A stretch of 64,000 nucleotides of DNA. Source: Spirochaetia bacterium (lineage in GTDB: Bacteria; Spirochaetota; Spirochaetia; UBA9216). The stretch covers positions 416,001 through 480,000 of the forward strand of contig OZ223270.1 of NCBI GenBank assembly GCA_965140585.1, given 5' to 3'. Shown piece after piece: positions 1 through 64,000 of this stretch. The stretch's first letter is position 1. Each line of letters begins with the position of its first letter. The notes under the pieces are model-generated. The model saw nothing but the letters and a program-made list of their open reading frames with translations, was not told the origin of the DNA and made no database searches. The position numbers and the translations under genes are program-made.

Positions 1-1
1 T

Positions 2-163
2 GCAATTTTCAGCGGAAAAAAGGCAAAGGGATCAAAGAAAAGCTGGGAAAACGGCACTGAAGTAATTTCTGAAGTACTAAGAAACCCTCTGAAAATATTC
101 AGAGTATTCATACGGCTTTACTACCTGATACTTTTAGTTATCTACAAAATTTCTTCAAAATAA
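2..163 (+). CDS. Partial CDS (3' end), possibly WecB/TagA/CpsF-family glycosyltransferase C-terminus
   Basis: Frame 2 is open from the window edge to TAA at 161-163 (AIFSGKKAKGSKKSWENGTEVISEVLRNPLKIFRVFIRLYYLILLVIYKISSK); resembles the amphipathic tail of TagA-family proteins; convergent with fxsA. Confidence 0.45.
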   Translation, partial: AIFSGKKAKGSKKSWENGTEVISEVLRNPLKIFRVFIRLYYLILLVIYKISSK

Positions 164-171
164 AAACGATC

Positions 172-618
172 CTACTCATACAATCGCATGTATTCATAAG
201 CTTCACGAAGCCGTGGTTCCATATTTCTGGTTATAATACGGCCGGCCAGAGTTCTGATGACAGGGAAAAAACTCAGGGCGCCAATCAAATCGGTAATAAA
301 CCCCGGACAGAGCAGCATTATACCTCCGAAAAGAGCCCCGGCAAGAGAAAGCATTTCTCTCCCCGGATATAAGCCCTCTGCTGATTTTATTTTAATATGC
401 TTAACAATGCCCCGGATATCACGGTATGCAAGAAAAAGACCTGCCAGACCGGTTAGTGCAGCAACGGCAAGGGTGAAATAGATACCCAGAAATTCTCCAA
501 GAAATTGAATTAGCATTATTTCAGCAAGCGGAATTATCGATATAAGAAGCAGCATAAATGCCGATTTCAGGATGAAACCGGTATCCAGCATTTTAAGCAG
601 AAATCTTGTATTCAACAT
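172..618 (-). CDS. fxsA: FxsA family membrane protein
   Basis: IIPLAEI...GGIMLLCPGFITDLIG matches the FxsA signature (LLxPGFxTD). Confidence 0.85.
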   Translation of the reverse strand: MLNTRFLLKMLDTGFILKSAFMLLLISIIPLAEIMLIQFLGEFLGIYFTLAVAALTGLAGLFLAYRDIRGIVKHIKIKSAEGLYPGREMLSLAGALFGGIMLLCPGFITDLIGALSFFPVIRTLAGRIITRNMEPRLREAYEYMRLYE

Positions 619-665
619 AGGAAAAAAGATACCACAGCGTCAGAACTTGGGCAAGCAGGTGCGGA

Positions 666-1319
666 TCAATGAACATCCATATGAGAGGCAGCGGGAATAC
701 ACCAACCGGCATGAGTAGAGGTAAGAATAAAATCTTCAGACTTACAATAATCACCGAGTTTGGATCTAAGCCTGGAAACTGCCATATCAGCAGCTCTGGA
801 GCCGTTTACACGGGTATTTAAGGCAGAATTAAGCAAATCCCGGTTTAAAAAAGTTCCCCGATACATCAGCAGCATCCGTAACACTGTTCGTTCGCTTTTA
901 CTTAGGAATATCCGGCAGGACTGCCTTAGTTCTTTATTATTCAAATGAATAAATCCTGAGGGCTTCAGATGTAACTCCCAGCCGGTCAAATAAAGTTTTT
1001 CTCTATCCAGCAGTTTACCGCATCTGGCAGTAAGTTCATCAGGAGTCCATGGCTCACATAAATAATCTGCAGCCCCGGCTGACATCGCAGCGCTTATATA
1101 TTCATGGGGTCCGTATAGAATAACCGGGTTTAAGATCGCAAAAGATTCCGGTAAAGTCTTAAAGGCTGCAGTATTTAGAATATAAACAGAATATTTTTTC
1201 TTAAAATCGGGCTTTTCAGTAAAAAAAAACTGTATAGCCGGAAAACTCCGAATATACAGTTCTATTTTAGTCTTTGTTAATACGCTGCAGCCGGAAATAT
1301 TAATCCTTGCAGCATCCAA
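666..1319 (-). CDS. OmpR-like winged-helix regulator with degenerate receiver domain
   Basis: AMSAGAADYLCEPWTPDELTAR (receiver C-terminal part) plus LSKSERTVLRML...SRAADMAVSRLRSKL (Trans_reg_C); acidic pocket not recognisable. Confidence 0.65.
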   Translation of the reverse strand: MDAARINISGCSVLTKTKIELYIRSFPAIQFFFTEKPDFKKKYSVYILNTAAFKTLPESFAILNPVILYGPHEYISAAMSAGAADYLCEPWTPDELTARCGKLLDREKLYLTGWELHLKPSGFIHLNNKELRQSCRIFLSKSERTVLRMLLMYRGTFLNRDLLNSALNTRVNGSRAADMAVSRLRSKLGDYCKSEDFILTSTHAGWCIPAASHMDVH

Positions 1320-1325
1320 AACGAA

Positions 1326-1877
1326 TTATCCCAGAAAAACCTGTCCGGAATTATCTATCGCAAGGATTGTTCTGCATTCAGAACATCTGAACCGGCCGGC
1401 TCTGGTTGCACGAAGTCTTCTTGAACAAATGGGACACTGAAAAATCTTTGGAAAGACATCAGAGTTTCTAGTACCGCCATTTGCACCGAAAAAGTCAACA
1501 GCCTCATTAAGATTATCCTTGATATTAAAAAACTGGGAAAACCCTAAGAGCTGGAATACTTCATAAACCTTAGGCTGAATCTCAAGCAGAACGAGGTCTC
1601 CGCCTCTCGGCCTTACTGCCTTTAGAAATGCAGTAAAAGAACCTATACCGGTACTTGAAACGTAGTTAAGCCCGCTGCAATTAAAGATAAGTTTTGTAAA
1701 ACCGGCTTCAATGGCCTTTGTAACTCTTTTCTGAAAGAAGTTAGAGTTATAAGTATCAATATATCCTGTCAGAAAAAGAACAAGACATCCTTCAACACCT
1801 TCGACACTCTGAAGTTTAATTCGGAGACTGTCATCTTTTTCTTCATCAAATCCGGTTACTATATCATTATTACTCAT
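1326..1877 (-). CDS. STAS-domain anti-sigma factor antagonist with C-terminal Zn ribbon
   Basis: GYIDTYNS, LNYVSSTGIG (phospho-Ser motif), VFQLLGF; CPIC...CSEC at the C-terminus. Confidence 0.85.
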   Translation of the reverse strand: MSNNDIVTGFDEEKDDSLRIKLQSVEGVEGCLVLFLTGYIDTYNSNFFQKRVTKAIEAGFTKLIFNCSGLNYVSSTGIGSFTAFLKAVRPRGGDLVLLEIQPKVYEVFQLLGFSQFFNIKDNLNEAVDFFGANGGTRNSDVFPKIFQCPICSRRLRATRAGRFRCSECRTILAIDNSGQVFLG

Positions 1878-2030
1878 TGTTCCTCAACCCGTGTATAATT
1901 TTATCAGTCAAATCATAGTTTTTCAATACGATATTAAATTTATACTATATGATCGGATAGTTTTTCAAGAAATTTATAATTTATTTTTAATTTCTTGACC
2001 GATATGCCTTTAAATTTTAAAATTACGGTA

Positions 2031-2507
2031 ATGAAAAAGCAAGCAATAAAAATATCAGCAGTTTTTTTCATCTTCATGGTTTTGACATGTTTTACGGTCG
2101 CAGCCGATCCTGCCGTCAATATGGCAGATCTTTCGATAACTATCAAGACCCTTGCAGATGCCGTAGCCGCTGGCAGCCCGCCTGAACCCGGAACACAGGT
2201 AATCCTGAACGGAACAGCAATATCAAGAATGGTTATAGAACCGGATCCTGCTAATTTTACCGGGCAGATTATTCTGGCAAACGGCAGCTGGATTAACTCA
2301 GATCAGGTTGTTATGAATAAATGCATAGTTCTACTTTCAGGAGCCGAATTTTCAAAGACAATTCCTGTAAGACGTTCCAGAACCGTTGATCCTGAAGAAA
2401 TCGTATTAAATTCAGAAATACTGATAGCCGGTTATTTTGCAGGCACCGCCGAAACAGAGGAAGGTCTTCTTCCGGTTGTTGTGGCTACCGGAATACGAAA
2501 ACTGTAA
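2031..2507 (+). CDS. Hypothetical exported protein
   Basis: ATG at 2031 gives MKKQAIK + hydrophobic stretch + VAA signal peptide; ORF track start at 1995 probably too early. Confidence 0.6.
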   Translation: MKKQAIKISAVFFIFMVLTCFTVAADPAVNMADLSITIKTLADAVAAGSPPEPGTQVILNGTAISRMVIEPDPANFTGQIILANGSWINSDQVVMNKCIVLLSGAEFSKTIPVRRSRTVDPEEIVLNSEILIAGYFAGTAETEEGLLPVVVATGIRKL

Positions 2508-2513
2508 GAACAC

Positions 2514-3653
2514 TCAGAAAATAATATCTGCCGCTAAAATCTTTTCTTTTTCAGCGGAACAGGCGCTTCTTAAAATAACATTATATAATTCTCTGACATT
2601 ACCGGGCCAGTCGTAATCAAAAAGGATTTCATATCCGCTGTCACTCATTGTTACGTTCAATTGTAGAGCATCACTGATTTCAGAAAGAAAGCATTCAACA
2701 AGATCCGGTATATCCTCAATTCGCTCACGCAGCGGAGGAATATGCAGAACCAGGACCTTTATACGATGAAGCAGGTCCAGGCGGAAATTGCCATTTTTTA
2801 CCTCTTCATCAAGATTCCTGTTAGTTGCAGAAATAAGCCTCACATCAACAGGAATCTCATTGTTTCCTCCGATCCTCTTAATGGTTTTTGTCTCAAGGGT
2901 TCTTAAAAATTCAACCTGCAGGGAAATATCAAGTTCTCCTATTTCATCAAGAAAAAGGCTGCCTTTATTCGCATGCTCAAAACAGCCCTTTCTTTTAACT
3001 GCACCTGTGAATGCTCCTGGTTCGGAGCCAAAGAGCTCTGTTCCGCAAATTCCTGAAGGAATAGCTCCGGCATTTAATGCATGAAATTTTTTCCTGGAAC
3101 GTTGTGAATAGTCATGAATCAACCCAGCAACCAGTTCTTTTCCGGTACCGCTTTCACCTGTTATCAGCACTGGTGCAGGAAATTTTGCCAGTTTTATAAT
3201 ATCAAGCTTTAATTTCCTGATAGCCGGAGATTTTCCGATAATACGATCAATCTCCTTACCGGAAGAGTTCAGTATCTCATATCTTCCGCTGCACAGAACC
3301 CCGCCGAGAATCAATCTAAAAGTTTCCTGCAGACGCTCCAGATCATCAGGAATAATCAAATAATCAAGAACTCCCTCTTTCAGCAGTTTTACACCTGCTT
3401 TAGTATCCGGATTTCTTGTAAGGCATACAATCGGCGGCTGAGCAAAATATCTGCATGTTTTTCTAATAATCTTTATACAGCTGAGGACATCAACAACGGT
3501 TCCAGCCGCGATTAAATCAAACTCCCCGTCATCAATCAAGTTCAGGCCTTCCTGAAAAGATCTGACGGTTGTTACTATAAAATCCGCCGGAATAAAAGTC
3601 TGGAACAGCACACTGTCATTAAGATTACTCTCAATGTGTAATACTCTAATCAT
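2514..3653 (-). CDS. Sigma-54 enhancer-binding protein (receiver-like + AAA+), no C-terminal HTH
   Basis: Walker A GESGTGKE, GAFTGA, Walker B LFLDEIGE, WPGNVREL; ends at ILAADIIF. Confidence 0.85.
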   Translation of the reverse strand: MIRVLHIESNLNDSVLFQTFIPADFIVTTVRSFQEGLNLIDDGEFDLIAAGTVVDVLSCIKIIRKTCRYFAQPPIVCLTRNPDTKAGVKLLKEGVLDYLIIPDDLERLQETFRLILGGVLCSGRYEILNSSGKEIDRIIGKSPAIRKLKLDIIKLAKFPAPVLITGESGTGKELVAGLIHDYSQRSRKKFHALNAGAIPSGICGTELFGSEPGAFTGAVKRKGCFEHANKGSLFLDEIGELDISLQVEFLRTLETKTIKRIGGNNEIPVDVRLISATNRNLDEEVKNGNFRLDLLHRIKVLVLHIPPLRERIEDIPDLVECFLSEISDALQLNVTMSDSGYEILFDYDWPGNVRELYNVILRSACSAEKEKILAADIIF

Positions 3654-3761
3654 TTTAAATACAGTTTTTACAATTTAATATTATTTTATGTGTGCTATTC
3701 TAAATTGAAAAGATTAATCCTGCAAGGATTTTCATAATTCAGGCATACCACTTTGTGGGTA

Positions 3762-4091
3762 TCAGTTCAATTTTACAGCAGTTCCATAAATAAGGAACTC
3801 TGCAGCCCCCTGCATCATACTGGTAGTAGCAAATTTCAAACCGACTATAGCATCTGCACCCAGAGATTCAGCATCTTCAATCAGCCTGTCTATTGCCTGC
3901 TCACGGGACTCTGCCATCATTTTTGTATAATCGGTAATTTCACCGCCAACGATGTTTTTAAATCCGGCCATAATATCTTTGCCCATGTGGCGGGCTCGGA
4001 TAGTATTTCCCCGGACAAGCCCGAAAACCTTTACGATTTCTCTTCCGGGAACAGAATCAGTAGTTACAAGAATCATTCCGCTATCGCTCAT
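3762..4091 (-). CDS. YbjQ family (UPF0145) protein
   Basis: VTTDSVPG...GLVRGNT...KNIVGGEI.DY...AESLGADAIVG...YGTAVK. Confidence 0.9.
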   Translation of the reverse strand: MSDSGMILVTTDSVPGREIVKVFGLVRGNTIRARHMGKDIMAGFKNIVGGEITDYTKMMAESREQAIDRLIEDAESLGADAIVGLKFATTSMMQGAAEFLIYGTAVKLN

Positions 4092-4522
4092 TTAATAATC
4101 TCCCTGTATTTATCAGTCTTTCTTTCATTAATCCTGTCTGTCAACGCTGTTAAAAATAAGACTATAACGGAAACGATAGAACCTGCAACCAGTATTTTTA
4201 TGAAAATTCCTTCAGTGTTATCCGTAAAAAACATAAAAAGCAGGTAGGCTATTATTAACAGATTAAAGCCCAGTACCATAAAAAATCCTAATCGACTTGT
4301 AAATTTGCGTTTTCTGCTTTTATAAAGTTTTTCCAACCACTCATCCTGCGGTGGTGCCGGAGTAAAACCGCTTAACTGTTTTTTCAGCTTCAGCATTGAT
4401 TTATACTCTTCACGACATATATAACATGATTCTATATGATCTACGACTTCAGATATTTCACTTTCTTCCAGTTCATTATCGATAAGTGCCTGAGTTTTTA
4501 ATTTTGCTTCATCACAATTCAT
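4088..4522 (-). CDS. Zinc-finger (zf-HC2) membrane anti-sigma factor
   Basis: MNCDE...IDNEL...HIESCYIC (HxxxCxxC), two C-terminal TM helices; start overlaps the sigma stop. Confidence 0.85.
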   Translation of the reverse strand: MNCDEAKLKTQALIDNELEESEISEVVDHIESCYICREEYKSMLKLKKQLSGFTPAPPQDEWLEKLYKSRKRKFTSRLGFFMVLGFNLLIIAYLLFMFFTDNTEGIFIKILVAGSIVSVIVLFLTALTDRINERKTDKYREIIK

Positions 4523-5015
4523 ATTCTGCCTCCAGTTTGCTTTTAAGTAGTTTTCTGGCATTGTAGAGCCTGGACATAACAGTCCCCTTTGGAATATCCA
4601 GAATATCTGCTATTTCTTCATATGAGCATTCATCAAAATGTTTCAGAATTATTATTTCGCGATGCTGAGGAGGAAGAGACATAACTGCCTTGTATATCTC
4701 TCGTTTTGACTCATCTCTAACCGCAGAGTCCTCAACTGAATCACGGCCTCTGCATAAATCGGGAAATTCCAGACTTGTTTCTGAGCTTGATTTCTTTTTG
4801 CTTCTATTTATACATAAATTCTTTGTAATTCTGTACAGCCATGGAAAGACCGGTCTGGACTGATCAAAGTTTTTAAAGTTACGCCAGGCTCTGTAAAACA
4901 CTTCCTGAGTAATATCAGCTGCATCCTCACGATTAAAAACCATTCTGCACGCTGCCGCATAGACTCTCCGGTCATAGGCTCTGAATATACTTATAAATGC
5001 ATCTCTGTCGCTCAT
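4512..5015 (-). CDS. ECF RNA polymerase sigma factor
   Basis: DAADITQEVF, WLYRITKN (region 2); SYEEIADILDIPKGTVMSRLYNAR (region 4). Confidence 0.92.
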   Translation of the reverse strand: MSDRDAFISIFRAYDRRVYAAACRMVFNREDAADITQEVFYRAWRNFKNFDQSRPVFPWLYRITKNLCINRSKKKSSSETSLEFPDLCRGRDSVEDSAVRDESKREIYKAVMSLPPQHREIIILKHFDECSYEEIADILDIPKGTVMSRLYNARKLLKSKLEAEYEL

Positions 5016-5106
5016 ACCTTATTATACACAGTTACAGACATGGAATATTCATTTTTTTTCCGGCATTCTTGCAATATGAATACCGGCATGATAAAATTCA
5101 CTAATC

Positions 5107-6048
5107 ATGAATAAAACTCTGTTACTGCCTTTTAAATTTATTCTAATTTTCGTTATCAGTATGGCAGTATTATGCCTTTTTATAATACTTCAGCGCTGGG
5201 GGATTAATACATCTCCTGATATTAACTTCCGTGTAAACCTTATTTATTATCTTCCCGGAGCTCTGAAAAGCAGTCTATTCCCCAGCCTCTCTACCGCAGT
5301 AATTCTTACAGTTTTTGACGACCCCAAAAACAGTGGAAGGTTTTTATCTATTATAATTATAGCCGTTTTGTCATTTCTTATATTATTTTTCGGGTTTAAA
5401 ACAATTTCTCTTATTCAGGAAACTTCCACAGGGTACAGCTATCAACCGCTTCAGGCCGGTAAATTGCTGAGTACTGAGGAGGGTATTATCTATACTTCAT
5501 CTGTTTCTGACAGCGGTTATTCAGGTGTTATTACCAGAAAACCCGGCCCGCAGAACCTTTTTCAATATTATCAGTCCGGATATATTAATCCTGAGAATAC
5601 TGAAAAAATCATCCTTGATAACAACACATTTTTTGATATTGAACCCAGAAATCCTGAATATAATAATGTATTTAAATCAAGAGGTCTTTTAATGCAGTAT
5701 TTTGGCGACCTCGAGTTCGTAACCGAATCTATTTATAAAACTGAAAGTTCAGGCAATAAAGATTTTATATTTATATCTGCAGCTTTCAGCTTATTTTTAG
5801 CCGTATGCCTGCTATTTCTTAATATTACAATCTGGCCGATGTTTAATATTATGCTGATCCTTTTTATCCATCGAATGGGATATTATATCTTCAGACTGTT
5901 TTCATCTGAACTGGATTTTATTACTGACACTTTTTTCGGAGGTAACATTCCATTTAATCTTCCGCTGATAACAATACTGGCAATATCGGTACTTATTTTG
6001 ATAGTCGGTGTTTTGTTCAGACCATATAAAATAAAGAGGAACAACTGA
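5107..6048 (+). CDS. Integral membrane protein, 3TM-soluble domain-3TM (LptF/G-like architecture)
   Basis: Three hydrophobic segments either side of a hydrophilic domain; coupled to the next gene. Confidence 0.55.
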   Translation: MNKTLLLPFKFILIFVISMAVLCLFIILQRWGINTSPDINFRVNLIYYLPGALKSSLFPSLSTAVILTVFDDPKNSGRFLSIIIIAVLSFLILFFGFKTISLIQETSTGYSYQPLQAGKLLSTEEGIIYTSSVSDSGYSGVITRKPGPQNLFQYYQSGYINPENTEKIILDNNTFFDIEPRNPEYNNVFKSRGLLMQYFGDLEFVTESIYKTESSGNKDFIFISAAFSLFLAVCLLFLNITIWPMFNIMLILFIHRMGYYIFRLFSSELDFITDTFFGGNIPFNLPLITILAISVLILIVGVLFRPYKIKRNN

Positions 6049-6049
6049 T

Positions 6050-7768
6050 ATGAAAATGTCGCTTCCTAAACGCTTTCTTATTATCAGTATTTCATGCTAT
6101 GCTGCTGCGTTTTTTCTTTTGATCGCCGTCAGTTTTTTCCAGTTTGCTCCGAAAGAAATTGATACAAGCTTCCGATCTGTATGGGTTTTCAATAACAGTA
6201 TGCTTCTGTTCTTTAATAATCTGATATCTATACAGGGCCTTGCGGTTCTTCTTACTTTTTCTGTCTTCTACCCTACCGGAGAATACGGAATAAAAGCCCT
6301 TACATTAAAAGCATTTAATCAGACCGTCACAATAATTATTGTTATCCTGCTCTGTTTTACCGCACTGTTTTTTACCGGTAATGAAATATTCAAACCGGGA
6401 ATATATTCACGACTGGACCTGCTGAAAATCCAGACGGAAACCAGCAGAACCTATTATGAGCAGGCTTTGAACTACCGGGAAGATAACGAACTTGTAAAAG
6501 CAAGGGAGATGATTGAAAGATTTCTTGCTGTAAAGCCGGAAGATACCGCCGGAGAAGAACTTTATGATGATATCATCGAAAGGATAAATATCCAGTTTGC
6601 GGAATCATCAGATGAAGACACTATAAGACCCGGTACCATCGAAACATCTGAATTAACCTACGATCAGGCTGTTCTGCTGGCAAGAAATTACCTTAAAAAA
6701 GATGATTTTTACTCAGCCTACTATTATGCCTCTATTGCTTCAGGGTTATCAAACTCTCCGAAAGAAGCGAAAGAACTTTCTGCACAAGCATGGATCGGGC
6801 TCTCTGAAGAGGCTCCCGACAGGGAGGAAGAAGAGGAGTACCAGCTTTTCAGCCGGAAAAAACATGGTGCAGAACTACTTCTCAGCGGACGGGCGATTGA
6901 TGCATATTATCTTTATAAGGAACTTTCAGTTGATTATCCCAATGATCCCGATGTAATCAAGTATTTAAGGGAAAGCCTGTCTGCTGCTGTTAAGTTAACC
7001 TATTTTACTGACGACGCCGCAACTGCCCTGAAATTTCCAGGAATTATTGATATCTGCTTTATCAACTACAGCGACGAAACAGAAAAAGAAATTATTTATA
7101 TTGAAAAAATGGTCAGGACTGCAGAGGGAATCTTCTATAAAGGGATAGAAGTACTTGATTTTAAAAGAGGCTCCGGAATTACCGGTCATTTCACTGCGCT
7201 TTACGGCAAAGCCGTCGGGGACCATATTGTCCTCAACGGAATAGACAGGGAAAACCCCAATATACGGGTTTATCCGGAGTATTTGGTAACTGATAAAATG
7301 CCGGAGATGTATAACACACTTAAACTATATCCTGCCCCCGAGCAGCTTCGAGGCTTAAGCGCCGATAAGAACATCTATAAAAAGCTGAACCTGCCTGAGC
7401 TTCTGGAATTTGAAAAAACAGTTGGCAGCTACGGATGGAATTCTCAGCAGATATATTTTGAAATATTCACGCGGATTCTTAATCCCTGCGGTTTTCTTCT
7501 TTTTTCTTTCCTAATGATTGCACTCGGATGGAAGTACAGAAGGGCACAGCGAAAATTCCCTCTTGCATCGTTTATACTGCTGCCGATAACAGTTTATATC
7601 ACTTACCTGGCAGCGGAAACTTATACATTTACTATAAATACTATCGGAGCCTTCATGCTGCTCAGATTCGGAAGTACCTTTTCAATTGCTTTAACTGCGG
7701 TCAGCCAGGTTCTGCTGCTTTTAATCACATTCCTGATGATTTCCGGACTTAACTTAAAGGATGATTGA
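6050..7768 (+). CDS. Integral membrane protein with TPR-like periplasmic region, LptF/G-like C-terminus
   Basis: 3 N-terminal TMs, TPR-like helices (YYEQALNY..., YDQAVLLARNYL...), RILNPCGFLLFSFLMIALGWKYR then further TMs. Confidence 0.55.
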   Translation: MKMSLPKRFLIISISCYAAAFFLLIAVSFFQFAPKEIDTSFRSVWVFNNSMLLFFNNLISIQGLAVLLTFSVFYPTGEYGIKALTLKAFNQTVTIIIVILLCFTALFFTGNEIFKPGIYSRLDLLKIQTETSRTYYEQALNYREDNELVKAREMIERFLAVKPEDTAGEELYDDIIERINIQFAESSDEDTIRPGTIETSELTYDQAVLLARNYLKKDDFYSAYYYASIASGLSNSPKEAKELSAQAWIGLSEEAPDREEEEEYQLFSRKKHGAELLLSGRAIDAYYLYKELSVDYPNDPDVIKYLRESLSAAVKLTYFTDDAATALKFPGIIDICFINYSDETEKEIIYIEKMVRTAEGIFYKGIEVLDFKRGSGITGHFTALYGKAVGDHIVLNGIDRENPNIRVYPEYLVTDKMPEMYNTLKLYPAPEQLRGLSADKNIYKKLNLPELLEFEKTVGSYGWNSQQIYFEIFTRILNPCGFLLFSFLMIALGWKYRRAQRKFPLASFILLPITVYITYLAAETYTFTINTIGAFMLLRFGSTFSIALTAVSQVLLLLITFLMISGLNLKDD

Positions 7769-8525
7769 CTCCCTGTTTAAAAAACATATCCTCAAAATTG
7801 CACTGCCTCTGATCGGAGTTATTTCAGGGCTGGGAATCTTCGGAATAATTTTCGGCCTGATAGCCGGTGTTTTTCTGGATACATTATTGTACGGCCTGAT
7901 ACAGAAAAACCGGATACTGCAGAAGTACACCCGGATAAGCCCTGATTCGGAATACGATAATGAAACCCTGAGACTGTCAGCATCCTATGTATTATGGGCT
8001 GTTTACAGTTTCAGCGGAATTCCTGATTCAGCCATTCAATACAGCACCCGGGAATTGTCTGATAGGATATCAATAGATGCAATCCACAATCTTGAAACAC
8101 TAAAATATAAATTCAATGATGGGCAGAGCCTGCAAATAGCTGAATATTTCGGTAATCATGCAAATAAAGCTATCAAACGAACGATTGTAGAGCATCTGGG
8201 AGGCGCAGGATGGGCCAGTGTGATTACAAGAGCACCATCAATAAATAAGTCAAATATGGTGCTTAAAATAATTCATCTCGCAGGGTTAAGCAAATTAATT
8301 CTTGAAAGTCAAAACAGCGATAAAATAGAGGATGACTACCTGATACTCGGGCTTTCACCAGAAGCCGGCTGTGATGAAATAAAGAAGGTCTATCACCGGC
8401 TGGCTACAGAGTTTCATCCAGACAACAGCCATGGCCTCACCGAAACGGAAATAGAACTGAAGACAAAAGCCTTTATAAGGATAAAAGAAGCCTGCGACAG
8501 GCTTCTGGAGATATGCGATGAATGA
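7761..8525 (+). CDS. DjlA-like membrane-anchored J-domain co-chaperone
   Basis: N-terminal Gly-rich TM; C-terminal YLILGL...IKKVYHRLATEFHPD. Confidence 0.8.
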   Translation: MIDSLFKKHILKIALPLIGVISGLGIFGIIFGLIAGVFLDTLLYGLIQKNRILQKYTRISPDSEYDNETLRLSASYVLWAVYSFSGIPDSAIQYSTRELSDRISIDAIHNLETLKYKFNDGQSLQIAEYFGNHANKAIKRTIVEHLGGAGWASVITRAPSINKSNMVLKIIHLAGLSKLILESQNSDKIEDDYLILGLSPEAGCDEIKKVYHRLATEFHPDNSHGLTETEIELKTKAFIRIKEACDRLLEICDE

Positions 8526-8547
8526 ACCAGGAGCCTTAGCCCTGGTT
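8525..8547. terminator. Hairpin between convergent genes, possible bidirectional terminator
   Basis: aaccagg(8525-8531)...cctggtt(8541-8547) inverted repeat. Confidence 0.45.
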
Positions 8548-8548
8548 T

Positions 8549-9829
8549 CTAATTATCAACCCGCTGAATACGCGCGCCGAGAGAATTAAGCCTTTTGCAT
8601 AGCTTTTCATAGCCGCGCTCAATCTGGTAGACATTTCCAATAACGCTCTGGCCCTCTGCACATAGAGCTGCTATTACCATTGCCATACCGGCACGGACAT
8701 CCGGAGAAACCAGATATGAAGCTTTAAGCCTTGAGGGGCCGCTAACAACAGCCCTGTGCGGATCACAGAGTATAATTCTGGCACCCATGCCGATAAGCTT
8801 ATCTACAAAAAACATTCGGGACTCGAACATCTTCTCATGAATAAGGATTGTTCCGTCGACCTGGGTTGCAACAACAGTCATTATGCTGGTCAAATCAGCC
8901 GGAAACCCGGGCCAGGGAGCATCGTCAATCTTGGGTATCATGCCGCCCATGTCCGGAACAACCTTCAGATCAAGCCCCTTGGGAATATGTATATCAGAAC
9001 CGTCGGTTTCCCAGTGGATTCCCATTTTGGCAAAACCGAGCCTGGTCATCCGAAGATGTTCAGGAGCCGCTTTTTTGATTGTAAGCTCTCCTCGTGTAAC
9101 AGCAGCGAGACCTATAAAAGAACCGACTTCCATAAAATCAGAACCTATATCGAACTGTGCGCCATGAAGCTTTCTAACACCATCTATATGCAGGACATTC
9201 GAACCAATTCCGGTAATATCAGCACCCATGGCATTAAGCATATTGCAGAGATCCTGAACGTGCGGTTCAGAGGCGGCATTGCGGATAATACTTTTACCCT
9301 TTGCCATGACAGCGGCCATTATTGCGTTTTCAGTTGCTGTTACCGAAGCTTCATCAAGGAAGATATCCTCTCCGACCAGCTTATTGGCAACAAGTTTGAA
9401 AACGCCATCAATTTCAACCCGAGCCCCAAGCTCGGTAAAGGCCATAAAGTGAGTGTCGAGTCTTCTACGGCCTATAACATCTCCCCCCGGCGGAGGCAGA
9501 ATGACCTTTCCGGTTCGTGCAAGCAGAGGCCCTGCAAATAGAATGGAAGCGCGGATAGATCTGGCCTTCTCGGGCGGTATTTCACTTTTAGTGATATTCT
9601 GGGTCTTAACCCTATACCGTCCGTGAGAATCTTCTTTTACATCAGCACCCAGATCGGCAAGAATTTCAAGCATTACCCTTACATCTTCAATATCAGGAAG
9701 ATTTCCCAGCAGGATTTCTTCATCTGTCAGTAGACAGGCGGCAATGCACGGCAGCGCAGCATTTTTGTTTCCGCTAGCTGTAATTTCTCCGTTAATAGGA
9801 AAGCTTCCGTCTATTATATATTTACTCAA
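8549..9829 (-). CDS. murA: UDP-N-acetylglucosamine 1-carboxyvinyltransferase
   Basis: SGNKNAALP, RASIL, PGGDVIGRR, SVTATEN, PWPGFPADL, DVRAG, IERGYE. Confidence 0.95.
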   Translation of the reverse strand: MSKYIIDGSFPINGEITASGNKNAALPCIAACLLTDEEILLGNLPDIEDVRVMLEILADLGADVKEDSHGRYRVKTQNITKSEIPPEKARSIRASILFAGPLLARTGKVILPPPGGDVIGRRRLDTHFMAFTELGARVEIDGVFKLVANKLVGEDIFLDEASVTATENAIMAAVMAKGKSIIRNAASEPHVQDLCNMLNAMGADITGIGSNVLHIDGVRKLHGAQFDIGSDFMEVGSFIGLAAVTRGELTIKKAAPEHLRMTRLGFAKMGIHWETDGSDIHIPKGLDLKVVPDMGGMIPKIDDAPWPGFPADLTSIMTVVATQVDGTILIHEKMFESRMFFVDKLIGMGARIILCDPHRAVVSGPSRLKASYLVSPDVRAGMAMVIAALCAEGQSVIGNVYQIERGYEKLCKRLNSLGARIQRVDN

Positions 9830-9847
9830 AAAATTAACTCCTGGTTG

Positions 9848-11113
9848 CTATTGTCCCGGGCAGAAACAAAACTGCTTCTGCTGAAAAGGATTCTTGTTCA
9901 TTTTCAAATTTGCAAGACATATCCGGCTCTCACCGTCTGCCGCAAACCTGACAGAAACCCTGTGGTTGAAATTACCGCGATCAGCATATGAAAACGGAGT
10001 CTCCATTATTTCAGGAAAAATAACCCCTGAAAAACCATCACGATCGAAAAAATTATCTTCTCCCCACTCTTCACTATCGGCAGGTTTAAAAATCTTTTCA
10101 AGGATTTCATGGTCTTTAAGACCTGCAGCCCTCAGTTTATCCAGATATTCGTCCTCAACAGCCATATCAAGAAACCCTGAATAATCTCCTGACCATAAAA
10201 GAGCAGAACACCTGTCAAAAAAAGTTTTCAGGTTTCTGACAATATTTGTATTTCTATATTCTGAAAATTCCCTGCTGTTCCATTTATACCATGTAAGAAA
10301 GGTTTCAAATCCTGTACCTTCCTCAAAACCCTGTTCATGAACAACAATATCAAGATATCCGTCTTTATCAATATCTTCAACAAGGGTGATTACAGATAGA
10401 TTTTCTTCTATTGTAAAATGGGTAATTCCGTAACCGTTCAGAATTACTAGCTGCCGAACGATTCCTGCCCTCGTTCGGAACGATATATCCAGGCAATATG
10501 GAAAATCATTACCTATATGCACCTCAAGCTGAGACATACCATTCAGAACCTGCTGCCTTGCGACGGGTATTGTATACCTCAGATAGAGAGTTCCGTCAAT
10601 CTGGTAAAAAACCAGTAGAAAATATCCATAATAATCTTTGTCTGAGCTGAACAGCCTGGAAGAATCTGAAAGCCTGGCGAAAGATGCATCCGTATCCTTG
10701 TCTCCTTCAACGGCAAGCAGAAGCAGATCATTAAATCCGTTTTTATCAAGATCATGCTCTATCATTAGAGGTGCCCTGTTTTCTGTTACTGTCCTCATAT
10801 TCCATGGCACCAGATTCAGCGCAGATGAAATAAGTACAGGAGTTGTCAGCGGGACAGATTCCGGGCGGACTGACTCATCAGTAACAGGGTCAGGATTTAT
10901 ATTTTCTATGCCGGTATTTTCATTCTGAATAGATTCCGCATGCGAAACTTCCTGATTCTCTGCAGAAGAAGTATTTGCTGCAGGGTCAATTGTTTCATTC
11001 CCGGTCTCTATATTTGGAGCGGAATCATTTACATTATTGATATCTGCTGTAGCGCAGGACCAGAGGAGGAGCCCGAAGACAGTAAGCGACAAAAAGGGTG
11101 AAACTTTCCGCAT
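9848..11113 (-). CDS. Lipoprotein with FG-GAP/VCBS-like Ca-binding loops
   Basis: Lipobox LLLWSC, acidic tether, DLDKNGFND and DIDKDGYLD motifs. Confidence 0.65.
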   Translation of the reverse strand: MRKVSPFLSLTVFGLLLWSCATADINNVNDSAPNIETGNETIDPAANTSSAENQEVSHAESIQNENTGIENINPDPVTDESVRPESVPLTTPVLISSALNLVPWNMRTVTENRAPLMIEHDLDKNGFNDLLLLAVEGDKDTDASFARLSDSSRLFSSDKDYYGYFLLVFYQIDGTLYLRYTIPVARQQVLNGMSQLEVHIGNDFPYCLDISFRTRAGIVRQLVILNGYGITHFTIEENLSVITLVEDIDKDGYLDIVVHEQGFEEGTGFETFLTWYKWNSREFSEYRNTNIVRNLKTFFDRCSALLWSGDYSGFLDMAVEDEYLDKLRAAGLKDHEILEKIFKPADSEEWGEDNFFDRDGFSGVIFPEIMETPFSYADRGNFNHRVSVRFAADGESRICLANLKMNKNPFQQKQFCFCPGQ

Positions 11114-11249
11114 CTGCTTAAATATACCAGCTTAGATTCCCACATTCAAGCCTTTGAAAAACAGAGTAAGTTCTGCTCTGCTTTACACTTATGGGAAAAA
11201 ATGCTTAGATAGGCATACAGAAACCGTATAATCCATCTGGAGCATAATA

Positions 11250-12626
11250 ATGAAAACAATGAAATTCGGGGGAAGCTCCGTAAAAGACGCAGAAAAGATT
11301 AGAAACGTAGCTTCAATTGTAATAGCTGAGTCAGAAAAGACCAAGGTAGCAGTTGTTCTGTCGGCCATGAAAGGTATCACAGATAACCTGCTTGAATGCG
11401 CCGATCTTGCAGTTCAGGGTAACATCGCCTATAAAACAATACTTAAAGATATAACCGAAAGAGAATTTACAGCCTTTGATGAGTTGATTGGAAAAGAGAA
11501 CGAATCTGAAGCCAGAGTAAGCCTGTCAGAAATGCTTGAGGAGCTGAAAGAAATCCTTCTTGGTGTACAGATGGTGAAGGAATGCTCTGTCAGAAGCCAG
11601 GATCTGATTGTAAGCTTCGGTGAGCGCATGAACAATACTGTATGTGCCGCTTATCTTCGATCTGTCGGAATCAAAGCTACATATGTTGATACGAGAAAAC
11701 TGATTCTAACAGATGATAATTTCGGCGCTGCCCGGGTAAACTATAAAGAAAGCTACATGCGGATAAGGGAGCACCTTTCAAGTATTGAGGGTATACCCGT
11801 AATAACAGGCTTCATAGGCGCTACCGAAGACGGAATAACTACAACACTCGGAAGAAACGGTTCGGATTTTACAGCATCCATTATAGCAGGTGCCACCGGT
11901 AGTGAAATTGTTGAAATCTGGACTGATGTTGACGGAGTTCTCAGTGCCGACCCCAGAATCGTTGAAGATGCATTTGTTATTCCGGAACTTACATACACCG
12001 ATGCGATGGAGCTTTCATACTTCGGTGCAGAAGTTATACATCCGTATACAATGATTCCTGCTGTTGAGAAAAACATTCCAATTATAATAAAAAATACAAT
12101 GAACCCTTCTGCACCCGGTACTGTTATTGCTGCGACAATCAAGCCGCACAGCAGACCGATAACCGGTATCGCTTCAGTAAAAGATACTGCAATCGTAAAT
12201 ATTGAAGGAAGCGGAATGACCGGAAAACCGGGGATTGCAGGCACCGTCTTCACCGCAATGGCTGAGGCAGGCATCAATATTATTATGATATCTCAGGCTT
12301 CAAGTGAACACAGCATCTGCCTAGTTCTGAAGGAAGCTCAGGCCATAAAGGCTGTTGAAATACTCAATGAAAAACTTGCTGTTTATATCAAGAATAAGAG
12401 AATTGAAGGTGTACAGATTAGAAAGGGACTGGAAATTGTAGCCGTTATCGGAGAAAGCATGATTGGAACTCCCGGTATTGCAGGCAAAATCTTCAGCGCT
12501 CTGGGTGAAGCAAGTGTTAACATCCTGGCAATTGCACAGGGCTCAAGTGAACGCAATATTTCATTTGTAGTAGATAAGGCTGATAAAAACCTCGCCCTTA
12601 ATACCGTTCACAAGGCCTTTTTATAA
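11250..12626 (+). CDS. Aspartate kinase (kinase + two ACT domains, no homoserine dehydrogenase domain)
   Basis: MKFGGSSV, TTLGRNGSD, WTDVDGVLSADPR, ELSYFGAEVIHP, ISQASSE, IAQGSSERNIS. Confidence 0.92.
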   Translation: MKTMKFGGSSVKDAEKIRNVASIVIAESEKTKVAVVLSAMKGITDNLLECADLAVQGNIAYKTILKDITEREFTAFDELIGKENESEARVSLSEMLEELKEILLGVQMVKECSVRSQDLIVSFGERMNNTVCAAYLRSVGIKATYVDTRKLILTDDNFGAARVNYKESYMRIREHLSSIEGIPVITGFIGATEDGITTTLGRNGSDFTASIIAGATGSEIVEIWTDVDGVLSADPRIVEDAFVIPELTYTDAMELSYFGAEVIHPYTMIPAVEKNIPIIIKNTMNPSAPGTVIAATIKPHSRPITGIASVKDTAIVNIEGSGMTGKPGIAGTVFTAMAEAGINIIMISQASSEHSICLVLKEAQAIKAVEILNEKLAVYIKNKRIEGVQIRKGLEIVAVIGESMIGTPGIAGKIFSALGEASVNILAIAQGSSERNISFVVDKADKNLALNTVHKAFL

Positions 12627-12651
12627 TTGAAAGTTTTCAAGGGAGAACTAA

Positions 12652-13950
12652 ATGAAATTTTACAGTACCAGAAATAAAGACAGTAAGGTTACTTTTAAAG
12701 AAGCTATATTCAAAGGACTTGCACCTGACGGAGGGCTATATATGCCCGAAGTAATGCCGGATATGAAGGATATGCTTGATTCATTCGATGAAAACACTTC
12801 TTTCAATGAAATGGCGACCGAGGTTGCATACAGACTGCTTAGTGAAGAGCTTGATAAAGACGCTGTGAAAAGAATATGTGACAGGGCTTTTGATTTTATC
12901 CCTGCCCTCGTACAGCTTGATGATAATATCAGCATACTTGAGCTTTATCATGGTCCATCCTGCGCTTTCAAGGACTACGGTGCATCATTTCTTGCATCCT
13001 CTATGGAAGAATATCTTAAGACTGATGATCGCAAGGCTGTCATTCTTACTGCAACAAGCGGAGATACCGGCAGTGCGGTTGCACGTGCTTTTTATGATAA
13101 ACAGAACATCGATGTAGTTATTCTGTATCCTTCAGGAAGAGTAAGTCCTCTTCAGGAGAAGCAGCTTACAACCCTTGGTAAGAATATCAAGGCGCTTGAA
13201 GTTAAAGGCTCCTTTGACGACTGCCAGCGAATGGTTAAAGAGGCTTTTATTGATCAGAAGCTTGCTGTTGATTATAACCTGACATCAGCAAACTCAATCA
13301 GTCTCGGCCGCCTTATTCCTCAGTCTTTCTACTACATCTGGGCCTGGGCACAGGCAAAAAACAGGGAAAACCTCTGGTTCTGTGTACCAAGCGGAAATTT
13401 CGGAAACCTGACTGCAGGGCTTATGGCTCATCGCTGGGGAATGGGAAATGAAGGTTTTATTGCAGCGACAAACATTAATGATGTAGTACCTGAGTACCTT
13501 AAAAAGGGAAAGTTCAGCCCGCGGGCATCACAGCTTACTCTGTCCAACGCAATGGACGTAGGAAACCCCAGCAACTTTGAGAGAATGCTTGAACTTTTTA
13601 ATGAGTCACACAGTGAAATGTCAGGGCTTATTAAGGAAGAGGTTGTAACAGACACAGAAACAAAGAAGACTATAAAAGAAGTGCTTGAACAGAAGGGTTA
13701 CGAGATGGATCCGCATACTGCGGTAGGATATCTTGCTTCAAAGCGTTTCACAGAAGCAAATAAGAATGCTCAGATTATCAGTCTTTCAACAGCACATCCG
13801 GGCAAGTTTACCGAAGTTTATGAGGAAGCAACCGGAAAAAAACCGGGACTCCCCCAAAGGCTTCAGGATGTAATGAAACTTGAAAAGAAGTCTGTTGTTG
13901 TTGATAATACAACTGAATCCCTGAAGGATTTCATCAAAACATCATTCTGA
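12652..13950 (+). CDS. thrC: Threonine synthase
   Basis: MKFYSTR, GLAPDGGLY, ELYHGPSCAFKD, ATSGDTG, VPSGNFGN, STAHPGKF. Confidence 0.95.
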   Translation: MKFYSTRNKDSKVTFKEAIFKGLAPDGGLYMPEVMPDMKDMLDSFDENTSFNEMATEVAYRLLSEELDKDAVKRICDRAFDFIPALVQLDDNISILELYHGPSCAFKDYGASFLASSMEEYLKTDDRKAVILTATSGDTGSAVARAFYDKQNIDVVILYPSGRVSPLQEKQLTTLGKNIKALEVKGSFDDCQRMVKEAFIDQKLAVDYNLTSANSISLGRLIPQSFYYIWAWAQAKNRENLWFCVPSGNFGNLTAGLMAHRWGMGNEGFIAATNINDVVPEYLKKGKFSPRASQLTLSNAMDVGNPSNFERMLELFNESHSEMSGLIKEEVVTDTETKKTIKEVLEQKGYEMDPHTAVGYLASKRFTEANKNAQIISLSTAHPGKFTEVYEEATGKKPGLPQRLQDVMKLEKKSVVVDNTTESLKDFIKTSF

Positions 13951-13964
13951 TTATTCAGAATGGT

Positions 13965-15047
13965 TTATTCAACGTACATTCTAAGCAGTTTTTTACCGTC
14001 TGCTGATCTGAAGGGGTTCTTTTTGTTTTTCAGGAAGGATTTATAGGTTCGGCAGGCATCGTAATAGGGTTCCGGGCTCCTGAAGGTTGACAGCAGGTCG
14101 CATCTGAAGACTTCAAGGAGAATCGGAAACAGTGAAGAGGACATGTCCGATTCGATTCTATATGCCGGCAGTCGTGGAATTGCTGCCGGCAGCATATGTC
14201 TTTCTACCAGATAGCATACATTTTTTATCATCTCTGATTCAAAGCCAAGTTTTTTCATAAATCTAAAGGCAGTACTTGAACCAATCTGAGCATGCCGGTC
14301 AAAGCGGTTTCCGTCTGCCTGTTTAGAGTCTGGCTTGCCGATATCATGCAGCAGCAGTGCAAGCGACAATGTCAAATCAGTTGTTTTACGGTAGGAGAAG
14401 GTTTCAAGAGTATGCTTCCAGACATCTCCCTCGGGGTGATATTCCTTTGAATGATCAAGTCCGGATAAAGCCGCCAGCTCAGGCCAGAACTCATCGATAA
14501 AGCCTGTCTTTTTCAGAAAGGACAGGCCATTAGCCGGATTCTTTCCAGTCAGAATCTTTTCAAGCATCAGATTTTGATACAGAACCGAAGGCTCTTCCGA
14601 ATAACCTGAGGTTCCGGTCATAACATTTTCAAGTAGCTCTTCGCTTAATGAAAAACCATATCTGGATATTAAAACCGCCGATTCAAGGTTCAGCCTCCAG
14701 CTGTATGACTGAAAACTGTCTGAAATCAGCCTGAGCTCACGCTTTCTAAGTTCCGGATAACATCCCGGTTTATCATAAAAAACATTCCGGCCGCTGTCAT
14801 AAAGCAGGTTGCATACTGAAAAAGGGTGTTCCGGAACATCTTCAACAGAATCAATGCATTTGATATATATGCTTTCATCATTTTCAGTAAGCACAGCATC
14901 AGCTTCTTCAACTCCCGGATATTCAAGTTCATGGTCTTCCCCTGCAAGCTCAGCGAGATCCCCAATATAGTATGCAAACTTTGGTGTAATAGTATTTTGA
15001 TCGTAGTATCGTTCAAGAGAGGAAATGCCGTAGAGCAGAGAATTCAC
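13965..15047 (-). CDS. HD-domain protein related to the CCA-adding enzyme body/HD region
   Basis: HPEGDVWKHT, LLHDIGKP, RHAQIG; N-terminal nucleotidyltransferase motifs not evident. Confidence 0.75.
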   Translation of the reverse strand: MNSLLYGISSLERYYDQNTITPKFAYYIGDLAELAGEDHELEYPGVEEADAVLTENDESIYIKCIDSVEDVPEHPFSVCNLLYDSGRNVFYDKPGCYPELRKRELRLISDSFQSYSWRLNLESAVLISRYGFSLSEELLENVMTGTSGYSEEPSVLYQNLMLEKILTGKNPANGLSFLKKTGFIDEFWPELAALSGLDHSKEYHPEGDVWKHTLETFSYRKTTDLTLSLALLLHDIGKPDSKQADGNRFDRHAQIGSSTAFRFMKKLGFESEMIKNVCYLVERHMLPAAIPRLPAYRIESDMSSSLFPILLEVFRCDLLSTFRSPEPYYDACRTYKSFLKNKKNPFRSADGKKLLRMYVE

Positions 15048-15064
15048 TCAGTCCACCTTTGTTT

Positions 15065-16501
15065 TTATAGTTTCAGAGTGTACATTATACCAAGTGAGAT
15101 ATCGTAAATAAAGCGGTTTTCACCTTCCTGCGGCTTCCATATGCCGGCCTCACCGGAGACGACATCCTCAAGCGCCAGTTCATTCATCACATACCCAAGG
15201 GTACAGCCTAACGACAATGTGAAATTAAAGAGTTCTGCTTTAGCCTCAAAGACCGATTTAATTGTATGCTCTAAAACATCTTCATCAAGGAATTTAGAAC
15301 CGGTATTATCGTGCCAGCTGTCTTCATGCCAGGGATTTGATGGAGATTTGCTTCCTGATATCACATACTCAAGACCGGCAAGATAATCAATTGGAATATT
15401 CTGAAAGAAATTCCATGTATTTGAATATTCAGCCTGAACTGCAGCACAGTTTTCACCGTATTTGAAACCAAGATAATTATCAGTGTAGTCAATTGCCCTT
15501 GTTTCTCCGTCCACAGTGTAGGTATCAAGAGGATAATAGGTGTACTGATAAGGATATACATTGTAATCTGAGCTTGTTGTATACGTGGACTCAAAGACAT
15601 ATTTCAAAGCAAGCGCGGCATCAAATGAAAACTTACCGTAATCCGTATTTATTCTACCGCCGCCAGCCCATGCCATTTTATGCGGCTGCCAGGGGTTGTC
15701 TTCATTAAGCCAGTGCAGATTGAAATCATCTATAAGCCATTGTCCGAAGTAGTACATATCTGCATAGTTATAGTCCGCAAAGAATCCCATAATATAGTTT
15801 TCATTGGATGTGGTTTCCCAGGGTCTGCCGTCTGAAATTTTTGTATACTGAATAAAATACTGCGGAATAGGGCTGATAAAATACTCTGCGTCAAATGAGC
15901 GGTCTACGTAAACGGCCGACTCCTGAAGCCCTATCCTGAAATCACCGATTTTAAGTCCGTAGACTTTTAGGTTAGCACCACGATCAACATCATAAATAGC
16001 AGAATTCTCGTTGAGACGTATCCACCTTGTTTCATAGAAAAAAAGTTTACCATCGTAGGAGAAATCGGCAATGAATGCGGGATTTTTATTACCGTTTACG
16101 AAGAGGGCATAATCAGAATCAAAAATATCCGAGTGTTCCTTCTGCCCTGCAGTAAAGGAAAAATCATTAAACCAGAAGCTAAGGTATCCGCTTCTCATCA
16201 TTGAATAGTATCCGCCGACATCGCCCTCAGGCAGGGCAGCAGGGTCCGCTCCATATTTGCCGTCATTGGCCACAGCAAGATCCGCATTCAGCTGAAAATA
16301 AGGGAGTGTAAAATCAAGAATGAAATCTCCCTGATTGTAATATCCAACAGTATCGTTGATATGATTATCAATGGAGAAAGCAAGGTCGAGGAAACCTTTT
16401 TCAGAACTTGATGAATCTGTCTCTGATTCCACAGATTCTGATGAGAAGATAAATCCGGTAAATAATAAAAGAAAAGCGGGAAGTAAAAGTAGTTTTTTCA
16501 T
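15065..16501 (-). CDS. Outer-membrane beta-barrel protein, Wzi-like
   Basis: Signal peptide, aromatic/acidic alternating strands, LGFKYGEN motif, adjacent to a paralogous gene. Confidence 0.55.
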   Translation of the reverse strand: MKKLLLLPAFLLLFTGFIFSSESVESETDSSSSEKGFLDLAFSIDNHINDTVGYYNQGDFILDFTLPYFQLNADLAVANDGKYGADPAALPEGDVGGYYSMMRSGYLSFWFNDFSFTAGQKEHSDIFDSDYALFVNGNKNPAFIADFSYDGKLFFYETRWIRLNENSAIYDVDRGANLKVYGLKIGDFRIGLQESAVYVDRSFDAEYFISPIPQYFIQYTKISDGRPWETTSNENYIMGFFADYNYADMYYFGQWLIDDFNLHWLNEDNPWQPHKMAWAGGGRINTDYGKFSFDAALALKYVFESTYTTSSDYNVYPYQYTYYPLDTYTVDGETRAIDYTDNYLGFKYGENCAAVQAEYSNTWNFFQNIPIDYLAGLEYVISGSKSPSNPWHEDSWHDNTGSKFLDEDVLEHTIKSVFEAKAELFNFTLSLGCTLGYVMNELALEDVVSGEAGIWKPQEGENRFIYDISLGIMYTLKL

Positions 16502-16510
16502 AGTTTTTCC

Positions 16511-18151
16511 TTATAAAAAGTCAATAAAGTTCTTCAGCGTGAAAATAACATGAGCAGCGATTTCAATATCATTCCGTTCTGCGCTTTCAATATGGTTATA
16601 GTTGTTTATTACAGACCAGTAAAAATCAGCGCCGAAGCTCAAGAACTCAAACATCTTATATGTACCGTACAGGTTAAAAATATGTGAGGCTTCCACCGTT
16701 CCGGTCGGAGTAATATCATCAGAAGCCGGAGCCCATGAGTCAGTGATCATTTTTTCACCCTGCTGAAGGTAGGTGTAATCAATGCCGACAGAATATTTAT
16801 TCTGAACATCATATTTAAATGTTAAGTACCAGACTATTGAATCAGGGCCGTATTTATATCCAATAGGCTTTGTTATGTATTCATACTGATCAGTTACCAG
16901 AGACCAGTATCTTCTGACATTGTAATAATATGGAGAAGCTTTCCTATTATACATCCACGGAGAAGTCAAAACCCATTCAGCTCCGTATGACAAGTAGCCA
17001 TCACCAAGCGGATAAGCACCCTTACCGCCTGCCATGTAGCCGAATACCGGAGGCCCGCCCCCACCATCACGATCAGATTCATATTCAGTAGCAAATTCAT
17101 CCATAGCAACTTGTCCGTAAATATTGAAATATTTCCACGGATTAATTGAGACTTCTGCAGACAGCAATGAATTACATCTTTCCGTATCAAGCCAGTTGTG
17201 AAAGATCATCAAGTAATTCGAATCATGAATAAGACTGTAATCTTCATCAAAAGTTACTGATTCAGCTATTGCAGCCTGGACACGGCCGTCCCAGAAACGG
17301 GCTTCAAAGCGGTGCCCCATAAAGGCGGCATAATCTATGGACGTATCATCGTAACTGAATGGTTCCAGAACTGAATACACGCTGGTAAATGTGAAATTTT
17401 CTGATCTGAACTTCATCTGCAGAAAATCGTAATATGTGCTGTAGTCAGATAGCATCAGGTTACCCGAAAGACCGTTGCCCCATGAAAGCTGGTCGCGGCC
17501 GAAGTAAATATCCCACCATTCACCGCCGAATGATGAAACAGCCCGGAAGGGCGCGTAAATATCAATTCTTGGACTTGGATCGTCAAAGATCAGATTGGAA
17601 TAGTTATAGGCCACATCTTCGGTATCAGGAGAAGTTACAGTTCTGTATTCCTCCTTCACCTCAATATCCATAATCATGTACAGAGACTCGGCAAACCAGA
17701 ACTCCAGAGGTATATCAAGAAACGACGAGCGTTCATCATAGCCGTGATTCCACTCATAACTCTGAGCGGCTTCTTCTTCGGTGTCTTCCAGTTCAAAGTG
17801 ATAAAAGCCTTCAGGAGTTAAAATGAGATCGGTATTGAACTGATAATTATCTTCATTCACAAGCAGCTCATCTTTTTCAATAAACTCCTGTATATTATCA
17901 TAAGCCTGTTTTCCTGCCTCTGAAAGTTTCCGGTAGTGAACCTTTGATAAAGAATCTTTCACTTCCTGATAAGTCCAGGGTCTTGCAGTTTCCGGCTGAG
18001 CCAGCCCAGACTCGTAATAGAGATTATCAATCAAACGGTACAAATCAGAAGAAACAGGAAGTACCGTCCTCATATTCTGGGCAGATACTAATCCCGCAGT
18101 CAGACTTAATACAATGATCAGAATAAAGAAAATTGGTCGATTTCTGTTCAC
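16511..18151 (-). CDS. Capsule assembly Wzi family outer-membrane protein
   Basis: Signal peptide; ARPWTYQE; GRDQLSWGNG..GNLMLSD; GHRFE; PIGYKYGPDS. Confidence 0.7.
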   Translation of the reverse strand: MNRNRPIFFILIIVLSLTAGLVSAQNMRTVLPVSSDLYRLIDNLYYESGLAQPETARPWTYQEVKDSLSKVHYRKLSEAGKQAYDNIQEFIEKDELLVNEDNYQFNTDLILTPEGFYHFELEDTEEEAAQSYEWNHGYDERSSFLDIPLEFWFAESLYMIMDIEVKEEYRTVTSPDTEDVAYNYSNLIFDDPSPRIDIYAPFRAVSSFGGEWWDIYFGRDQLSWGNGLSGNLMLSDYSTYYDFLQMKFRSENFTFTSVYSVLEPFSYDDTSIDYAAFMGHRFEARFWDGRVQAAIAESVTFDEDYSLIHDSNYLMIFHNWLDTERCNSLLSAEVSINPWKYFNIYGQVAMDEFATEYESDRDGGGGPPVFGYMAGGKGAYPLGDGYLSYGAEWVLTSPWMYNRKASPYYYNVRRYWSLVTDQYEYITKPIGYKYGPDSIVWYLTFKYDVQNKYSVGIDYTYLQQGEKMITDSWAPASDDITPTGTVEASHIFNLYGTYKMFEFLSFGADFYWSVINNYNHIESAERNDIEIAAHVIFTLKNFIDFL

Positions 18152-18175
18152 TTTTTAAACTCCGATATAAATTTA

Positions 18176-19246
18176 TTATCTTTCGGTATAATTCTGTTCC
18201 ATCCACTTAAGATACTCGCCGGATTTTACAGTCTCAATCCATTCCCGGTTTTCCAGATACCATTTAACGGTCTCTTTTAGGCCGGAATCAAAACTGTAAG
18301 CCTGCTTCCATTTGAGTTCAGTTTTCAGCCTGGAACAGTCGATTGCATAACGTCTGTCATGACCGGGTCTGTCCTTAACATAGGTTATCAGCTTTTTATA
18401 GTAAACCTTTTCCTTACCTTTCAGTTCTGCAACGATTTCACAGAGACTGTTAACCAGCCTGATATTCTCCCACTCGTTTTCACCGCCGATATTGTAGGAA
18501 CGGCCGGTCTCTCCATCATTAACTATAGCCCAGACCGCGGAATTGTGATCTTCAACATAGAGCCAGTCGCGAACATTCTTACCGTCACCGTATACCGGCA
18601 GAGGTTTCTCTGTGACCATGTTTTCAATCATTACAGGGATTAGCTTCTCGGGAAACTGATAGGGGCCATAGTTGTTGGAGCAGTTTGAAAGGGTGATAGG
18701 CATTCCGTATGTGTGATTGTAGGCCCGCACAAGATGATCAGATGAAGCCTTGGCGGCAGAGTAAGGACTCCTCGGATCATATGGAGTATCCTCATGGAAA
18801 TAGCCTTCATCTCCAAGACTTCCATAGACCTCATCGGTACTTACATGGTGGAAGAGCTTTCCTTCAAAATCACCCCAATGCTCCCGTGCTGACTCAAGGA
18901 GGTTGAATGTTCCGTTGATATTGGTTGTGATAAACTGTCCAGGCTCGGTAATTGAACGATCAACATGACTTTCAGCCGCAAGATGTATAATTGTGTCTAT
19001 TTCATAATGCTTTATAACATTGTCAATTTCTGGTTTATCCCTGATGTCGACTTTTTCAAAGAAATACCGCTCACCGCCGAATTCTTTATCTATATCATAA
19101 AGGCTGTAGGGATTTCCTGCATAGGTAAGAGCATCAAGATTGATAATCTTTCCGTTAAAATCAGTCTTCTTAAACATATAGCGGATGAGGTTTGATCCGA
19201 TAAATCCGGCACCGCCGGTCACGAGTATGTTAGTTAGTTTTCTCAT
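18176..19246 (-). CDS. rmlB: dTDP-glucose 4,6-dehydratase
   Basis: VTGGAGFIGS, HLAAESHVDRSI, HVSTDEVYG, SPYSAAK, NCSNNYGPYQFPEKLIP, DRPGHDRRY. Confidence 0.97.
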   Translation of the reverse strand: MRKLTNILVTGGAGFIGSNLIRYMFKKTDFNGKIINLDALTYAGNPYSLYDIDKEFGGERYFFEKVDIRDKPEIDNVIKHYEIDTIIHLAAESHVDRSITEPGQFITTNINGTFNLLESAREHWGDFEGKLFHHVSTDEVYGSLGDEGYFHEDTPYDPRSPYSAAKASSDHLVRAYNHTYGMPITLSNCSNNYGPYQFPEKLIPVMIENMVTEKPLPVYGDGKNVRDWLYVEDHNSAVWAIVNDGETGRSYNIGGENEWENIRLVNSLCEIVAELKGKEKVYYKKLITYVKDRPGHDRRYAIDCSRLKTELKWKQAYSFDSGLKETVKWYLENREWIETVKSGEYLKWMEQNYTER

Positions 19247-19548
19247 AGTATTTTTATTCCTTTCTTTTTTATTTCCGGTATTATAGGAAGTTGTGAATTA
19301 TCAAAATCATATTTGGAAAAGCCCAATGCATCAAAACGTATATCATATTCCTTTGCTTTGGCAAAAATTTCTCGTGGATTAAACTCATTTTCATCAACTA
19401 TTACAGCCAAATCAATATCACTCCAGGAATCATAAGATCCTTCTGAATAAGAACCAAATAAAAAAATATTCTGGATTTTGTATTCTTTTTTTAACTCATC
19501 ACAGAACCTTTTGATAGTTATACGAATGGAATCATCGATTTCAACCAT
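19243..19548 (-). CDS. Minimal nucleotidyltransferase (MNT)
   Basis: LFGSYSEG....WSDIDLAVI; overlaps the HEPN-fused gene and the rmlB start (ATGA). Confidence 0.88.
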   Translation of the reverse strand: MVEIDDSIRITIKRFCDELKKEYKIQNIFLFGSYSEGSYDSWSDIDLAVIVDENEFNPREIFAKAKEYDIRFDALGFSKYDFDNSQLPIIPEIKKKGIKIL

Positions 19549-20765
19549 TGATAAATCTCCTTTCCATTTTCTAAAATATATGCTGAACGTGTTTTATCAA
19601 CATCTTTTGACAGAGACTTTATTCTCTCACCATATTTGCTTGCTATATAATAATATGATAGATCATTAAATAGTTCTTTTCTCTCTTCTTCAATTTTTAT
19701 ACCAAATCCATTTGCTAATCTTAATAAATCATGTATCCGCGGGACAGAAATACCATTATATTCATATAAAGCTTTTAGTGCTTTTTCAATACATTGTTGT
19801 ACTGTAATTAAGACATAAAGATACCTGCCTGAATCATGCATGGATGATGCCGTCTCTATATCATATTCTGCATGTTCAATCCAGTTTTCCACTCTTGAAA
19901 ACAGCTTATTACATTCCTTCAGAAATTTCTCAAGGCTTTCCTGCCAGGATTCAACCTGGTATCCAAAGACCTTTTTAACTTTTTCCTTGGAAAGAAGCGA
20001 ATATTCAGGACGCTTTACCTTGGCTGGGAATTCATCGCTTGTACAGGTGGCAACATTGCATTCACTGGTAATCAGGCTCAGCTCGCTGCCTAACTTGTAG
20101 ATTTCAGAGGCGAAGTCAAACCAGGTGCACTGATTTTCTCCGGACAGGTGATAAAGTCCGTATTCTCTTGAATCAGACTGGATTATTTTGCTGATTAGAC
20201 CTGTAAGCAATCTTGTCCAGGTCGGAGAACCATGCTGATCATTAACTACCTTTATAGACTCACGGCTGTTCATAAGTTTTATCATTGTAAAGACGAAGTT
20301 GGGTCCGTACTGGCCATAGAGCCAGGCAGTCCGGATGATAAAATGCATGCTGTTACTGGCGGTAATTGCATTTTCACCTTCGAGTTTACTCCGGCCATAG
20401 ACTGAGACTGGTTCTGTTTGTGCCTCTTCGGAAAGTGGAGTGCTGCTGCTACCGTCAAAGACGTAGTCCGTTGATATATGGATGACCGGTATTCCAAGCT
20501 CTGCGGATAGCTTACCGATATTCCCGGCACCGTCACGATTAAGCGCATAGGCTAATTCGCTTTCCTCCTCCGCCTTTTCAACTGCCGTATAGGCGGAACA
20601 GTTCACAATCCAGTCCGGTTTCTTTGCTTCCGCATATTCTTTCAATGCTTCAGGTTCAAGAATTGAGACTTCCCGGTCTGTTCCGCAGAAATCCAAGCCG
20701 GCCTGCTTAAACTCCTCAGACAGCTCTGTGCCGAGCATTCCCTTATTACCGATAATCCAGATCAT
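19518..20765 (-). CDS. rmlD: dTDP-4-dehydrorhamnose reductase fused to a C-terminal HEPN domain
   Basis: aa 1-~287 RmlD (GNKGMLG, NCSAYTAVE, HISTDYVFDG, YGRSK, VNDQHGSPT); aa ~290-415 HEPN (WIEHAEYDIETA, QQCIEKALKA, PRIHDLLRL). Confidence 0.88.
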   Translation of the reverse strand: MIWIIGNKGMLGTELSEEFKQAGLDFCGTDREVSILEPEALKEYAEAKKPDWIVNCSAYTAVEKAEEESELAYALNRDGAGNIGKLSAELGIPVIHISTDYVFDGSSSTPLSEEAQTEPVSVYGRSKLEGENAITASNSMHFIIRTAWLYGQYGPNFVFTMIKLMNSRESIKVVNDQHGSPTWTRLLTGLISKIIQSDSREYGLYHLSGENQCTWFDFASEIYKLGSELSLITSECNVATCTSDEFPAKVKRPEYSLLSKEKVKKVFGYQVESWQESLEKFLKECNKLFSRVENWIEHAEYDIETASSMHDSGRYLYVLITVQQCIEKALKALYEYNGISVPRIHDLLRLANGFGIKIEEERKELFNDLSYYYIASKYGERIKSLSKDVDKTRSAYILENGKEIYQWLKSMIPFV

Positions 20766-21307
20766 TTTAAGTCCTTAAGAAATGGAAGTCTTTCATCTTT
20801 GTCAGAGACAGAGGGGATTATTCCATTCAACGGCCATTGCACAGCAACTTCGGGATCATTCCATTTGATCCCGCCGTCAGCTGTCGGTGCATACTCTGCA
20901 GTACATTTGTACAGAAAGTGGGTATTGTCTGTCAGTGTCAGAAAGCCGTGGGCAAACCCAGGAGGGATGTAAAACATCTTTCCGTTTTCCTCGGTTAACT
21001 CAACGCCAACCCATTTTCCATAAGTTCCCGACACTTTACGAAGATCAACTCCTACGTCCCAGACTGCACCTTTTACAACCCTCACAAGCTTTCCCTGGGC
21101 ATGGGGGTCTGTCTGAAAATGCAAGCCTCTAAGAACACCCTTTGAAGAGAGAGAGTGGTTATCCTGAACAAAGTCTGCAGTTATTCCAGCGCTTACAAAT
21201 TCAGACTTTTTATAAGTTTCCATAAAAAAACCGCGGTCATCGGGGAATTTCCGCGGTTCTATTATCACAAGTCCTTTAATATCAGTTTTAACAAAATTAA
21301 AAGGCAT
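20762..21307 (-). CDS. rmlC: dTDP-4-dehydrorhamnose 3,5-epimerase
   Basis: DDRGFFME, FVQDNHS, GVLRGLHFQ, QGKLVRV, IPPGFAHGF. Confidence 0.97.
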   Translation of the reverse strand: MPFNFVKTDIKGLVIIEPRKFPDDRGFFMETYKKSEFVSAGITADFVQDNHSLSSKGVLRGLHFQTDPHAQGKLVRVVKGAVWDVGVDLRKVSGTYGKWVGVELTEENGKMFYIPPGFAHGFLTLTDNTHFLYKCTAEYAPTADGGIKWNDPEVAVQWPLNGIIPSVSDKDERLPFLKDLK

Positions 21308-21322
21308 TATCGGATACTCCGT

Positions 21323-22195
21323 TTATTTCAATGTGTCAATGTAGTTTAGCAGATACTGTCCGTAAGTTGATTTTGCGAGAGAATCTGCAAGAGCCTGGAG
21401 CTGTTTCTTATCAATGAAGCCCATCTTATAAGCTATTTCCTCTATACAGGATATTTTAAGGCCTTGACGATCTTCTATAGTCTTAACGTAGTTTGTCGCA
21501 TCAACAAGTGAATCGTGGGTTCCGGTATCAAGCCAGGCAAAACCACGGCCCATAAGCTGAACTTTTAGCTCGTTGATTTTGAGATATTCGTTATTAACTG
21601 TTGTGATCTCAAGCTCTCCGCGGGCCGAAGGTTTGATATTATGTGCAATATCAACAACCCTGTTATCATAAAAATAAAGGCCTACAACAGCATAATTTGA
21701 TTTAGGTTCGGCTGGTTTTTCTTCAATGGATAAGGCAGTGCCGTTTTCATCAAAATCGACAACACCGTAGCGTTCGGGATCCTTAACCCAGTATCCGAAT
21801 ACTGTAGCCCCTGATTTCTGTGCTGCGGCTTCCTGAACCATCTGGGAAAAATGATGTCCGTAGAAGATATTATCACCAAGGATTAGACATACAGAGTCAT
21901 CACCGACGAAATCCTTTCCGAGAATAAAAGCTTCTGCTAATCCATTCGGGGCATCCTGAATCCTATATTTAATATTCAAGCCAAGATGTGAACCGTCTTT
22001 GAATAATTCTTCAAACCTTGAAGTATCCTGAGGAGTTGATATTATCAGGATATCCTTGATGCCTGCCAGCATCAGTGTGGAAAGCGGGTAATAGATCATC
22101 GGCTTGTCATATACAGGAAGAAGCTGCTTGCAGACAACCTGTGTAGCTGGAAAAAGTCTGGTACCGGAACCTCCGGCAAGTATTATACCTTTCAC
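21323..22195 (-). CDS. rmlA: Glucose-1-phosphate thymidylyltransferase
   Basis: [43 protein letters not shown]. Confidence 0.97.
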
Positions 22196-22216
22196 TTTTT
22201 ATACTCCTTAAAAATG

Positions 22217-23521
22217 TTATTTACGACCAACACCTTCATAGGTAAATCCCTCTTTTACTACAAGTTCGGGATCAAGAAGGTTTCTGGTATCAAGAATGAT
22301 ATTACTCTTCATAACCTCTTTTACTCTGGTGAGGTTTAATCCTCTGTACTCATTCCATTCAGTAATGATAATCAATGCATCAGCACCCTTTGCGGCATCG
22401 TAGGCGCTGTGACAGTACATGATATCAGGATAGAGTTTTGAAAAATTATCCATCCCCTTCGGATCATGTGCCTGAACAAGACCCTTTTCAGCAAGTATTT
22501 CTTTTACAATAGTAATCGCCGGACTTTCACGGATATCATCTGTCTGCTGTTTAAACGCAAGCCCCAGAACAGCTATTGTTTTGCCTTCGAGCCCGCCGGT
22601 AAGCTTTGACAGTTTTTCAACCATTCGTGTCTTCTGTTTCTCATTTGTTTCAATAACTGATTCAATCAGGTTCATCTGAACACCGTATTTTTTACCAAAA
22701 CTTGCAATTGCCTTTGTATCCTTGGGAAAACAGCTTCCACCGTACCCGGGACCCGGATGCAGAAACTTGGGACTGATACGGCCGTCCATTCCCATTGATT
22801 TTGCTACCTGATGAATATCCGCACCTACCGCTTCCGATAAATTGGCAATTTCATTTATAAAGGTGATTTTTGTAGCAAGAAAAGCATTAGACGCGTATTT
22901 TATAAGCTCGGCTGTTTCAAGATTGCACCATACAAATGGAACACTTATCAGGTTCAGGCTGCGGTAAACTTCAAACATAACGTCTTTAGCCTTTTCGGTT
23001 GAATACCCAATAACGGTCCTGTCAGGATGAAAAAAGTCTTGTGTGGCACGGCCTTCCCTGAGGAATTCAGGGTTTGAAACAACATCGAAATCAGAATGCC
23101 CCACTTTCTCTTTGAGCGTCTCATAAATCCAGCGATTTGTTCCGACAGGCACGGTTGATTTTGTTACTACAACCTTATAACCAGTCATGTTCTGAGCTAT
23201 AGATTCAAGAACAGCTTCAACATAGCTTAAATCCGCTTCCATGTTCGGCTTTTCAGGAGTTCCTACAGCGATAAAAATAACATCAGCTTCTTTAATAGCA
23301 GTGTTTATATCAGATGTAAAATCGAGTCGTCCCGATTCAAGGTTTCGTCTCAGGTAATCCTCAACACCCGGTTCGTATATTGGAGAAACTCCGTTTTTAA
23401 GAAGTTCAATCTTCTTTTCATCAAGGTCTACACCGGTTACCTGATTTCCGAAATCAGAAAGACCTACCGCGGCAATCAGACCTACATAGCCGGTTCCTAC
23501 TACACATATTTTTTTTGCCAT
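22217..23521 (-). CDS. ugd: UDP-glucose 6-dehydrogenase
   Basis: GTGYVGL, KSTVPVGT, NPEFLREG, KYASNAFLATKI, GYGGSCFPKD. Confidence 0.93.
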   Translation of the reverse strand: MAKKICVVGTGYVGLIAAVGLSDFGNQVTGVDLDEKKIELLKNGVSPIYEPGVEDYLRRNLESGRLDFTSDINTAIKEADVIFIAVGTPEKPNMEADLSYVEAVLESIAQNMTGYKVVVTKSTVPVGTNRWIYETLKEKVGHSDFDVVSNPEFLREGRATQDFFHPDRTVIGYSTEKAKDVMFEVYRSLNLISVPFVWCNLETAELIKYASNAFLATKITFINEIANLSEAVGADIHQVAKSMGMDGRISPKFLHPGPGYGGSCFPKDTKAIASFGKKYGVQMNLIESVIETNEKQKTRMVEKLSKLTGGLEGKTIAVLGLAFKQQTDDIRESPAITIVKEILAEKGLVQAHDPKGMDNFSKLYPDIMYCHSAYDAAKGADALIIITEWNEYRGLNLTRVKEVMKSNIILDTRNLLDPELVVKEGFTYEGVGRK

Positions 23522-23563
23522 TTATTTAACCTCTTATTTTGGAAAGTATATATTGTTTTCATT

Positions 23564-26431
23564 TCAGGATCTTGAGATCTGTAATCCTTTATCAGAAAGA
23601 TCCATATCTACAAACCGTGCCCGTTTATTTGGGGGATTTGCCGTCAAAATAGTCTTTATTTTTACCGCAGCATCAGGATCCTTGGCCACGATATACAGAA
23701 ATCCGCCGCCGCCGGCTCCAGGAAGCTTATAACCTAAAGATAGATCATCAATAAGGTCGATAATTCCCTGAATGGCTTTATTATTTGTATCTTTATCTAT
23801 TTCCTTATTCAGGTTCCAGGATCTTGCTATTTTTTTTCCATAAATATAAAAATCGCCTTTTTGAATTATCTCATAAGTACCTAAAGCATGCTGTTTCATT
23901 TCTTTTAGAATTCTGTAAGTTTTATTATCATTCAGAAACATGCCTTCGACTATTTCAGTGAGTATATTCTTGGCCACTCTTGTGATCCCTGTATAATATA
24001 ACAGCATACAGTTCTTAAATTCAGGTTTTGTAAACAAAAAATCAGGCAGCCAGCGTATATCAGGAGTCTGGCTCCAGCCTCTTTCTGTATCAAGGAGTTT
24101 TACTCCCGGAACAACTCCGCCGTACTGATCCTGCCATCCGCCACCTGTTGTCAGTAGCTGCTCAAGGCCAAGCGTACGGTTACAGATTTCAACAGAATCC
24201 CAGCCCAGACCGCAGAAATCTGATAATGCCCCAAGAATCGTAGAGGCAAGGATTGAACTGGTTCCCATACCCGAGCCCTTCGGTATTGCCGCAAGAAAGG
24301 AGATTTCCAGACCTGAACCGAAATCATCAATCTGATTTTTTAAGGTTTTATACTCTCTTTCAGAGAACTCCGGAAGAAACCCACAAAGAGCGAGCGCCGC
24401 TTTAGGAATTGAAAATGGAGAACCTACCGTATTATACTGCCTGATTTCATCAAAATTACTGATTATTTCACGTGCGCCAAGATCAATTGAACGAAGGATA
24501 ATCTCTTTCTGCTCTGAAGGTCTTATAAAAGCCTGCAGGGGAGGCTGCCCGTTCAGTTCAAGTGAGATATTTACTACACTACCGCCGTTTAAAATACAGT
24601 AAGGAGAAGTATCGGTCCAACCTCCGGCTAGGTCAATTCTCACAGGGCTTCTGCCCCAGACTATCTGATCTTCATACACATTAAGTACAGGATTCTGTTT
24701 AACTGATATGATTGATTTAAGGATAGCATTCTGCAGAGTACTGAAAGCTTTCTGATTATATTCAGAGCCAGCGGAATCATTTTTTGAAATCATTGACTGA
24801 AACATCATTTCCTGCATCAGAATTTCAGGCACTTCAGATTTTACAGGAGACAGACCATCTATATTATTTGAATTTTCAAGAATATACTTTGAAGTGTTTC
24901 TCAAATCAATCTGAAAAAAAACACTCTTATCAAAGTTCTTTCTGACAGCAGCAATATTTAAAATCATATATTCATTACGCTGTTTATTGATTTTTTCTAT
25001 ATCAGCTTTATTTAGGATATCCGCTGAGGATAATTTTTCGGCTTTATTCCACTTGTTTAAACATTCAGTATCCGGTGTTCCATATAGAAACCAGTCAATA
25101 AACCTATTATCAATATCTTTTAATGAAAAAATTGGAAATATTTTAGTATCATAAATATCCGAATTGGGATTGCCTTCGAATGAATCTAAATCAATTTCTC
25201 TAACCTTGCACCAATGAATAAAAGAATCGCTTAAGAATTTTGTTGATTCTGAATAAATAGACCCTTTAAATAAATCATCAATAAAATACGCCCTAAGACA
25301 ATACCTGTCTTCTTTAATAGGAATCAGGTCAAAGCAAAATCCTTGTTCAAGTTTAATTCCAAAATTATTTTCAGGCAATCCGGTTATAATATTATTCTTA
25401 GTTAGAACAATTTTTTCATTTATAAAACTGTTCTCTATCCATATATTCTGATTTTCCGAATTTAGCCCGGTTTTAATAATACTGTTCTGTGTAAATATCG
25501 AGGGATGAGGCTTGATATTACGGCTCCAGATTTCCTGCTGATTATTTGTAATATTCTGGAGTTCAAGAGATGATTTAATTATTTCTTTATTAGTTCCAAA
25601 ATGAAAAAAGCGACCGTCTTTTATCGTAAGTACAGCTGTCGTCAGTTTATTTATTTCCGGATCTTTAATCTTAGGATTGTGCCCCAAGGACAACCCTAAG
25701 GTCCCGTATAAATCATAAAATTCCGGGATATCATTTTTAAATTTCTCACTATCCAGATCGAATCCAGATTTATCCATCAATACCTGTATTGCATTATCAC
25801 TTAAAATCCAGATACCTGTATCGATATAAAAAAGATTATCAATGATTAAATTTTTCAGATTTTCATGATCCGGCTTTTGAAGCATATACTCCAGTTTATC
25901 AGGCGAATCTCTTTTACAGACAAAAACTCCGTGATTCACAGCAATGGAAGGATCGATATTCATCCCTACACAGACTATATCCGCATCCGGAATTTTATCA
26001 AAATACTGCTCAGACCAGATTAGTGCATCTCCGCTGGCTATTATGGTATTAGAAGTTGCAGAACTAACAGAAATCAGATTATTAAGCAGTGGATACTGAA
26101 GGTTTATTAAAGTCTGATTAAACCGCTGAGCACGTTCCCACCTGAATACTGGACAGGGCAGAAAACTTTTTCCCATTGCTGCGTACGCAGGTAGTCTTCT
26201 GCTTTGTCCACCGCCGTGAACGATTATTTTCTTTTCACAAGAAAGATATTCACTGAAATTCGAGTCCTTATAGGAGGATAGCCAATCCTGATATATTATC
26301 CATGAGGTTCCGCCGCCCGACCCTATTTTCCTTTCTACAGGATCGGAACAGGCAAAATGCTTATATTCTTCATTTACGAGATGTTTGGAGTATTTTGCCG
26401 CCTTCTCAGGAAGCGAGAGAAGAAGTTTCAT
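23564..26431 (-). CDS. fkp: Bifunctional fucokinase / GDP-fucose pyrophosphorylase
   Basis: [23 protein letters not shown] (pyrophosphorylase); [44 protein letters not shown] (GHMP kinase). Confidence 0.92.
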
Positions 26432-27360
26432 TTTTTATTTAAAAAATCTTTATATGCAGTTTTTATCCCTTCATCAAGAGAGACGGAGGGCTGCCAACCC
26501 AATTTATTCAGTTTTGATACATCGAGAAGTTTACGGGGTGTACCATTAGGCTTTGTAGTATCCCAGTTTATTTTACCGGTATAACCAACAATATTACCAA
26601 CTTTTTCAGCTAAATCTTTTATCTGTAAATCTTCACCACAACCTATATTAACAAACTCCCCGGTTTCAGAGAAATTATAATTTTCCATAAGATAAATTAC
26701 TGCATCTGCCAAATCTTCGGAATATAGAAACTCTCTATACGGGCTTCCGTCACCCCATAATGTTACTTCTGAATCGTTTTGTTTTGCTTCATGAAATTTC
26801 CTGATTAGAGCCGGAAGCACATGGGAATTTTCAGGATGGTAATTATCACCGGGACCATAGAGATTTGTAGGCATAACTGAAATGTAGTTGGTACCATACT
26901 GCTGATTATAATATCTGCAAAGTTTTATAGCTGAAATTTTGGCAATGGCATAAGCTTCATTTGTAATTTCAAGTTCTCCTGTTAGAAGGTATTCTTCTTT
27001 AAGAGGCTGCGGTGCCATTTTAGGATAAATACAGGATGACCCCAAATTAAGTAGTTTTTTAACCTTATATTTATAGGCTGAGTTTATTATATTCATTCCG
27101 ATAGCTATGTTATTGTAAATAAAATTCGCAGGATACTCAGAATTAGCAAAAATTCCACCGACTTTTGCAGCTGCAAGAAAAACATATTCAGGTTTTTGTT
27201 CATCAAAAAAATCTTCCACATCTTTTTGACGAGTCAAATCCAATTCTAAATGAGTCCTAGCTATAATATTCTTATAGCCCTTGTGTTCAAGGCCTTTTAT
27301 TATTGCAGAGCCGACCATTCCACGATGACCGGCGACATAAATTCTTGATTCTTTATTCAT
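26428..27360 (-). CDS. fcl: GDP-L-fucose synthase
   Basis: [41 protein letters not shown]. Confidence 0.96.
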
Positions 27361-27363
27361 AAA

Positions 27364-28452
27364 TTAAGCTTTTCTATTATCTTTCATTCTGTATCCGCCT
27401 TCTTTCAAATACAGTTCTTTTTCATTCTCTTTTAAATCTGAGTCAACCATCATTTTGACAAGCTGTTTAAAAGTAACTTTTGGATTCCAGTTCAACTCTG
27501 TTTTTGCTTTTGTTGGATCACCTAAAAGAAGATCTACCTCTGTAGGTCTGAAATATTGAGGATCTACTTTTACCAGGGGGTTTCCGGTAGTCATATCCTT
27601 ACCAATCTCATTAACGCCTGAACCTTCCCACGCGATGTTTATATCAAGAATCTTAAAAGTCTCCTCTACGAACTCTCTAACTGTATGCATTTCCCCAGTA
27701 GCAATAACATAGTCTTCAGGTTTTTCCTGCTGAAGCATTAGCCACATAGCTTCTACATAATCTCCGGCAAATCCCCAGTCTCTTTTGGAGTTAAGGTTTC
27801 CAAGGAATAAAGTCTTCTGTAAGCCAAGTTTAATCCGACACGCCGCTCTTGTGATTTTTCTGGTTACAAAGGTTTCACCTCTTCGTGGACTTTCATGATT
27901 AAAAAGTATTCCATTGCATGCATACATATCATAGGCTTCACGGTAATTCTTGAAAATCCAAAACGCATACAATTTTGCGACTGCGTATGGGCTTCTCGGA
28001 TAAAATGGAGTTGTTTCTTTTTGTGGAATTTCCTGAACCTTTCCGTATAGCTCACTTGTAGAAGCCTGATATATCCTCACCTTTTTTTCCATCCCAAGCA
28101 GTTTAACAGCTTCAAGTATTCTCAGAGCTCCAATAGCATCAGACTGAGCAGTATATTCAGGCACATCAAAAGAAACTCTTACATGACTCTGGGCCCCAAG
28201 GTTATATATTTCATCAGGCTGTATTTCCTGAATAAGGCGGATCAAATTTGTTGAATCTGTAAGATCCCCGTAATGAAGAATAAACTTTACATTTTCTTCA
28301 TGCTGATCCTGGTATAGATGGTCTATTCTCTCTGTATTAAAAGAGGATGCTCGCCTTTTAATTCCATGAACTTCATATCCTTTCTCTAGTAGGAATTCTG
28401 CAAGATAAGATCCATCCTGTCCCGAAATGCCTGATATTAATGCTTTTTTCAT
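27364..28452 (-). CDS. gmd: GDP-mannose 4,6-dehydratase
   Basis: [49 protein letters not shown]. Confidence 0.97.
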
Positions 28453-28464
28453 TATCGCTCCAAT

Positions 28465-29205
28465 TTATCTAATTATAAGCTGCTTTATTTTCGAAATAGG
28501 TTTTTTTAATGTAATACCGAATGGAGGACTCATCCCATTATCTATCCAGGACTGCCTACATTCTTTATTACTATTTATTATTGCCTTTAAGGAACTGTTA
28601 CTGGCACCACCAATTCGCATTCTAACAAAGTATTCATCTAAGAAAACACTCTGCAATTTATATTTTTTTAAAACCCTCAGCATAAATTCATAATCTGCAG
28701 CTATTTTATATTTTAAACTAAAATATCCATATTTTTCATACACTTCTCTTTTTACAAAAAACCCTGGATGGGGCGGATGTGTTCCATTACTAAACATTTT
28801 TTCAGTGTAAGGTTCAGTTTTATAATTGCGTATTATTTTATTTGTATCGTCCTGATCTACACAAACTATATTGCCATAAACAATATCGCAATTACTCTTT
28901 TCGAAAGCGCTATATATTTTATTTAAAACAAATTCGTCATAAAATATATCATCAGAATTTAAAATTCCTATTATGTCACCCGTAGTATTCTTAATACCTT
29001 TATTCATGGCGTCATAAATGCCTCTGTCATGTTCTGATAAAAATTTTGATTTATAAACTTTTAAAATTTTAAAAGTAGCGTCATTAGATTTTCCGTCAAC
29101 AATCAAATGCTCATAATTATCAAATACTTGACTTTTAACACTTCTTAAACAGTCTTCTATTGTTTTTTCACTATTAAATGTTGGAGTTATTATACTAATT
29201 TTCAT
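28465..29205 (-). CDS. GT2 glycosyltransferase (WcaE-like, probable fucosyltransferase)
   Basis: ISIITPTFN, VDGKSND, GIYDAMNKG, LNSDD, IAADYE; next to gmd/fcl. Confidence 0.85.
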   Translation of the reverse strand: MKISIITPTFNSEKTIEDCLRSVKSQVFDNYEHLIVDGKSNDATFKILKVYKSKFLSEHDRGIYDAMNKGIKNTTGDIIGILNSDDIFYDEFVLNKIYSAFEKSNCDIVYGNIVCVDQDDTNKIIRNYKTEPYTEKMFSNGTHPPHPGFFVKREVYEKYGYFSLKYKIAADYEFMLRVLKKYKLQSVFLDEYFVRMRIGGASNSSLKAIINSNKECRQSWIDNGMSPPFGITLKKPISKIKQLIIR

Positions 29206-29211
29206 ATGAAC

Positions 29212-30282
29212 CTATTTGTGAAATAAAATACTTTCTACTTTTTTTAGATATATCTCTTCTTTATAGTTTTCCAACGCGATTGTATTATTATAATTTGCTA
29301 TTTTAATTTTTTCATTAATCGTCATTTTTTGGAACTTTTTTATAGCTTCGATAATACTATTGGTTGATTTTTTTTTAAGCTCAAATCCATTTTCAAGATC
29401 CTTAAAAACATCTTTAATTCCACCTTGATCTGTTGTCATCACCACATTGCCAGCTGCATACGCTTCTAATATTGAAATCGGTTGCCCCTCATATTTATAA
29501 TATGTAGGGAGACAAAATACATGACTTTCTTTAAGTATTTTAGAGGCATTAAAGCTATCAAGCTTACCATAATACTTTACTGTATCACTAAAAAATTTTT
29601 TATAAGTTTCATAAATATTATTATTTTCAAATTCTCCAACAAAATTAAAATATACCTTTTTATCATCTTTAAAATATTTTGAAGCTTCTAATAAATAATT
29701 AAAGCCTTTACTTTCTATCAAATTACTGAGATATGTAATAATCAAAACATCCTTATTAAATTTATTTTTGATTTTTTCTTTTTCTAATAAAAAATAGTCA
29801 AGATAAAAATTTTCTACAACTTTTATTTTCTGATTATTTAATATTGGTGATAATTGATTTCTTAATGATTCTCCTAACACAATCCCAAAATCTACATTTT
29901 TATATATAACTTTATTTAAATTTTTCAAGATGCTTTTAGACAAAATTTGTTTACTAAATCCACCACCATGAAGGTGTACTATTACCTTTTTTTTTCTTAA
30001 AAGATATATATAAATTAAATCCTTCAAGTTTCCATATACAGATTGAGTAATCGTTATATAAGCATATTCACATACTTTTCTATTCAAATAAATAAACAAT
30101 ATTTTTTTAAAAACATTTTTAAATTGATTAATAGAAGCGTTCCCACTTGATAAATTATTTTTTGACATATCGATTTTAATTAATTCATAAGATCCTTCTA
30201 AATACTTATATAAACTATTACACGCAATGGATAATCCTGTATTGGGGGGAGGAAAAGAACCTATAAACATTATTTTATTCAT
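29212..30282 (-). CDS. GT4 glycosyltransferase
   Basis: HLHGG, SKGF, EGQPISILEA, TDQGGI. Confidence 0.88.
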   Translation of the reverse strand: MNKIMFIGSFPPPNTGLSIACNSLYKYLEGSYELIKIDMSKNNLSSGNASINQFKNVFKKILFIYLNRKVCEYAYITITQSVYGNLKDLIYIYLLRKKKVIVHLHGGGFSKQILSKSILKNLNKVIYKNVDFGIVLGESLRNQLSPILNNQKIKVVENFYLDYFLLEKEKIKNKFNKDVLIITYLSNLIESKGFNYLLEASKYFKDDKKVYFNFVGEFENNNIYETYKKFFSDTVKYYGKLDSFNASKILKESHVFCLPTYYKYEGQPISILEAYAAGNVVMTTDQGGIKDVFKDLENGFELKKKSTNSIIEAIKKFQKMTINEKIKIANYNNTIALENYKEEIYLKKVESILFHK

Positions 30283-30836
30283 TTATTAACCTTTTTAATT
30301 ATTTTAGCAGGATTTCCTGCAATAATTACATTAGACGGAAAAACTCCCTTTACAACTGCACCTGCTCCAACCACTGAATTTTCTCCTATAAATGTACCTT
30401 TCAGAATTATAGATCTCATTCCGATAAATACATTGTTTCCTATAAAAACCTCTTTTCCTATTACATTTTTATTTTTTAATCTTCCTTCGGCTTCAATGGG
30501 GTGAAAGTCGTTATCAACAATCTTACACTCTGTTCCGATTAAACAATTATCAGATATAGTTATTTTCTCTATTGAATATATTTGCGATCCTGAAATACCG
30601 ACATTATTTCCAATAACAATTTCTCCACTTCCCCTTGTGATTAAGTGTGTTCGATTTGAAATTCCTAATAAATTTGAATAAGAGGAACTATTGATAATTA
30701 TTTTCTTGCCAAATTTTAAAGAACCTGATTTGGTCAATATTAATGTTAAACCGTTAAACTTAACATTTTTTTTATACTTAATTTTGTATAACAAAAAAAC
30801 TATGATAAAATATATTTTTCGAAAAATCAATTTCAT
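30279..30836 (-). CDS. Hexapeptide-repeat O-acyltransferase
   Basis: IGNNVFIG...IGENSVVGAGAVV...AGNPAK. Confidence 0.88.
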   Translation of the reverse strand: MKLIFRKIYFIIVFLLYKIKYKKNVKFNGLTLILTKSGSLKFGKKIIINSSSYSNLLGISNRTHLITRGSGEIVIGNNVGISGSQIYSIEKITISDNCLIGTECKIVDNDFHPIEAEGRLKNKNVIGKEVFIGNNVFIGMRSIILKGTFIGENSVVGAGAVVKGVFPSNVIIAGNPAKIIKKVNK

Positions 30837-30850
30837 TTATTCTGGTCCTT

Positions 30851-32011
30851 TCATAAGCGTAATTCTACTAAATTGTTGATTTTAATATTCTTACTACAGT
30901 ATGCTAAATATATAGGATAAAGAATATTTAAGGGAAAAAATTCGTTAATCGGAATACTTAACCCAATTAAAATAAAACTTAACAAAAAAATATATAATAT
31001 TTTATTATTTCTTTCTCCCAAGATATATTTTAATGAAAGGAAAATGTTTAAAATTATAATGTATAATATTGGCACGAATCCATATTGCCAAAAAATAGAA
31101 GCATATATACTATCGTTAATTTTTGGTAATTGAACTTGAATACGATCTTTAAAATAACTATAAAAAAAGTTACTTCCATAGCCTGGAGCAACACCAGTAA
31201 ATCCACCTTCCAAAAACGAACTTTTTATTAAATTAAATCTTGTAGAGAAGCTGATATCAAAATCACTTCTTCCAGATATTATAGGATATACATATAATAA
31301 AAATACTAATGCTATAAATATAGCTGGAATTAATAACAAAACAAAAACTCTTATTCTAATTTTTTGTAAAATTAGAACGCATAAATAGACGATAAATCCC
31401 ATAGCACTTGAAATCATTACTAAAGTTAAACCAACAACTAAAACATAGATAACATTTTTTTTATTTAGATAATGACTAATCGCAATATAACTGAATATCA
31501 AAAAACCTGATGCAGGGGAAGGATAAAAAAAGAAACCACAGGCTCTCTTATTAAACCCAAAATAACCAGTTCCCCAGCTGTGTGTAAAAAAGTACTCAGC
31601 TGATATTGAAATAATAAGAATTATTTGAATCAGATATAATAATTTTGTAATTAATATTATATGATTGGAATTTATTGTGTTATAAAAGTAAATAAAAAGT
31701 ATAAATGGAATTATCGTTCTAAAACCAATAAAAAAAATTAAATTTTTAGAGAAAAAAATATTTATAATTGAAATTACTAAACAAAATACTAAAATTATTT
31801 TATAAATAATTAAATTACAATTATCTTTTCTATTATTAAAAATAATATCAATAATTAAAATTATTAAAAGATATATAAAAACAAAATCTTTAATTGTTTT
31901 TAAATATTTTAAATTAATATCTAAATTAAATTTTAGCAAAAACTCCGTAATACCAAAAATAGGAGTTAATATAATTAGTATATAAATAAGTCGATAAGTA
32001 TATTTATTCAT
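30851..32011 (-). CDS. wzy: Polysaccharide polymerase (Wzy-like)
   Basis: About 10-11 hydrophobic segments, periplasmic loops with R and GYG, very AT-rich, inside the polysaccharide locus. Confidence 0.65.
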   Translation of the reverse strand: MNKYTYRLIYILIILTPIFGITEFLLKFNLDINLKYLKTIKDFVFIYLLIILIIDIIFNNRKDNCNLIIYKIILVFCLVISIINIFFSKNLIFFIGFRTIIPFILFIYFYNTINSNHIILITKLLYLIQIILIISISAEYFFTHSWGTGYFGFNKRACGFFFYPSPASGFLIFSYIAISHYLNKKNVIYVLVVGLTLVMISSAMGFIVYLCVLILQKIRIRVFVLLLIPAIFIALVFLLYVYPIISGRSDFDISFSTRFNLIKSSFLEGGFTGVAPGYGSNFFYSYFKDRIQVQLPKINDSIYASIFWQYGFVPILYIIILNIFLSLKYILGERNNKILYIFLLSFILIGLSIPINEFFPLNILYPIYLAYCSKNIKINNLVELRL

Positions 32012-32084
32012 ATGTTAACTTCATAATCTAACGTTGCAATATCTTCTTGTATCTAAATTTTTCATCACCAACTAAGATATCATA

Positions 32085-33194
32085 TTAAATATTTATTATA
32101 TCATAATTTATTCTTAATTGATCACAAAGTTTACAAAACAACTTTCTTATACGATTATATTCTTTATAAACATGTGGAATAATAAAAATATTAACTTTTC
32201 CTTTTCTATATAAATGTAGATTTATTACTGCTGCACTGCCAAATGTATAAGTATCAATTATTTGATTTTGATCAATGATTAAAAAAAACATTTCAACTGG
32301 TATCTTTTGATCAATCTCAATTACATTTTCATATAAATCCGTTTTAATTTCAAATTTTTCTGTTGGATGCTTTTTTAGAATCACTAAATCATATTTTTTT
32401 GAATATACCATTTTATCTATAATTCTTTTATAATATTCAACAGAAAGATCATTGTCTTTTGTAGAACCTCCAATATTTGGTGAGGTCAATAAGATTGATA
32501 TTCTTTTCTTATTTTTTAGTTCTAACCTCAAATCTGACAAACGATATTGTTTAAATAAAATATCCTGATACTTTTTATTATTAATAAATGAAAATATATT
32601 TAAAGGTTGTTTATAGTCGATTTTATTTTGTATTCTTTTTTTTCCTACATATTTATTTGGCATAGATAATCTAATTTCTTGTATATATTTTAAGCTACCT
32701 AAATATGATGATGGATAGTTAAAAACATAGGCTAAATTTTTAAAAAAATATAATAAATTTTTATGTTTATTTACATTGACATAATTTGCATATCCATCTT
32801 CATATAAAATAACATTTTTCCCTTCTTTATAAAATTTTTTTGCAAAAAAATACTCAAGACCAAACTCTGTTGAGATATATAATTCATCAAATTGATTGTC
32901 TATAATGTTCTTATATTTTTTAATTTCATTATTATTAAAATTAAAAAATAAGACACGTTCCAAAAAGGATTTTTCTTTTACTTTATTAATTGTATTAGCA
33001 TCATCTATAAATACTACATTATCAAATAATTTTAATGATTTTATAATATTAATATAGTGTTCTGCTCCATTAAAATGATTTAAAACAATTAATTCATTAA
33101 TATTTTCACTATCTTCATTTACGACGATTGATGCAATAACTAAAAGATGAGCCGGTTGAGATATAAAATATAATTTTTTTTTTATTTTTTTCAA
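32085..33194 (-). CDS. Sialyltransferase-like (nonulosonate) transferase
   Basis: YEDG and KKHP motifs shared by bacterial sialyltransferases; adjacent CMP-nonulosonate pathway. Confidence 0.7.
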   Translation of the reverse strand: MKKIKKKLYFISQPAHLLVIASIVVNEDSENINELIVLNHFNGAEHYINIIKSLKLFDNVVFIDDANTINKVKEKSFLERVLFFNFNNNEIKKYKNIIDNQFDELYISTEFGLEYFFAKKFYKEGKNVILYEDGYANYVNVNKHKNLLYFFKNLAYVFNYPSSYLGSLKYIQEIRLSMPNKYVGKKRIQNKIDYKQPLNIFSFINNKKYQDILFKQYRLSDLRLELKNKKRISILLTSPNIGGSTKDNDLSVEYYKRIIDKMVYSKKYDLVILKKHPTEKFEIKTDLYENVIEIDQKIPVEMFFLIIDQNQIIDTYTFGSAAVINLHLYRKGKVNIFIIPHVYKEYNRIRKLFCKLCDQLRINYDIINI

Positions 33195-33250
33195 AAGTTA
33201 TAAAGTCCTATTCAATTATCTTGATGTGAGCCTTAAAATCAAATTATCAA

Positions 33251-34642
33251 TTACAATATTTGTTTTAACAATTTTTTCTCTTTAATTACAATAATTGCTA
33301 TTATTATATATACACAAGTAATTATTGCTCTATAAACAAAATTATTAAAATAATTACTAACTATAAGAGCCATAAATAAATTCAGGATGTATATTAATAT
33401 TAATGGAAAAATTTTAAAAATTCTATTATATCTATTACTAATTAATACGGATATAATATTTCGTACAATATTAGAAATATAACTCGCAATAATAGCACCT
33501 TGGATACCGTAATTGGGAATCAAAAAATAATTTAATACAATATTTACAAATGCTGCTGATAAAGTTATTACTGGTATTAGTTTAGTATTATTATAATAAA
33601 TTGAATGAATATAGATATAATAGAAAGTATTTAGTGCGATAGTAAAGACTAAGAACAAGACATAATCTAAAGAACTAGCATAGGCTTCTTTTACTAATAA
33701 TCTATATCCTTCTTTTGAGAATATTGATATCCCAAAACTAAGAAATCCAATAAGTATCATAAAAATATATGAGGCACGTTTTAATATAAAAAAATTATTG
33801 TTTTTATAATTTTTATAAAACCACGGAGCATAGGATTTATTAAAGGCACTAATAAAAACTAAAAGAATATTGGCAAACTGAAATGCGAGATTATATATTC
33901 CTACTGATTCGGAATTAATATAACTATTTAAAAAAAATCTATCTATTGTACTCATCAATATTCCCGCAAGGCTATGTGGCAATAATGGCAATGAATAAGT
34001 AACTATTTCTTTTATTACGCTAAAATCATAATTGAATTTACAAATATTTAAATATTTATATATTGAAAAAGCCCCTAATATTACATTAGTTATTAAAAGT
34101 GCCAAAATCAAACCAAATACTTTCAATTTCAAAAGCACAACAAAGATCACAATCAAAATAATATTGATTACAGTATATAATAAATTTAAAAAAGCAATTT
34201 GATTTGATTTTTCTTTGGCAATTAAAATAGATTGATATAAATTTAAAAAACTATTTAAGATCCCAGCAACTATTATGATTATCAAGTAGGGTATAAATGG
34301 AATATCTGAATAAAATGAAAACTTTTCGATAATTTTAGAAAAAACAATACAAGATATTAAAATAACTATACTAAAAACAAAAACTACAATAAAAGAGTTA
34401 AAACAATATATTTCAAATTCATTTTTTTTATTATTTAAATGATATTTTCTAACGATTCCATCTGAAGTACCAAATAAAATTACAATGGATAATAAAATAA
34501 AAGAGGAATTTAGAATGCTATATATACCAAATTCATTAACAGCTAAATATGTTGTATATATTGGTATTAGAATGAAGCCACTAGCTTTTTGTACGACAGA
34601 AAGTATCGAAAAAATTGAAGCATTTTTAATTAATGAAGACAT
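33251..34642 (-). CDS. wzx: Polysaccharide flippase
   Basis: LIPIYT..L...EFG; YSLPLLPH; IDRFFL...VGIY; LIPNYGIQGA. Confidence 0.88.
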   Translation of the reverse strand: MSSLIKNASIFSILSVVQKASGFILIPIYTTYLAVNEFGIYSILNSSFILLSIVILFGTSDGIVRKYHLNNKKNEFEIYCFNSFIVVFVFSIVILISCIVFSKIIEKFSFYSDIPFIPYLIIIIVAGILNSFLNLYQSILIAKEKSNQIAFLNLLYTVINIILIVIFVVLLKLKVFGLILALLITNVILGAFSIYKYLNICKFNYDFSVIKEIVTYSLPLLPHSLAGILMSTIDRFFLNSYINSESVGIYNLAFQFANILLVFISAFNKSYAPWFYKNYKNNNFFILKRASYIFMILIGFLSFGISIFSKEGYRLLVKEAYASSLDYVLFLVFTIALNTFYYIYIHSIYYNNTKLIPVITLSAAFVNIVLNYFLIPNYGIQGAIIASYISNIVRNIISVLISNRYNRIFKIFPLILIYILNLFMALIVSNYFNNFVYRAIITCVYIIIAIIVIKEKKLLKQIL

Positions 34643-35307
34643 TCTTTTACTTTTAAAACAATTTTTCTACTAATGAGGCTATGACCATAAGAATTAAAAT
34701 GATAACCATCAACTGTATAATTATCAATTTTTTCATTATCCTTAAAAATTTGAACTAATTCACAATTATCATAATTGTTTACTACCTCTTTTATAATATT
34801 ATTATAAATCTTAATATTATACATAATATCTTCAGATTTACTAATCATCGACTCTCCAACAGGAGAAATCTCAATAAATAATATTTTTTTTATATTCAAA
34901 TTTTGAGCTCTTTCACAATAAGATTTTACACTATTCTTGAATTCTACTACACTTGTATAAGTTCTTGTTTTTTTTCTTTTTCTAAGGATATTAAAAATGA
35001 ATATTGTTATTCTTTGTATAGCCAGTGGTAAATTATTTATTATTTTATTCTCAAAATAACTCAATTTTCGCGGTGCGCAATCAACAATTCCTAATTGTAT
35101 TAATACTATAGTAGGATTATAATATTCCAATAAATCTGGACCTTCTAGTTTTAATCTACTCATTAAGGAACCACGTTTAAATAATTCTACCCAATTAACA
35201 TTAGTAACTATATTTTTTAAAGTATTTGGCCAACAATCTTTATATAATACTTTCTCTCTTGGCATTCCCATAGAATCAGTAATTATTAAACCAATTTGCT
35301 TATCCAT
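34630..35307 (-). CDS. SGNH/GDSL hydrolase family protein
   Basis: TDS block I, QLGIVD block III, DGYH catalytic motif. Confidence 0.75.
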   Translation of the reverse strand: MDKQIGLIITDSMGMPREKVLYKDCWPNTLKNIVTNVNWVELFKRGSLMSRLKLEGPDLLEYYNPTIVLIQLGIVDCAPRKLSYFENKIINNLPLAIQRITIFIFNILRKRKKTRTYTSVVEFKNSVKSYCERAQNLNIKKILFIEISPVGESMISKSEDIMYNIKIYNNIIKEVVNNYDNCELVQIFKDNEKIDNYTVDGYHFNSYGHSLISRKIVLKVKECLH

Positions 35308-35314
35308 TTTCAGA

Positions 35315-36265
35315 TTAAAGAGATCCTTCTAATTTTTTTAAGTATTTTGAAAATTCATATATTTGTTCTTTTAATGTTTTTAAAGACTTCATCCCTTTTA
35401 TAAAAAATTGTACTTCCAAAAATAACCCAGGTTTATATTTTTCATCCAAAGTGTAATCTATTCCACTGACATCTTTCACTACTATAGACCCTAAATCTTG
35501 AATCTGTAATTTTTCGAGTGGAGCAAAATAAAGCCTATGTTTATGAGTTAAAAACTCAAGCCGCCATCGCCCTGGCGCATTCCAGTTTGCTTGATAGTTA
35601 AATAATACACCATTTTTTGTAACACCCGCCCCAGAGTATCGAGCAGCTTGCGGATGCCAATCGATCTCTCCTTGACCAGCACTGTAACATGAAATCTCAT
35701 TTGGTAAACCTCCCAAATAAAAAGCAAGATCTATTACATGGGAAGAATTAGCAATAAGCCATTGCTCTTTAACGCCTTCAGCTTTAGGAATATCTTTAAT
35801 TTTATGACTCCATTCAGTAAATTCGAAATTAAACGATGTAAGACCGCCATCATTTTGAATTATTTCTTGTGCCTTTAAGACTGATGCATAAAAACGACGA
35901 TTATAACCCAGATATATTTCAGCAGATCTTTCATTTGCATACTGCGATAAATATACAATCTGTTGATAGTTTAATCCACCTGGTTTCTCAACAAGGATAT
36001 CTTTAACACCGGCATTAATAAGATCAATAGAACACTGGCATAATTGTTCAACACCTACTGCTACAATAGCTTTTTCAGGAAGCTGTGGATTTGTTAATAA
36101 AAATTCAGACAATCCGCCAATAAAGACATCGACTCCTGTTTCTTTTTTAAATTTTATTGCAGATTTTTCTCCGCGACCTATAATCTTTACAGTCAAATCA
36201 AGATCTGTCAGTACTTTATAATATTCAATGGCCATTGGCCCAGTTCCGATTAGCCAAACATTCAT
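35315..36265 (-). CDS. Gfo/Idh/MocA oxidoreductase
   Basis: IGTGPMA, LVEKPG, YNRRF, HVID. Confidence 0.85.
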   Translation of the reverse strand: MNVWLIGTGPMAIEYYKVLTDLDLTVKIIGRGEKSAIKFKKETGVDVFIGGLSEFLLTNPQLPEKAIVAVGVEQLCQCSIDLINAGVKDILVEKPGGLNYQQIVYLSQYANERSAEIYLGYNRRFYASVLKAQEIIQNDGGLTSFNFEFTEWSHKIKDIPKAEGVKEQWLIANSSHVIDLAFYLGGLPNEISCYSAGQGEIDWHPQAARYSGAGVTKNGVLFNYQANWNAPGRWRLEFLTHKHRLYFAPLEKLQIQDLGSIVVKDVSGIDYTLDEKYKPGLFLEVQFFIKGMKSLKTLKEQIYEFSKYLKKLEGSL

Positions 36266-36272
36266 TTTATCC

Positions 36273-37238
36273 TCACGTTATTGGACAAAGATCTAATTCT
36301 TTTCCCAGAGATAGTTCGATATGTGATTGTATCTTTTCTATATAGTCAAGATGAATTTCCATCGATTCATCAAATTTTGTCAAGTCACAAACCCCTTTAC
36401 TAATCAGCTTATCCGCAACAAGACCTGTCAAATCACTTTGAAATAAAAATGGTTCAGTAAATACTTTTGTATTCCCGAGCTCTTTAATTGAAACATTTCC
36501 AGTTGATTCGTTGATTATTACTTCAATTTCGTTTATTTCAAGGATTACCCTGATAGGAGCTGTGCCAGGTATAGATGATGATGTAATTTCAAAACCAAAA
36601 TTACCATCATTACCAATTATGGTACCAGTTATCTCTTTATATCCTGAGCGTTTGCTATCAATAATTTTACTATCAAGCACATCCGTACTAATTGGAATCA
36701 CCTTATATTTTGATAAAAAATAAAATAAATCTAAAAAATGAATTCCATTGCAAGCAAGTCCCCAATTATTACCAGTTACAATCATTTTTAGTTTTTCTAT
36801 ACTTTTAAAATACTCCGCAATTTTTAAATACAAAGGCTGTAATCTTCTCGGGCAATTTACCCAAGCAACACAACCATTCTGTTCAAGCAGCGTTTTTATC
36901 CTATAATAATCTTCAACTTTTTGAAAAAGGATTTTCTCAAAAATTACATTTGAAACTGATTTTGTGAATAAAATTCTTTCAGTAACCAATGCTCTAATAT
37001 TTGCACCAGTTGCTATGACTGCAAGTATAAATTCAGTTTCCTCAATTTCAGCAATTGAGGGATGATATGACACAGAAATATTTGAATGTATTTCATTAGC
37101 TCTTTCTTTTGTAATATTCAATGAATTTTCATTCGGATCCACAACAAAAATGCGAACCGGGGTATTCATTTTTAAGAGGCCTTGTAGATGTCGACTTCCT
37201 AGCTGTCCAGCTCCTATAAGGATTATATTATTCTTCAT
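36273..37238 (-). CDS. Gfo/Idh/MocA-like oxidoreductase
   Basis: IGAGQLGSRH, FEK, VNCPRR, HFLD; start moved to the ATGA overlap at 37238. Confidence 0.8.
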   Translation of the reverse strand: MKNNIILIGAGQLGSRHLQGLLKMNTPVRIFVVDPNENSLNITKERANEIHSNISVSYHPSIAEIEETEFILAVIATGANIRALVTERILFTKSVSNVIFEKILFQKVEDYYRIKTLLEQNGCVAWVNCPRRLQPLYLKIAEYFKSIEKLKMIVTGNNWGLACNGIHFLDLFYFLSKYKVIPISTDVLDSKIIDSKRSGYKEITGTIIGNDGNFGFEITSSSIPGTAPIRVILEINEIEVIINESTGNVSIKELGNTKVFTEPFLFQSDLTGLVADKLISKGVCDLTKFDESMEIHLDYIEKIQSHIELSLGKELDLCPIT

Positions 37239-37981
37239 AAAGTCCAACCATCATCTACTATAATATTTTGCCCATTAATATACTTTGAATCATCACTTAT
37301 CAGAAAAGCAAGAGAGCCTACAACATCATCCGGATCTAACATTCCTTTATTCGAAGCATATTCTTTATATTTTCTTAAAAATGATTCAGGTTGATTAAGA
37401 AAGATGCCACCTAAAGACAGTGAATTACATCTAATATTTTCTCCTTTACAATACTTAGCAATATACTTTGTTAAATGGATCACGGCTGATTTTATTCCAG
37501 CATATTCGACCGGCATTGTAATGTTTGTTCCATCATAAATTTCAAACCGAGGTGCACTTACACCATATATAGATGAAATATTTATGATATTACCGTATCC
37601 CTGTTCTCGAAAAAATTTAACTGCTTTCTGGCATACAAGGAAATAGCCACCTAGGTGAAGGCTTATATTTTCACAAAAATCCGTATATGTAACGTCTTCA
37701 AATTTTCTACCATAATTCTTATTACGTGGATATGCATTATTAACAATACCATCTATTTTAAGTTTTCTGTCGGTAAAAAAATTAAATAAATCTTCAACCG
37801 ACTTTTCTGAAGTTATATCAATAGGAAGAAAATCTACACCAAGATCTTTTGAAATTACTTCATTTTCAATTTTATCCAAATCAGCAATATAAACAGTATA
37901 ACCAATCTGTTTAAGAGCTTTTGAGTAAGCCTGACCCATCTGACCACAGCCACCTGTTATAATTACATTTTTGTTTTTCAA
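37235..37981 (-). CDS. ptmA: SDR oxidoreductase, PtmA-like
   Basis: TGGCGQMG, NNAYP, LHLGGYF, YAGIK, SNKGMLD, VDDGWTL as in Campylobacter PtmA. Confidence 0.75.
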   Translation of the reverse strand: MKNKNVIITGGCGQMGQAYSKALKQIGYTVYIADLDKIENEVISKDLGVDFLPIDITSEKSVEDLFNFFTDRKLKIDGIVNNAYPRNKNYGRKFEDVTYTDFCENISLHLGGYFLVCQKAVKFFREQGYGNIINISSIYGVSAPRFEIYDGTNITMPVEYAGIKSAVIHLTKYIAKYCKGENIRCNSLSLGGIFLNQPESFLRKYKEYASNKGMLDPDDVVGSLAFLISDDSKYINGQNIIVDDGWTL

Positions 37982-37986
37982 AATAA

Positions 37987-38694
37987 TTAAGCTCTCTTTT
38001 TGTTTAAAATATATTCAACAATCTCAAAATCCAATTCACAATCAATATCTTGAGACCTTTCCTCTGGCATGATATATAACCCCGTTTTATCTGTAAAGAT
38101 AGAATCGCACTCTAATAGAGCATTCCTTTTCCATATATATATTGAAGCATTCATATCATAACATTTTGGTGAATCCTGACGTCTTAATACTTTTTTCACT
38201 AATTGCTTTGATAAAAAAACCCTTCCCAATTCATCACATTCAACCAAATTAAAATAAGGAGATCGTCTAGCTGGAGTTCCACTTATAAGTATATCATTAT
38301 TGTTCTCTTTAAATTGATGAAAGGCATTTAATATATCTTCGACATTTCTTAATGGTGAAGTAGCATCTAGATCAACATGATATTTAAATTTCTCATTATA
38401 ATAATTTTCAGCACTTAATAATGCATGTCGTATTACATCCAATTTCCCACTTGTATCAGATGCTAATTCCGCTGGTCGTTTAAAAATTACCTCAGCACCA
38501 GCTCTCTCTGCAGTTTTTAAAATTTCTTCAGAATCACTACTGACAATAATATGATTAAAAATATTAGCAGCAATTGCCTGTTCTATCGAATAAGTAATTA
38601 ATGGTTTTCCATTTAACAATCTGACATTCTTATTTTTAACACCTTTAGAGCCACCCCTTGCACATATAGAGCATAAAACACTATCTTTATTCAT
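37987..38694 (-). CDS. CMP-nonulosonate synthetase (PtmB/LegF-like)
   Basis: CARGGSKGVKNKN, DATSPLR, NASIY, DID. Confidence 0.9.
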   Translation of the reverse strand: MNKDSVLCSICARGGSKGVKNKNVRLLNGKPLITYSIEQAIAANIFNHIIVSSDSEEILKTAERAGAEVIFKRPAELASDTSGKLDVIRHALLSAENYYNEKFKYHVDLDATSPLRNVEDILNAFHQFKENNNDILISGTPARRSPYFNLVECDELGRVFLSKQLVKKVLRRQDSPKCYDMNASIYIWKRNALLECDSIFTDKTGLYIMPEERSQDIDCELDFEIVEYILNKKRA

Positions 38695-39598
38695 TTCTAT
38701 TCCTTATATCTTCTATCCAGGATAAAACATCGATACCATCTGCAAATGTAGCAAGTTCTTTCTTTTGATTCCCCGACAGAGCTTGCAAGTGCATATTTTT
38801 ATAACTAACATTTATATCGTAAGGTTCTTCATATACAATTTCTTTTTGGCAGCCTTTGTCTGCACAAACTAATCTATTACTAAGTAAATCAGCAAAATAA
38901 GTATTACTATCTGTATTAATAATTATATTTCTCATAAATATTTTATTTAAATAATCAATAGTAATATTAAAAACAATACCTGATTGCAATATTCCAATTG
39001 ATGAAAAATAATCATCTGAATTTATATATAGATTTGAAATTGTTTTATTAATTGAGCTGTAACTCTTAATATTTCCAAAAACCCAAATTAGATAATCTAA
39101 CTCATGACTTAAATCAAGGAGAACACCACCTCCCCTTTCTTTAAAAGCACTGTATGTTTCAGAATAGTCTCTATCAGGACGCCAACTTGGTAAATATTGT
39201 CCCGTTTGAATATTTACACTTAAAATATGTTCATTTTCTGAAATTCTTTTAATCTTTTTAATTAAAGGATGGAAGCGTAAATTATAAGCAACATATATTT
39301 GATTATTTAAGGTTAAATTAAAAACTCTTAGTGAAAGAGGTTTTTCAACCAATATTATTTTTTCTTTAACTCTCTCGTTTAAATAAATTAACTGGTCTTC
39401 ATGATCCGAGGTTATTGATGAAATTATAAAATAATCAAATAGATTTAAATTATTTATATCTTTTAAATCCAAATATGTCTTATATTCTTTGATATTCTGC
39501 TTTGTAACAATTTGAATCTCGGAGATTTCATCAATCTCAGAAAGAATATTCACATGTCGTTTGCCTATTGAGCCATATCCAACAACCAATACTTTCAT
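38687..39598 (-). CDS. Gfo/Idh/MocA oxidoreductase, PtmF-like
   Basis: GYGSIGKRH, VEKP, YNLRFHP, GGGVLLDLSHELD. Confidence 0.82.
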   Translation of the reverse strand: MKVLVVGYGSIGKRHVNILSEIDEISEIQIVTKQNIKEYKTYLDLKDINNLNLFDYFIISSITSDHEDQLIYLNERVKEKIILVEKPLSLRVFNLTLNNQIYVAYNLRFHPLIKKIKRISENEHILSVNIQTGQYLPSWRPDRDYSETYSAFKERGGGVLLDLSHELDYLIWVFGNIKSYSSINKTISNLYINSDDYFSSIGILQSGIVFNITIDYLNKIFMRNIIINTDSNTYFADLLSNRLVCADKGCQKEIVYEEPYDINVSYKNMHLQALSGNQKKELATFADGIDVLSWIEDIRNRNE

Positions 39599-40656
39599 AT
39601 AAATTTACTTACCGCGCTTTTATATTCATCCCATTGACCAACATCAATATAATCATTTTCATTTACAGGGTATGTCATTACCTTCATTTCATTTTTTATT
39701 AATGTTTCAATTAAATGTGTCATATGGAAAAATTCATTATCCGGAATATATTCCCAGGCTTTACGCTCTAAAATATAAACACCTGTATTCACCGATATTG
39801 AATATTCCGGTTTTTCTCTTATATTTTTTACTCTTCCACCATTTTCAAACTCTACAACCCCGTATGGTATAGTTTGATGCTGAATAGAAGATAACATTGT
39901 TAATACTGCACCGGAGTCCTTATGAAACTTAATGACATCTGAATAGTCAGCTTTAACAATGATATCACAATTTGAGACAATAGATGTTTCAGGTGTATTT
40001 TCTAATAATTTCAAACTTGCTGCTGTACCCTGAAAAACTTTTTCTCTAAGAAAAGTTACATTATAATCTTTTTCTAACCCATTAAAGTATGCTTCAATAA
40101 GGTTACCCTTATAATTTACAGTCAAAAAGAAATCATTGATTTGATATTTTCTATACTCATCTATAATATGCTCTACCATTGTTTTTTGGCCAATAGGGAT
40201 TAAGGGTTTAGGGAGAACATTTGTAAAGGGCTCCATTCTTGTCCCTTTACCACCAGCCATTATAATCACAGGAACATTTAGATGCTCATACTTTGCCTTT
40301 TCAATCGTTTTCACAGTTCCTGAGATAGTAAATATATCGATAACCTTTCCAACTTTATTTACTACTGGAGCAAAAATAATATCAAGATTATCCATTTCCT
40401 GATAAGCCTCAAATTTTTTAAACCCTTCATCTAATCGAAAAGTTTTTTTATTACAAGAGAATTCTACCTTTGATTCGAGATTTCCATTATTTAAAATATA
40501 ACGCCTAACATCACCATCAGAAAAAGATCCAATTAATTTCTGTTCTTTATCAATTATAAATAATATTTTAGATGCAACTGCATCCAGTTTTTTCATCGCT
40601 TCTTTTACGCTTACATTTTTTTCTATAAGCAAATCTGTTAAATTGAATTCATGCAT
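39595..40656 (-). CDS. CBS-domain sugar-phosphate nucleotidyltransferase (PtmE-like)
   Basis: N-terminal CBS pair (SDGDVRR), MAGGKGTR, PKPL, DVG. Confidence 0.88.
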   Translation of the reverse strand: MHEFNLTDLLIEKNVSVKEAMKKLDAVASKILFIIDKEQKLIGSFSDGDVRRYILNNGNLESKVEFSCNKKTFRLDEGFKKFEAYQEMDNLDIIFAPVVNKVGKVIDIFTISGTVKTIEKAKYEHLNVPVIIMAGGKGTRMEPFTNVLPKPLIPIGQKTMVEHIIDEYRKYQINDFFLTVNYKGNLIEAYFNGLEKDYNVTFLREKVFQGTAASLKLLENTPETSIVSNCDIIVKADYSDVIKFHKDSGAVLTMLSSIQHQTIPYGVVEFENGGRVKNIREKPEYSISVNTGVYILERKAWEYIPDNEFFHMTHLIETLIKNEMKVMTYPVNENDYIDVGQWDEYKSAVSKFI

Positions 40657-41324
40657 TACCAAACTTCCTTAACAATCATAAATGCCTCTGCATAATTCTC
40701 AGCAATAAAACTTCCCCTGTAAGTGGACAATGCCCTTATAACCTTTTCGCTCCTAGGAAATGGAGATTTCATTATTTCGGACTCATAAATTTTCATTGCT
40801 TTGATTTTGTCATTAATAAAACCTGTGATATTTACATAATAATTAGGCTTGAATATTCTTGATTCTATAGGAAATGCATTTTCTGTTTCACTTAAAGTCT
40901 CCATCATCAATATTTTTTTTATTGATGGATAACGAAAACTTTTAAAACAAGATGTTAACACTTTAAATATAACCTGGTGGTCACTATGAGCATCTCCATA
41001 ATAAGGAACATAAATTATTTCAGGTTGTATTCTGTGTATAATTTCGGAGAAGTTATTAATTAATTCTCCAAAAGGTTGTAAATCTACTTTGGTAGTCGGA
41101 ATATCAAGTTTAATTATCTCTGTAAATCCGTATATAGAGGCCACTTTTTTAATTTGTTCATTTCTATTTTCGATAAAATCCTTTGAATAACCTAATGTTT
41201 CATTAGCAGACGTTACTATTAACCAGTATATTTCATCACCAACATCCTTATGCTTAAAAAGTGTACCTCCACAACCTAAGGTTTCATCATCTGGATGTAC
41301 TGCTACAACTAATACTTTACTCAC
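40656..41324 (-). CDS. PIG-L family N-deacetylase
   Basis: HPDDE..GCGG, HSDH, AEAF. Confidence 0.9.
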   Translation of the reverse strand: MSKVLVVAVHPDDETLGCGGTLFKHKDVGDEIYWLIVTSANETLGYSKDFIENRNEQIKKVASIYGFTEIIKLDIPTTKVDLQPFGELINNFSEIIHRIQPEIIYVPYYGDAHSDHQVIFKVLTSCFKSFRYPSIKKILMMETLSETENAFPIESRIFKPNYYVNITGFINDKIKAMKIYESEIMKSPFPRSEKVIRALSTYRGSFIAENYAEAFMIVKEVW

Positions 41325-41344
41325 TTCAAACCTCTATCAAAGAC

Positions 41345-42478
41345 TTATTCTTGTGTATTAATGTCTAAAATATTTTGAATGATTTTATATGCCCTTGAAC
41401 TGCTTTTTCCATCTCCATAAATATTTTTCATGGTCTGAATATTATCACCAAACTCTGAAGAAATAGCAGCCCTAATTGCTTCAAGAATATCACTTTTGCT
41501 ACAACTTGTATGTAGGACATTTTTCCCACAGGTTCTTCCAGACTGTCGGCGTCCAACATTTACAACAGGAATAGGAACAGACGCAGCCTCCAGAATACCA
41601 GATGAGGAATTACCAATTATTACCTTTGCGTTCTTATATAACGAAATAAATTCACTACGACTGAGATTTTTATAAATATAAAAATCAGGATGATCATTGA
41701 GTTTTGTAATTGTTGAAATAACTCGTTCATTACCAGGATCGACATTAGGATAACTTATAAAAACTTTCAATCTGCTTTCTTTAAGAGCATCAACCAGGTT
41801 ATCAATCTGGGCTTCAATCGAATACTCAGATTCCTCATACGGATGAAATATTACAACACAATAATCGCGAAACACCAGATCTGTGTTTAAGGAAATAGAA
41901 AGAGAATCAAGATTCATTTTTTTATTATTGATAAATCTATCCAGAGCCGGATTACCAATTACAAATATATTATTTGATTCAATTCCAAAACTTATTAAGC
42001 GAGTTTTATGTTCATTTAGGGTTACCATGTGATATTTAGAAAGCATAGATGTAGCATGTCTGATCTTATTATCAACAAATCCATTGAAAGATTGATCTCC
42101 CCCAAAAAAATGAACGACTGGAATATCAAGATAAACCCCAATTAATGCACCGACTATAACATCTTCTCTATCTCCTGTTACAAAAATAAGATTAGGAGAG
42201 TAGTTTTTTATAATATCAATGGAATTTTGAAGTAAAATACTTGCTGATTTTATTCTACTTTGTGGCGAATCGGAATTAATTAAAGTTTCAAGTTTTAAAA
42301 GAATTCTAAATCCATCATCCTCAATCTCACGAACGGAATTACCATAAGCTTTCGAGAGATGTGCTCCAGCTACCAACAATCTAAGCTCTATGTTCTTATC
42401 AGCATCTAAAAGTCGAAACAGATTAGACAACAAGTCATAATCTGATCTAATTGATGTAAAAGCTAATATTTTTTTCAT
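41345..42478 (-). CDS. neuC: Hydrolysing NDP-sugar 2-epimerase (NeuC/LegG)
   Basis: RSDY, GAHLS, GDRE, RHA, GNSSSG, YGDG. Confidence 0.9.
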   Translation of the reverse strand: MKKILAFTSIRSDYDLLSNLFRLLDADKNIELRLLVAGAHLSKAYGNSVREIEDDGFRILLKLETLINSDSPQSRIKSASILLQNSIDIIKNYSPNLIFVTGDREDVIVGALIGVYLDIPVVHFFGGDQSFNGFVDNKIRHATSMLSKYHMVTLNEHKTRLISFGIESNNIFVIGNPALDRFINNKKMNLDSLSISLNTDLVFRDYCVVIFHPYEESEYSIEAQIDNLVDALKESRLKVFISYPNVDPGNERVISTITKLNDHPDFYIYKNLSRSEFISLYKNAKVIIGNSSSGILEAASVPIPVVNVGRRQSGRTCGKNVLHTSCSKSDILEAIRAAISSEFGDNIQTMKNIYGDGKSSSRAYKIIQNILDINTQE

Positions 42479-42481
42479 AGT

Positions 42482-43417
42482 TCAATATACATCTGAATCA
42501 GCGAAGCGATAATGCCAATTCTTGATTAAGAATAAATCACCGGGAAGTTCTTTAAAAGGAATAACTCCAAAATAAGTACAGAACTCCTGTTCTAAGAATC
42601 CCAATTTCTCGAGAAGAAGATGTTCTTCAGAAAATAGGTTCGACCATATATTTATACTTTCGTATCCATCATTAAATACGGAGGTGCAAATTGATGTCCA
42701 TAAATGAAGCTGATCTTCAAGTCTTTCACTAAAAAAAACTTCCATAATATCAATCGATGATTGATATTCCTTATAGACAAGATTTGCAATAATTTTTTCT
42801 TTACTGGAAATCTGTAAAACCCTATAATCTTTTGGCTGCTCAATGAAACGCCATTTTATATACTCAAGGCTTCGATTCAACAGAATCCTATTATCAGAGA
42901 CCCATAGAGTATCAGTAAAATCTATATCCAACAATTCTTTATCAATCACTTTATAAACTTTCGATTCTTTTTTAAAACGAATTCTATCTAAACGAAAATT
43001 ATTTAGAATTGACAAATCCTCCCAACCCATATGTTTTCTAAATCCAAAATGTGAATTATGATTTGCATAACCATATACACCTAAAAAACCATCATGCCGT
43101 AGTTCCTGAAAAAGTTTTTCAGAAAGCATCTTAAAAAGACCTCTTCCTTGGTAATCTGGGTGAGTCATTGTCATATTAGAGTGAGCAATTAATTTTGGAC
43201 TTCCATCAATATGGATAAGCCCAGGAGATACCGCATAATATCCTGCCAGGACATCACTTTCAACACAATACGCTATATATACTTTATCAGTTACGGGGTT
43301 ATTTAAAAATCTCCATTTCCAATATGCTTCATCCAGATCCTGCTTGAAACTTGCTTGGAAAGTTTTTTGTATCATATGAAATGGAATGGTTTTCTCATTA
43401 AATAATTGTATTTCCAT
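42482..43417 (-). CDS. GNAT family N-acyltransferase
   Basis: WKWRFLNNP, TMTHPDYQGRGLF, YGYANHNS. Confidence 0.85.
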   Translation of the reverse strand: MEIQLFNEKTIPFHMIQKTFQASFKQDLDEAYWKWRFLNNPVTDKVYIAYCVESDVLAGYYAVSPGLIHIDGSPKLIAHSNMTMTHPDYQGRGLFKMLSEKLFQELRHDGFLGVYGYANHNSHFGFRKHMGWEDLSILNNFRLDRIRFKKESKVYKVIDKELLDIDFTDTLWVSDNRILLNRSLEYIKWRFIEQPKDYRVLQISSKEKIIANLVYKEYQSSIDIMEVFFSERLEDQLHLWTSICTSVFNDGYESINIWSNLFSEEHLLLEKLGFLEQEFCTYFGVIPFKELPGDLFLIKNWHYRFADSDVY

Positions 43418-43425
43418 ATTACTCC

Positions 43426-44259
43426 CTAATAGAAATAGAATCCCTGTTTGGTCTTCCTTCCCAAGAATCCATCCTCAACCATCTTAATTAATGTCTGATG
43501 AGGCATAAATCTTCTATCTTGCGTCTCCGAATACAGCTCCTGAAGAATCTGAAGTGTTATATCATTTCCAATATAGTCACTTAATTCAAGCGGACCCATC
43601 GGAACATTCGTACCTAATTTCATTGCTTCGTCGATATCCTGTGCATTGATCTTTGAAGTATAAAAAAACTCTATCGCAAAGTTAATATAGTTAAATAAGA
43701 GATTATTTACGATATATCCCTGAATAGGCGGGAGCTCAATTACCTTTTTATCATCAAAAGAGGATAAAAATTTATAAATCCTTTGCTTTACATCATTTAC
43801 GTTTTCTTTCAAAAAAGACAACTCAATTAATTTCATTTTTGTTGGGGGATTAAAGAAGTGAATACCTAAGAATCTGTCACGTGAAAAAAATCCACCTAAT
43901 TTTTCTAATGACAGACTTGAAGTTGTTGATGCAAGAATGGCATTCTCTTTTAATACAGATTTTAATTGGATATAAATTTTCTGTTTTGTTTCATACCTTT
44001 CTTTGGTTGATTCAATTACTAAATCAACTTCATGTAAATCATTTAAATTGGTAGTGAAGTCGACTCTCTTAATAATTTGCTCAAACACTTCAAAGGATAT
44101 TCTATTATATTTTACCTTCTTCTCAATATTCTCAATAAATTCTGACTGCTTTTTCTCAATATTTCTGAAATTATATGCTATGACATGTATTTTCTTCTCA
44201 GCCAAATATTCAACTAATTTAATGCCGATTGTTCCCAACCCAACTACACCAATTAACAT
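43426..44259 (-). CDS. 3-hydroxyacyl(butyryl)-CoA dehydrogenase
   Basis: GLGTIG, VIES, TSSL, GIHFFNPP, PMGPLEL.D.IG, LGRKTKQGFY. Confidence 0.9.
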   Translation of the reverse strand: MLIGVVGLGTIGIKLVEYLAEKKIHVIAYNFRNIEKKQSEFIENIEKKVKYNRISFEVFEQIIKRVDFTTNLNDLHEVDLVIESTKERYETKQKIYIQLKSVLKENAILASTTSSLSLEKLGGFFSRDRFLGIHFFNPPTKMKLIELSFLKENVNDVKQRIYKFLSSFDDKKVIELPPIQGYIVNNLLFNYINFAIEFFYTSKINAQDIDEAMKLGTNVPMGPLELSDYIGNDITLQILQELYSETQDRRFMPHQTLIKMVEDGFLGRKTKQGFYFY

Positions 44260-44328
44260 ATTAAATCCTCCTGAACATAAATACTACTTACTCTATGATA
44301 AATGAGCCTTACAGAATTTTACGAAAAA

Positions 44329-45333
44329 TTATAAATTGATCATCTCATCCTTAGTAAAATCTCTATTTGCAACTCGTCCTAATACCTTAGCCCAAAGCAT
44401 TGGAGAAAGTCCTGTACCAGGTCTTTTAGTTGTAATATTATTTTCAGAAAAAACATCTCCTTTTTTTATATCACATATAGCTGTAATGCTTTTTCTTGCA
44501 ACTAAGGCATTTCTTTTCTCAGCTTCAGTACACTTTTTTATTTGAGATCCCATTCCTTTTTCAATGTTTCTTATTGCATTAACCATTATTTTTAATTCAT
44601 CAGGATTTAAACTTGCTTTATGATCTGGTCCACTCAATGTGTTATCAATCGTTATATGCTTTTCAATTACTTCAGCACCTAAAGCAACAGCAGCTATTGG
44701 AAATTCTATACCCAACGTATGATCTGAATATCCAACTTGCAGTGCAAAAGCCTGTTTTAAAGTCTTCAAGACATTAAGATTTACATCCGCAGGCTGTGTT
44801 GGATATTCTGTATTACAATGCATAATGATAATTTTATTTCTATCTGTACCGTATGAAGTTAAAACATCAATCGCATGTTCAATTTCTGATAAAGTAGACA
44901 TTCCTGTCGACATTATAATTTTTTCATTATATTGAGCTATTTTCCTTAAATATGGAAAGTTTGTTATTTCTCCTGATGGAATTTTCCAGAATGGTAGATT
45001 AAGTCCTTTTAGAAATTCAACTGAATCAAGGTCAAAAGCCGATGAACAAAATTGTATTCTATGATTATTACAATAATCAATTAACTCGAAATGCTGTTCT
45101 TGTGACAGAACCAACTTTTTTAACATATTTAGTTGTGTATCATTTTTTCCTGTATTCTTTTTTTGATAATCAGCCATTTTTGCAGATGAAGATGTTAATA
45201 GCTCAGGAACAAAAGTTTGAAATTTAATAAAATCGACACCCGCTTCTTCTGCTGCACATATTAATTCCTTTGCAAGTCCTATTTCACCATTATGATTAAC
45301 ACCTGCTTCAGCAATAATCAAAGTTTTTTTCAT
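44329..45333 (-). CDS. neuB: Nonulosonate synthase (NeuB/LegI)
   Basis: IIAEAGVNHNG, KFQ, KIPSGE, GYSDHT, IEKH, GPDH, SAF domain (KRPGTG). Confidence 0.93.
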   Translation of the reverse strand: MKKTLIIAEAGVNHNGEIGLAKELICAAEEAGVDFIKFQTFVPELLTSSSAKMADYQKKNTGKNDTQLNMLKKLVLSQEQHFELIDYCNNHRIQFCSSAFDLDSVEFLKGLNLPFWKIPSGEITNFPYLRKIAQYNEKIIMSTGMSTLSEIEHAIDVLTSYGTDRNKIIIMHCNTEYPTQPADVNLNVLKTLKQAFALQVGYSDHTLGIEFPIAAVALGAEVIEKHITIDNTLSGPDHKASLNPDELKIMVNAIRNIEKGMGSQIKKCTEAEKRNALVARKSITAICDIKKGDVFSENNITTKRPGTGLSPMLWAKVLGRVANRDFTKDEMINL

Positions 45334-45968
45334 TATTTAATTTTCCTTGCCGGATTACCCAAATAAACTCCGGGGGTTTTTATTGTTTTCGTCACAACGG
45401 CACCCATGCCTATCAATGTATTATCCGGAATCCTAATTCCATTTCTTAAAATAGCCCCCGTACCAATCATACAATTATTCCCAATAGAACAATCACCATT
45501 TATAACAGCACCTGTAGAAATATGACAAAAATTACCAATTTTCACATCATGTTCAAGAAGAGCATTGCTATTTATTATACAATTCTTCCCAACTGATACT
45601 TCTGCATTAATTATAGCTCCAGAAAGAACAACTGACCCAACGCCTATCTTTGAATGTTTACTAACAACAGAAGAACTGGAGTGTATAACCGGAAGATCTG
45701 CATTTAAATAAATTAGTTTCTCGAATAGGCTAGAGCGAATAATATTATCAGCCTTAATTTGACCTATTGTAATAAAAAAGGAGAATCCCTTTCTAACGTA
45801 ATCTTTAATCTCGTTATCTGTTCCTATAATATTATAACCGAGAATATTGTTACCAATTTTTTCAGGAACATCTAAAATACCAATTATTTTAAATAGATCC
45901 GTACCTTCAATTACCTCTATACAAGACTTACAGTGTCCCCCACCGCCGATTAATATTAAATTTTTCAT
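45333..45968 (-). CDS. NeuD/PglD-type acetyltransferase
   Basis: IGGGGH, hexapeptide repeats, EHD, GNPAR. Confidence 0.88.
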   Translation of the reverse strand: MKNLILIGGGGHCKSCIEVIEGTDLFKIIGILDVPEKIGNNILGYNIIGTDNEIKDYVRKGFSFFITIGQIKADNIIRSSLFEKLIYLNADLPVIHSSSSVVSKHSKIGVGSVVLSGAIINAEVSVGKNCIINSNALLEHDVKIGNFCHISTGAVINGDCSIGNNCMIGTGAILRNGIRIPDNTLIGMGAVVTKTIKTPGVYLGNPARKIK

Positions 45969-47107
45969 ATGCATGAACTTGGAATATTAACAAGGCAATC
46001 TTCCAGAATTTTTGAATTTATACTATCATTTAAAGGTTTTGTCTTATATATATCTAACTCATTCATTAAAGTCCAAACTGGTCTGGTCATTACGCCATTT
46101 GAATTAGAATATTCAAGAAAAGCCTCTCTTTCTTCTTTTGTTTTAAACTTGATTGCATTAAGCCAGTAATTCGATTTAGTACCTTCACGTTCTGTTATAA
46201 AATCTATTCTTTCAGAGTCAAAAAAAGTTTTATATTTTAGAGCAATTTCTCTTTTCGTTTTAATCATTTCAGGAAGACACTCTACCTGTGCACACCCAAG
46301 CGCCGCATTAATATTCGGCATTCTATAATTAAACCCTATCATATCATGCCGAAATTCCCAACGATGAGGAATCTTTGCTGTTGTAGTAATATGTTTTGCC
46401 AGATGTCCAAACGACTCATCATTAGTAATTATCATCCCACCGCCACCGGTAGTAATAGTTTTATTTCCATTGAAACTAAGAATTCCACACCTTCCAAATA
46501 ATCCTGTATGAATTTCCCCTGAATAACTTCCGATTGATTCCGCTGCATCTTCAACTAAAGAAAGTCCCCATTCGTCACAGATCTCTTTTATCTCCTCAAT
46601 CCTTACAGGATGTCCGAATGTATGCATTGGAACACATGCTGAAACTATTCTGCCAGTTTTTTGATTAACAATATCGGAATTTTCTTTTTTACAGTTATCT
46701 TCTAGGAATTTTCTCAAAGAATATGGCGACATACCCATTGTATCTATATCGACATCGACAAAAACCGGAGATGCTCCACAGTATGAAATAGCATTACAAG
46801 TAGCAATAAAGGTCAATGGCTGTGTAATAACTTCATTTCCAGGTTTAACTCCAACAAGATGAAGTGCTGCATGCAAAGCTGATGTACCATTTACAACTGC
46901 AACCGCCTTTTTGGCACCTGTAAATTTCTGAACATCCATTTCAAATTGATCTACAAATTTTCCAACAGATGAAACAAATGTAGAATCAATGCATTCATTT
47001 AAATACCGCTTCTCATTTCCATTAAAAACAGGAACATGAAGAGGGATATATTCTTCGGTATTATAAATTTCTCTAATAAAATTTATAATTTTTTTGAAAT
47101 CAACCAT
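45965..47107 (-). CDS. legC: LegC-family PLP aminotransferase
   Basis: PLHVP, FVSSVG, EDAAESIG, SFNGNKTITTGGGG, NYRMPN. Confidence 0.88.
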   Translation of the reverse strand: MVDFKKIINFIREIYNTEEYIPLHVPVFNGNEKRYLNECIDSTFVSSVGKFVDQFEMDVQKFTGAKKAVAVVNGTSALHAALHLVGVKPGNEVITQPLTFIATCNAISYCGASPVFVDVDIDTMGMSPYSLRKFLEDNCKKENSDIVNQKTGRIVSACVPMHTFGHPVRIEEIKEICDEWGLSLVEDAAESIGSYSGEIHTGLFGRCGILSFNGNKTITTGGGGMIITNDESFGHLAKHITTTAKIPHRWEFRHDMIGFNYRMPNINAALGCAQVECLPEMIKTKREIALKYKTFFDSERIDFITEREGTKSNYWLNAIKFKTKEEREAFLEYSNSNGVMTRPVWTLMNELDIYKTKPLNDSINSKILEDCLVNIPSSCI

Positions 47108-47115
47108 TTATATAC

Positions 47116-48303
47116 CTACATCTTATTATCAAGATTTTTTCCGGTTTCATTATGCCCAAAATTAGAGACTATTGAGGTAAATAGATCTATAAAATCTTTT
47201 TTATCCCAATTCTCGCTTACTCTTATTTTTTCAATCCCGGAAAGAAAATTTTCCAGTTCTTTTTGATTTTTTCTATTCGAATTTTTAACAATACCAAGAG
47301 TTTCAAATCTATTGAAATCAACAGACTCTTTATCAGTATAAAACTCTTCAAAATCCTTCTCGCCTGTTGTATCTGATGATGAAAAGAAACAGGGCCAGGT
47401 TCCATCATTCTTTTTTTCTAAAGCAATTTTTCTGGCTTCATCCTCTGTTTTACAGATTTCTGGAGTCAATCCCCTTGCCTGAAGGTATTTCTCTGCAATT
47501 GATGAAAATGTAACAAGATTCAAATCACTGCTTAGTTTTGGAAAAAAGATATCTCCATTATCACCTAAAATGGTGGACATAAGACAGAGCTGACCTGCTT
47601 CTTCAGGAATTACAAAATATCGTCTTACATCATTCGGAGCAGCGATTGGCTGATTCTTTAAAATCCTTTGACTAAAACCATGAAGTAAACTACCATCAGA
47701 AAAAGCCACATTTGCAAATCTGGCAGTGGATATCTTTATTCCTTTACTTTTTTCAATAAGAAACATTTCCATTATACGTTTCGAAGCACCCATCATATTA
47801 ACCGGGTTTGCAGCCTTGTCCGTTGATACACAAAAATATTTTTTTGCACCTTGTTTTATAGCAAGATCAATAGTTTTAATTGTATTAATAATATTGGTAT
47901 CTACCATTCGCATGAGGGTATAAGGATCTTTTTCACTGCGCACATGTTTTAATGCCGAAAGGTTCAAAACATAATCATATGGTCCTTCGATTTTAATCAT
48001 TTTTTCAAAGGCAACAGATCCACAATCAAGAGCAAAAGTTTTAAAATCACCAGAAATGTATCCAAATGAACTTCGAATATCACGAACAAGTTCAACGAGA
48101 TTATTTTCACTTATATCAACAACATGTAGAAGCTTAGGATTTCTTTTAAAAATTTCCTTTACAACAGCTTGTCCTATAGAACCTGCACCACCTATTACTA
48201 AAAACCTTGATTTTTTTACTTCATCAGTAAGAAATTCTTCATTAGAAATAACATCATTTTTTAATAAAGGTTTGGTTCGACCAATTATGTTTAAGATATC
48301 CAT
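47116..48303 (-). CDS. NDP-N-acetylglucosamine 4,6-dehydratase (LegB-like)
   Basis: GGAGSIG, SALKHVRSE, STDKA.NP.NMMGASK, RFANV, GEK. Confidence 0.88.
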   Translation of the reverse strand: MDILNIIGRTKPLLKNDVISNEEFLTDEVKKSRFLVIGGAGSIGQAVVKEIFKRNPKLLHVVDISENNLVELVRDIRSSFGYISGDFKTFALDCGSVAFEKMIKIEGPYDYVLNLSALKHVRSEKDPYTLMRMVDTNIINTIKTIDLAIKQGAKKYFCVSTDKAANPVNMMGASKRIMEMFLIEKSKGIKISTARFANVAFSDGSLLHGFSQRILKNQPIAAPNDVRRYFVIPEEAGQLCLMSTILGDNGDIFFPKLSSDLNLVTFSSIAEKYLQARGLTPEICKTEDEARKIALEKKNDGTWPCFFSSSDTTGEKDFEEFYTDKESVDFNRFETLGIVKNSNRKNQKELENFLSGIEKIRVSENWDKKDFIDLFTSIVSNFGHNETGKNLDNKM

Positions 48304-48334
48304 TTATTTACCTTATTTATTGTTTTTCCATTCT

Positions 48335-48841
48335 TTAAACAAAAACATCCTGCAGAAAAGTCACACCCTGCTTCTTCTCAGCATTATCTGGTATATAACT
48401 TTCCGCATATAGCCTGAATGTTTTTTCATTTATATCATGATCATTCCGGATTAATTTCAACCCGGATTTTATACATGCATACTCTACAATAAAATCAATA
48501 TCACTTGCTCCGACCAGAACTATACTTTCATACCCGGTTGCCTTTATACCACCTATAAGTGTCTCAATCTTATCCCGGTAGTCAGCAACGTTCTTAAGTG
48601 TCCGCTTGAAATACTTATAGCTGCGTCTGGTAATCTCTTCAACACCGGAGGGTGTAACAACATATCGGATATTCCTGTTATTAACCTTCTTGACCATCAG
48701 CCAGCCCTTCTGAACAAGACGTTTTAGGATAGCGTTAGTCATCCCGAGTGACAGCTCTGATGTTCTGGCAAGCTCACGCTGGCTTAGTGGAGTTGAGGTG
48801 TTATGAATACTGTTTAAAATTTCTATTTCTTTTTCGTTCAA
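48335..48841 (-). CDS. MarR-type winged-helix regulator (EPS-associated), first gene of the locus
   Basis: SQRELA...LSLGMTNAILKRLVQKG...YVVTPSG; TTG start. Confidence 0.85.
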   Translation of the reverse strand: MNEKEIEILNSIHNTSTPLSQRELARTSELSLGMTNAILKRLVQKGWLMVKKVNNRNIRYVVTPSGVEEITRRSYKYFKRTLKNVADYRDKIETLIGGIKATGYESIVLVGASDIDFIVEYACIKSGLKLIRNDHDINEKTFRLYAESYIPDNAEKKQGVTFLQDVFV

Positions 48842-48852
48842 GGTATTATTCT

Positions 48853-49000
48853 AAACCTAAATACTTCAGCATTTAGGTTTTACCATAAGTATAAAGAAGT
48901 AATTTTAAAAAAATTACTTCAAACTAAAAATGACTACTAATCGAGTAGTCATTTTTAGTCAGGCACAATGAGTCCTTCCATTTTTGATTATAAAATGGAA
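48853..49000. repeat. Four tandem inverted repeats in the 5' leader
   Basis: Perfect arms 48853-62/48871-80 (10 bp), 48896-906/48910-20 (11 bp), 48923-38/48944-59 (16 bp), 48976-84/48992-49000 (9 bp). Confidence 0.85.
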
Positions 49001-49085
49001 AATATATATGGACCCAATTCTGTGCATTCGCCGCCGAAACAGACTGATATGAAATGAGAACTGGTATGTTTCTGTCATCGGTTAG

Positions 49086-49102
49086 TGTTCGATGTATGAA
49101 CA
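49086..49102. promoter_or_regulatory. Palindromic operator candidate 1, TGTTC-N7-GAACA
   Basis: tgttcgatgtatgaaca, directly downstream of the -10 on the minus strand. Confidence 0.6.
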
Positions 49103-49130
49103 ATTATACCGCAATACAGGTCGATTTCAA
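49103..49130 (-). promoter_or_regulatory. Sigma70-type promoter TTGAAA-N16-TATAAT for the polysaccharide locus
   Basis: Minus strand -35 at 49130-49125 and -10 at 49108-49103. Confidence 0.6.
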
Positions 49131-49179
49131 TAGAATTCGGATTAATATTCGGCTGAATTTACACATATCAATAAGAAAT

Positions 49180-49196
49180 TGTTCGAATGCTGAACA
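49180..49196. promoter_or_regulatory. Palindromic operator candidate 2, TGTTC-N7-GAACA
   Basis: tgttcgaatgctgaaca, 94 bp from copy 1. Confidence 0.55.
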
Positions 49197-49210
49197 TAAA
49201 TTTAGGAGTT

Positions 49211-49509
49211 TTATTCAGAATAAAAGATTTGTCCAATTCGATCGATATGATCAATTAGATCTTTATTATCAATATGCTCCATTACTGAAATATCTATCTT
49301 ATAAGGAAGCATCAAGTTCTCCAGCTCTTCATCAATTTGAAAGAGAATATCAGTAGAAAGTCCATTTCCAATTAAAGTAAGATCTATATCTGAGACGGTA
49401 TGAAACGTACCCTTGGATCTGGAGCCATAGATTAAAACTTTTTTTACTTGCGAGAATTATTAAAAAAACTCTGGATTTGAAGAATAGTATCTTCTTTTAA
49501 GCCAAACAT
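49211..49509 (-). pseudogene. Frameshifted MNT nucleotidyltransferase (HI0073-like)
   Basis: MFGLKEDTILQIQSFFN, one missing base near 49457-49459, then FSQVKKVLIYGSRSKGTFHTVSDIDLTL...LMLPYKIDI...LIDHIDRIGQIFYSE*. Confidence 0.85.
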
Positions 49510-49516
49510 TTTTAGA

Positions 49517-49940
49517 TTATTTTTCCTGCTCTGCTAATAAGCGCATCTTCTTCAACAACTTTTCAAATTCATCATAAAAATTCTGAACCACAACTTCAAT
49601 AATGTCTTCAGCGTTTTTTTTCATTATATGTATGCAAACTTTGATTCCTGCTTTGAATCATCTTCATCCAGGACTCACCATCCTCGATAAGACCATAGCT
49701 GAAGGCCTCTCTTACCGCATCTTTAGAACCAAAAATCTGTTTATTACCTCGATAATTAAAAAAATCTTTTATTGTATTCCATGCCAGTTCGTGAGTAAAT
49801 TCAAAAGACTGAATAAGACCCTGTTTTTCAAGATCACTTAATTCTCTTATTTGAGATAATTTTACCGCATTTTCGAGCTGTTTAAGAGCTTTAATATAAC
49901 TGTCCAGACTCTGAATCCAGCGGATATCTTTATTATCCAT
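49517..49940 (-). pseudogene. HI0074-type HEPN / nucleotidyltransferase substrate-binding protein, frameshifted at a T8 run
   Basis: MDNKDIRW...QGLIQSFEFTHELAW...RNQSLHTYNE; deleting one base of T8 (49614-49621) restores KNAEDIIEVVVQNFYDEFEKLLKKMRLLAEQEK*. Confidence 0.85.
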
Positions 49941-49947
49941 TGATTTT

Positions 49948-50188
49948 AATATTATAAAACAAACCTTTTCCATTCAAGCTGACAACCCTGAAAATTCAGC
50001 AGATACCCCACTTTGCAGCCGGCGATGTGCAAATAATTGATTAACGCTGATTCGCGAACTTGCCTTGTCCTTGAAAATAAGAAAACGGATAGTAAAATGA
50101 AAAATCTGCAGGAGGAGTATACTAACTATTTCCCTAATCTCTGCCTGCCATTACCCTATACAAATCAGTGTTTTCAGTGGCAAATACC
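49948..50188. repeat. Copy 1 of GxxExxY 3' end + leader repeat (internally deleted)
   Basis: 49948-50045 matches 50971-51068 (7 mismatches in 98 bp); 50043-50188 matches ~51316-51463. Confidence 0.9.
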
Positions 50189-50240
50189 ATTCTGACAATA
50201 CTTCACAAAAGAATCTGTTATTATATAAATTCCGTTTTGA

Positions 50241-50648
50241 TTATCCTTTTACATCCTTCAAAGCAATTTTGAGATTTTTACAGGTTCTTATGAATATATC
50301 TTCTGAAAAAATAAGCATTGATTGAATCTCAATTTTTTCCGGAAGAAATTTATCGGAAATCGGGTATGCTTCAGATAGATGATAATCTGTTGCAATACCT
50401 AATTTTCTGACCTCTTCTTCAGAAAAATTCAGTTCACTTTCAAAATCATTATAAATTTCCAATAAATCATGTGTCTTTAAAACTTTTTTATTTTTATATG
50501 CGTAGTAGGTTTTTAAGGTTATTTCAATCGCGTAATGTATCTCTATAGCGATTATATCTGTAAAATGATCTGCATTCAGTAAAAGTTTTGCCGAACTAAG
50601 GTGATGCCAGGCCTTTATCAGCCATTCTTTAGCCGCTGTTTCGTTCAT
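50241..50648 (-). CDS. HEPN domain protein
   Basis: EWLIKAWHHLSSA, HYAIEITLK, KTHDLLEI, AYP; start at the ATG 50648. Confidence 0.85.
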   Translation of the reverse strand: MNETAAKEWLIKAWHHLSSAKLLLNADHFTDIIAIEIHYAIEITLKTYYAYKNKKVLKTHDLLEIYNDFESELNFSEEEVRKLGIATDYHLSEAYPISDKFLPEKIEIQSMLIFSEDIFIRTCKNLKIALKDVKG

Positions 50649-50964
50649 AAAGAATCTTTCCATTCTGAAGAATGTCTATCTTATAAAAATAATCTTTACG
50701 ATTTAAAATTTTTACCGGGTCATCTGATAAAATATCAAACCCTATTTCATATTTTTTTATCAGTTTTCTAAGATTTAATCTGGCATCGACTCTGTAAGTT
50801 CTGGCTTTTTCGGCTGACAGATTTCCTTTTAGAAGCATAAGATCAATATCACTGTCATCATTCGGAGAGCCATTTGCATAACTGCCGAAAAGTATTATCT
50901 TTTCAGGATCCAAAGATTTGAGACTTTCTATGATTTCAGGCTTAATTTTTTCAATATCAACCAT
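50629..50964 (-). CDS. MNT nucleotidyltransferase
   Basis: PEKIILFGSYANGSPNDDSDIDL...GKILYE; start at MVDIEK. Confidence 0.88.
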   Translation of the reverse strand: MVDIEKIKPEIIESLKSLDPEKIILFGSYANGSPNDDSDIDLMLLKGNLSAEKARTYRVDARLNLRKLIKKYEIGFDILSDDPVKILNRKDYFYKIDILQNGKILYERNSG

Positions 50965-50974
50965 AATCTGAATA

Positions 50975-51242
50975 TTATAAAACAAACCTTTTCCATTCAA
51001 GCTGACAGCCCTGAAAATTGAGCAGATAACCCACTTTACAGCCAGCGATATGCAGATAATTGATTAACTGTGCTGAATGCGCCTCTGAGAACTGTTTAAC
51101 CGACTTTAGTTCAAGAATAACCTTGTTTTCATTAACAAGGTCCGCAAAATACTCACCCACACGGTTACCCTTGTATTCAACATTATAGGGCACATTGTCC
51201 CCAACCGATAACCTTATAACTTAAATCTTTGTACAGAACCAT
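50975..51242 (-). pseudogene. GxxExxY protein (PD-(D/E)XK-like), internally deleted
   Basis: GGAGG RBS + MVLYKDLSYKVIG, then jumps to PYNVEYKGNRVGEYFADLVNENKVILELKSV...AQLINYL...GYLLNF; the GxxExxY motif segment is missing. Confidence 0.82.
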
Positions 51243-51247
51243 ATCTG

Positions 51248-51388
51248 CCTCCTGCATTTTTATACAGAAGACACAGATCCGCTTTTCTGATTCTCAAGGA
51301 TGAGCGTAAATCAGCAACGCTGATTCGCGAACTTGCCTTGTCCTTGAAAATAAGAAAACTGATAGTAAAATGAAAAATCTGCAGGAGG
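51248..51388 (-). promoter_or_regulatory. Long imperfect hairpin covering the GxxExxY ribosome-binding site
   Basis: Arms 51248-56/51380-88, 51283-300/51341-58 (16/18), 51309-15/51319-25, loop AAC. Confidence 0.65.
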
Positions 51389-51496
51389 AATATACTAACT
51401 ATTGCTCTAATAGCTGCCAGCCATTACCCTATATATACCAGTGTTTTCAGTGGCCAAATAACCGTAAACTCTGAGAGCTGCTACAATAGACTATAT

Positions 51497-51790
51497 TTAC
51501 TTCAGCAGAATTCCGGAGTCTTCGATTTCTGATTTTAATAGCGAGTTTGTATTTTTGTTATATTGAACAATATCAAAGGGGTATTCTATTCCGCGTCTTT
51601 CGATATCAGCCAAAAATATAATCTTTTTTTATTAAAGATTATTTTCCTGTCGTTATTTTTAACAGCAAGATCTATATCTCCATCTTTCTTTTTATCATCT
51701 GTTCTGCTGCCGAATAAATAAACCGGATCAACACCGAAGTTTTTTTGCTGATATTAGAATTTCAGATTTTAAAGTTTCAGTTAATCTCAT
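51497..51790 (-). pseudogene. MNT nucleotidyltransferase with two homopolymer frameshifts
   Basis: MRLTETLKSEILISAK / FGVDPVYLFGSRTDDKKKDGDIDLAVK... / IIFLADIERRGIEYPFDIVQY...IEDSGILLK*; shifts at T7 51740-51746 and T7 51624-51630. Confidence 0.8.
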
Positions 51791-51852
51791 AAGAAAAAGC
51801 CCTTTTGGATTTAGTATAAAGTTATTAATTCTATCGATCAAATCCTATTTAA

Positions 51853-52392
51853 CTAAAACACAACCATCCCGATCACAGCCCCCGTCAGGATATATACCGG
51901 GGCCGGCAGCGGTTTGATTCTGTATGCGGCAAACAGGACAGCGAAAAGTATTAACGCAGGGATATTGATGCTGAAAGCCGGGGTGTCATTTAACAGGCTT
52001 TTAATGATCACATACCATGATGCAGAAGCAATAAGCCCAATGGCTGCCGGGCGGATACCCCACAGCACATTTTTAACGATTCTTTTTGAAGCATAATTCT
52101 TCATAAATGCAGCAATAAGAATGATAATTACTAGAGACGGAAGAACTATACCTGTAGTTGCAGCAAGAGACCCTTGAGCGGATGCAAGTTTGAAGCCGGT
52201 GTATGTTGCCATATTGATCCCTATCGGGCCCGGTGTCGACTGGCTTACGGCTATCATATCAATAAACTCATTGCCTCTAAGTAGCCCGCCGTCAACAACA
52301 GCAGTTTTTAGCAGAGGAAGGCTGGCCAGACCGCCGCCTATGGTAAAAAAGCCGATACGGATGAACATCAGAAACAGGTGAAGTATACTCAT
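51853..52392 (-). CDS. Chromate transporter (short-chain CHR), subunit 2
   Basis: IGFFTIGGG, SQSTPGPIGIN.ATY.G. Confidence 0.9.
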   Translation of the reverse strand: MSILHLFLMFIRIGFFTIGGGLASLPLLKTAVVDGGLLRGNEFIDMIAVSQSTPGPIGINMATYTGFKLASAQGSLAATTGIVLPSLVIIILIAAFMKNYASKRIVKNVLWGIRPAAIGLIASASWYVIIKSLLNDTPAFSINIPALILFAVLFAAYRIKPLPAPVYILTGAVIGMVVF

Positions 52393-52934
52393 ATTTTTTT
52401 CCTTTCAACTGTGCTCTTTATCAAGCCGACAGCAGCCCCGGCTATTATCACAGGTACAGGGGAAAAACTGAAAACAGCAGCAGCTATGAAGGCAGCCACT
52501 GAAATTATTACCTCAACCGGCGATCTCCATCCTTTTTTTACAAGACTGATAAGTGTATTAACCAGAAGAACCGAAACAGCCACCCTTATACCAAGGAAGG
52601 CTTTCTGAACCAGGGCAATTTCCTGAAACCTGGGCAGAAAAACAGCAATTATCATTATTATAATAAGGGAGGGGGTTACCATCCCGACAGTCGAAACAAC
52701 AGCTCCCGGTATTCCTCGCTTTCTATATCCGACAAATGTTGCAGTATTGATAGCAATTATCCCAGGTGTTGCCTGTCCGATTGCATAGTAATCAAGCAGC
52801 TCTTCATCAGTCAGCCATCCTCTCTTTTCTATCAGCTCATCCCTGAGCATCGGAAGCATTACGTACCCGCCCCCTATGGAAAACAGGCCTATCCTGAAAA
52901 ATAGAAAATACAGAAGAATAAGTTCGTTAAGCAT
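52389..52934 (-). CDS. Chromate transporter (short-chain CHR), subunit 1
   Basis: IGLFSIGGGY, GQATPGIIAIN.ATFVG. Confidence 0.9.
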   Translation of the reverse strand: MLNELILLYFLFFRIGLFSIGGGYVMLPMLRDELIEKRGWLTDEELLDYYAIGQATPGIIAINTATFVGYRKRGIPGAVVSTVGMVTPSLIIIMIIAVFLPRFQEIALVQKAFLGIRVAVSVLLVNTLISLVKKGWRSPVEVIISVAAFIAAAVFSFSPVPVIIAGAAVGLIKSTVERKKI

Positions 52935-53014
52935 AGACCCATATTACTTATTTGACAAAAGTTATAAAAGCCGGATTCTTGCATCAGCATAACTAAATAT
53001 ATTATTATCAGTAA

Positions 53015-53989
53015 ATGAGCAATTTACAGGTTTACGGAATTGGAAACGTCCTGATTGACGTTGTAGTGCATGTTACTGATGAAGATTTGGCAGGCCTCGG
53101 GCTTGATAAGGGAATAATGAAACTCACCGAGGGTGAGGAAAGAAATAAAATAGTTGAATTTATCAAGACCAAGCAACCCGAGTTTCACTGCGGAGGGTCA
53201 GCACCCAACACAATCATTACACTGTCACAGCTTGGTATAAATGCAGCACTTTCAGGTAAAATTGGACCTGATGATTTAGGAGACCGCTACGAAAAACAGC
53301 TTAAGGACCATAATGTTACCTCCTACCTAAAACGCGGTGAAGGCAACACCGGGACAAGCATCATCATGGTAAGTCCCGATTCCGAACGGACAATGAACAC
53401 CTCCCTTGAAATTAACCGTGAATACGGAATAGAGAACATACAGCCTGACGCAATTGCCGGGGCAGAATACCTCTATTTTACCGGGTATATGTGGGATACG
53501 GAATCGCAGAAGAACGCCCTGACTAAAGCAATCGAAATTGCCAAGGACGCGGGAACGAAAATAGTCTTTGATGCTGCCGACCCGTTTGCAGTCAACAGAA
53601 GTGAAGGTGAATTCTGCCGCCTTGTAGAAAACCATTTCGACATCGTATTTGCCAATGCTGAAGAAGCCAGGCTGATGTTCGGCTCTGACGATGTGGTTAA
53701 ATGCACAGAAATGCTGTCTGAAATCTGCGATATTGCAGTCGTAAAAAACGGCGCACAAGGTTCAGTTGTCCGAAAGGGGGCTGAATCCTATCAAATTCCT
53801 GTATACAAAACGAAGGCTGTTGATACTACAGGAGCCGGAGATATCTACGCTGCTGGCTTTCTCTACGGACTGTGCACCGGAAAAAGCCTAGAGCGAAGCG
53901 GACATATCGCATCAAAACTTGCATCAGGCATTGTGGGCCAGGTAGGCGCCCAATTCACAGCAGAAAGACTGAAAAGTATCGAGATTTAA
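53015..53989 (+). CDS. PfkB family (adenosine-kinase-like) carbohydrate kinase
   Basis: GNVLID, GGSAPN, ANAEE, VDTTGAGDIYAAGF. Confidence 0.9.
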   Translation: MSNLQVYGIGNVLIDVVVHVTDEDLAGLGLDKGIMKLTEGEERNKIVEFIKTKQPEFHCGGSAPNTIITLSQLGINAALSGKIGPDDLGDRYEKQLKDHNVTSYLKRGEGNTGTSIIMVSPDSERTMNTSLEINREYGIENIQPDAIAGAEYLYFTGYMWDTESQKNALTKAIEIAKDAGTKIVFDAADPFAVNRSEGEFCRLVENHFDIVFANAEEARLMFGSDDVVKCTEMLSEICDIAVVKNGAQGSVVRKGAESYQIPVYKTKAVDTTGAGDIYAAGFLYGLCTGKSLERSGHIASKLASGIVGQVGAQFTAERLKSIEI

Positions 53990-54012
53990 TGTTTTTAATT
54001 ATATGGATAATC

Positions 54013-54039
54013 AAGCGGCCGGAATTAGGCCGCTTTTTT
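54013..54039 (+). terminator. Rho-independent terminator
   Basis: aagcggcc-ggaatta-ggccgctt followed by T run. Confidence 0.75.
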
Positions 54040-54547
54040 AATCTATCAGATAACCGGTAAAGCCGATTCCATACCTGGTATATGACTCTTCACCAAAGAC
54101 ATAGGCTGCGTCAAAATAAAATCCGCCCAGAGATATTCGTGCTCCAAGTTCAGGATTAATATGATACACAGAACTTTCATCTGTAGAATGCAGCATCACA
54201 GCACCGCCGTAGGATCTGAATGCCAGGATTTTTCCAAGGCTCATGTCCGCGTAAACATGTATGGGAATATCTATGAGGGCCGTCTCTCCATTCCCATAAT
54301 CATAGGTTAAATAGAGAAAACCAAGTTCTCCACCCGCCGAAAGAAACTTATTGACTCTGTAACCTGCACCAAGCAAGCCTCCTGCCCTGAAATAAGAAAT
54401 AGAGCCTGGAAACTGAGAGGACTCTTCATCCCGGAGATTATATGCGTTGTAGTAGAGTCCTGCGGAGATATCGACGGTCAACCCGTCGGCCGTCGCAAAC
54501 CCTGAAATAGACAGTGAGAGTATTGTGAGGATAATTGCCTTTTTCAA
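54038..54547 (-). CDS. Small outer-membrane beta-barrel-like protein
   Basis: Signal peptide (ATA), alternating Gly/aromatic strands. Confidence 0.55.
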   Translation of the reverse strand: MKKAIILTILSLSISGFATADGLTVDISAGLYYNAYNLRDEESSQFPGSISYFRAGGLLGAGYRVNKFLSAGGELGFLYLTYDYGNGETALIDIPIHVYADMSLGKILAFRSYGGAVMLHSTDESSVYHINPELGARISLGGFYFDAAYVFGEESYTRYGIGFTGYLID

Positions 54548-54607
54548 AATATGCTCCCTTTTTTAATTAGTCATTTTATAATTGTATTTATTATCGGAAT
54601 ATAATGC

Positions 54608-54637
54608 AAAAAAATAGCCGCCTTTTTCAAGACGGCT
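54608..54637 (-). terminator. Rho-independent terminator after aspS
   Basis: agccgtc...ggcggct hairpin on the minus strand (one G-U) followed by T7. Confidence 0.7.
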
Positions 54638-54657
54638 TTAAATTTTTATTGGAAGGT

Positions 54658-56433
54658 TTATTCTTCGCTGATCATCGAAATCTCAAGGCTGAGTTCCTCA
54701 AGCTGTGATTCTTCTACCGGACCCGGTGCATCGGACATCATACAGGTGGCCTTCTGTGTCTTTGGGAAGGCAATTACGTCTCTGATTGAATCTGTGCCGA
54801 TGAAAAGCATCATGATTCTGTCCAGACCGAGGGCAAGTCCTGCATGAGGCGGCGCTCCGTACTGGAGGGCTTCAAGAAGGAAGCCGAACTTGAGTTTTGC
54901 TTCTTCTTCATCTATACCAAGCAGGCTGAATATCTTCTGCTGCATTACATTGTCGTGAATTCTCACTGAGCCTCCGCCTATTTCGTTTCCATTAAGAACA
55001 AGGTCGTATGCATTGGTTTTTACAGCAAAAACATCGGTATCAAGCAGTTCTTCGTCTTCCGGTCTCGGTGCAGTGAATGGATGATGCATTGAATTAGGTT
55101 TACCGTTGTCATCCTTTTCAAAAAGCGGGAAGTCAACAACCCAGAGAAAGTTGAACTCGTTCTTGTCGAGAAGACCGAGTTTTTCACCCATTAGAAGTCT
55201 GAGTGCGGCAAGGCTCTGGCAGACAACCTTTTCCTTGTCGGCAACAAATATCAGAACATCACCTGTTTCTGCTCCCATTCTTTCATAAAGAGCCTTGGAC
55301 TCTTCCTCAGTAAAGAATTTAACAATCGGAGACTGGGGCCCGTCTGCATTTATCTTTATCCATGCAACACCCTTGCCCCGGAACGGTTTGATGTACGGGG
55401 TCATTTCATCAAGGTCTTTTCTACTAAGCTTGTCGGCAGCGCCCTTGAGGTTGATACAGCGAACGAGGCCCCCTGATGCTACAGCGTTTTTAAAAACACC
55501 GAAGCCTGAGTCTGAGAAAACATCGGAACAGTCAACGATCTCAAGGCCGAAACGAAGGTCCGGCTTATCGTTACCATATTTACGCATTGACTCTTCATAG
55601 CTGAGTCTCGGGAAAGGAAGTGCTATATCCTTATTAAAGATATCCTTCATCAGCTTTTTAAAGAGACCTTCGAGCATGTTGATGATATCGTCACGGTCAA
55701 CAAAGGACATCTCAAGGTCAACCTGGGTAAACTCCGGCTGTCTGTCGGCGCGGAGGTCCTCATCCCTAAAACACTTGGCAATCTGGAAATATCTGTCGAA
55801 GCCTGAAATCATAAGAGTCTGCTTGAAAAGCTGGGGACTCTGGGGCAGCGCGTAGAACATTCCCGGGTTTACACGGCTTGGAACTAGATAGTCACGTGCG
55901 CCTTCGGGTGTTGATTTCTGAAGAATCGGAGTTTCAACCTCAACAAAATCATTATCAAGAAAGTAGTTGCGGATCATTCCGGTTACCTTACTTCTGAAGA
56001 TCATGTTGTTCTGAAGCTGCTTTCCACGAAGATCGAGGTATCTGTGAACAAGCCTGGTCTCTGCGTTTACGCTCTCAGAATGCTGTACATCGAAGGGCGG
56101 AGTCTTTGATTTATTGAGAAGCTCAAAACTCTTTACGTAAACTTCAATATCACCGGTATCAAGGTTGGCATTCGCCATTCCTTCCGGTCTTGCCCTTACT
56201 TCACCCTCAACAGCAACTACAAACTGGCTTCTGAGTGTATGAGCCACGGCGTGAGCTTCCGGGGCAACCTGCGGATCAAAGACAATCTGGGTAAGCCCCC
56301 ATCTGTCGTGGAGGTCGATAAAGGCAACGCCTCCGTGATCGCGGTAGTTTTCAACCCATCCGTTAAGAACGATGCTTTTGCCTGCATCTTCCTTTCTGAG
56401 CTGTCCGCAGTTATGTGTTCTCTTCAGTTTCAT
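54658..56433 (-). CDS. aspS: Aspartyl-tRNA synthetase, likely non-discriminating
   Basis: RTHNCG, RDHGG, PQSPQLFKQ, CFRDEDLRADRQPEFTQ, GLDR. Confidence 0.96.
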   Translation of the reverse strand: MKLKRTHNCGQLRKEDAGKSIVLNGWVENYRDHGGVAFIDLHDRWGLTQIVFDPQVAPEAHAVAHTLRSQFVVAVEGEVRARPEGMANANLDTGDIEVYVKSFELLNKSKTPPFDVQHSESVNAETRLVHRYLDLRGKQLQNNMIFRSKVTGMIRNYFLDNDFVEVETPILQKSTPEGARDYLVPSRVNPGMFYALPQSPQLFKQTLMISGFDRYFQIAKCFRDEDLRADRQPEFTQVDLEMSFVDRDDIINMLEGLFKKLMKDIFNKDIALPFPRLSYEESMRKYGNDKPDLRFGLEIVDCSDVFSDSGFGVFKNAVASGGLVRCINLKGAADKLSRKDLDEMTPYIKPFRGKGVAWIKINADGPQSPIVKFFTEEESKALYERMGAETGDVLIFVADKEKVVCQSLAALRLLMGEKLGLLDKNEFNFLWVVDFPLFEKDDNGKPNSMHHPFTAPRPEDEELLDTDVFAVKTNAYDLVLNGNEIGGGSVRIHDNVMQQKIFSLLGIDEEEAKLKFGFLLEALQYGAPPHAGLALGLDRIMMLFIGTDSIRDVIAFPKTQKATCMMSDAPGPVEESQLEELSLEISMISEE

Positions 56434-57875
56434 TATTTATCCTCTATAAGTTTGCTAATTATACTCTGTACCGATTGCGGATTGGCTGTTCCCTTGGTAG
56501 CAGCCATAACCTTTCCGACGACAAATCCCCTTGGTTTCTGATCACCGGCTTTAAGCTGCTCAACAACCTTCGGATTTTCATCAAGGACCTTTTTTACAAT
56601 ATCTTCGAGTGCGCCATCATCGGCACTCTGATCCCAACCCTTTTCTTTTATTATTGTATCGGGATCCTTGTCATCATTAAAAATTGCCTGCAGAGTTTGA
56701 GCGGCTATTTTACCATGAATTTTATTATCATCAAGCATTTTCAGAAGCGATGTAAACCTCTCCACTGTCAGCGCAGAAGCCTCTGTTCCAAGGTCGGCCT
56801 TCGACATTCCCTTACTGTTAAGCACCTTCGCAACGTTGCCCATTATCCACTTTGCGGCGCTTGAAGCATCGGCCCCGGCAGCAGCGACCTGTTCAAAATA
56901 TTCTGCGCAGGTTTTCTCTTCGCAGAGGTAATCCGCCTGATCTTCGGTAAGGCCGAAATCCTTCACAAAGCGCTGCTTGCGGGCAAGCGGAAGCTCAGTA
57001 AGTGAATCTTCAATCATTGCGAAGAAGGCTTCATCCGGTCTGAAAGGCGGAAGGTCCGGCTCTGGAAAATAACGGTAGTCGTGGGCCTGTTCCTTACTTC
57101 TCATGCTTTCAGTGACTGAACGCTTTTCATCCCAGAGACGGGTTTCCTGAACAATTGTTCCGCCGCCGTTTATAACCTTTTCCTGCCGCTTTCGTTCATA
57201 CATCAGGGCTTTGTTAACAAAGCTTGATGAGTTGAGGTTCTTTATTTCAACCTTTCTTCCAAGACCCTTGCCCGGAAGGTTGATTGAGATGTTTGCGTCG
57301 CAGCGCATCGATCCCTCTTCCATGTTTCCATCGCAGACGCCGAGATGTCTTACAGTACGTCTGAATGCCTGAAGAAAATCCTCGGCCTCATCACCGGTTT
57401 TAAACTCAGGCTCGGTAACGATCTCAAGAAGGCAGGTTCCGGCACGGTTGTAGTCGCAGTAGGACTTTCCGCCCTCGTGAATCATCTTTCCTGCATCCTC
57501 TTCAAGGTGAATCTCGTGAAAGTTTATCTTCTTGATTTCCCCGCCTGATTCGTATTCAAAGAAACCTTTCTGTCCAAATGGATTGGTAAACTGGGAAATC
57601 TGATAGTTCTTGGTTAAATCCGGATAAAAGTAGTTCTTTCTCTCAAAAACACCGTTTGTTGCCAGTTCACAGTTCATTGCGCGGCATACAATGTATGAGA
57701 GCTTTACGGCTTCTTCATTAAGCGCCGGCAGAACTCCAGGGTAGCCGAGACAGACCGGGCAGACATTGCTGTTCGGTTCATCTCCGAATTTGGATTTGCA
57801 TCCGCAGAAGATCTTAGTCTCGGTAAGAAGCTGGATATGTATTTCAAGTCCTATAAACGTTTCGTATACTGACAT
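56433..57875 (-). CDS. gatB: Asp/Glu-tRNA amidotransferase subunit B
   Basis: IGLEIHIQL, RKNYFYPDL, HLEEDAGK, GSMRCDAN, DYRYFPEPDL. Confidence 0.97.
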   Translation of the reverse strand: MSVYETFIGLEIHIQLLTETKIFCGCKSKFGDEPNSNVCPVCLGYPGVLPALNEEAVKLSYIVCRAMNCELATNGVFERKNYFYPDLTKNYQISQFTNPFGQKGFFEYESGGEIKKINFHEIHLEEDAGKMIHEGGKSYCDYNRAGTCLLEIVTEPEFKTGDEAEDFLQAFRRTVRHLGVCDGNMEEGSMRCDANISINLPGKGLGRKVEIKNLNSSSFVNKALMYERKRQEKVINGGGTIVQETRLWDEKRSVTESMRSKEQAHDYRYFPEPDLPPFRPDEAFFAMIEDSLTELPLARKQRFVKDFGLTEDQADYLCEEKTCAEYFEQVAAAGADASSAAKWIMGNVAKVLNSKGMSKADLGTEASALTVERFTSLLKMLDDNKIHGKIAAQTLQAIFNDDKDPDTIIKEKGWDQSADDGALEDIVKKVLDENPKVVEQLKAGDQKPRGFVVGKVMAATKGTANPQSVQSIISKLIEDK

Positions 57876-59227
57876 CAGAGGGCCTCCATCTTTGCAGAAC
57901 AGCTTGCCGGAGGAAGCACTTCTGCGAGTTTTTCAGCAGCCTTGAAGATTCTTTCCTCGGAAAAAACAGGCCCCATGAGCTGCATACCGACCGGAAGTCC
58001 GTTTTCAACCGATACCGGAACACTCATCGCCGGAATTCCGGCAAGGTTGGCCGCTACTGTAAACTTATCGGCAAGCTTCTGCTGGAACTGGTCAAGGCTC
58101 TGATCGCCGTGTTTGAATGCTGAAGTAGGGAATGCGGGCATCATGACAAGGTCCGCACTATTAAAAACTTCGTCAAACTCGTTTCTTATTGCGGTTCTTA
58201 TCTTCTGGGCCTTTGTGTAATACTGATCCTGGAAGCCTGAACGCAGAACATAGGTTCCCATCAGAATTCTAAGCTTAACCTCATCACCGAAACCCTCATC
58301 GCGTGATTTTCTTACAAGATCTTCAAAGGCTTCTACACCGTCGCTTCTGTGACCGTATCGTACACCGTTGTAGCGTGCAAGGTTCGCACTGGCTTCACCC
58401 ATTGCTATTGTATAGTAAGCGGCAATTCCGTAGTCGAGCATCGGAAGGCTTACCTTTTTAATCGTGTAGCCAATCTTTTCAAATGCTTCAACAGCCTTTT
58501 TATATGCCGCTTCAACCTCAGACTTAAGCCCAAGATCTCCACCAAGAACTGCGATAGTTTTTGATTCTTCCGAAGCAGGGATATGGTCAACCGAGGTCTG
58601 GTCCATACCGTCCTTGGCCTTGATGATATTAAAAACCGTTCTGGCGGTATCAACGCTTTCTGCAAGTACTCCTACAACTTCGAGAGAAGAGGCATAGGCG
58701 ACAAGGCCGAAACGTGAAACAACGCCGTATGTGGGTTTTAGTCCGTATACGCCGCAGAAAGAAGCGGGCTGGCGTATTGATCCGCCTGTATCTGAACCAA
58801 GTGCAAAGGGAACAAGTCCCGCAGCAACAGCAGCAGCCGAACCGCCGCTTGAACCGCCGCAGACGCATTCGGTGTTCCAGGGGTTATTTGAAACGGCAAG
58901 CGCCGAATTATCAGAGGAAGACCCCATCCCGAACTCATCAAGATTAGCCTTACCCGCAACAACCGCTCCGGCATCCTTCAGTCTTTTAATCGCCGTGGCG
59001 TCATAGGGAGAAACAAAATCCTTGAGCATTTTGGATCCGCATGTAAGATGCAGACCTTCTACGGAAATATTATCCTTAACTCCGAAGGGAACTCCATCCA
59101 GAGCTCCGCCGGTTTTTCTGGAAGAAAATGCCTCTTCCCGTTCCTCGAACTCCAGAAAACTGGAGAACGGTTTATCATGTTCTTTAACGCCGGAAATATA
59201 GTCTTTCCAGTTTTTTACTGTAGTCAT
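57875..59227 (-). CDS. gatA: Asp/Glu-tRNA amidotransferase subunit A
   Basis: VKDN, NLDEFGMGSS, GGSSGGSAAAVA, GSDTGGSIRQPA. Confidence 0.96.
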   Translation of the reverse strand: MTTVKNWKDYISGVKEHDKPFSSFLEFEEREEAFSSRKTGGALDGVPFGVKDNISVEGLHLTCGSKMLKDFVSPYDATAIKRLKDAGAVVAGKANLDEFGMGSSSDNSALAVSNNPWNTECVCGGSSGGSAAAVAAGLVPFALGSDTGGSIRQPASFCGVYGLKPTYGVVSRFGLVAYASSLEVVGVLAESVDTARTVFNIIKAKDGMDQTSVDHIPASEESKTIAVLGGDLGLKSEVEAAYKKAVEAFEKIGYTIKKVSLPMLDYGIAAYYTIAMGEASANLARYNGVRYGHRSDGVEAFEDLVRKSRDEGFGDEVKLRILMGTYVLRSGFQDQYYTKAQKIRTAIRNEFDEVFNSADLVMMPAFPTSAFKHGDQSLDQFQQKLADKFTVAANLAGIPAMSVPVSVENGLPVGMQLMGPVFSEERIFKAAEKLAEVLPPASCSAKMEAL

Positions 59228-59263
59228 ATTATCAACCTTTGTAATATCGGTGGATTATGTAAA

Positions 59264-59560
59264 TTAAAGTACGTTGGGTATAACGATAAAATTATTTTCG
59301 TGCTCGGGGGCACGGTTAACAAGATCAACAGGATTATAATTATTTACTGCGTTATCATTGCGGAGAGCATTTTCTCTTACGAGTGCGTGAGTGGTCGGAG
59401 GAAGGTCATTTACATCGACTTTGTTCATCAGAGAGAAGTATTCAATCATCTCTGAGACCGCGGATCGAAGCCGGGTTTCTTCCTCTGCAGTCAGTTCAAG
59501 CTGAGCCTGTTCAGCAGTTATAATTAATTCGTCCTTTTCCATAACTAATGAATTTGACAT
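59264..59560 (-). CDS. gatC: Asp/Glu-tRNA amidotransferase subunit C
   Basis: AQLELT.EE, VDVNDLPPT, LRND, APE.ENNFIVIPNVL; first gene of the gat operon. Confidence 0.9.
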   Translation of the reverse strand: MSNSLVMEKDELIITAEQAQLELTAEEETRLRSAVSEMIEYFSLMNKVDVNDLPPTTHALVRENALRNDNAVNNYNPVDLVNRAPEHENNFIVIPNVL

Positions 59561-59598
59561 AATGGGTTGTCAGTGTCAATATAGCGCGAGGTGATCTA

Positions 59599-60516
59599 TT
59601 GAGCTGGTATGGATTTATTCAAAAATACTTCGGCCTGTTTTTCGGTCTGGGAATACTAATCGGACTGATTTTTTCCTCTGTTTTCGGCGGATATAAAAAC
59701 CTCGTTCTGCCGCTGCTTGGAACTGTAATGCTGTTCACCTTTCTGTCTATAGATATCAGGCAGGCACTTTCAAATCTGAAGAAGTTTCACAACATTGCAG
59801 CGGTGTTCATCATCACCAAGGTGATCCTTCCCATCCTGCTTTATCATCTGGCAAAACCCCTTGGAGCTGATATTTCAATAGCCGTGTTCATGCTGTGCAT
59901 CACTCCCTTTGCATCTATTTCACCTACACTTACCACTCTGCTTGAAGGAGATACCGAGTTTATCCTGCTTAACCAGATACTGATGACCCTTCTTGCCCCC
60001 TTTTATATGCCGATACTGATTATGCTGGTTCTCGGGGCTGAGGTTCAGCTGAATCCTGTGCAGATGGTTAAAACGCTGACCTATCTTATTTTTGTTCCAT
60101 TCGCTCTGTCGCTTATAATCCGGCCTCTGCTGAAATCTGCGGTGCTTAAGACAAAAAAATACTTCGGGGCGATAAATATTCTGCTCATAATGGCTGTTAT
60201 CTGCATCCTGCTTGCCACAGCCGCCGGCAGTATCCTTGAAAACCCGCTTCAGACCCTGCCCCAGCTTGGCTTAAGTTATCTTCTGGGAGTAATTCTGATA
60301 CTCAGCGGTCTCTTCATCCCCTTCTTCCTTGATCGGAAAAAGCGAATCGGACTCTCTGTTTCTGTTCTGTACATGAACGTGGGGCTTACCGCAGTGGTTG
60401 CTTCAGGTTTTTTCAGCCCGGAAGTTCTGCTGTTTATTCTGATTTATGAAATACCGGTTAATACCCTGCCGACTCTGATGCGATCAGCAGCAGAACGATA
60501 TAGAAAAAGAGATTAA
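59599..60516 (+). CDS. Bile acid:sodium symporter family transporter
   Basis: About 10 TMs, ITPFASISP..T.LL.GD, MNVGL. Confidence 0.75.
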   Translation: MSWYGFIQKYFGLFFGLGILIGLIFSSVFGGYKNLVLPLLGTVMLFTFLSIDIRQALSNLKKFHNIAAVFIITKVILPILLYHLAKPLGADISIAVFMLCITPFASISPTLTTLLEGDTEFILLNQILMTLLAPFYMPILIMLVLGAEVQLNPVQMVKTLTYLIFVPFALSLIIRPLLKSAVLKTKKYFGAINILLIMAVICILLATAAGSILENPLQTLPQLGLSYLLGVILILSGLFIPFFLDRKKRIGLSVSVLYMNVGLTAVVASGFFSPEVLLFILIYEIPVNTLPTLMRSAAERYRKRD

Positions 60517-61160
60517 AAGAGGGGCTTCTCGTTTTTAGGTGCGCCGATTGAGGATGGAGCTTCCGCCGGCTTTAGAAGAGTCCGCCTGCCTTTAAGTGAG
60601 CGTGAAAGGGTCAGCCTGTCTGCATACTCAAGATCCCCGCCTGCAGGAAGTCCGGAAGCAAGCTGGCTGATCCGAAGTCCCGATTTCTTAAGCAGATTAA
60701 CCAGATACATTGCAGTCGTCTCACCCTCAACAGTCGGGTTTGTGGCAATGATTAGTTCTTCCGCCTTTCCGTTTTTAAGCCGGTTAAGAAGGTGACCGAT
60801 TGTAAGCTCCTCAGGACCGATGCCGTCGATCGGGGAAATTACCCCCTTAAGAACATGGTAGTAGCCTTTGAAATCTCCTGTAGCCTCGATGGTCGTGATA
60901 TCTTCCGGCTGTTCAACAATGCAGATCAGACTGTGATCACGGGAGGCATCGCTGCAGATATCACAGGGATCCTCCTCCGTGTAGTTTCCGCAGATAGAGC
61001 AGGTTTTAATGTTTTCCTGAATTCCGCCTATAAGTTCTGCAAGGTTGGATACCCAGACCGGGTCGGCTTTCAGAATATGATAGGCCATCCTACGGGCGCT
61101 TTTTGAACCTATTCCGGGAAGTTTAGAAAGATTTTTTACAAGAAGATCGAGACTGTTCAA
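60513..61160 (-). CDS. recR: Recombination protein RecR
   Basis: LPGIGSKSA, C4 zinc finger, Toprim ATNPTVEGETTA, GGDLEYAD. Confidence 0.96.
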   Translation of the reverse strand: MNSLDLLVKNLSKLPGIGSKSARRMAYHILKADPVWVSNLAELIGGIQENIKTCSICGNYTEEDPCDICSDASRDHSLICIVEQPEDITTIEATGDFKGYYHVLKGVISPIDGIGPEELTIGHLLNRLKNGKAEELIIATNPTVEGETTAMYLVNLLKKSGLRISQLASGLPAGGDLEYADRLTLSRSLKGRRTLLKPAEAPSSIGAPKNEKPLF

Positions 61161-61175
61161 TTTCCGCCTTCTATC

Positions 61176-61493
61176 TTAAAACCCCATCATTTCCGGGGGA
61201 AGGTTCAGTTCGGAAGCAATGCTTGAAGCTTCCTGCTGTATTTTTTCCTTTATCTTGTTTGAAGCATCAGTAAATGCGGACAGAACAAGATCTTCAAGCA
61301 GTCCGATATCACTCGGATCAACCGCCTCGGGAGCTATCTTTACATCAAGCACCGAATACTGTCCGGTAAGGGTAATCTCAACCATCCCTCCGCCCGAAGA
61401 TCCGGTTGCGGTTACATTGTTGAGTTTTCCCTGCATATCCTGCATCTTACTCTGCATTCCCTGCAGATTTTTTATCATATCCATCGGATTCAT
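61176..61493 (-). CDS. ybaB: YbaB/EbfC nucleoid-associated protein
   Basis: GSSGGGMV, LEDLVLSA; lies between dnaX and recR. Confidence 0.93.
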   Translation of the reverse strand: MNPMDMIKNLQGMQSKMQDMQGKLNNVTATGSSGGGMVEITLTGQYSVLDVKIAPEAVDPSDIGLLEDLVLSAFTDASNKIKEKIQQEASSIASELNLPPEMMGF

Positions 61494-63518
61494 TTATTCA
61501 CCACCCTGAATGACCTGGCCGCGGAAAACCTTTTTTACAGCATCAACATGTTCCTGATGATCCTGTCCGCTTTCCTCGTCGCGGTTGATCTTTACTACTT
61601 CAACCTCGATCTGGTATGACCTTCCGGTCTGTTCATTAATTATTTCGTTTATAACCTGTCTGTCGTTCTTTACGACCGAGGCTGTATATCCGTTTTCAAA
61701 ACTCAAACAGAGTTTTCCGCCGTTAACGGTCCATCTCACCGACTGTTCTACCGCAGCAGCAAGTGTCAGCTTTCGCTTTCTGATGCCTTCAAGAATACGG
61801 CTCTTCTCATCAGAGCTGAATCCTCCGCTGCTTCCGGCCACTGTTGATTGAACAACAGCTGATGTCGGTTCCGGTGAGGCATAAGCCGGAGCTGCTTGTG
61901 CAGGAGCTGCGGGCATTGACGTTGGCGCTGCAGAGGGTGCTGCTTTTGCAGGAGCCGCTGCCTGAGCAGGAGGCTCAGAGACAGGCGGATCATCCACAAA
62001 TCTTTCGTAGTAATCCTCATCCTCTTCATCATCGTCATAATCATCCGGATCAAAGGCCCCGCTTACAGCCGGCTTCTGCACAGGAGGAACCTGTGATTGA
62101 ACTGAGGGCTGCTGAGACTGTGCCGGAGCCTGTCCGAACGGCTGAGCCTGGGGTTCAGGCCGTCCAAGCTTAACCGCAGGAGCTTCATCCTTAAGCTGAG
62201 GCGCATACTGTTCCGCATTCTCCTGTACCTGAAGCTGCACCGGCTGTGCGGGTGCTGAAGGTGCTGCTGCTGCCGGAGCAACCGGCCTTTCAACCTGAAC
62301 CTGTGCCTGTACAGGAGCAGAAGGCTGAGCTACAGATTGAACAGCAGAAACTGAAACAGGAACGGCCTTTGCACCTGAAATAGCGCTGCTTTTCAAGGCT
62401 TCAAGCCTGTCGTATATCTCTGCCGGAGAAATCCATGTACTTATGTCTGAAAGAAGACTCAGAAGCAGCTCGAGCTCAAAGCGTTCGTTAAGCGAATAGC
62501 GGACATCCCTGTAAAACTTAAAAATTAGCTCAAGAGCCTTTTCAAGCTGGGGGCGGGAAAAAGTTCTTACCGCAGTATCAGAATATCTGGCCTTTGCATA
62601 GCCCAGCAGAGCCTCGCTGTCTGCACCGCTTTTGATAAAAAGCAGGCTTCTAAAGTATTCGGCAAGGTCTACAGCAAACTGCTCTACCGAAACTCCGCCG
62701 GCGATAATCTCCGAACAGAGTCTTATTACTTCCGCGGCATTCCTGCCGGCCATGGCCTCGGCAATTGTATTCATACTGTCCAGGCCGACCAGGCCCAGTT
62801 TCTCACGTATTATCTCAAGGTTGATATTTCCATCTGAAAAGGCTACAACCTGGTCAAAAAGCGTATAAGCATCACGCATCGAACCGGTAGCTTCCTTTGC
62901 TATCCAGAACAGCGCATCCTCTTCCGCAGCGACATTCATTTCGCGGCAGGCATCAGAAAGGCTGTTTTTAATCCTCTCCAGCCCAATCAGCCTGAAATTA
63001 AACTGCTGACAGCGTGAACGGATTGTTGCGGGAACCTTGTGAATCTCGGTTGTCGCAAAGATAAAGATGATATATGGAGGCGGCTCTTCGATAGTTTTCA
63101 AAAGCGCGTTAAATGCGCTGTTTGAAAGCATGTGAACCTCATCAATGATGTAAACCTTGTAGCGGCATGAATTCGGCGCAAAAAGCACCTCGTCCTTGAT
63201 TTCACGGATATCGTTTACCGAAGTATTTGATGCTCCGTCAATCTCAATCACATCAAGGGCATTTCCCTTTGCTATCTCGGTACAGTTGCTGCAGACTCCG
63301 CAGGGTTCGGGTATCGGACCGTTTTCACAGTTGACCGCTTTGGCAAGAATTCTTGCTGCGGATGTTTTTCCGACGCCGCGTGGGCCTGAAAAAAGATAGG
63401 CGTGGGCAATCCTGCCTGCCTTAATCGAGTTCTTAATAGTTGAAACTACAAATTCCTGTCCGACCAGCTCTTCAAAGCCGGACGGACGACGTCTTGATGC
63501 GGTTACTTCATATGCCAT
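61494..63518 (-). CDS. dnaX: DNA polymerase III subunit gamma/tau
   Basis: GPRGVGKT, EIDGASN, IIDEVHML, TIRSRCQ; long Pro/Ala/Gln linker. Confidence 0.96.
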   Translation of the reverse strand: MAYEVTASRRRPSGFEELVGQEFVVSTIKNSIKAGRIAHAYLFSGPRGVGKTSAARILAKAVNCENGPIPEPCGVCSNCTEIAKGNALDVIEIDGASNTSVNDIREIKDEVLFAPNSCRYKVYIIDEVHMLSNSAFNALLKTIEEPPPYIIFIFATTEIHKVPATIRSRCQQFNFRLIGLERIKNSLSDACREMNVAAEEDALFWIAKEATGSMRDAYTLFDQVVAFSDGNINLEIIREKLGLVGLDSMNTIAEAMAGRNAAEVIRLCSEIIAGGVSVEQFAVDLAEYFRSLLFIKSGADSEALLGYAKARYSDTAVRTFSRPQLEKALELIFKFYRDVRYSLNERFELELLLSLLSDISTWISPAEIYDRLEALKSSAISGAKAVPVSVSAVQSVAQPSAPVQAQVQVERPVAPAAAAPSAPAQPVQLQVQENAEQYAPQLKDEAPAVKLGRPEPQAQPFGQAPAQSQQPSVQSQVPPVQKPAVSGAFDPDDYDDDEEDEDYYERFVDDPPVSEPPAQAAAPAKAAPSAAPTSMPAAPAQAAPAYASPEPTSAVVQSTVAGSSGGFSSDEKSRILEGIRKRKLTLAAAVEQSVRWTVNGGKLCLSFENGYTASVVKNDRQVINEIINEQTGRSYQIEVEVVKINRDEESGQDHQEHVDAVKKVFRGQVIQGGE

Positions 63519-63590
63519 ACGCGAAAATTGTATATGATAATCGGGCCGTTATCAAGCTCGGAGTTGATCAGGATTCGGGCGTATCTGTGT

Positions 63591-64000
63591 TTATGCGGGT
63601 TTTACCGGGATGCAGATATCGAATATATGCTTCCCTTCGGGGTGTTCATTCGGATCATTTTTTGAGAGTTCGTAGCTCAGACCGTCAGCAGCTTCATAGC
63701 CGCTGTCAGGAAGCCAGTCAGCACAAACCCAGTTCCAGGCATCACCGTACTGATCAACATCAATCTCAAACTCTACCATCGCATACTTTCCGGCAGGCAT
63801 AATCATCTTGCCAACCTCACCGCTGACCTCCGTATCAGGAGGTACAGTCAGGCAGACACTGGTTCGCAGCTTTGTTTCATCGGTAAGATTCGGATCATCA
63901 TGGTAAACACTCATAACCTTTGTATCCGGAAAATTAAGCAGCTCCCGCGCTCCGGCCCATCTGAAAAGTTTATCATACAAACCGGCAAATAAAGCCTCAT
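63591..64000 (-). CDS. GyrI-like effector domain, probably the 3' end of an AraC-family regulator (partial)
   Basis: VYHDDP..T...KLRT.VC, GKYA, WLPDSGY, DICIPVK; frame stays open to the window edge. Confidence 0.8.
   Translation of the reverse strand, partial: EALFAGLYDKLFRWAGARELLNFPDTKVMSVYHDDPNLTDETKLRTSVCLTVPPDTEVSGEVGKMIMPAGKYAMVEFEIDVDQYGDAWNWVCADWLPDSGYEAADGLSYELSKNDPNEHPEGKHIFDICIPVKPA

Follow-up and report, generated by a model that had tools for sequence, protein, structure and literature searches.

Silent-only differences between two tandem remnants of a GxxExxY nuclease gene, and the structured leader that precedes them

Among the type I toxin-antitoxin loci, nuclease toxins and leaders that sequester the Shine-Dalgarno sequence (SD) are represented by systems such as symE/symR, ralR/ralA and aapA/isoA. 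Other two-gene systems combine a nucleotidyltransferase with a HEPN-type partner: in MntA-HepT (type VII) a Pol-beta-type nucleotidyltransferase and a HEPN protein are encoded by overlapping genes, and in the HI0073/HI0074 pairs an HI0074-type subunit accompanies a minimal nucleotidyltransferase. The GxxExxY family (TIGR04256; PF13366, PDDEXK_3) is present in multiple copies per genome, often beside defence or toxin-antitoxin genes. In its accessible part, the 2012 survey of PD-(D/E)XK proteins entered this family with unknown function (PMC3424549), and the accessible text of PMC8934634 uses GxxExxY as an annotation label only. The accessible portions of the literature that names GxxExxY, PDDEXK_3, PF13366 or TIGR04256 address neither a function nor a leader.

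Here, we analyze a locus in which these elements occur together. The window is a stretch of 64,000 nucleotides from a Spirochaetia bacterium, and the remnants, leaders and cargo genes described below lie on its minus strand. The array sits in a variable spot between the gene of a MarR-type EPS regulator (48335-48841) and a chromate-transporter gene (ChrA, 51853-52392). Its basic module is a structured leader of ~165 nt followed by a GxxExxY (PF13366) nuclease gene; there are two such modules in tandem, each preceding a different nucleotidyltransferase/HEPN pair. Read along the minus strand, the order is ChrA, a decayed third nucleotidyltransferase gene (~51500-51841, between ChrA and leader B), unit B, cargo B, unit A, cargo A and the MarR-type regulator. 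Since the cargo genes of the two units are unrelated, the array is not a plain tandem duplication.

Both GxxExxY genes survive only as remnants, called here copies A and B, with a DNA identity of 93%. The original prediction had claimed that the seven differences between their 3' ends are all synonymous, and this was reproduced on realignment, where no non-synonymous change appeared. Positions 49948-50045 and 50971-51068 align without gaps over 98 of 98 nt, and the seven substitutions give, in the frame that ends in TAA, the codon pairs TTG/CTG, CAC/CAT, GCC/GCT, TGC/TGT, GGG/GGT, CTG/CTC and GGT/GGC (six third-position changes and one first-position Leu change). The peptide LINYLHIAGCKVGYLLNFQGCQLEWKRFVL, followed by the stop, is thus encoded by both copies; in the remaining two frames the A and B peptides differ and stops are present. 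The expected silent share of random single-base changes in this stretch, computed under a transition bias of 1 to 8, is 20-33%, which for seven silent changes out of seven gives P = 1.5e-5 to 3.9e-4. The Nei-Gojobori method counts 18.5 synonymous sites with 7 differences and 71.5 non-synonymous sites with none (dS 0.53, dN 0). The substitution counts that underlie the silent-only argument are small.

The full extent of this repeat, D2, exceeds the coordinates first given for it. In copy A it occupies 49943-50045 and comprises the last 30 codons of the GxxExxY gene, the stop and 5 nt (TIGR04256 positions 79-116); its counterpart at the 3' end of copy B is 50966-51068. A second repeat, D1, abuts D2. 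It was placed at 50034-50184 and 51307-51457 by the repeat search, its true register being 50043-50184 (D1A) and 51316-51457 (D1B), and it corresponds to the 5' part of the leader that precedes every GxxExxY gene in this genome. Between A and B, the last ~70 nt of D1 show one difference and the last 37 nt of D2 none.

Within the genus there is one other genome, G002, with the same flanks, including the third nucleotidyltransferase gene in a decayed state, and a single unit. Its GxxExxY gene is intact (121 aa, a full-length family member at 138 bits) and is followed by the genes of cargo A, an HI0074-type gene (140 aa; PF08780, 148.8 bits) and a nucleotidyltransferase gene (99 aa; PF18765, 57 bits), both intact. 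The last 30 codons of the G002 gene encode the same peptide as A and B and differ by five bases from A and by nine from B, all of these differences being synonymous; over the 30 codons the three sequences together require about 11 substitution events, all silent (P = 2.5e-8 to 4.4e-6). A codon comparison with an intact homologue, which the original prediction had proposed, points the same way: over 72 codons, 19 synonymous and 5 non-synonymous changes separate B from G002 (dS 0.61, dN 0.03; dN/dS ~0.05). On the three-sequence tree the private branch of copy A has about 1-2 substitutions, and a branch of ~1.5 substitutions has no power on present selection, the time of breakage or later neutrality.

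The relationships among the three sequences are mosaic. Over D2 and the first ~80 nt of D1, copy A looks like G002; in D2 it differs from G002 at 5 bases and from copy B at 7. In the last ~60 nt of D1 it equals B, and G002, which has a different but self-complementary sequence there, is unalignable; in the ~78 nt around the start codon, G002 is identical to B. Such a pattern indicates recombination or gene conversion among the copies, and the ancestral copy is blurred as a consequence. The background DNA identity between this genome and G002 is 85-93%; the proposal that copy B is foreign was rejected on distance, the 88-89% identity of B to G002 being within this range. The original prediction had also named, as evidence that would count against it, an intact copy elsewhere identical to one remnant. 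None was found in the genome, whose four intact GxxExxY paralogues elsewhere have 67-73% DNA identity, too little for either remnant to have been copied recently from another locus; nor does the genome hold another D1 copy.

Public sequencing runs extend this comparison. Contigs of run X1, which are 100% identical and probably source data, bridge both deletion junctions described below. Run X4, from another organism (90-95% identical), shows a single unit; its joint omits 1023 nt, and 88 further nt are present at the site of the copy B deletion. In the metagenome run X3 (90-95%), a 1379-nt contig reads from cargo B into a complete leader and then a full-length gene, and hence the two-unit array exists elsewhere with an unbroken downstream copy. 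A 252-nt contig of X3 is colinear with the A-type fusion (16 differences, no gaps); the A-type deletion may be older than it looks, or there may be several strains in this metagenome.

The two copies are broken in different ways. Copy B has a complete leader (51237-51408) and keeps the original start of the gene, with an AGGAGG ribosome-binding site, in a frame (51183-51242) that now reads MVLYKDLSYKVIGWGQCAL and terminates after 19 codons. A frameshifting internal deletion of 98 nt lies at ~51200-51212, between TTATYGGTTG direct repeats (268 versus 366 nt). The true start ends at a TAATG whose ATG opens the third frame, not the GxxExxY frame. The C-terminal GxxExxY frame is open for 72 codons (50975-51193) from a GTG that is out of frame with the real start. 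It matches TIGR04256 positions 46-116 at 80.6 bits and, in a Pfam scan, PF13366 positions 48-117 at 77.4 bits, above the curated cut-offs for the family (35 bits, NCBIfam; 22 bits, Pfam). The blocks FADLV and ILELK, which we take to be the catalytic blocks D ... ExK of the PD-(D/E)XK fold, are kept and the GxxExxY helix is deleted.

Cargo B begins with the gene of an MntA-like minimal nucleotidyltransferase (50629-50964, 111 aa, open; PF18765 and PF01909), the ATG of which is 10 nt past the GxxExxY-B stop, and continues with that of a HEPN-domain protein (50241-50663, 140 aa, open; PF05168, 50.5 bits). Against the MntA equivalog NF047752 the nucleotidyltransferase scores 37.4 bits, under the 60-bit cut-off, and no Rx4-6H motif was seen in the HEPN protein, its sequence being read by eye. 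Cargo B can be assigned only to the broader class of nucleotidyltransferase plus HEPN pairs, and not to MntA/HepT (type VII). In the order (11 genomes) its nucleotidyltransferase lacks any close relative, the best having 64% identity and standing in another arrangement, in the genome G010; the best among the 80 metagenome loci kept has 65%. At none of these 80 loci is there a GxxExxY gene near the relative (HMM control 30/30), which indicates that the pairing of GxxExxY with MntA is not general. No donor of unit B was identified among the 11 genomes of the order and the 80 loci kept.

In copy A, D1A runs straight into D2A, the two sharing a 3-nt AAC overlap (microhomology). What remains of the leader is its 5' two-thirds, which still hold the anti-SD CCTCCTGCA together with the 5' strand of P1, and it gives a partial covariance-model match (49925-50135, 52.2 bits); the deletion begins in mid-leader and removes the 3' part as well as about 92 codons, the FADLV and ILELK blocks among them, so that the sequence resumes at codon ~92. 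The remaining frame contains no ATG or GTG and no Shine-Dalgarno sequence, just an in-frame TTG. Alone, copy A scores 25.3 bits against TIGR04256, under the 35-bit cut-off, and its family membership follows from its identity to copy B. Full length (~116-125 aa) and the GxxExxY helix are absent from both window copies, which are pseudogene remnants of family members; the GPGLLEQCY segment of the G002 gene is deleted in each.

Cargo A consists of an HI0074-type (HEPN-like) subunit gene (49520-49940; TIGR01987, 83 bits, cut-off 55.8) and a minimal nucleotidyltransferase gene (49217-49509), found by tblastn with the intact 99-aa protein of G002. The pair belongs to the HI0073/HI0074 type, in which an HI0074 subunit (TIGR01987 / PF08780) stands beside a minimal nucleotidyltransferase, and the subunit bears RNQSxH, an Rx4H motif. 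Both genes shift frame within a homopolymer run: the first at about codon 108 (~49617), where the tblastn match to the G002 protein breaks into two frames, and the second at about codon 20 (~49450). These frame changes could be sequencing errors.

From the comparison of these sequences, we consider it likely that both copies diverged while encoding a working protein and that each was later disabled by a deletion of its own. Two tandem copies of one module, both functional, would have diverged to a synonymous distance of ~0.5 while selection removed amino-acid changes, so that silent differences alone would remain. Copy B would then have lost 98 nt between short direct repeats, and with them the GxxExxY helix and the reading frame, and copy A would have lost the stretch from the middle of its leader to codon ~92. 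We infer this order of events, and likewise that the second unit was either gained in this lineage or lost in G002 by inter-copy recombination. The silent-only remnants are an ordinary case of gene decay at a variable toxin-antitoxin site. The original prediction, which saw functional divergence under purifying selection followed by breakage, is borne out by a dS of ~0.5 with a dN of 0, by the intact gene of G002 and by the differing deletions. It had spoken of "two functional alleles"; the functional part of this stands, but in place of alleles we have two tandem copies that head different toxin-antitoxin pairs.

The original prediction had offered an alternative, in which the remnant peptides are still translated and selected, for example by coupling to the cargo gene. 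In the intact state coupling is plausible, as the cargo starts 10-11 nt past the GxxExxY stop without an obvious Shine-Dalgarno sequence and B and G002 remain homologous across this spacer as far as the cargo ATG; moreover, the 72-codon GTG frame has been retained open in copy B, and C-terminal-only fragments outnumber N-terminal-only ones among the 14 partial or stop-bearing family matches described below (raw counts, to which no significance is attached). In the remnants themselves, however, nothing speaks for it: the TTG of copy A has no ribosome-binding site, the real start of copy B is disconnected from the GxxExxY frame, its TAATG leading into the third frame after 19 codons, and cargo A carries frame changes itself. 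Selection before breakage fully accounts for the silent-only pattern, and the branch of copy A is too short to say more. The alternative is left without support, and we regard it as improbable.

A still less probable proposal is that of an integron-like or otherwise site-specific cassette array, with the repeats as recombination sites. The two units do carry differing toxin-antitoxin cargo separated by a repeat with an imperfect palindrome (GTCAAGG...CCTTGAC), and at two loci the cargo of the sister genome differs from 10-12 nt past the GxxExxY stop onwards. Nonetheless, the repeat is the leader and the coding 3' end of the gene itself, and that leader is also found ahead of GxxExxY genes that occur singly at scattered sites; the frequent G-U pairs indicate that the palindrome folds as sense-strand RNA; the genome has seven tyrosine recombinase (PF00589) matches but none on the contig of the window; and the absence of GxxExxY genes from the 80 kept loci with relatives of the cargo-B nucleotidyltransferase is also at odds with it. 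With no recombinase on the contig and a repeat that belongs to the following gene, the array was rejected as an integron cassette array. The local duplication of an already dead gene, with the silent-only pattern arising by chance or gene conversion, is the least credible of the three, and the argument of the original prediction against it holds: although the copy A deletion spans the site of the 98-nt deletion in B, which would in principle allow A to descend from a dead copy of the B type, and although A and B are nearly identical at the ends of D1 and D2, seven silent changes out of seven have a P of at most 4e-4, the cargo of the two units is unrelated, the gene is intact in G002 and X4 and full-length downstream of cargo B in X3, and copy A is closer to G002 than to B.

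The breakage of GxxExxY genes is common. In 11 genomes of the bacterial family there are 42 matches, of which 28 are full-length and 14 partial or stop-bearing. The first downstream neighbour was examined by Pfam for 25 of the full-length genes: five are toxin-antitoxin genes (CcdB, PemK, HigB, HI0074, Gp49-like), six are related to restriction or CRISPR (HsdR-like, Cas3, HsdR C-terminus, NUDIX then PLD-helicase, WYL regulator, HsdM), and the other 14 are different genes or have no Pfam match. At a second locus of this genome, by a patatin-like gene, CcdAB is found downstream of GxxExxY where G002 has HigBA, and homology to G002 stops 12 nt past the GxxExxY stop codon. In the tentative interpretation set out below, the conserved module, from the TTGGCCAC box to ~10 nt past the stop, would also be a homology anchor behind which cassettes of toxin-antitoxin and defence genes could be swapped or stacked.

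The leader was characterized from an alignment of the regions upstream of 15 GxxExxY genes of the bacterial family (~165 nt aligned). RNAalifold predicts 28 pairs, 18 of them with compensatory changes; in this fold the anti-SD CCUCCU is paired to the SD AGGAGG, with a 21-bp helix (P1) and a variable hairpin lying between them. Leader B, which the covariance model (R1) matches at 144.1 bits, has a minimum free energy of -49.8 kcal/mol, and none of 200 shuffles was as stable (z = -3.4). In its own genome the model finds six sense-strand matches, five of them upstream of the four intact genes and copy B and the sixth being the partial match on copy A, plus one weak reverse-strand echo. In a sample of 141 genomes of the class, 15 have matches, and these come from several families; among the 29 loci returned, as judged by eye, 25 have a GxxExxY frame at or just after the match (18 full-length) and four do not. 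Over 37 matches (36 distinct), in an alignment that favours the structure, having been fitted to the covariance model, 88.8% of cells pair versus 41-52% with slid partners, double changes occur in 24 of the 28 pairs, and the covariation score is 0.48 versus ~0.1. The frequency of U-G pairs indicates that it is the sense strand that folds. In the predicted fold, the leader sequesters the ribosome-binding site.

This leader appears to be undescribed as an RNA motif. An Rfam scan of 48800-52000, with E up to 1, returned three sub-threshold matches and none at the gathering score; the best was FourU at 51236-51293 (23 bits versus a gathering threshold of 60 bits, E = 0.23). No sense promoter was located, the TTGGCCAC box being at no fixed distance from a -10-like hexamer in homologous leaders. 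Two other candidates were rejected. A small plus-strand protein in D1 (MKNLQEEY...) differs by many amino acids between the copies, and homologous leaders give unrelated peptides. In an alternative fold, pairing the box ACGGAU with the P1 5' strand AUCCGU, the apparent compensatory change of copy B is absent in A and in G002.

Opposite the 5' arm of the helix and the unpaired block of highest conservation, the leaders carry on the other strand a promoter-like pattern, TTGAC(n)-15/16-TA(n)AAT. In the window it reads TTGAAA-16-TAAAAT on the plus strand antisense to both leader A (50071-50098) and leader B (51344-51371). Over 37 rows, the successive positions of the -10 element are T in 33, A in 36, variable (A15/C12/T5/G5), A in 35, A in 32 and T in 36, and the spacer is of 16 nt in 27, 15 in 7 and 17 in 3; in about five of the 37 rows the best-scoring promoter pick lies elsewhere. 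The conserved site has the signature expected of a sigma-70 promoter and would read antisense across the anti-SD, from which a cis-antisense RNA might be predicted. Taken together with the fold, this suggests the tentative, and on balance doubtful, interpretation that GxxExxY genes could be self-regulated modules resembling type I toxin-antitoxin loci, with a locked ribosome-binding site and an antisense RNA acting on the anti-SD. If so, copy A would amount to an antisense-RNA gene left orphaned and joined to the tail of the GxxExxY gene, and the frequent breakage of GxxExxY genes would reflect a cost to the cell.

The silent-only differences between two pseudogene fragments show that the copies were alive during their divergence, and are a clean, small example of a general rule. 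Following them up also brought to light a variable toxin-antitoxin site organized around recurring copies of one small nuclease gene. The leader with its antisense promoter-like site is nevertheless a more interesting by-product than the decay of the remnants. For PF13366, a family of unknown function, the two elements provide in this bacterial class a concrete, testable lead on gene control, and possibly on the reason for the frequent breakage of GxxExxY genes; the leader, without a significant match in the Rfam scan, may merit description as an RNA motif.

In relation to the systems with which we began, the locus shares features with several. The window copies resemble the GxxExxY family in their neighbourhood and in the number of copies per genome, but differ from it as truncated pseudogenes without the motif that gives the family its name. 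Cargo B is like MntA-HepT in its pair of proteins and in its overlapping genes. Cargo A is like the HI0073/HI0074 pairs and has the reverse gene order. In the leader the main pairing is long-range (~140 nt) and encloses a 21-bp helix, unlike FourU and other RNA thermometers, with which it shares a ribosome-binding site that is base-paired in the predicted fold. With the type I toxin-antitoxin loci there are in common a gene of a nuclease family, a long, folded 5' leader in which the gene's own ribosome-binding site is paired, and an antisense promoter-like site; the GxxExxY protein differs in being soluble-looking and of ~120 aa, and, the antisense RNA being only predicted, the likeness is drawn here without a claim of membership.

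A structured leader of about 165 nt precedes the GxxExxY genes in 15 of the 141 sampled genomes of the class; in the window it lies on the minus strand, at 51237-51408 and 49925-50135, and it recurs at loci L035-L064 of the compared genomes. Its predicted fold, which has strong backing from covariation, is a helix between the ribosome-binding site (SD) and the anti-SD segment that pairs with it, enclosing a 21-bp helix and a variable hairpin. A single search of Rfam returned no significant match for the leader. On the opposite strand, a conserved sigma-70-like promoter of the form TTGACn-16-TAnAAT (50071-50098 and 51344-51371, plus strand) is predicted to read antisense over the anti-SD portion, and the pattern of conservation at its -10 element fits that of a real promoter. 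In most paralogues the 5' boundary of the conserved module, and of the repeat D1 (50043-50184 and 51316-51457), is marked by a TTGGCCAC(GGAT) box, in the window on the minus strand (51440-51457 and 50167-50184; columns ~34-46 of alignment A2). This box could be part of a promoter, an operator, or the end of an antisense RNA.

Copy B, one of the two tandem GxxExxY remnants of the window, and the single intact module at the same site in the same-genus sister genome G002 cannot be aligned at the centre of the leader helix (L030 9300-9400 versus window 51290-51345), though each version is self-complementary there, and the two match exactly over some 78 nt spanning the start codon. This combination suggests recombination among leader modules.

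Several GxxExxY genes, namely copy B, L053 (G003:C101) and L058 (G133), have lost one and the same N-terminal stretch, which bears the GxxExxY helix, through internal deletions; in L058 the deletion is in frame. These losses may reflect either a site prone to recurrent deletion or selection acting on the active protein to remove it. Both genes of cargo A, the toxin-antitoxin pair downstream of copy A, change frame within runs of 7-8 identical bases (~49617 and ~49440-49470); these shifts may have arisen in the assembly and not by mutation.

In G010, a genome of another genus, a 20-kb defence island (L091, G010:C1:9000-28999) holds three full-length GxxExxY genes and a fragment of a fourth (about 24789-24959), scattered among the genes of a split type I restriction system, QueC/DpdA-like genes and PIN/DUF4411 and DUF433/DUF5615 pairs; hsdM lies directly downstream of one of them.

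At a second locus, adjoining a patatin-like gene, the toxin-antitoxin pair differs between the window's own genome and its sister (CcdAB in L009, G000:C1, versus HigBA in L027, G002:C3), the differing pairs beginning 12 nt past the GxxExxY stop codon. Elsewhere in G010 (L034, G010:C1:812000-828000), the MarR-type EPS regulator again has a GxxExxY remnant as neighbour, together with a Uma2-family nuclease gene, a DUF433/DUF5615 pair and an MntA/HEPN pair that shares 64% identity with cargo B, the pair downstream of copy B. The surroundings of this regulator may be a long-standing toxin-antitoxin hotspot.
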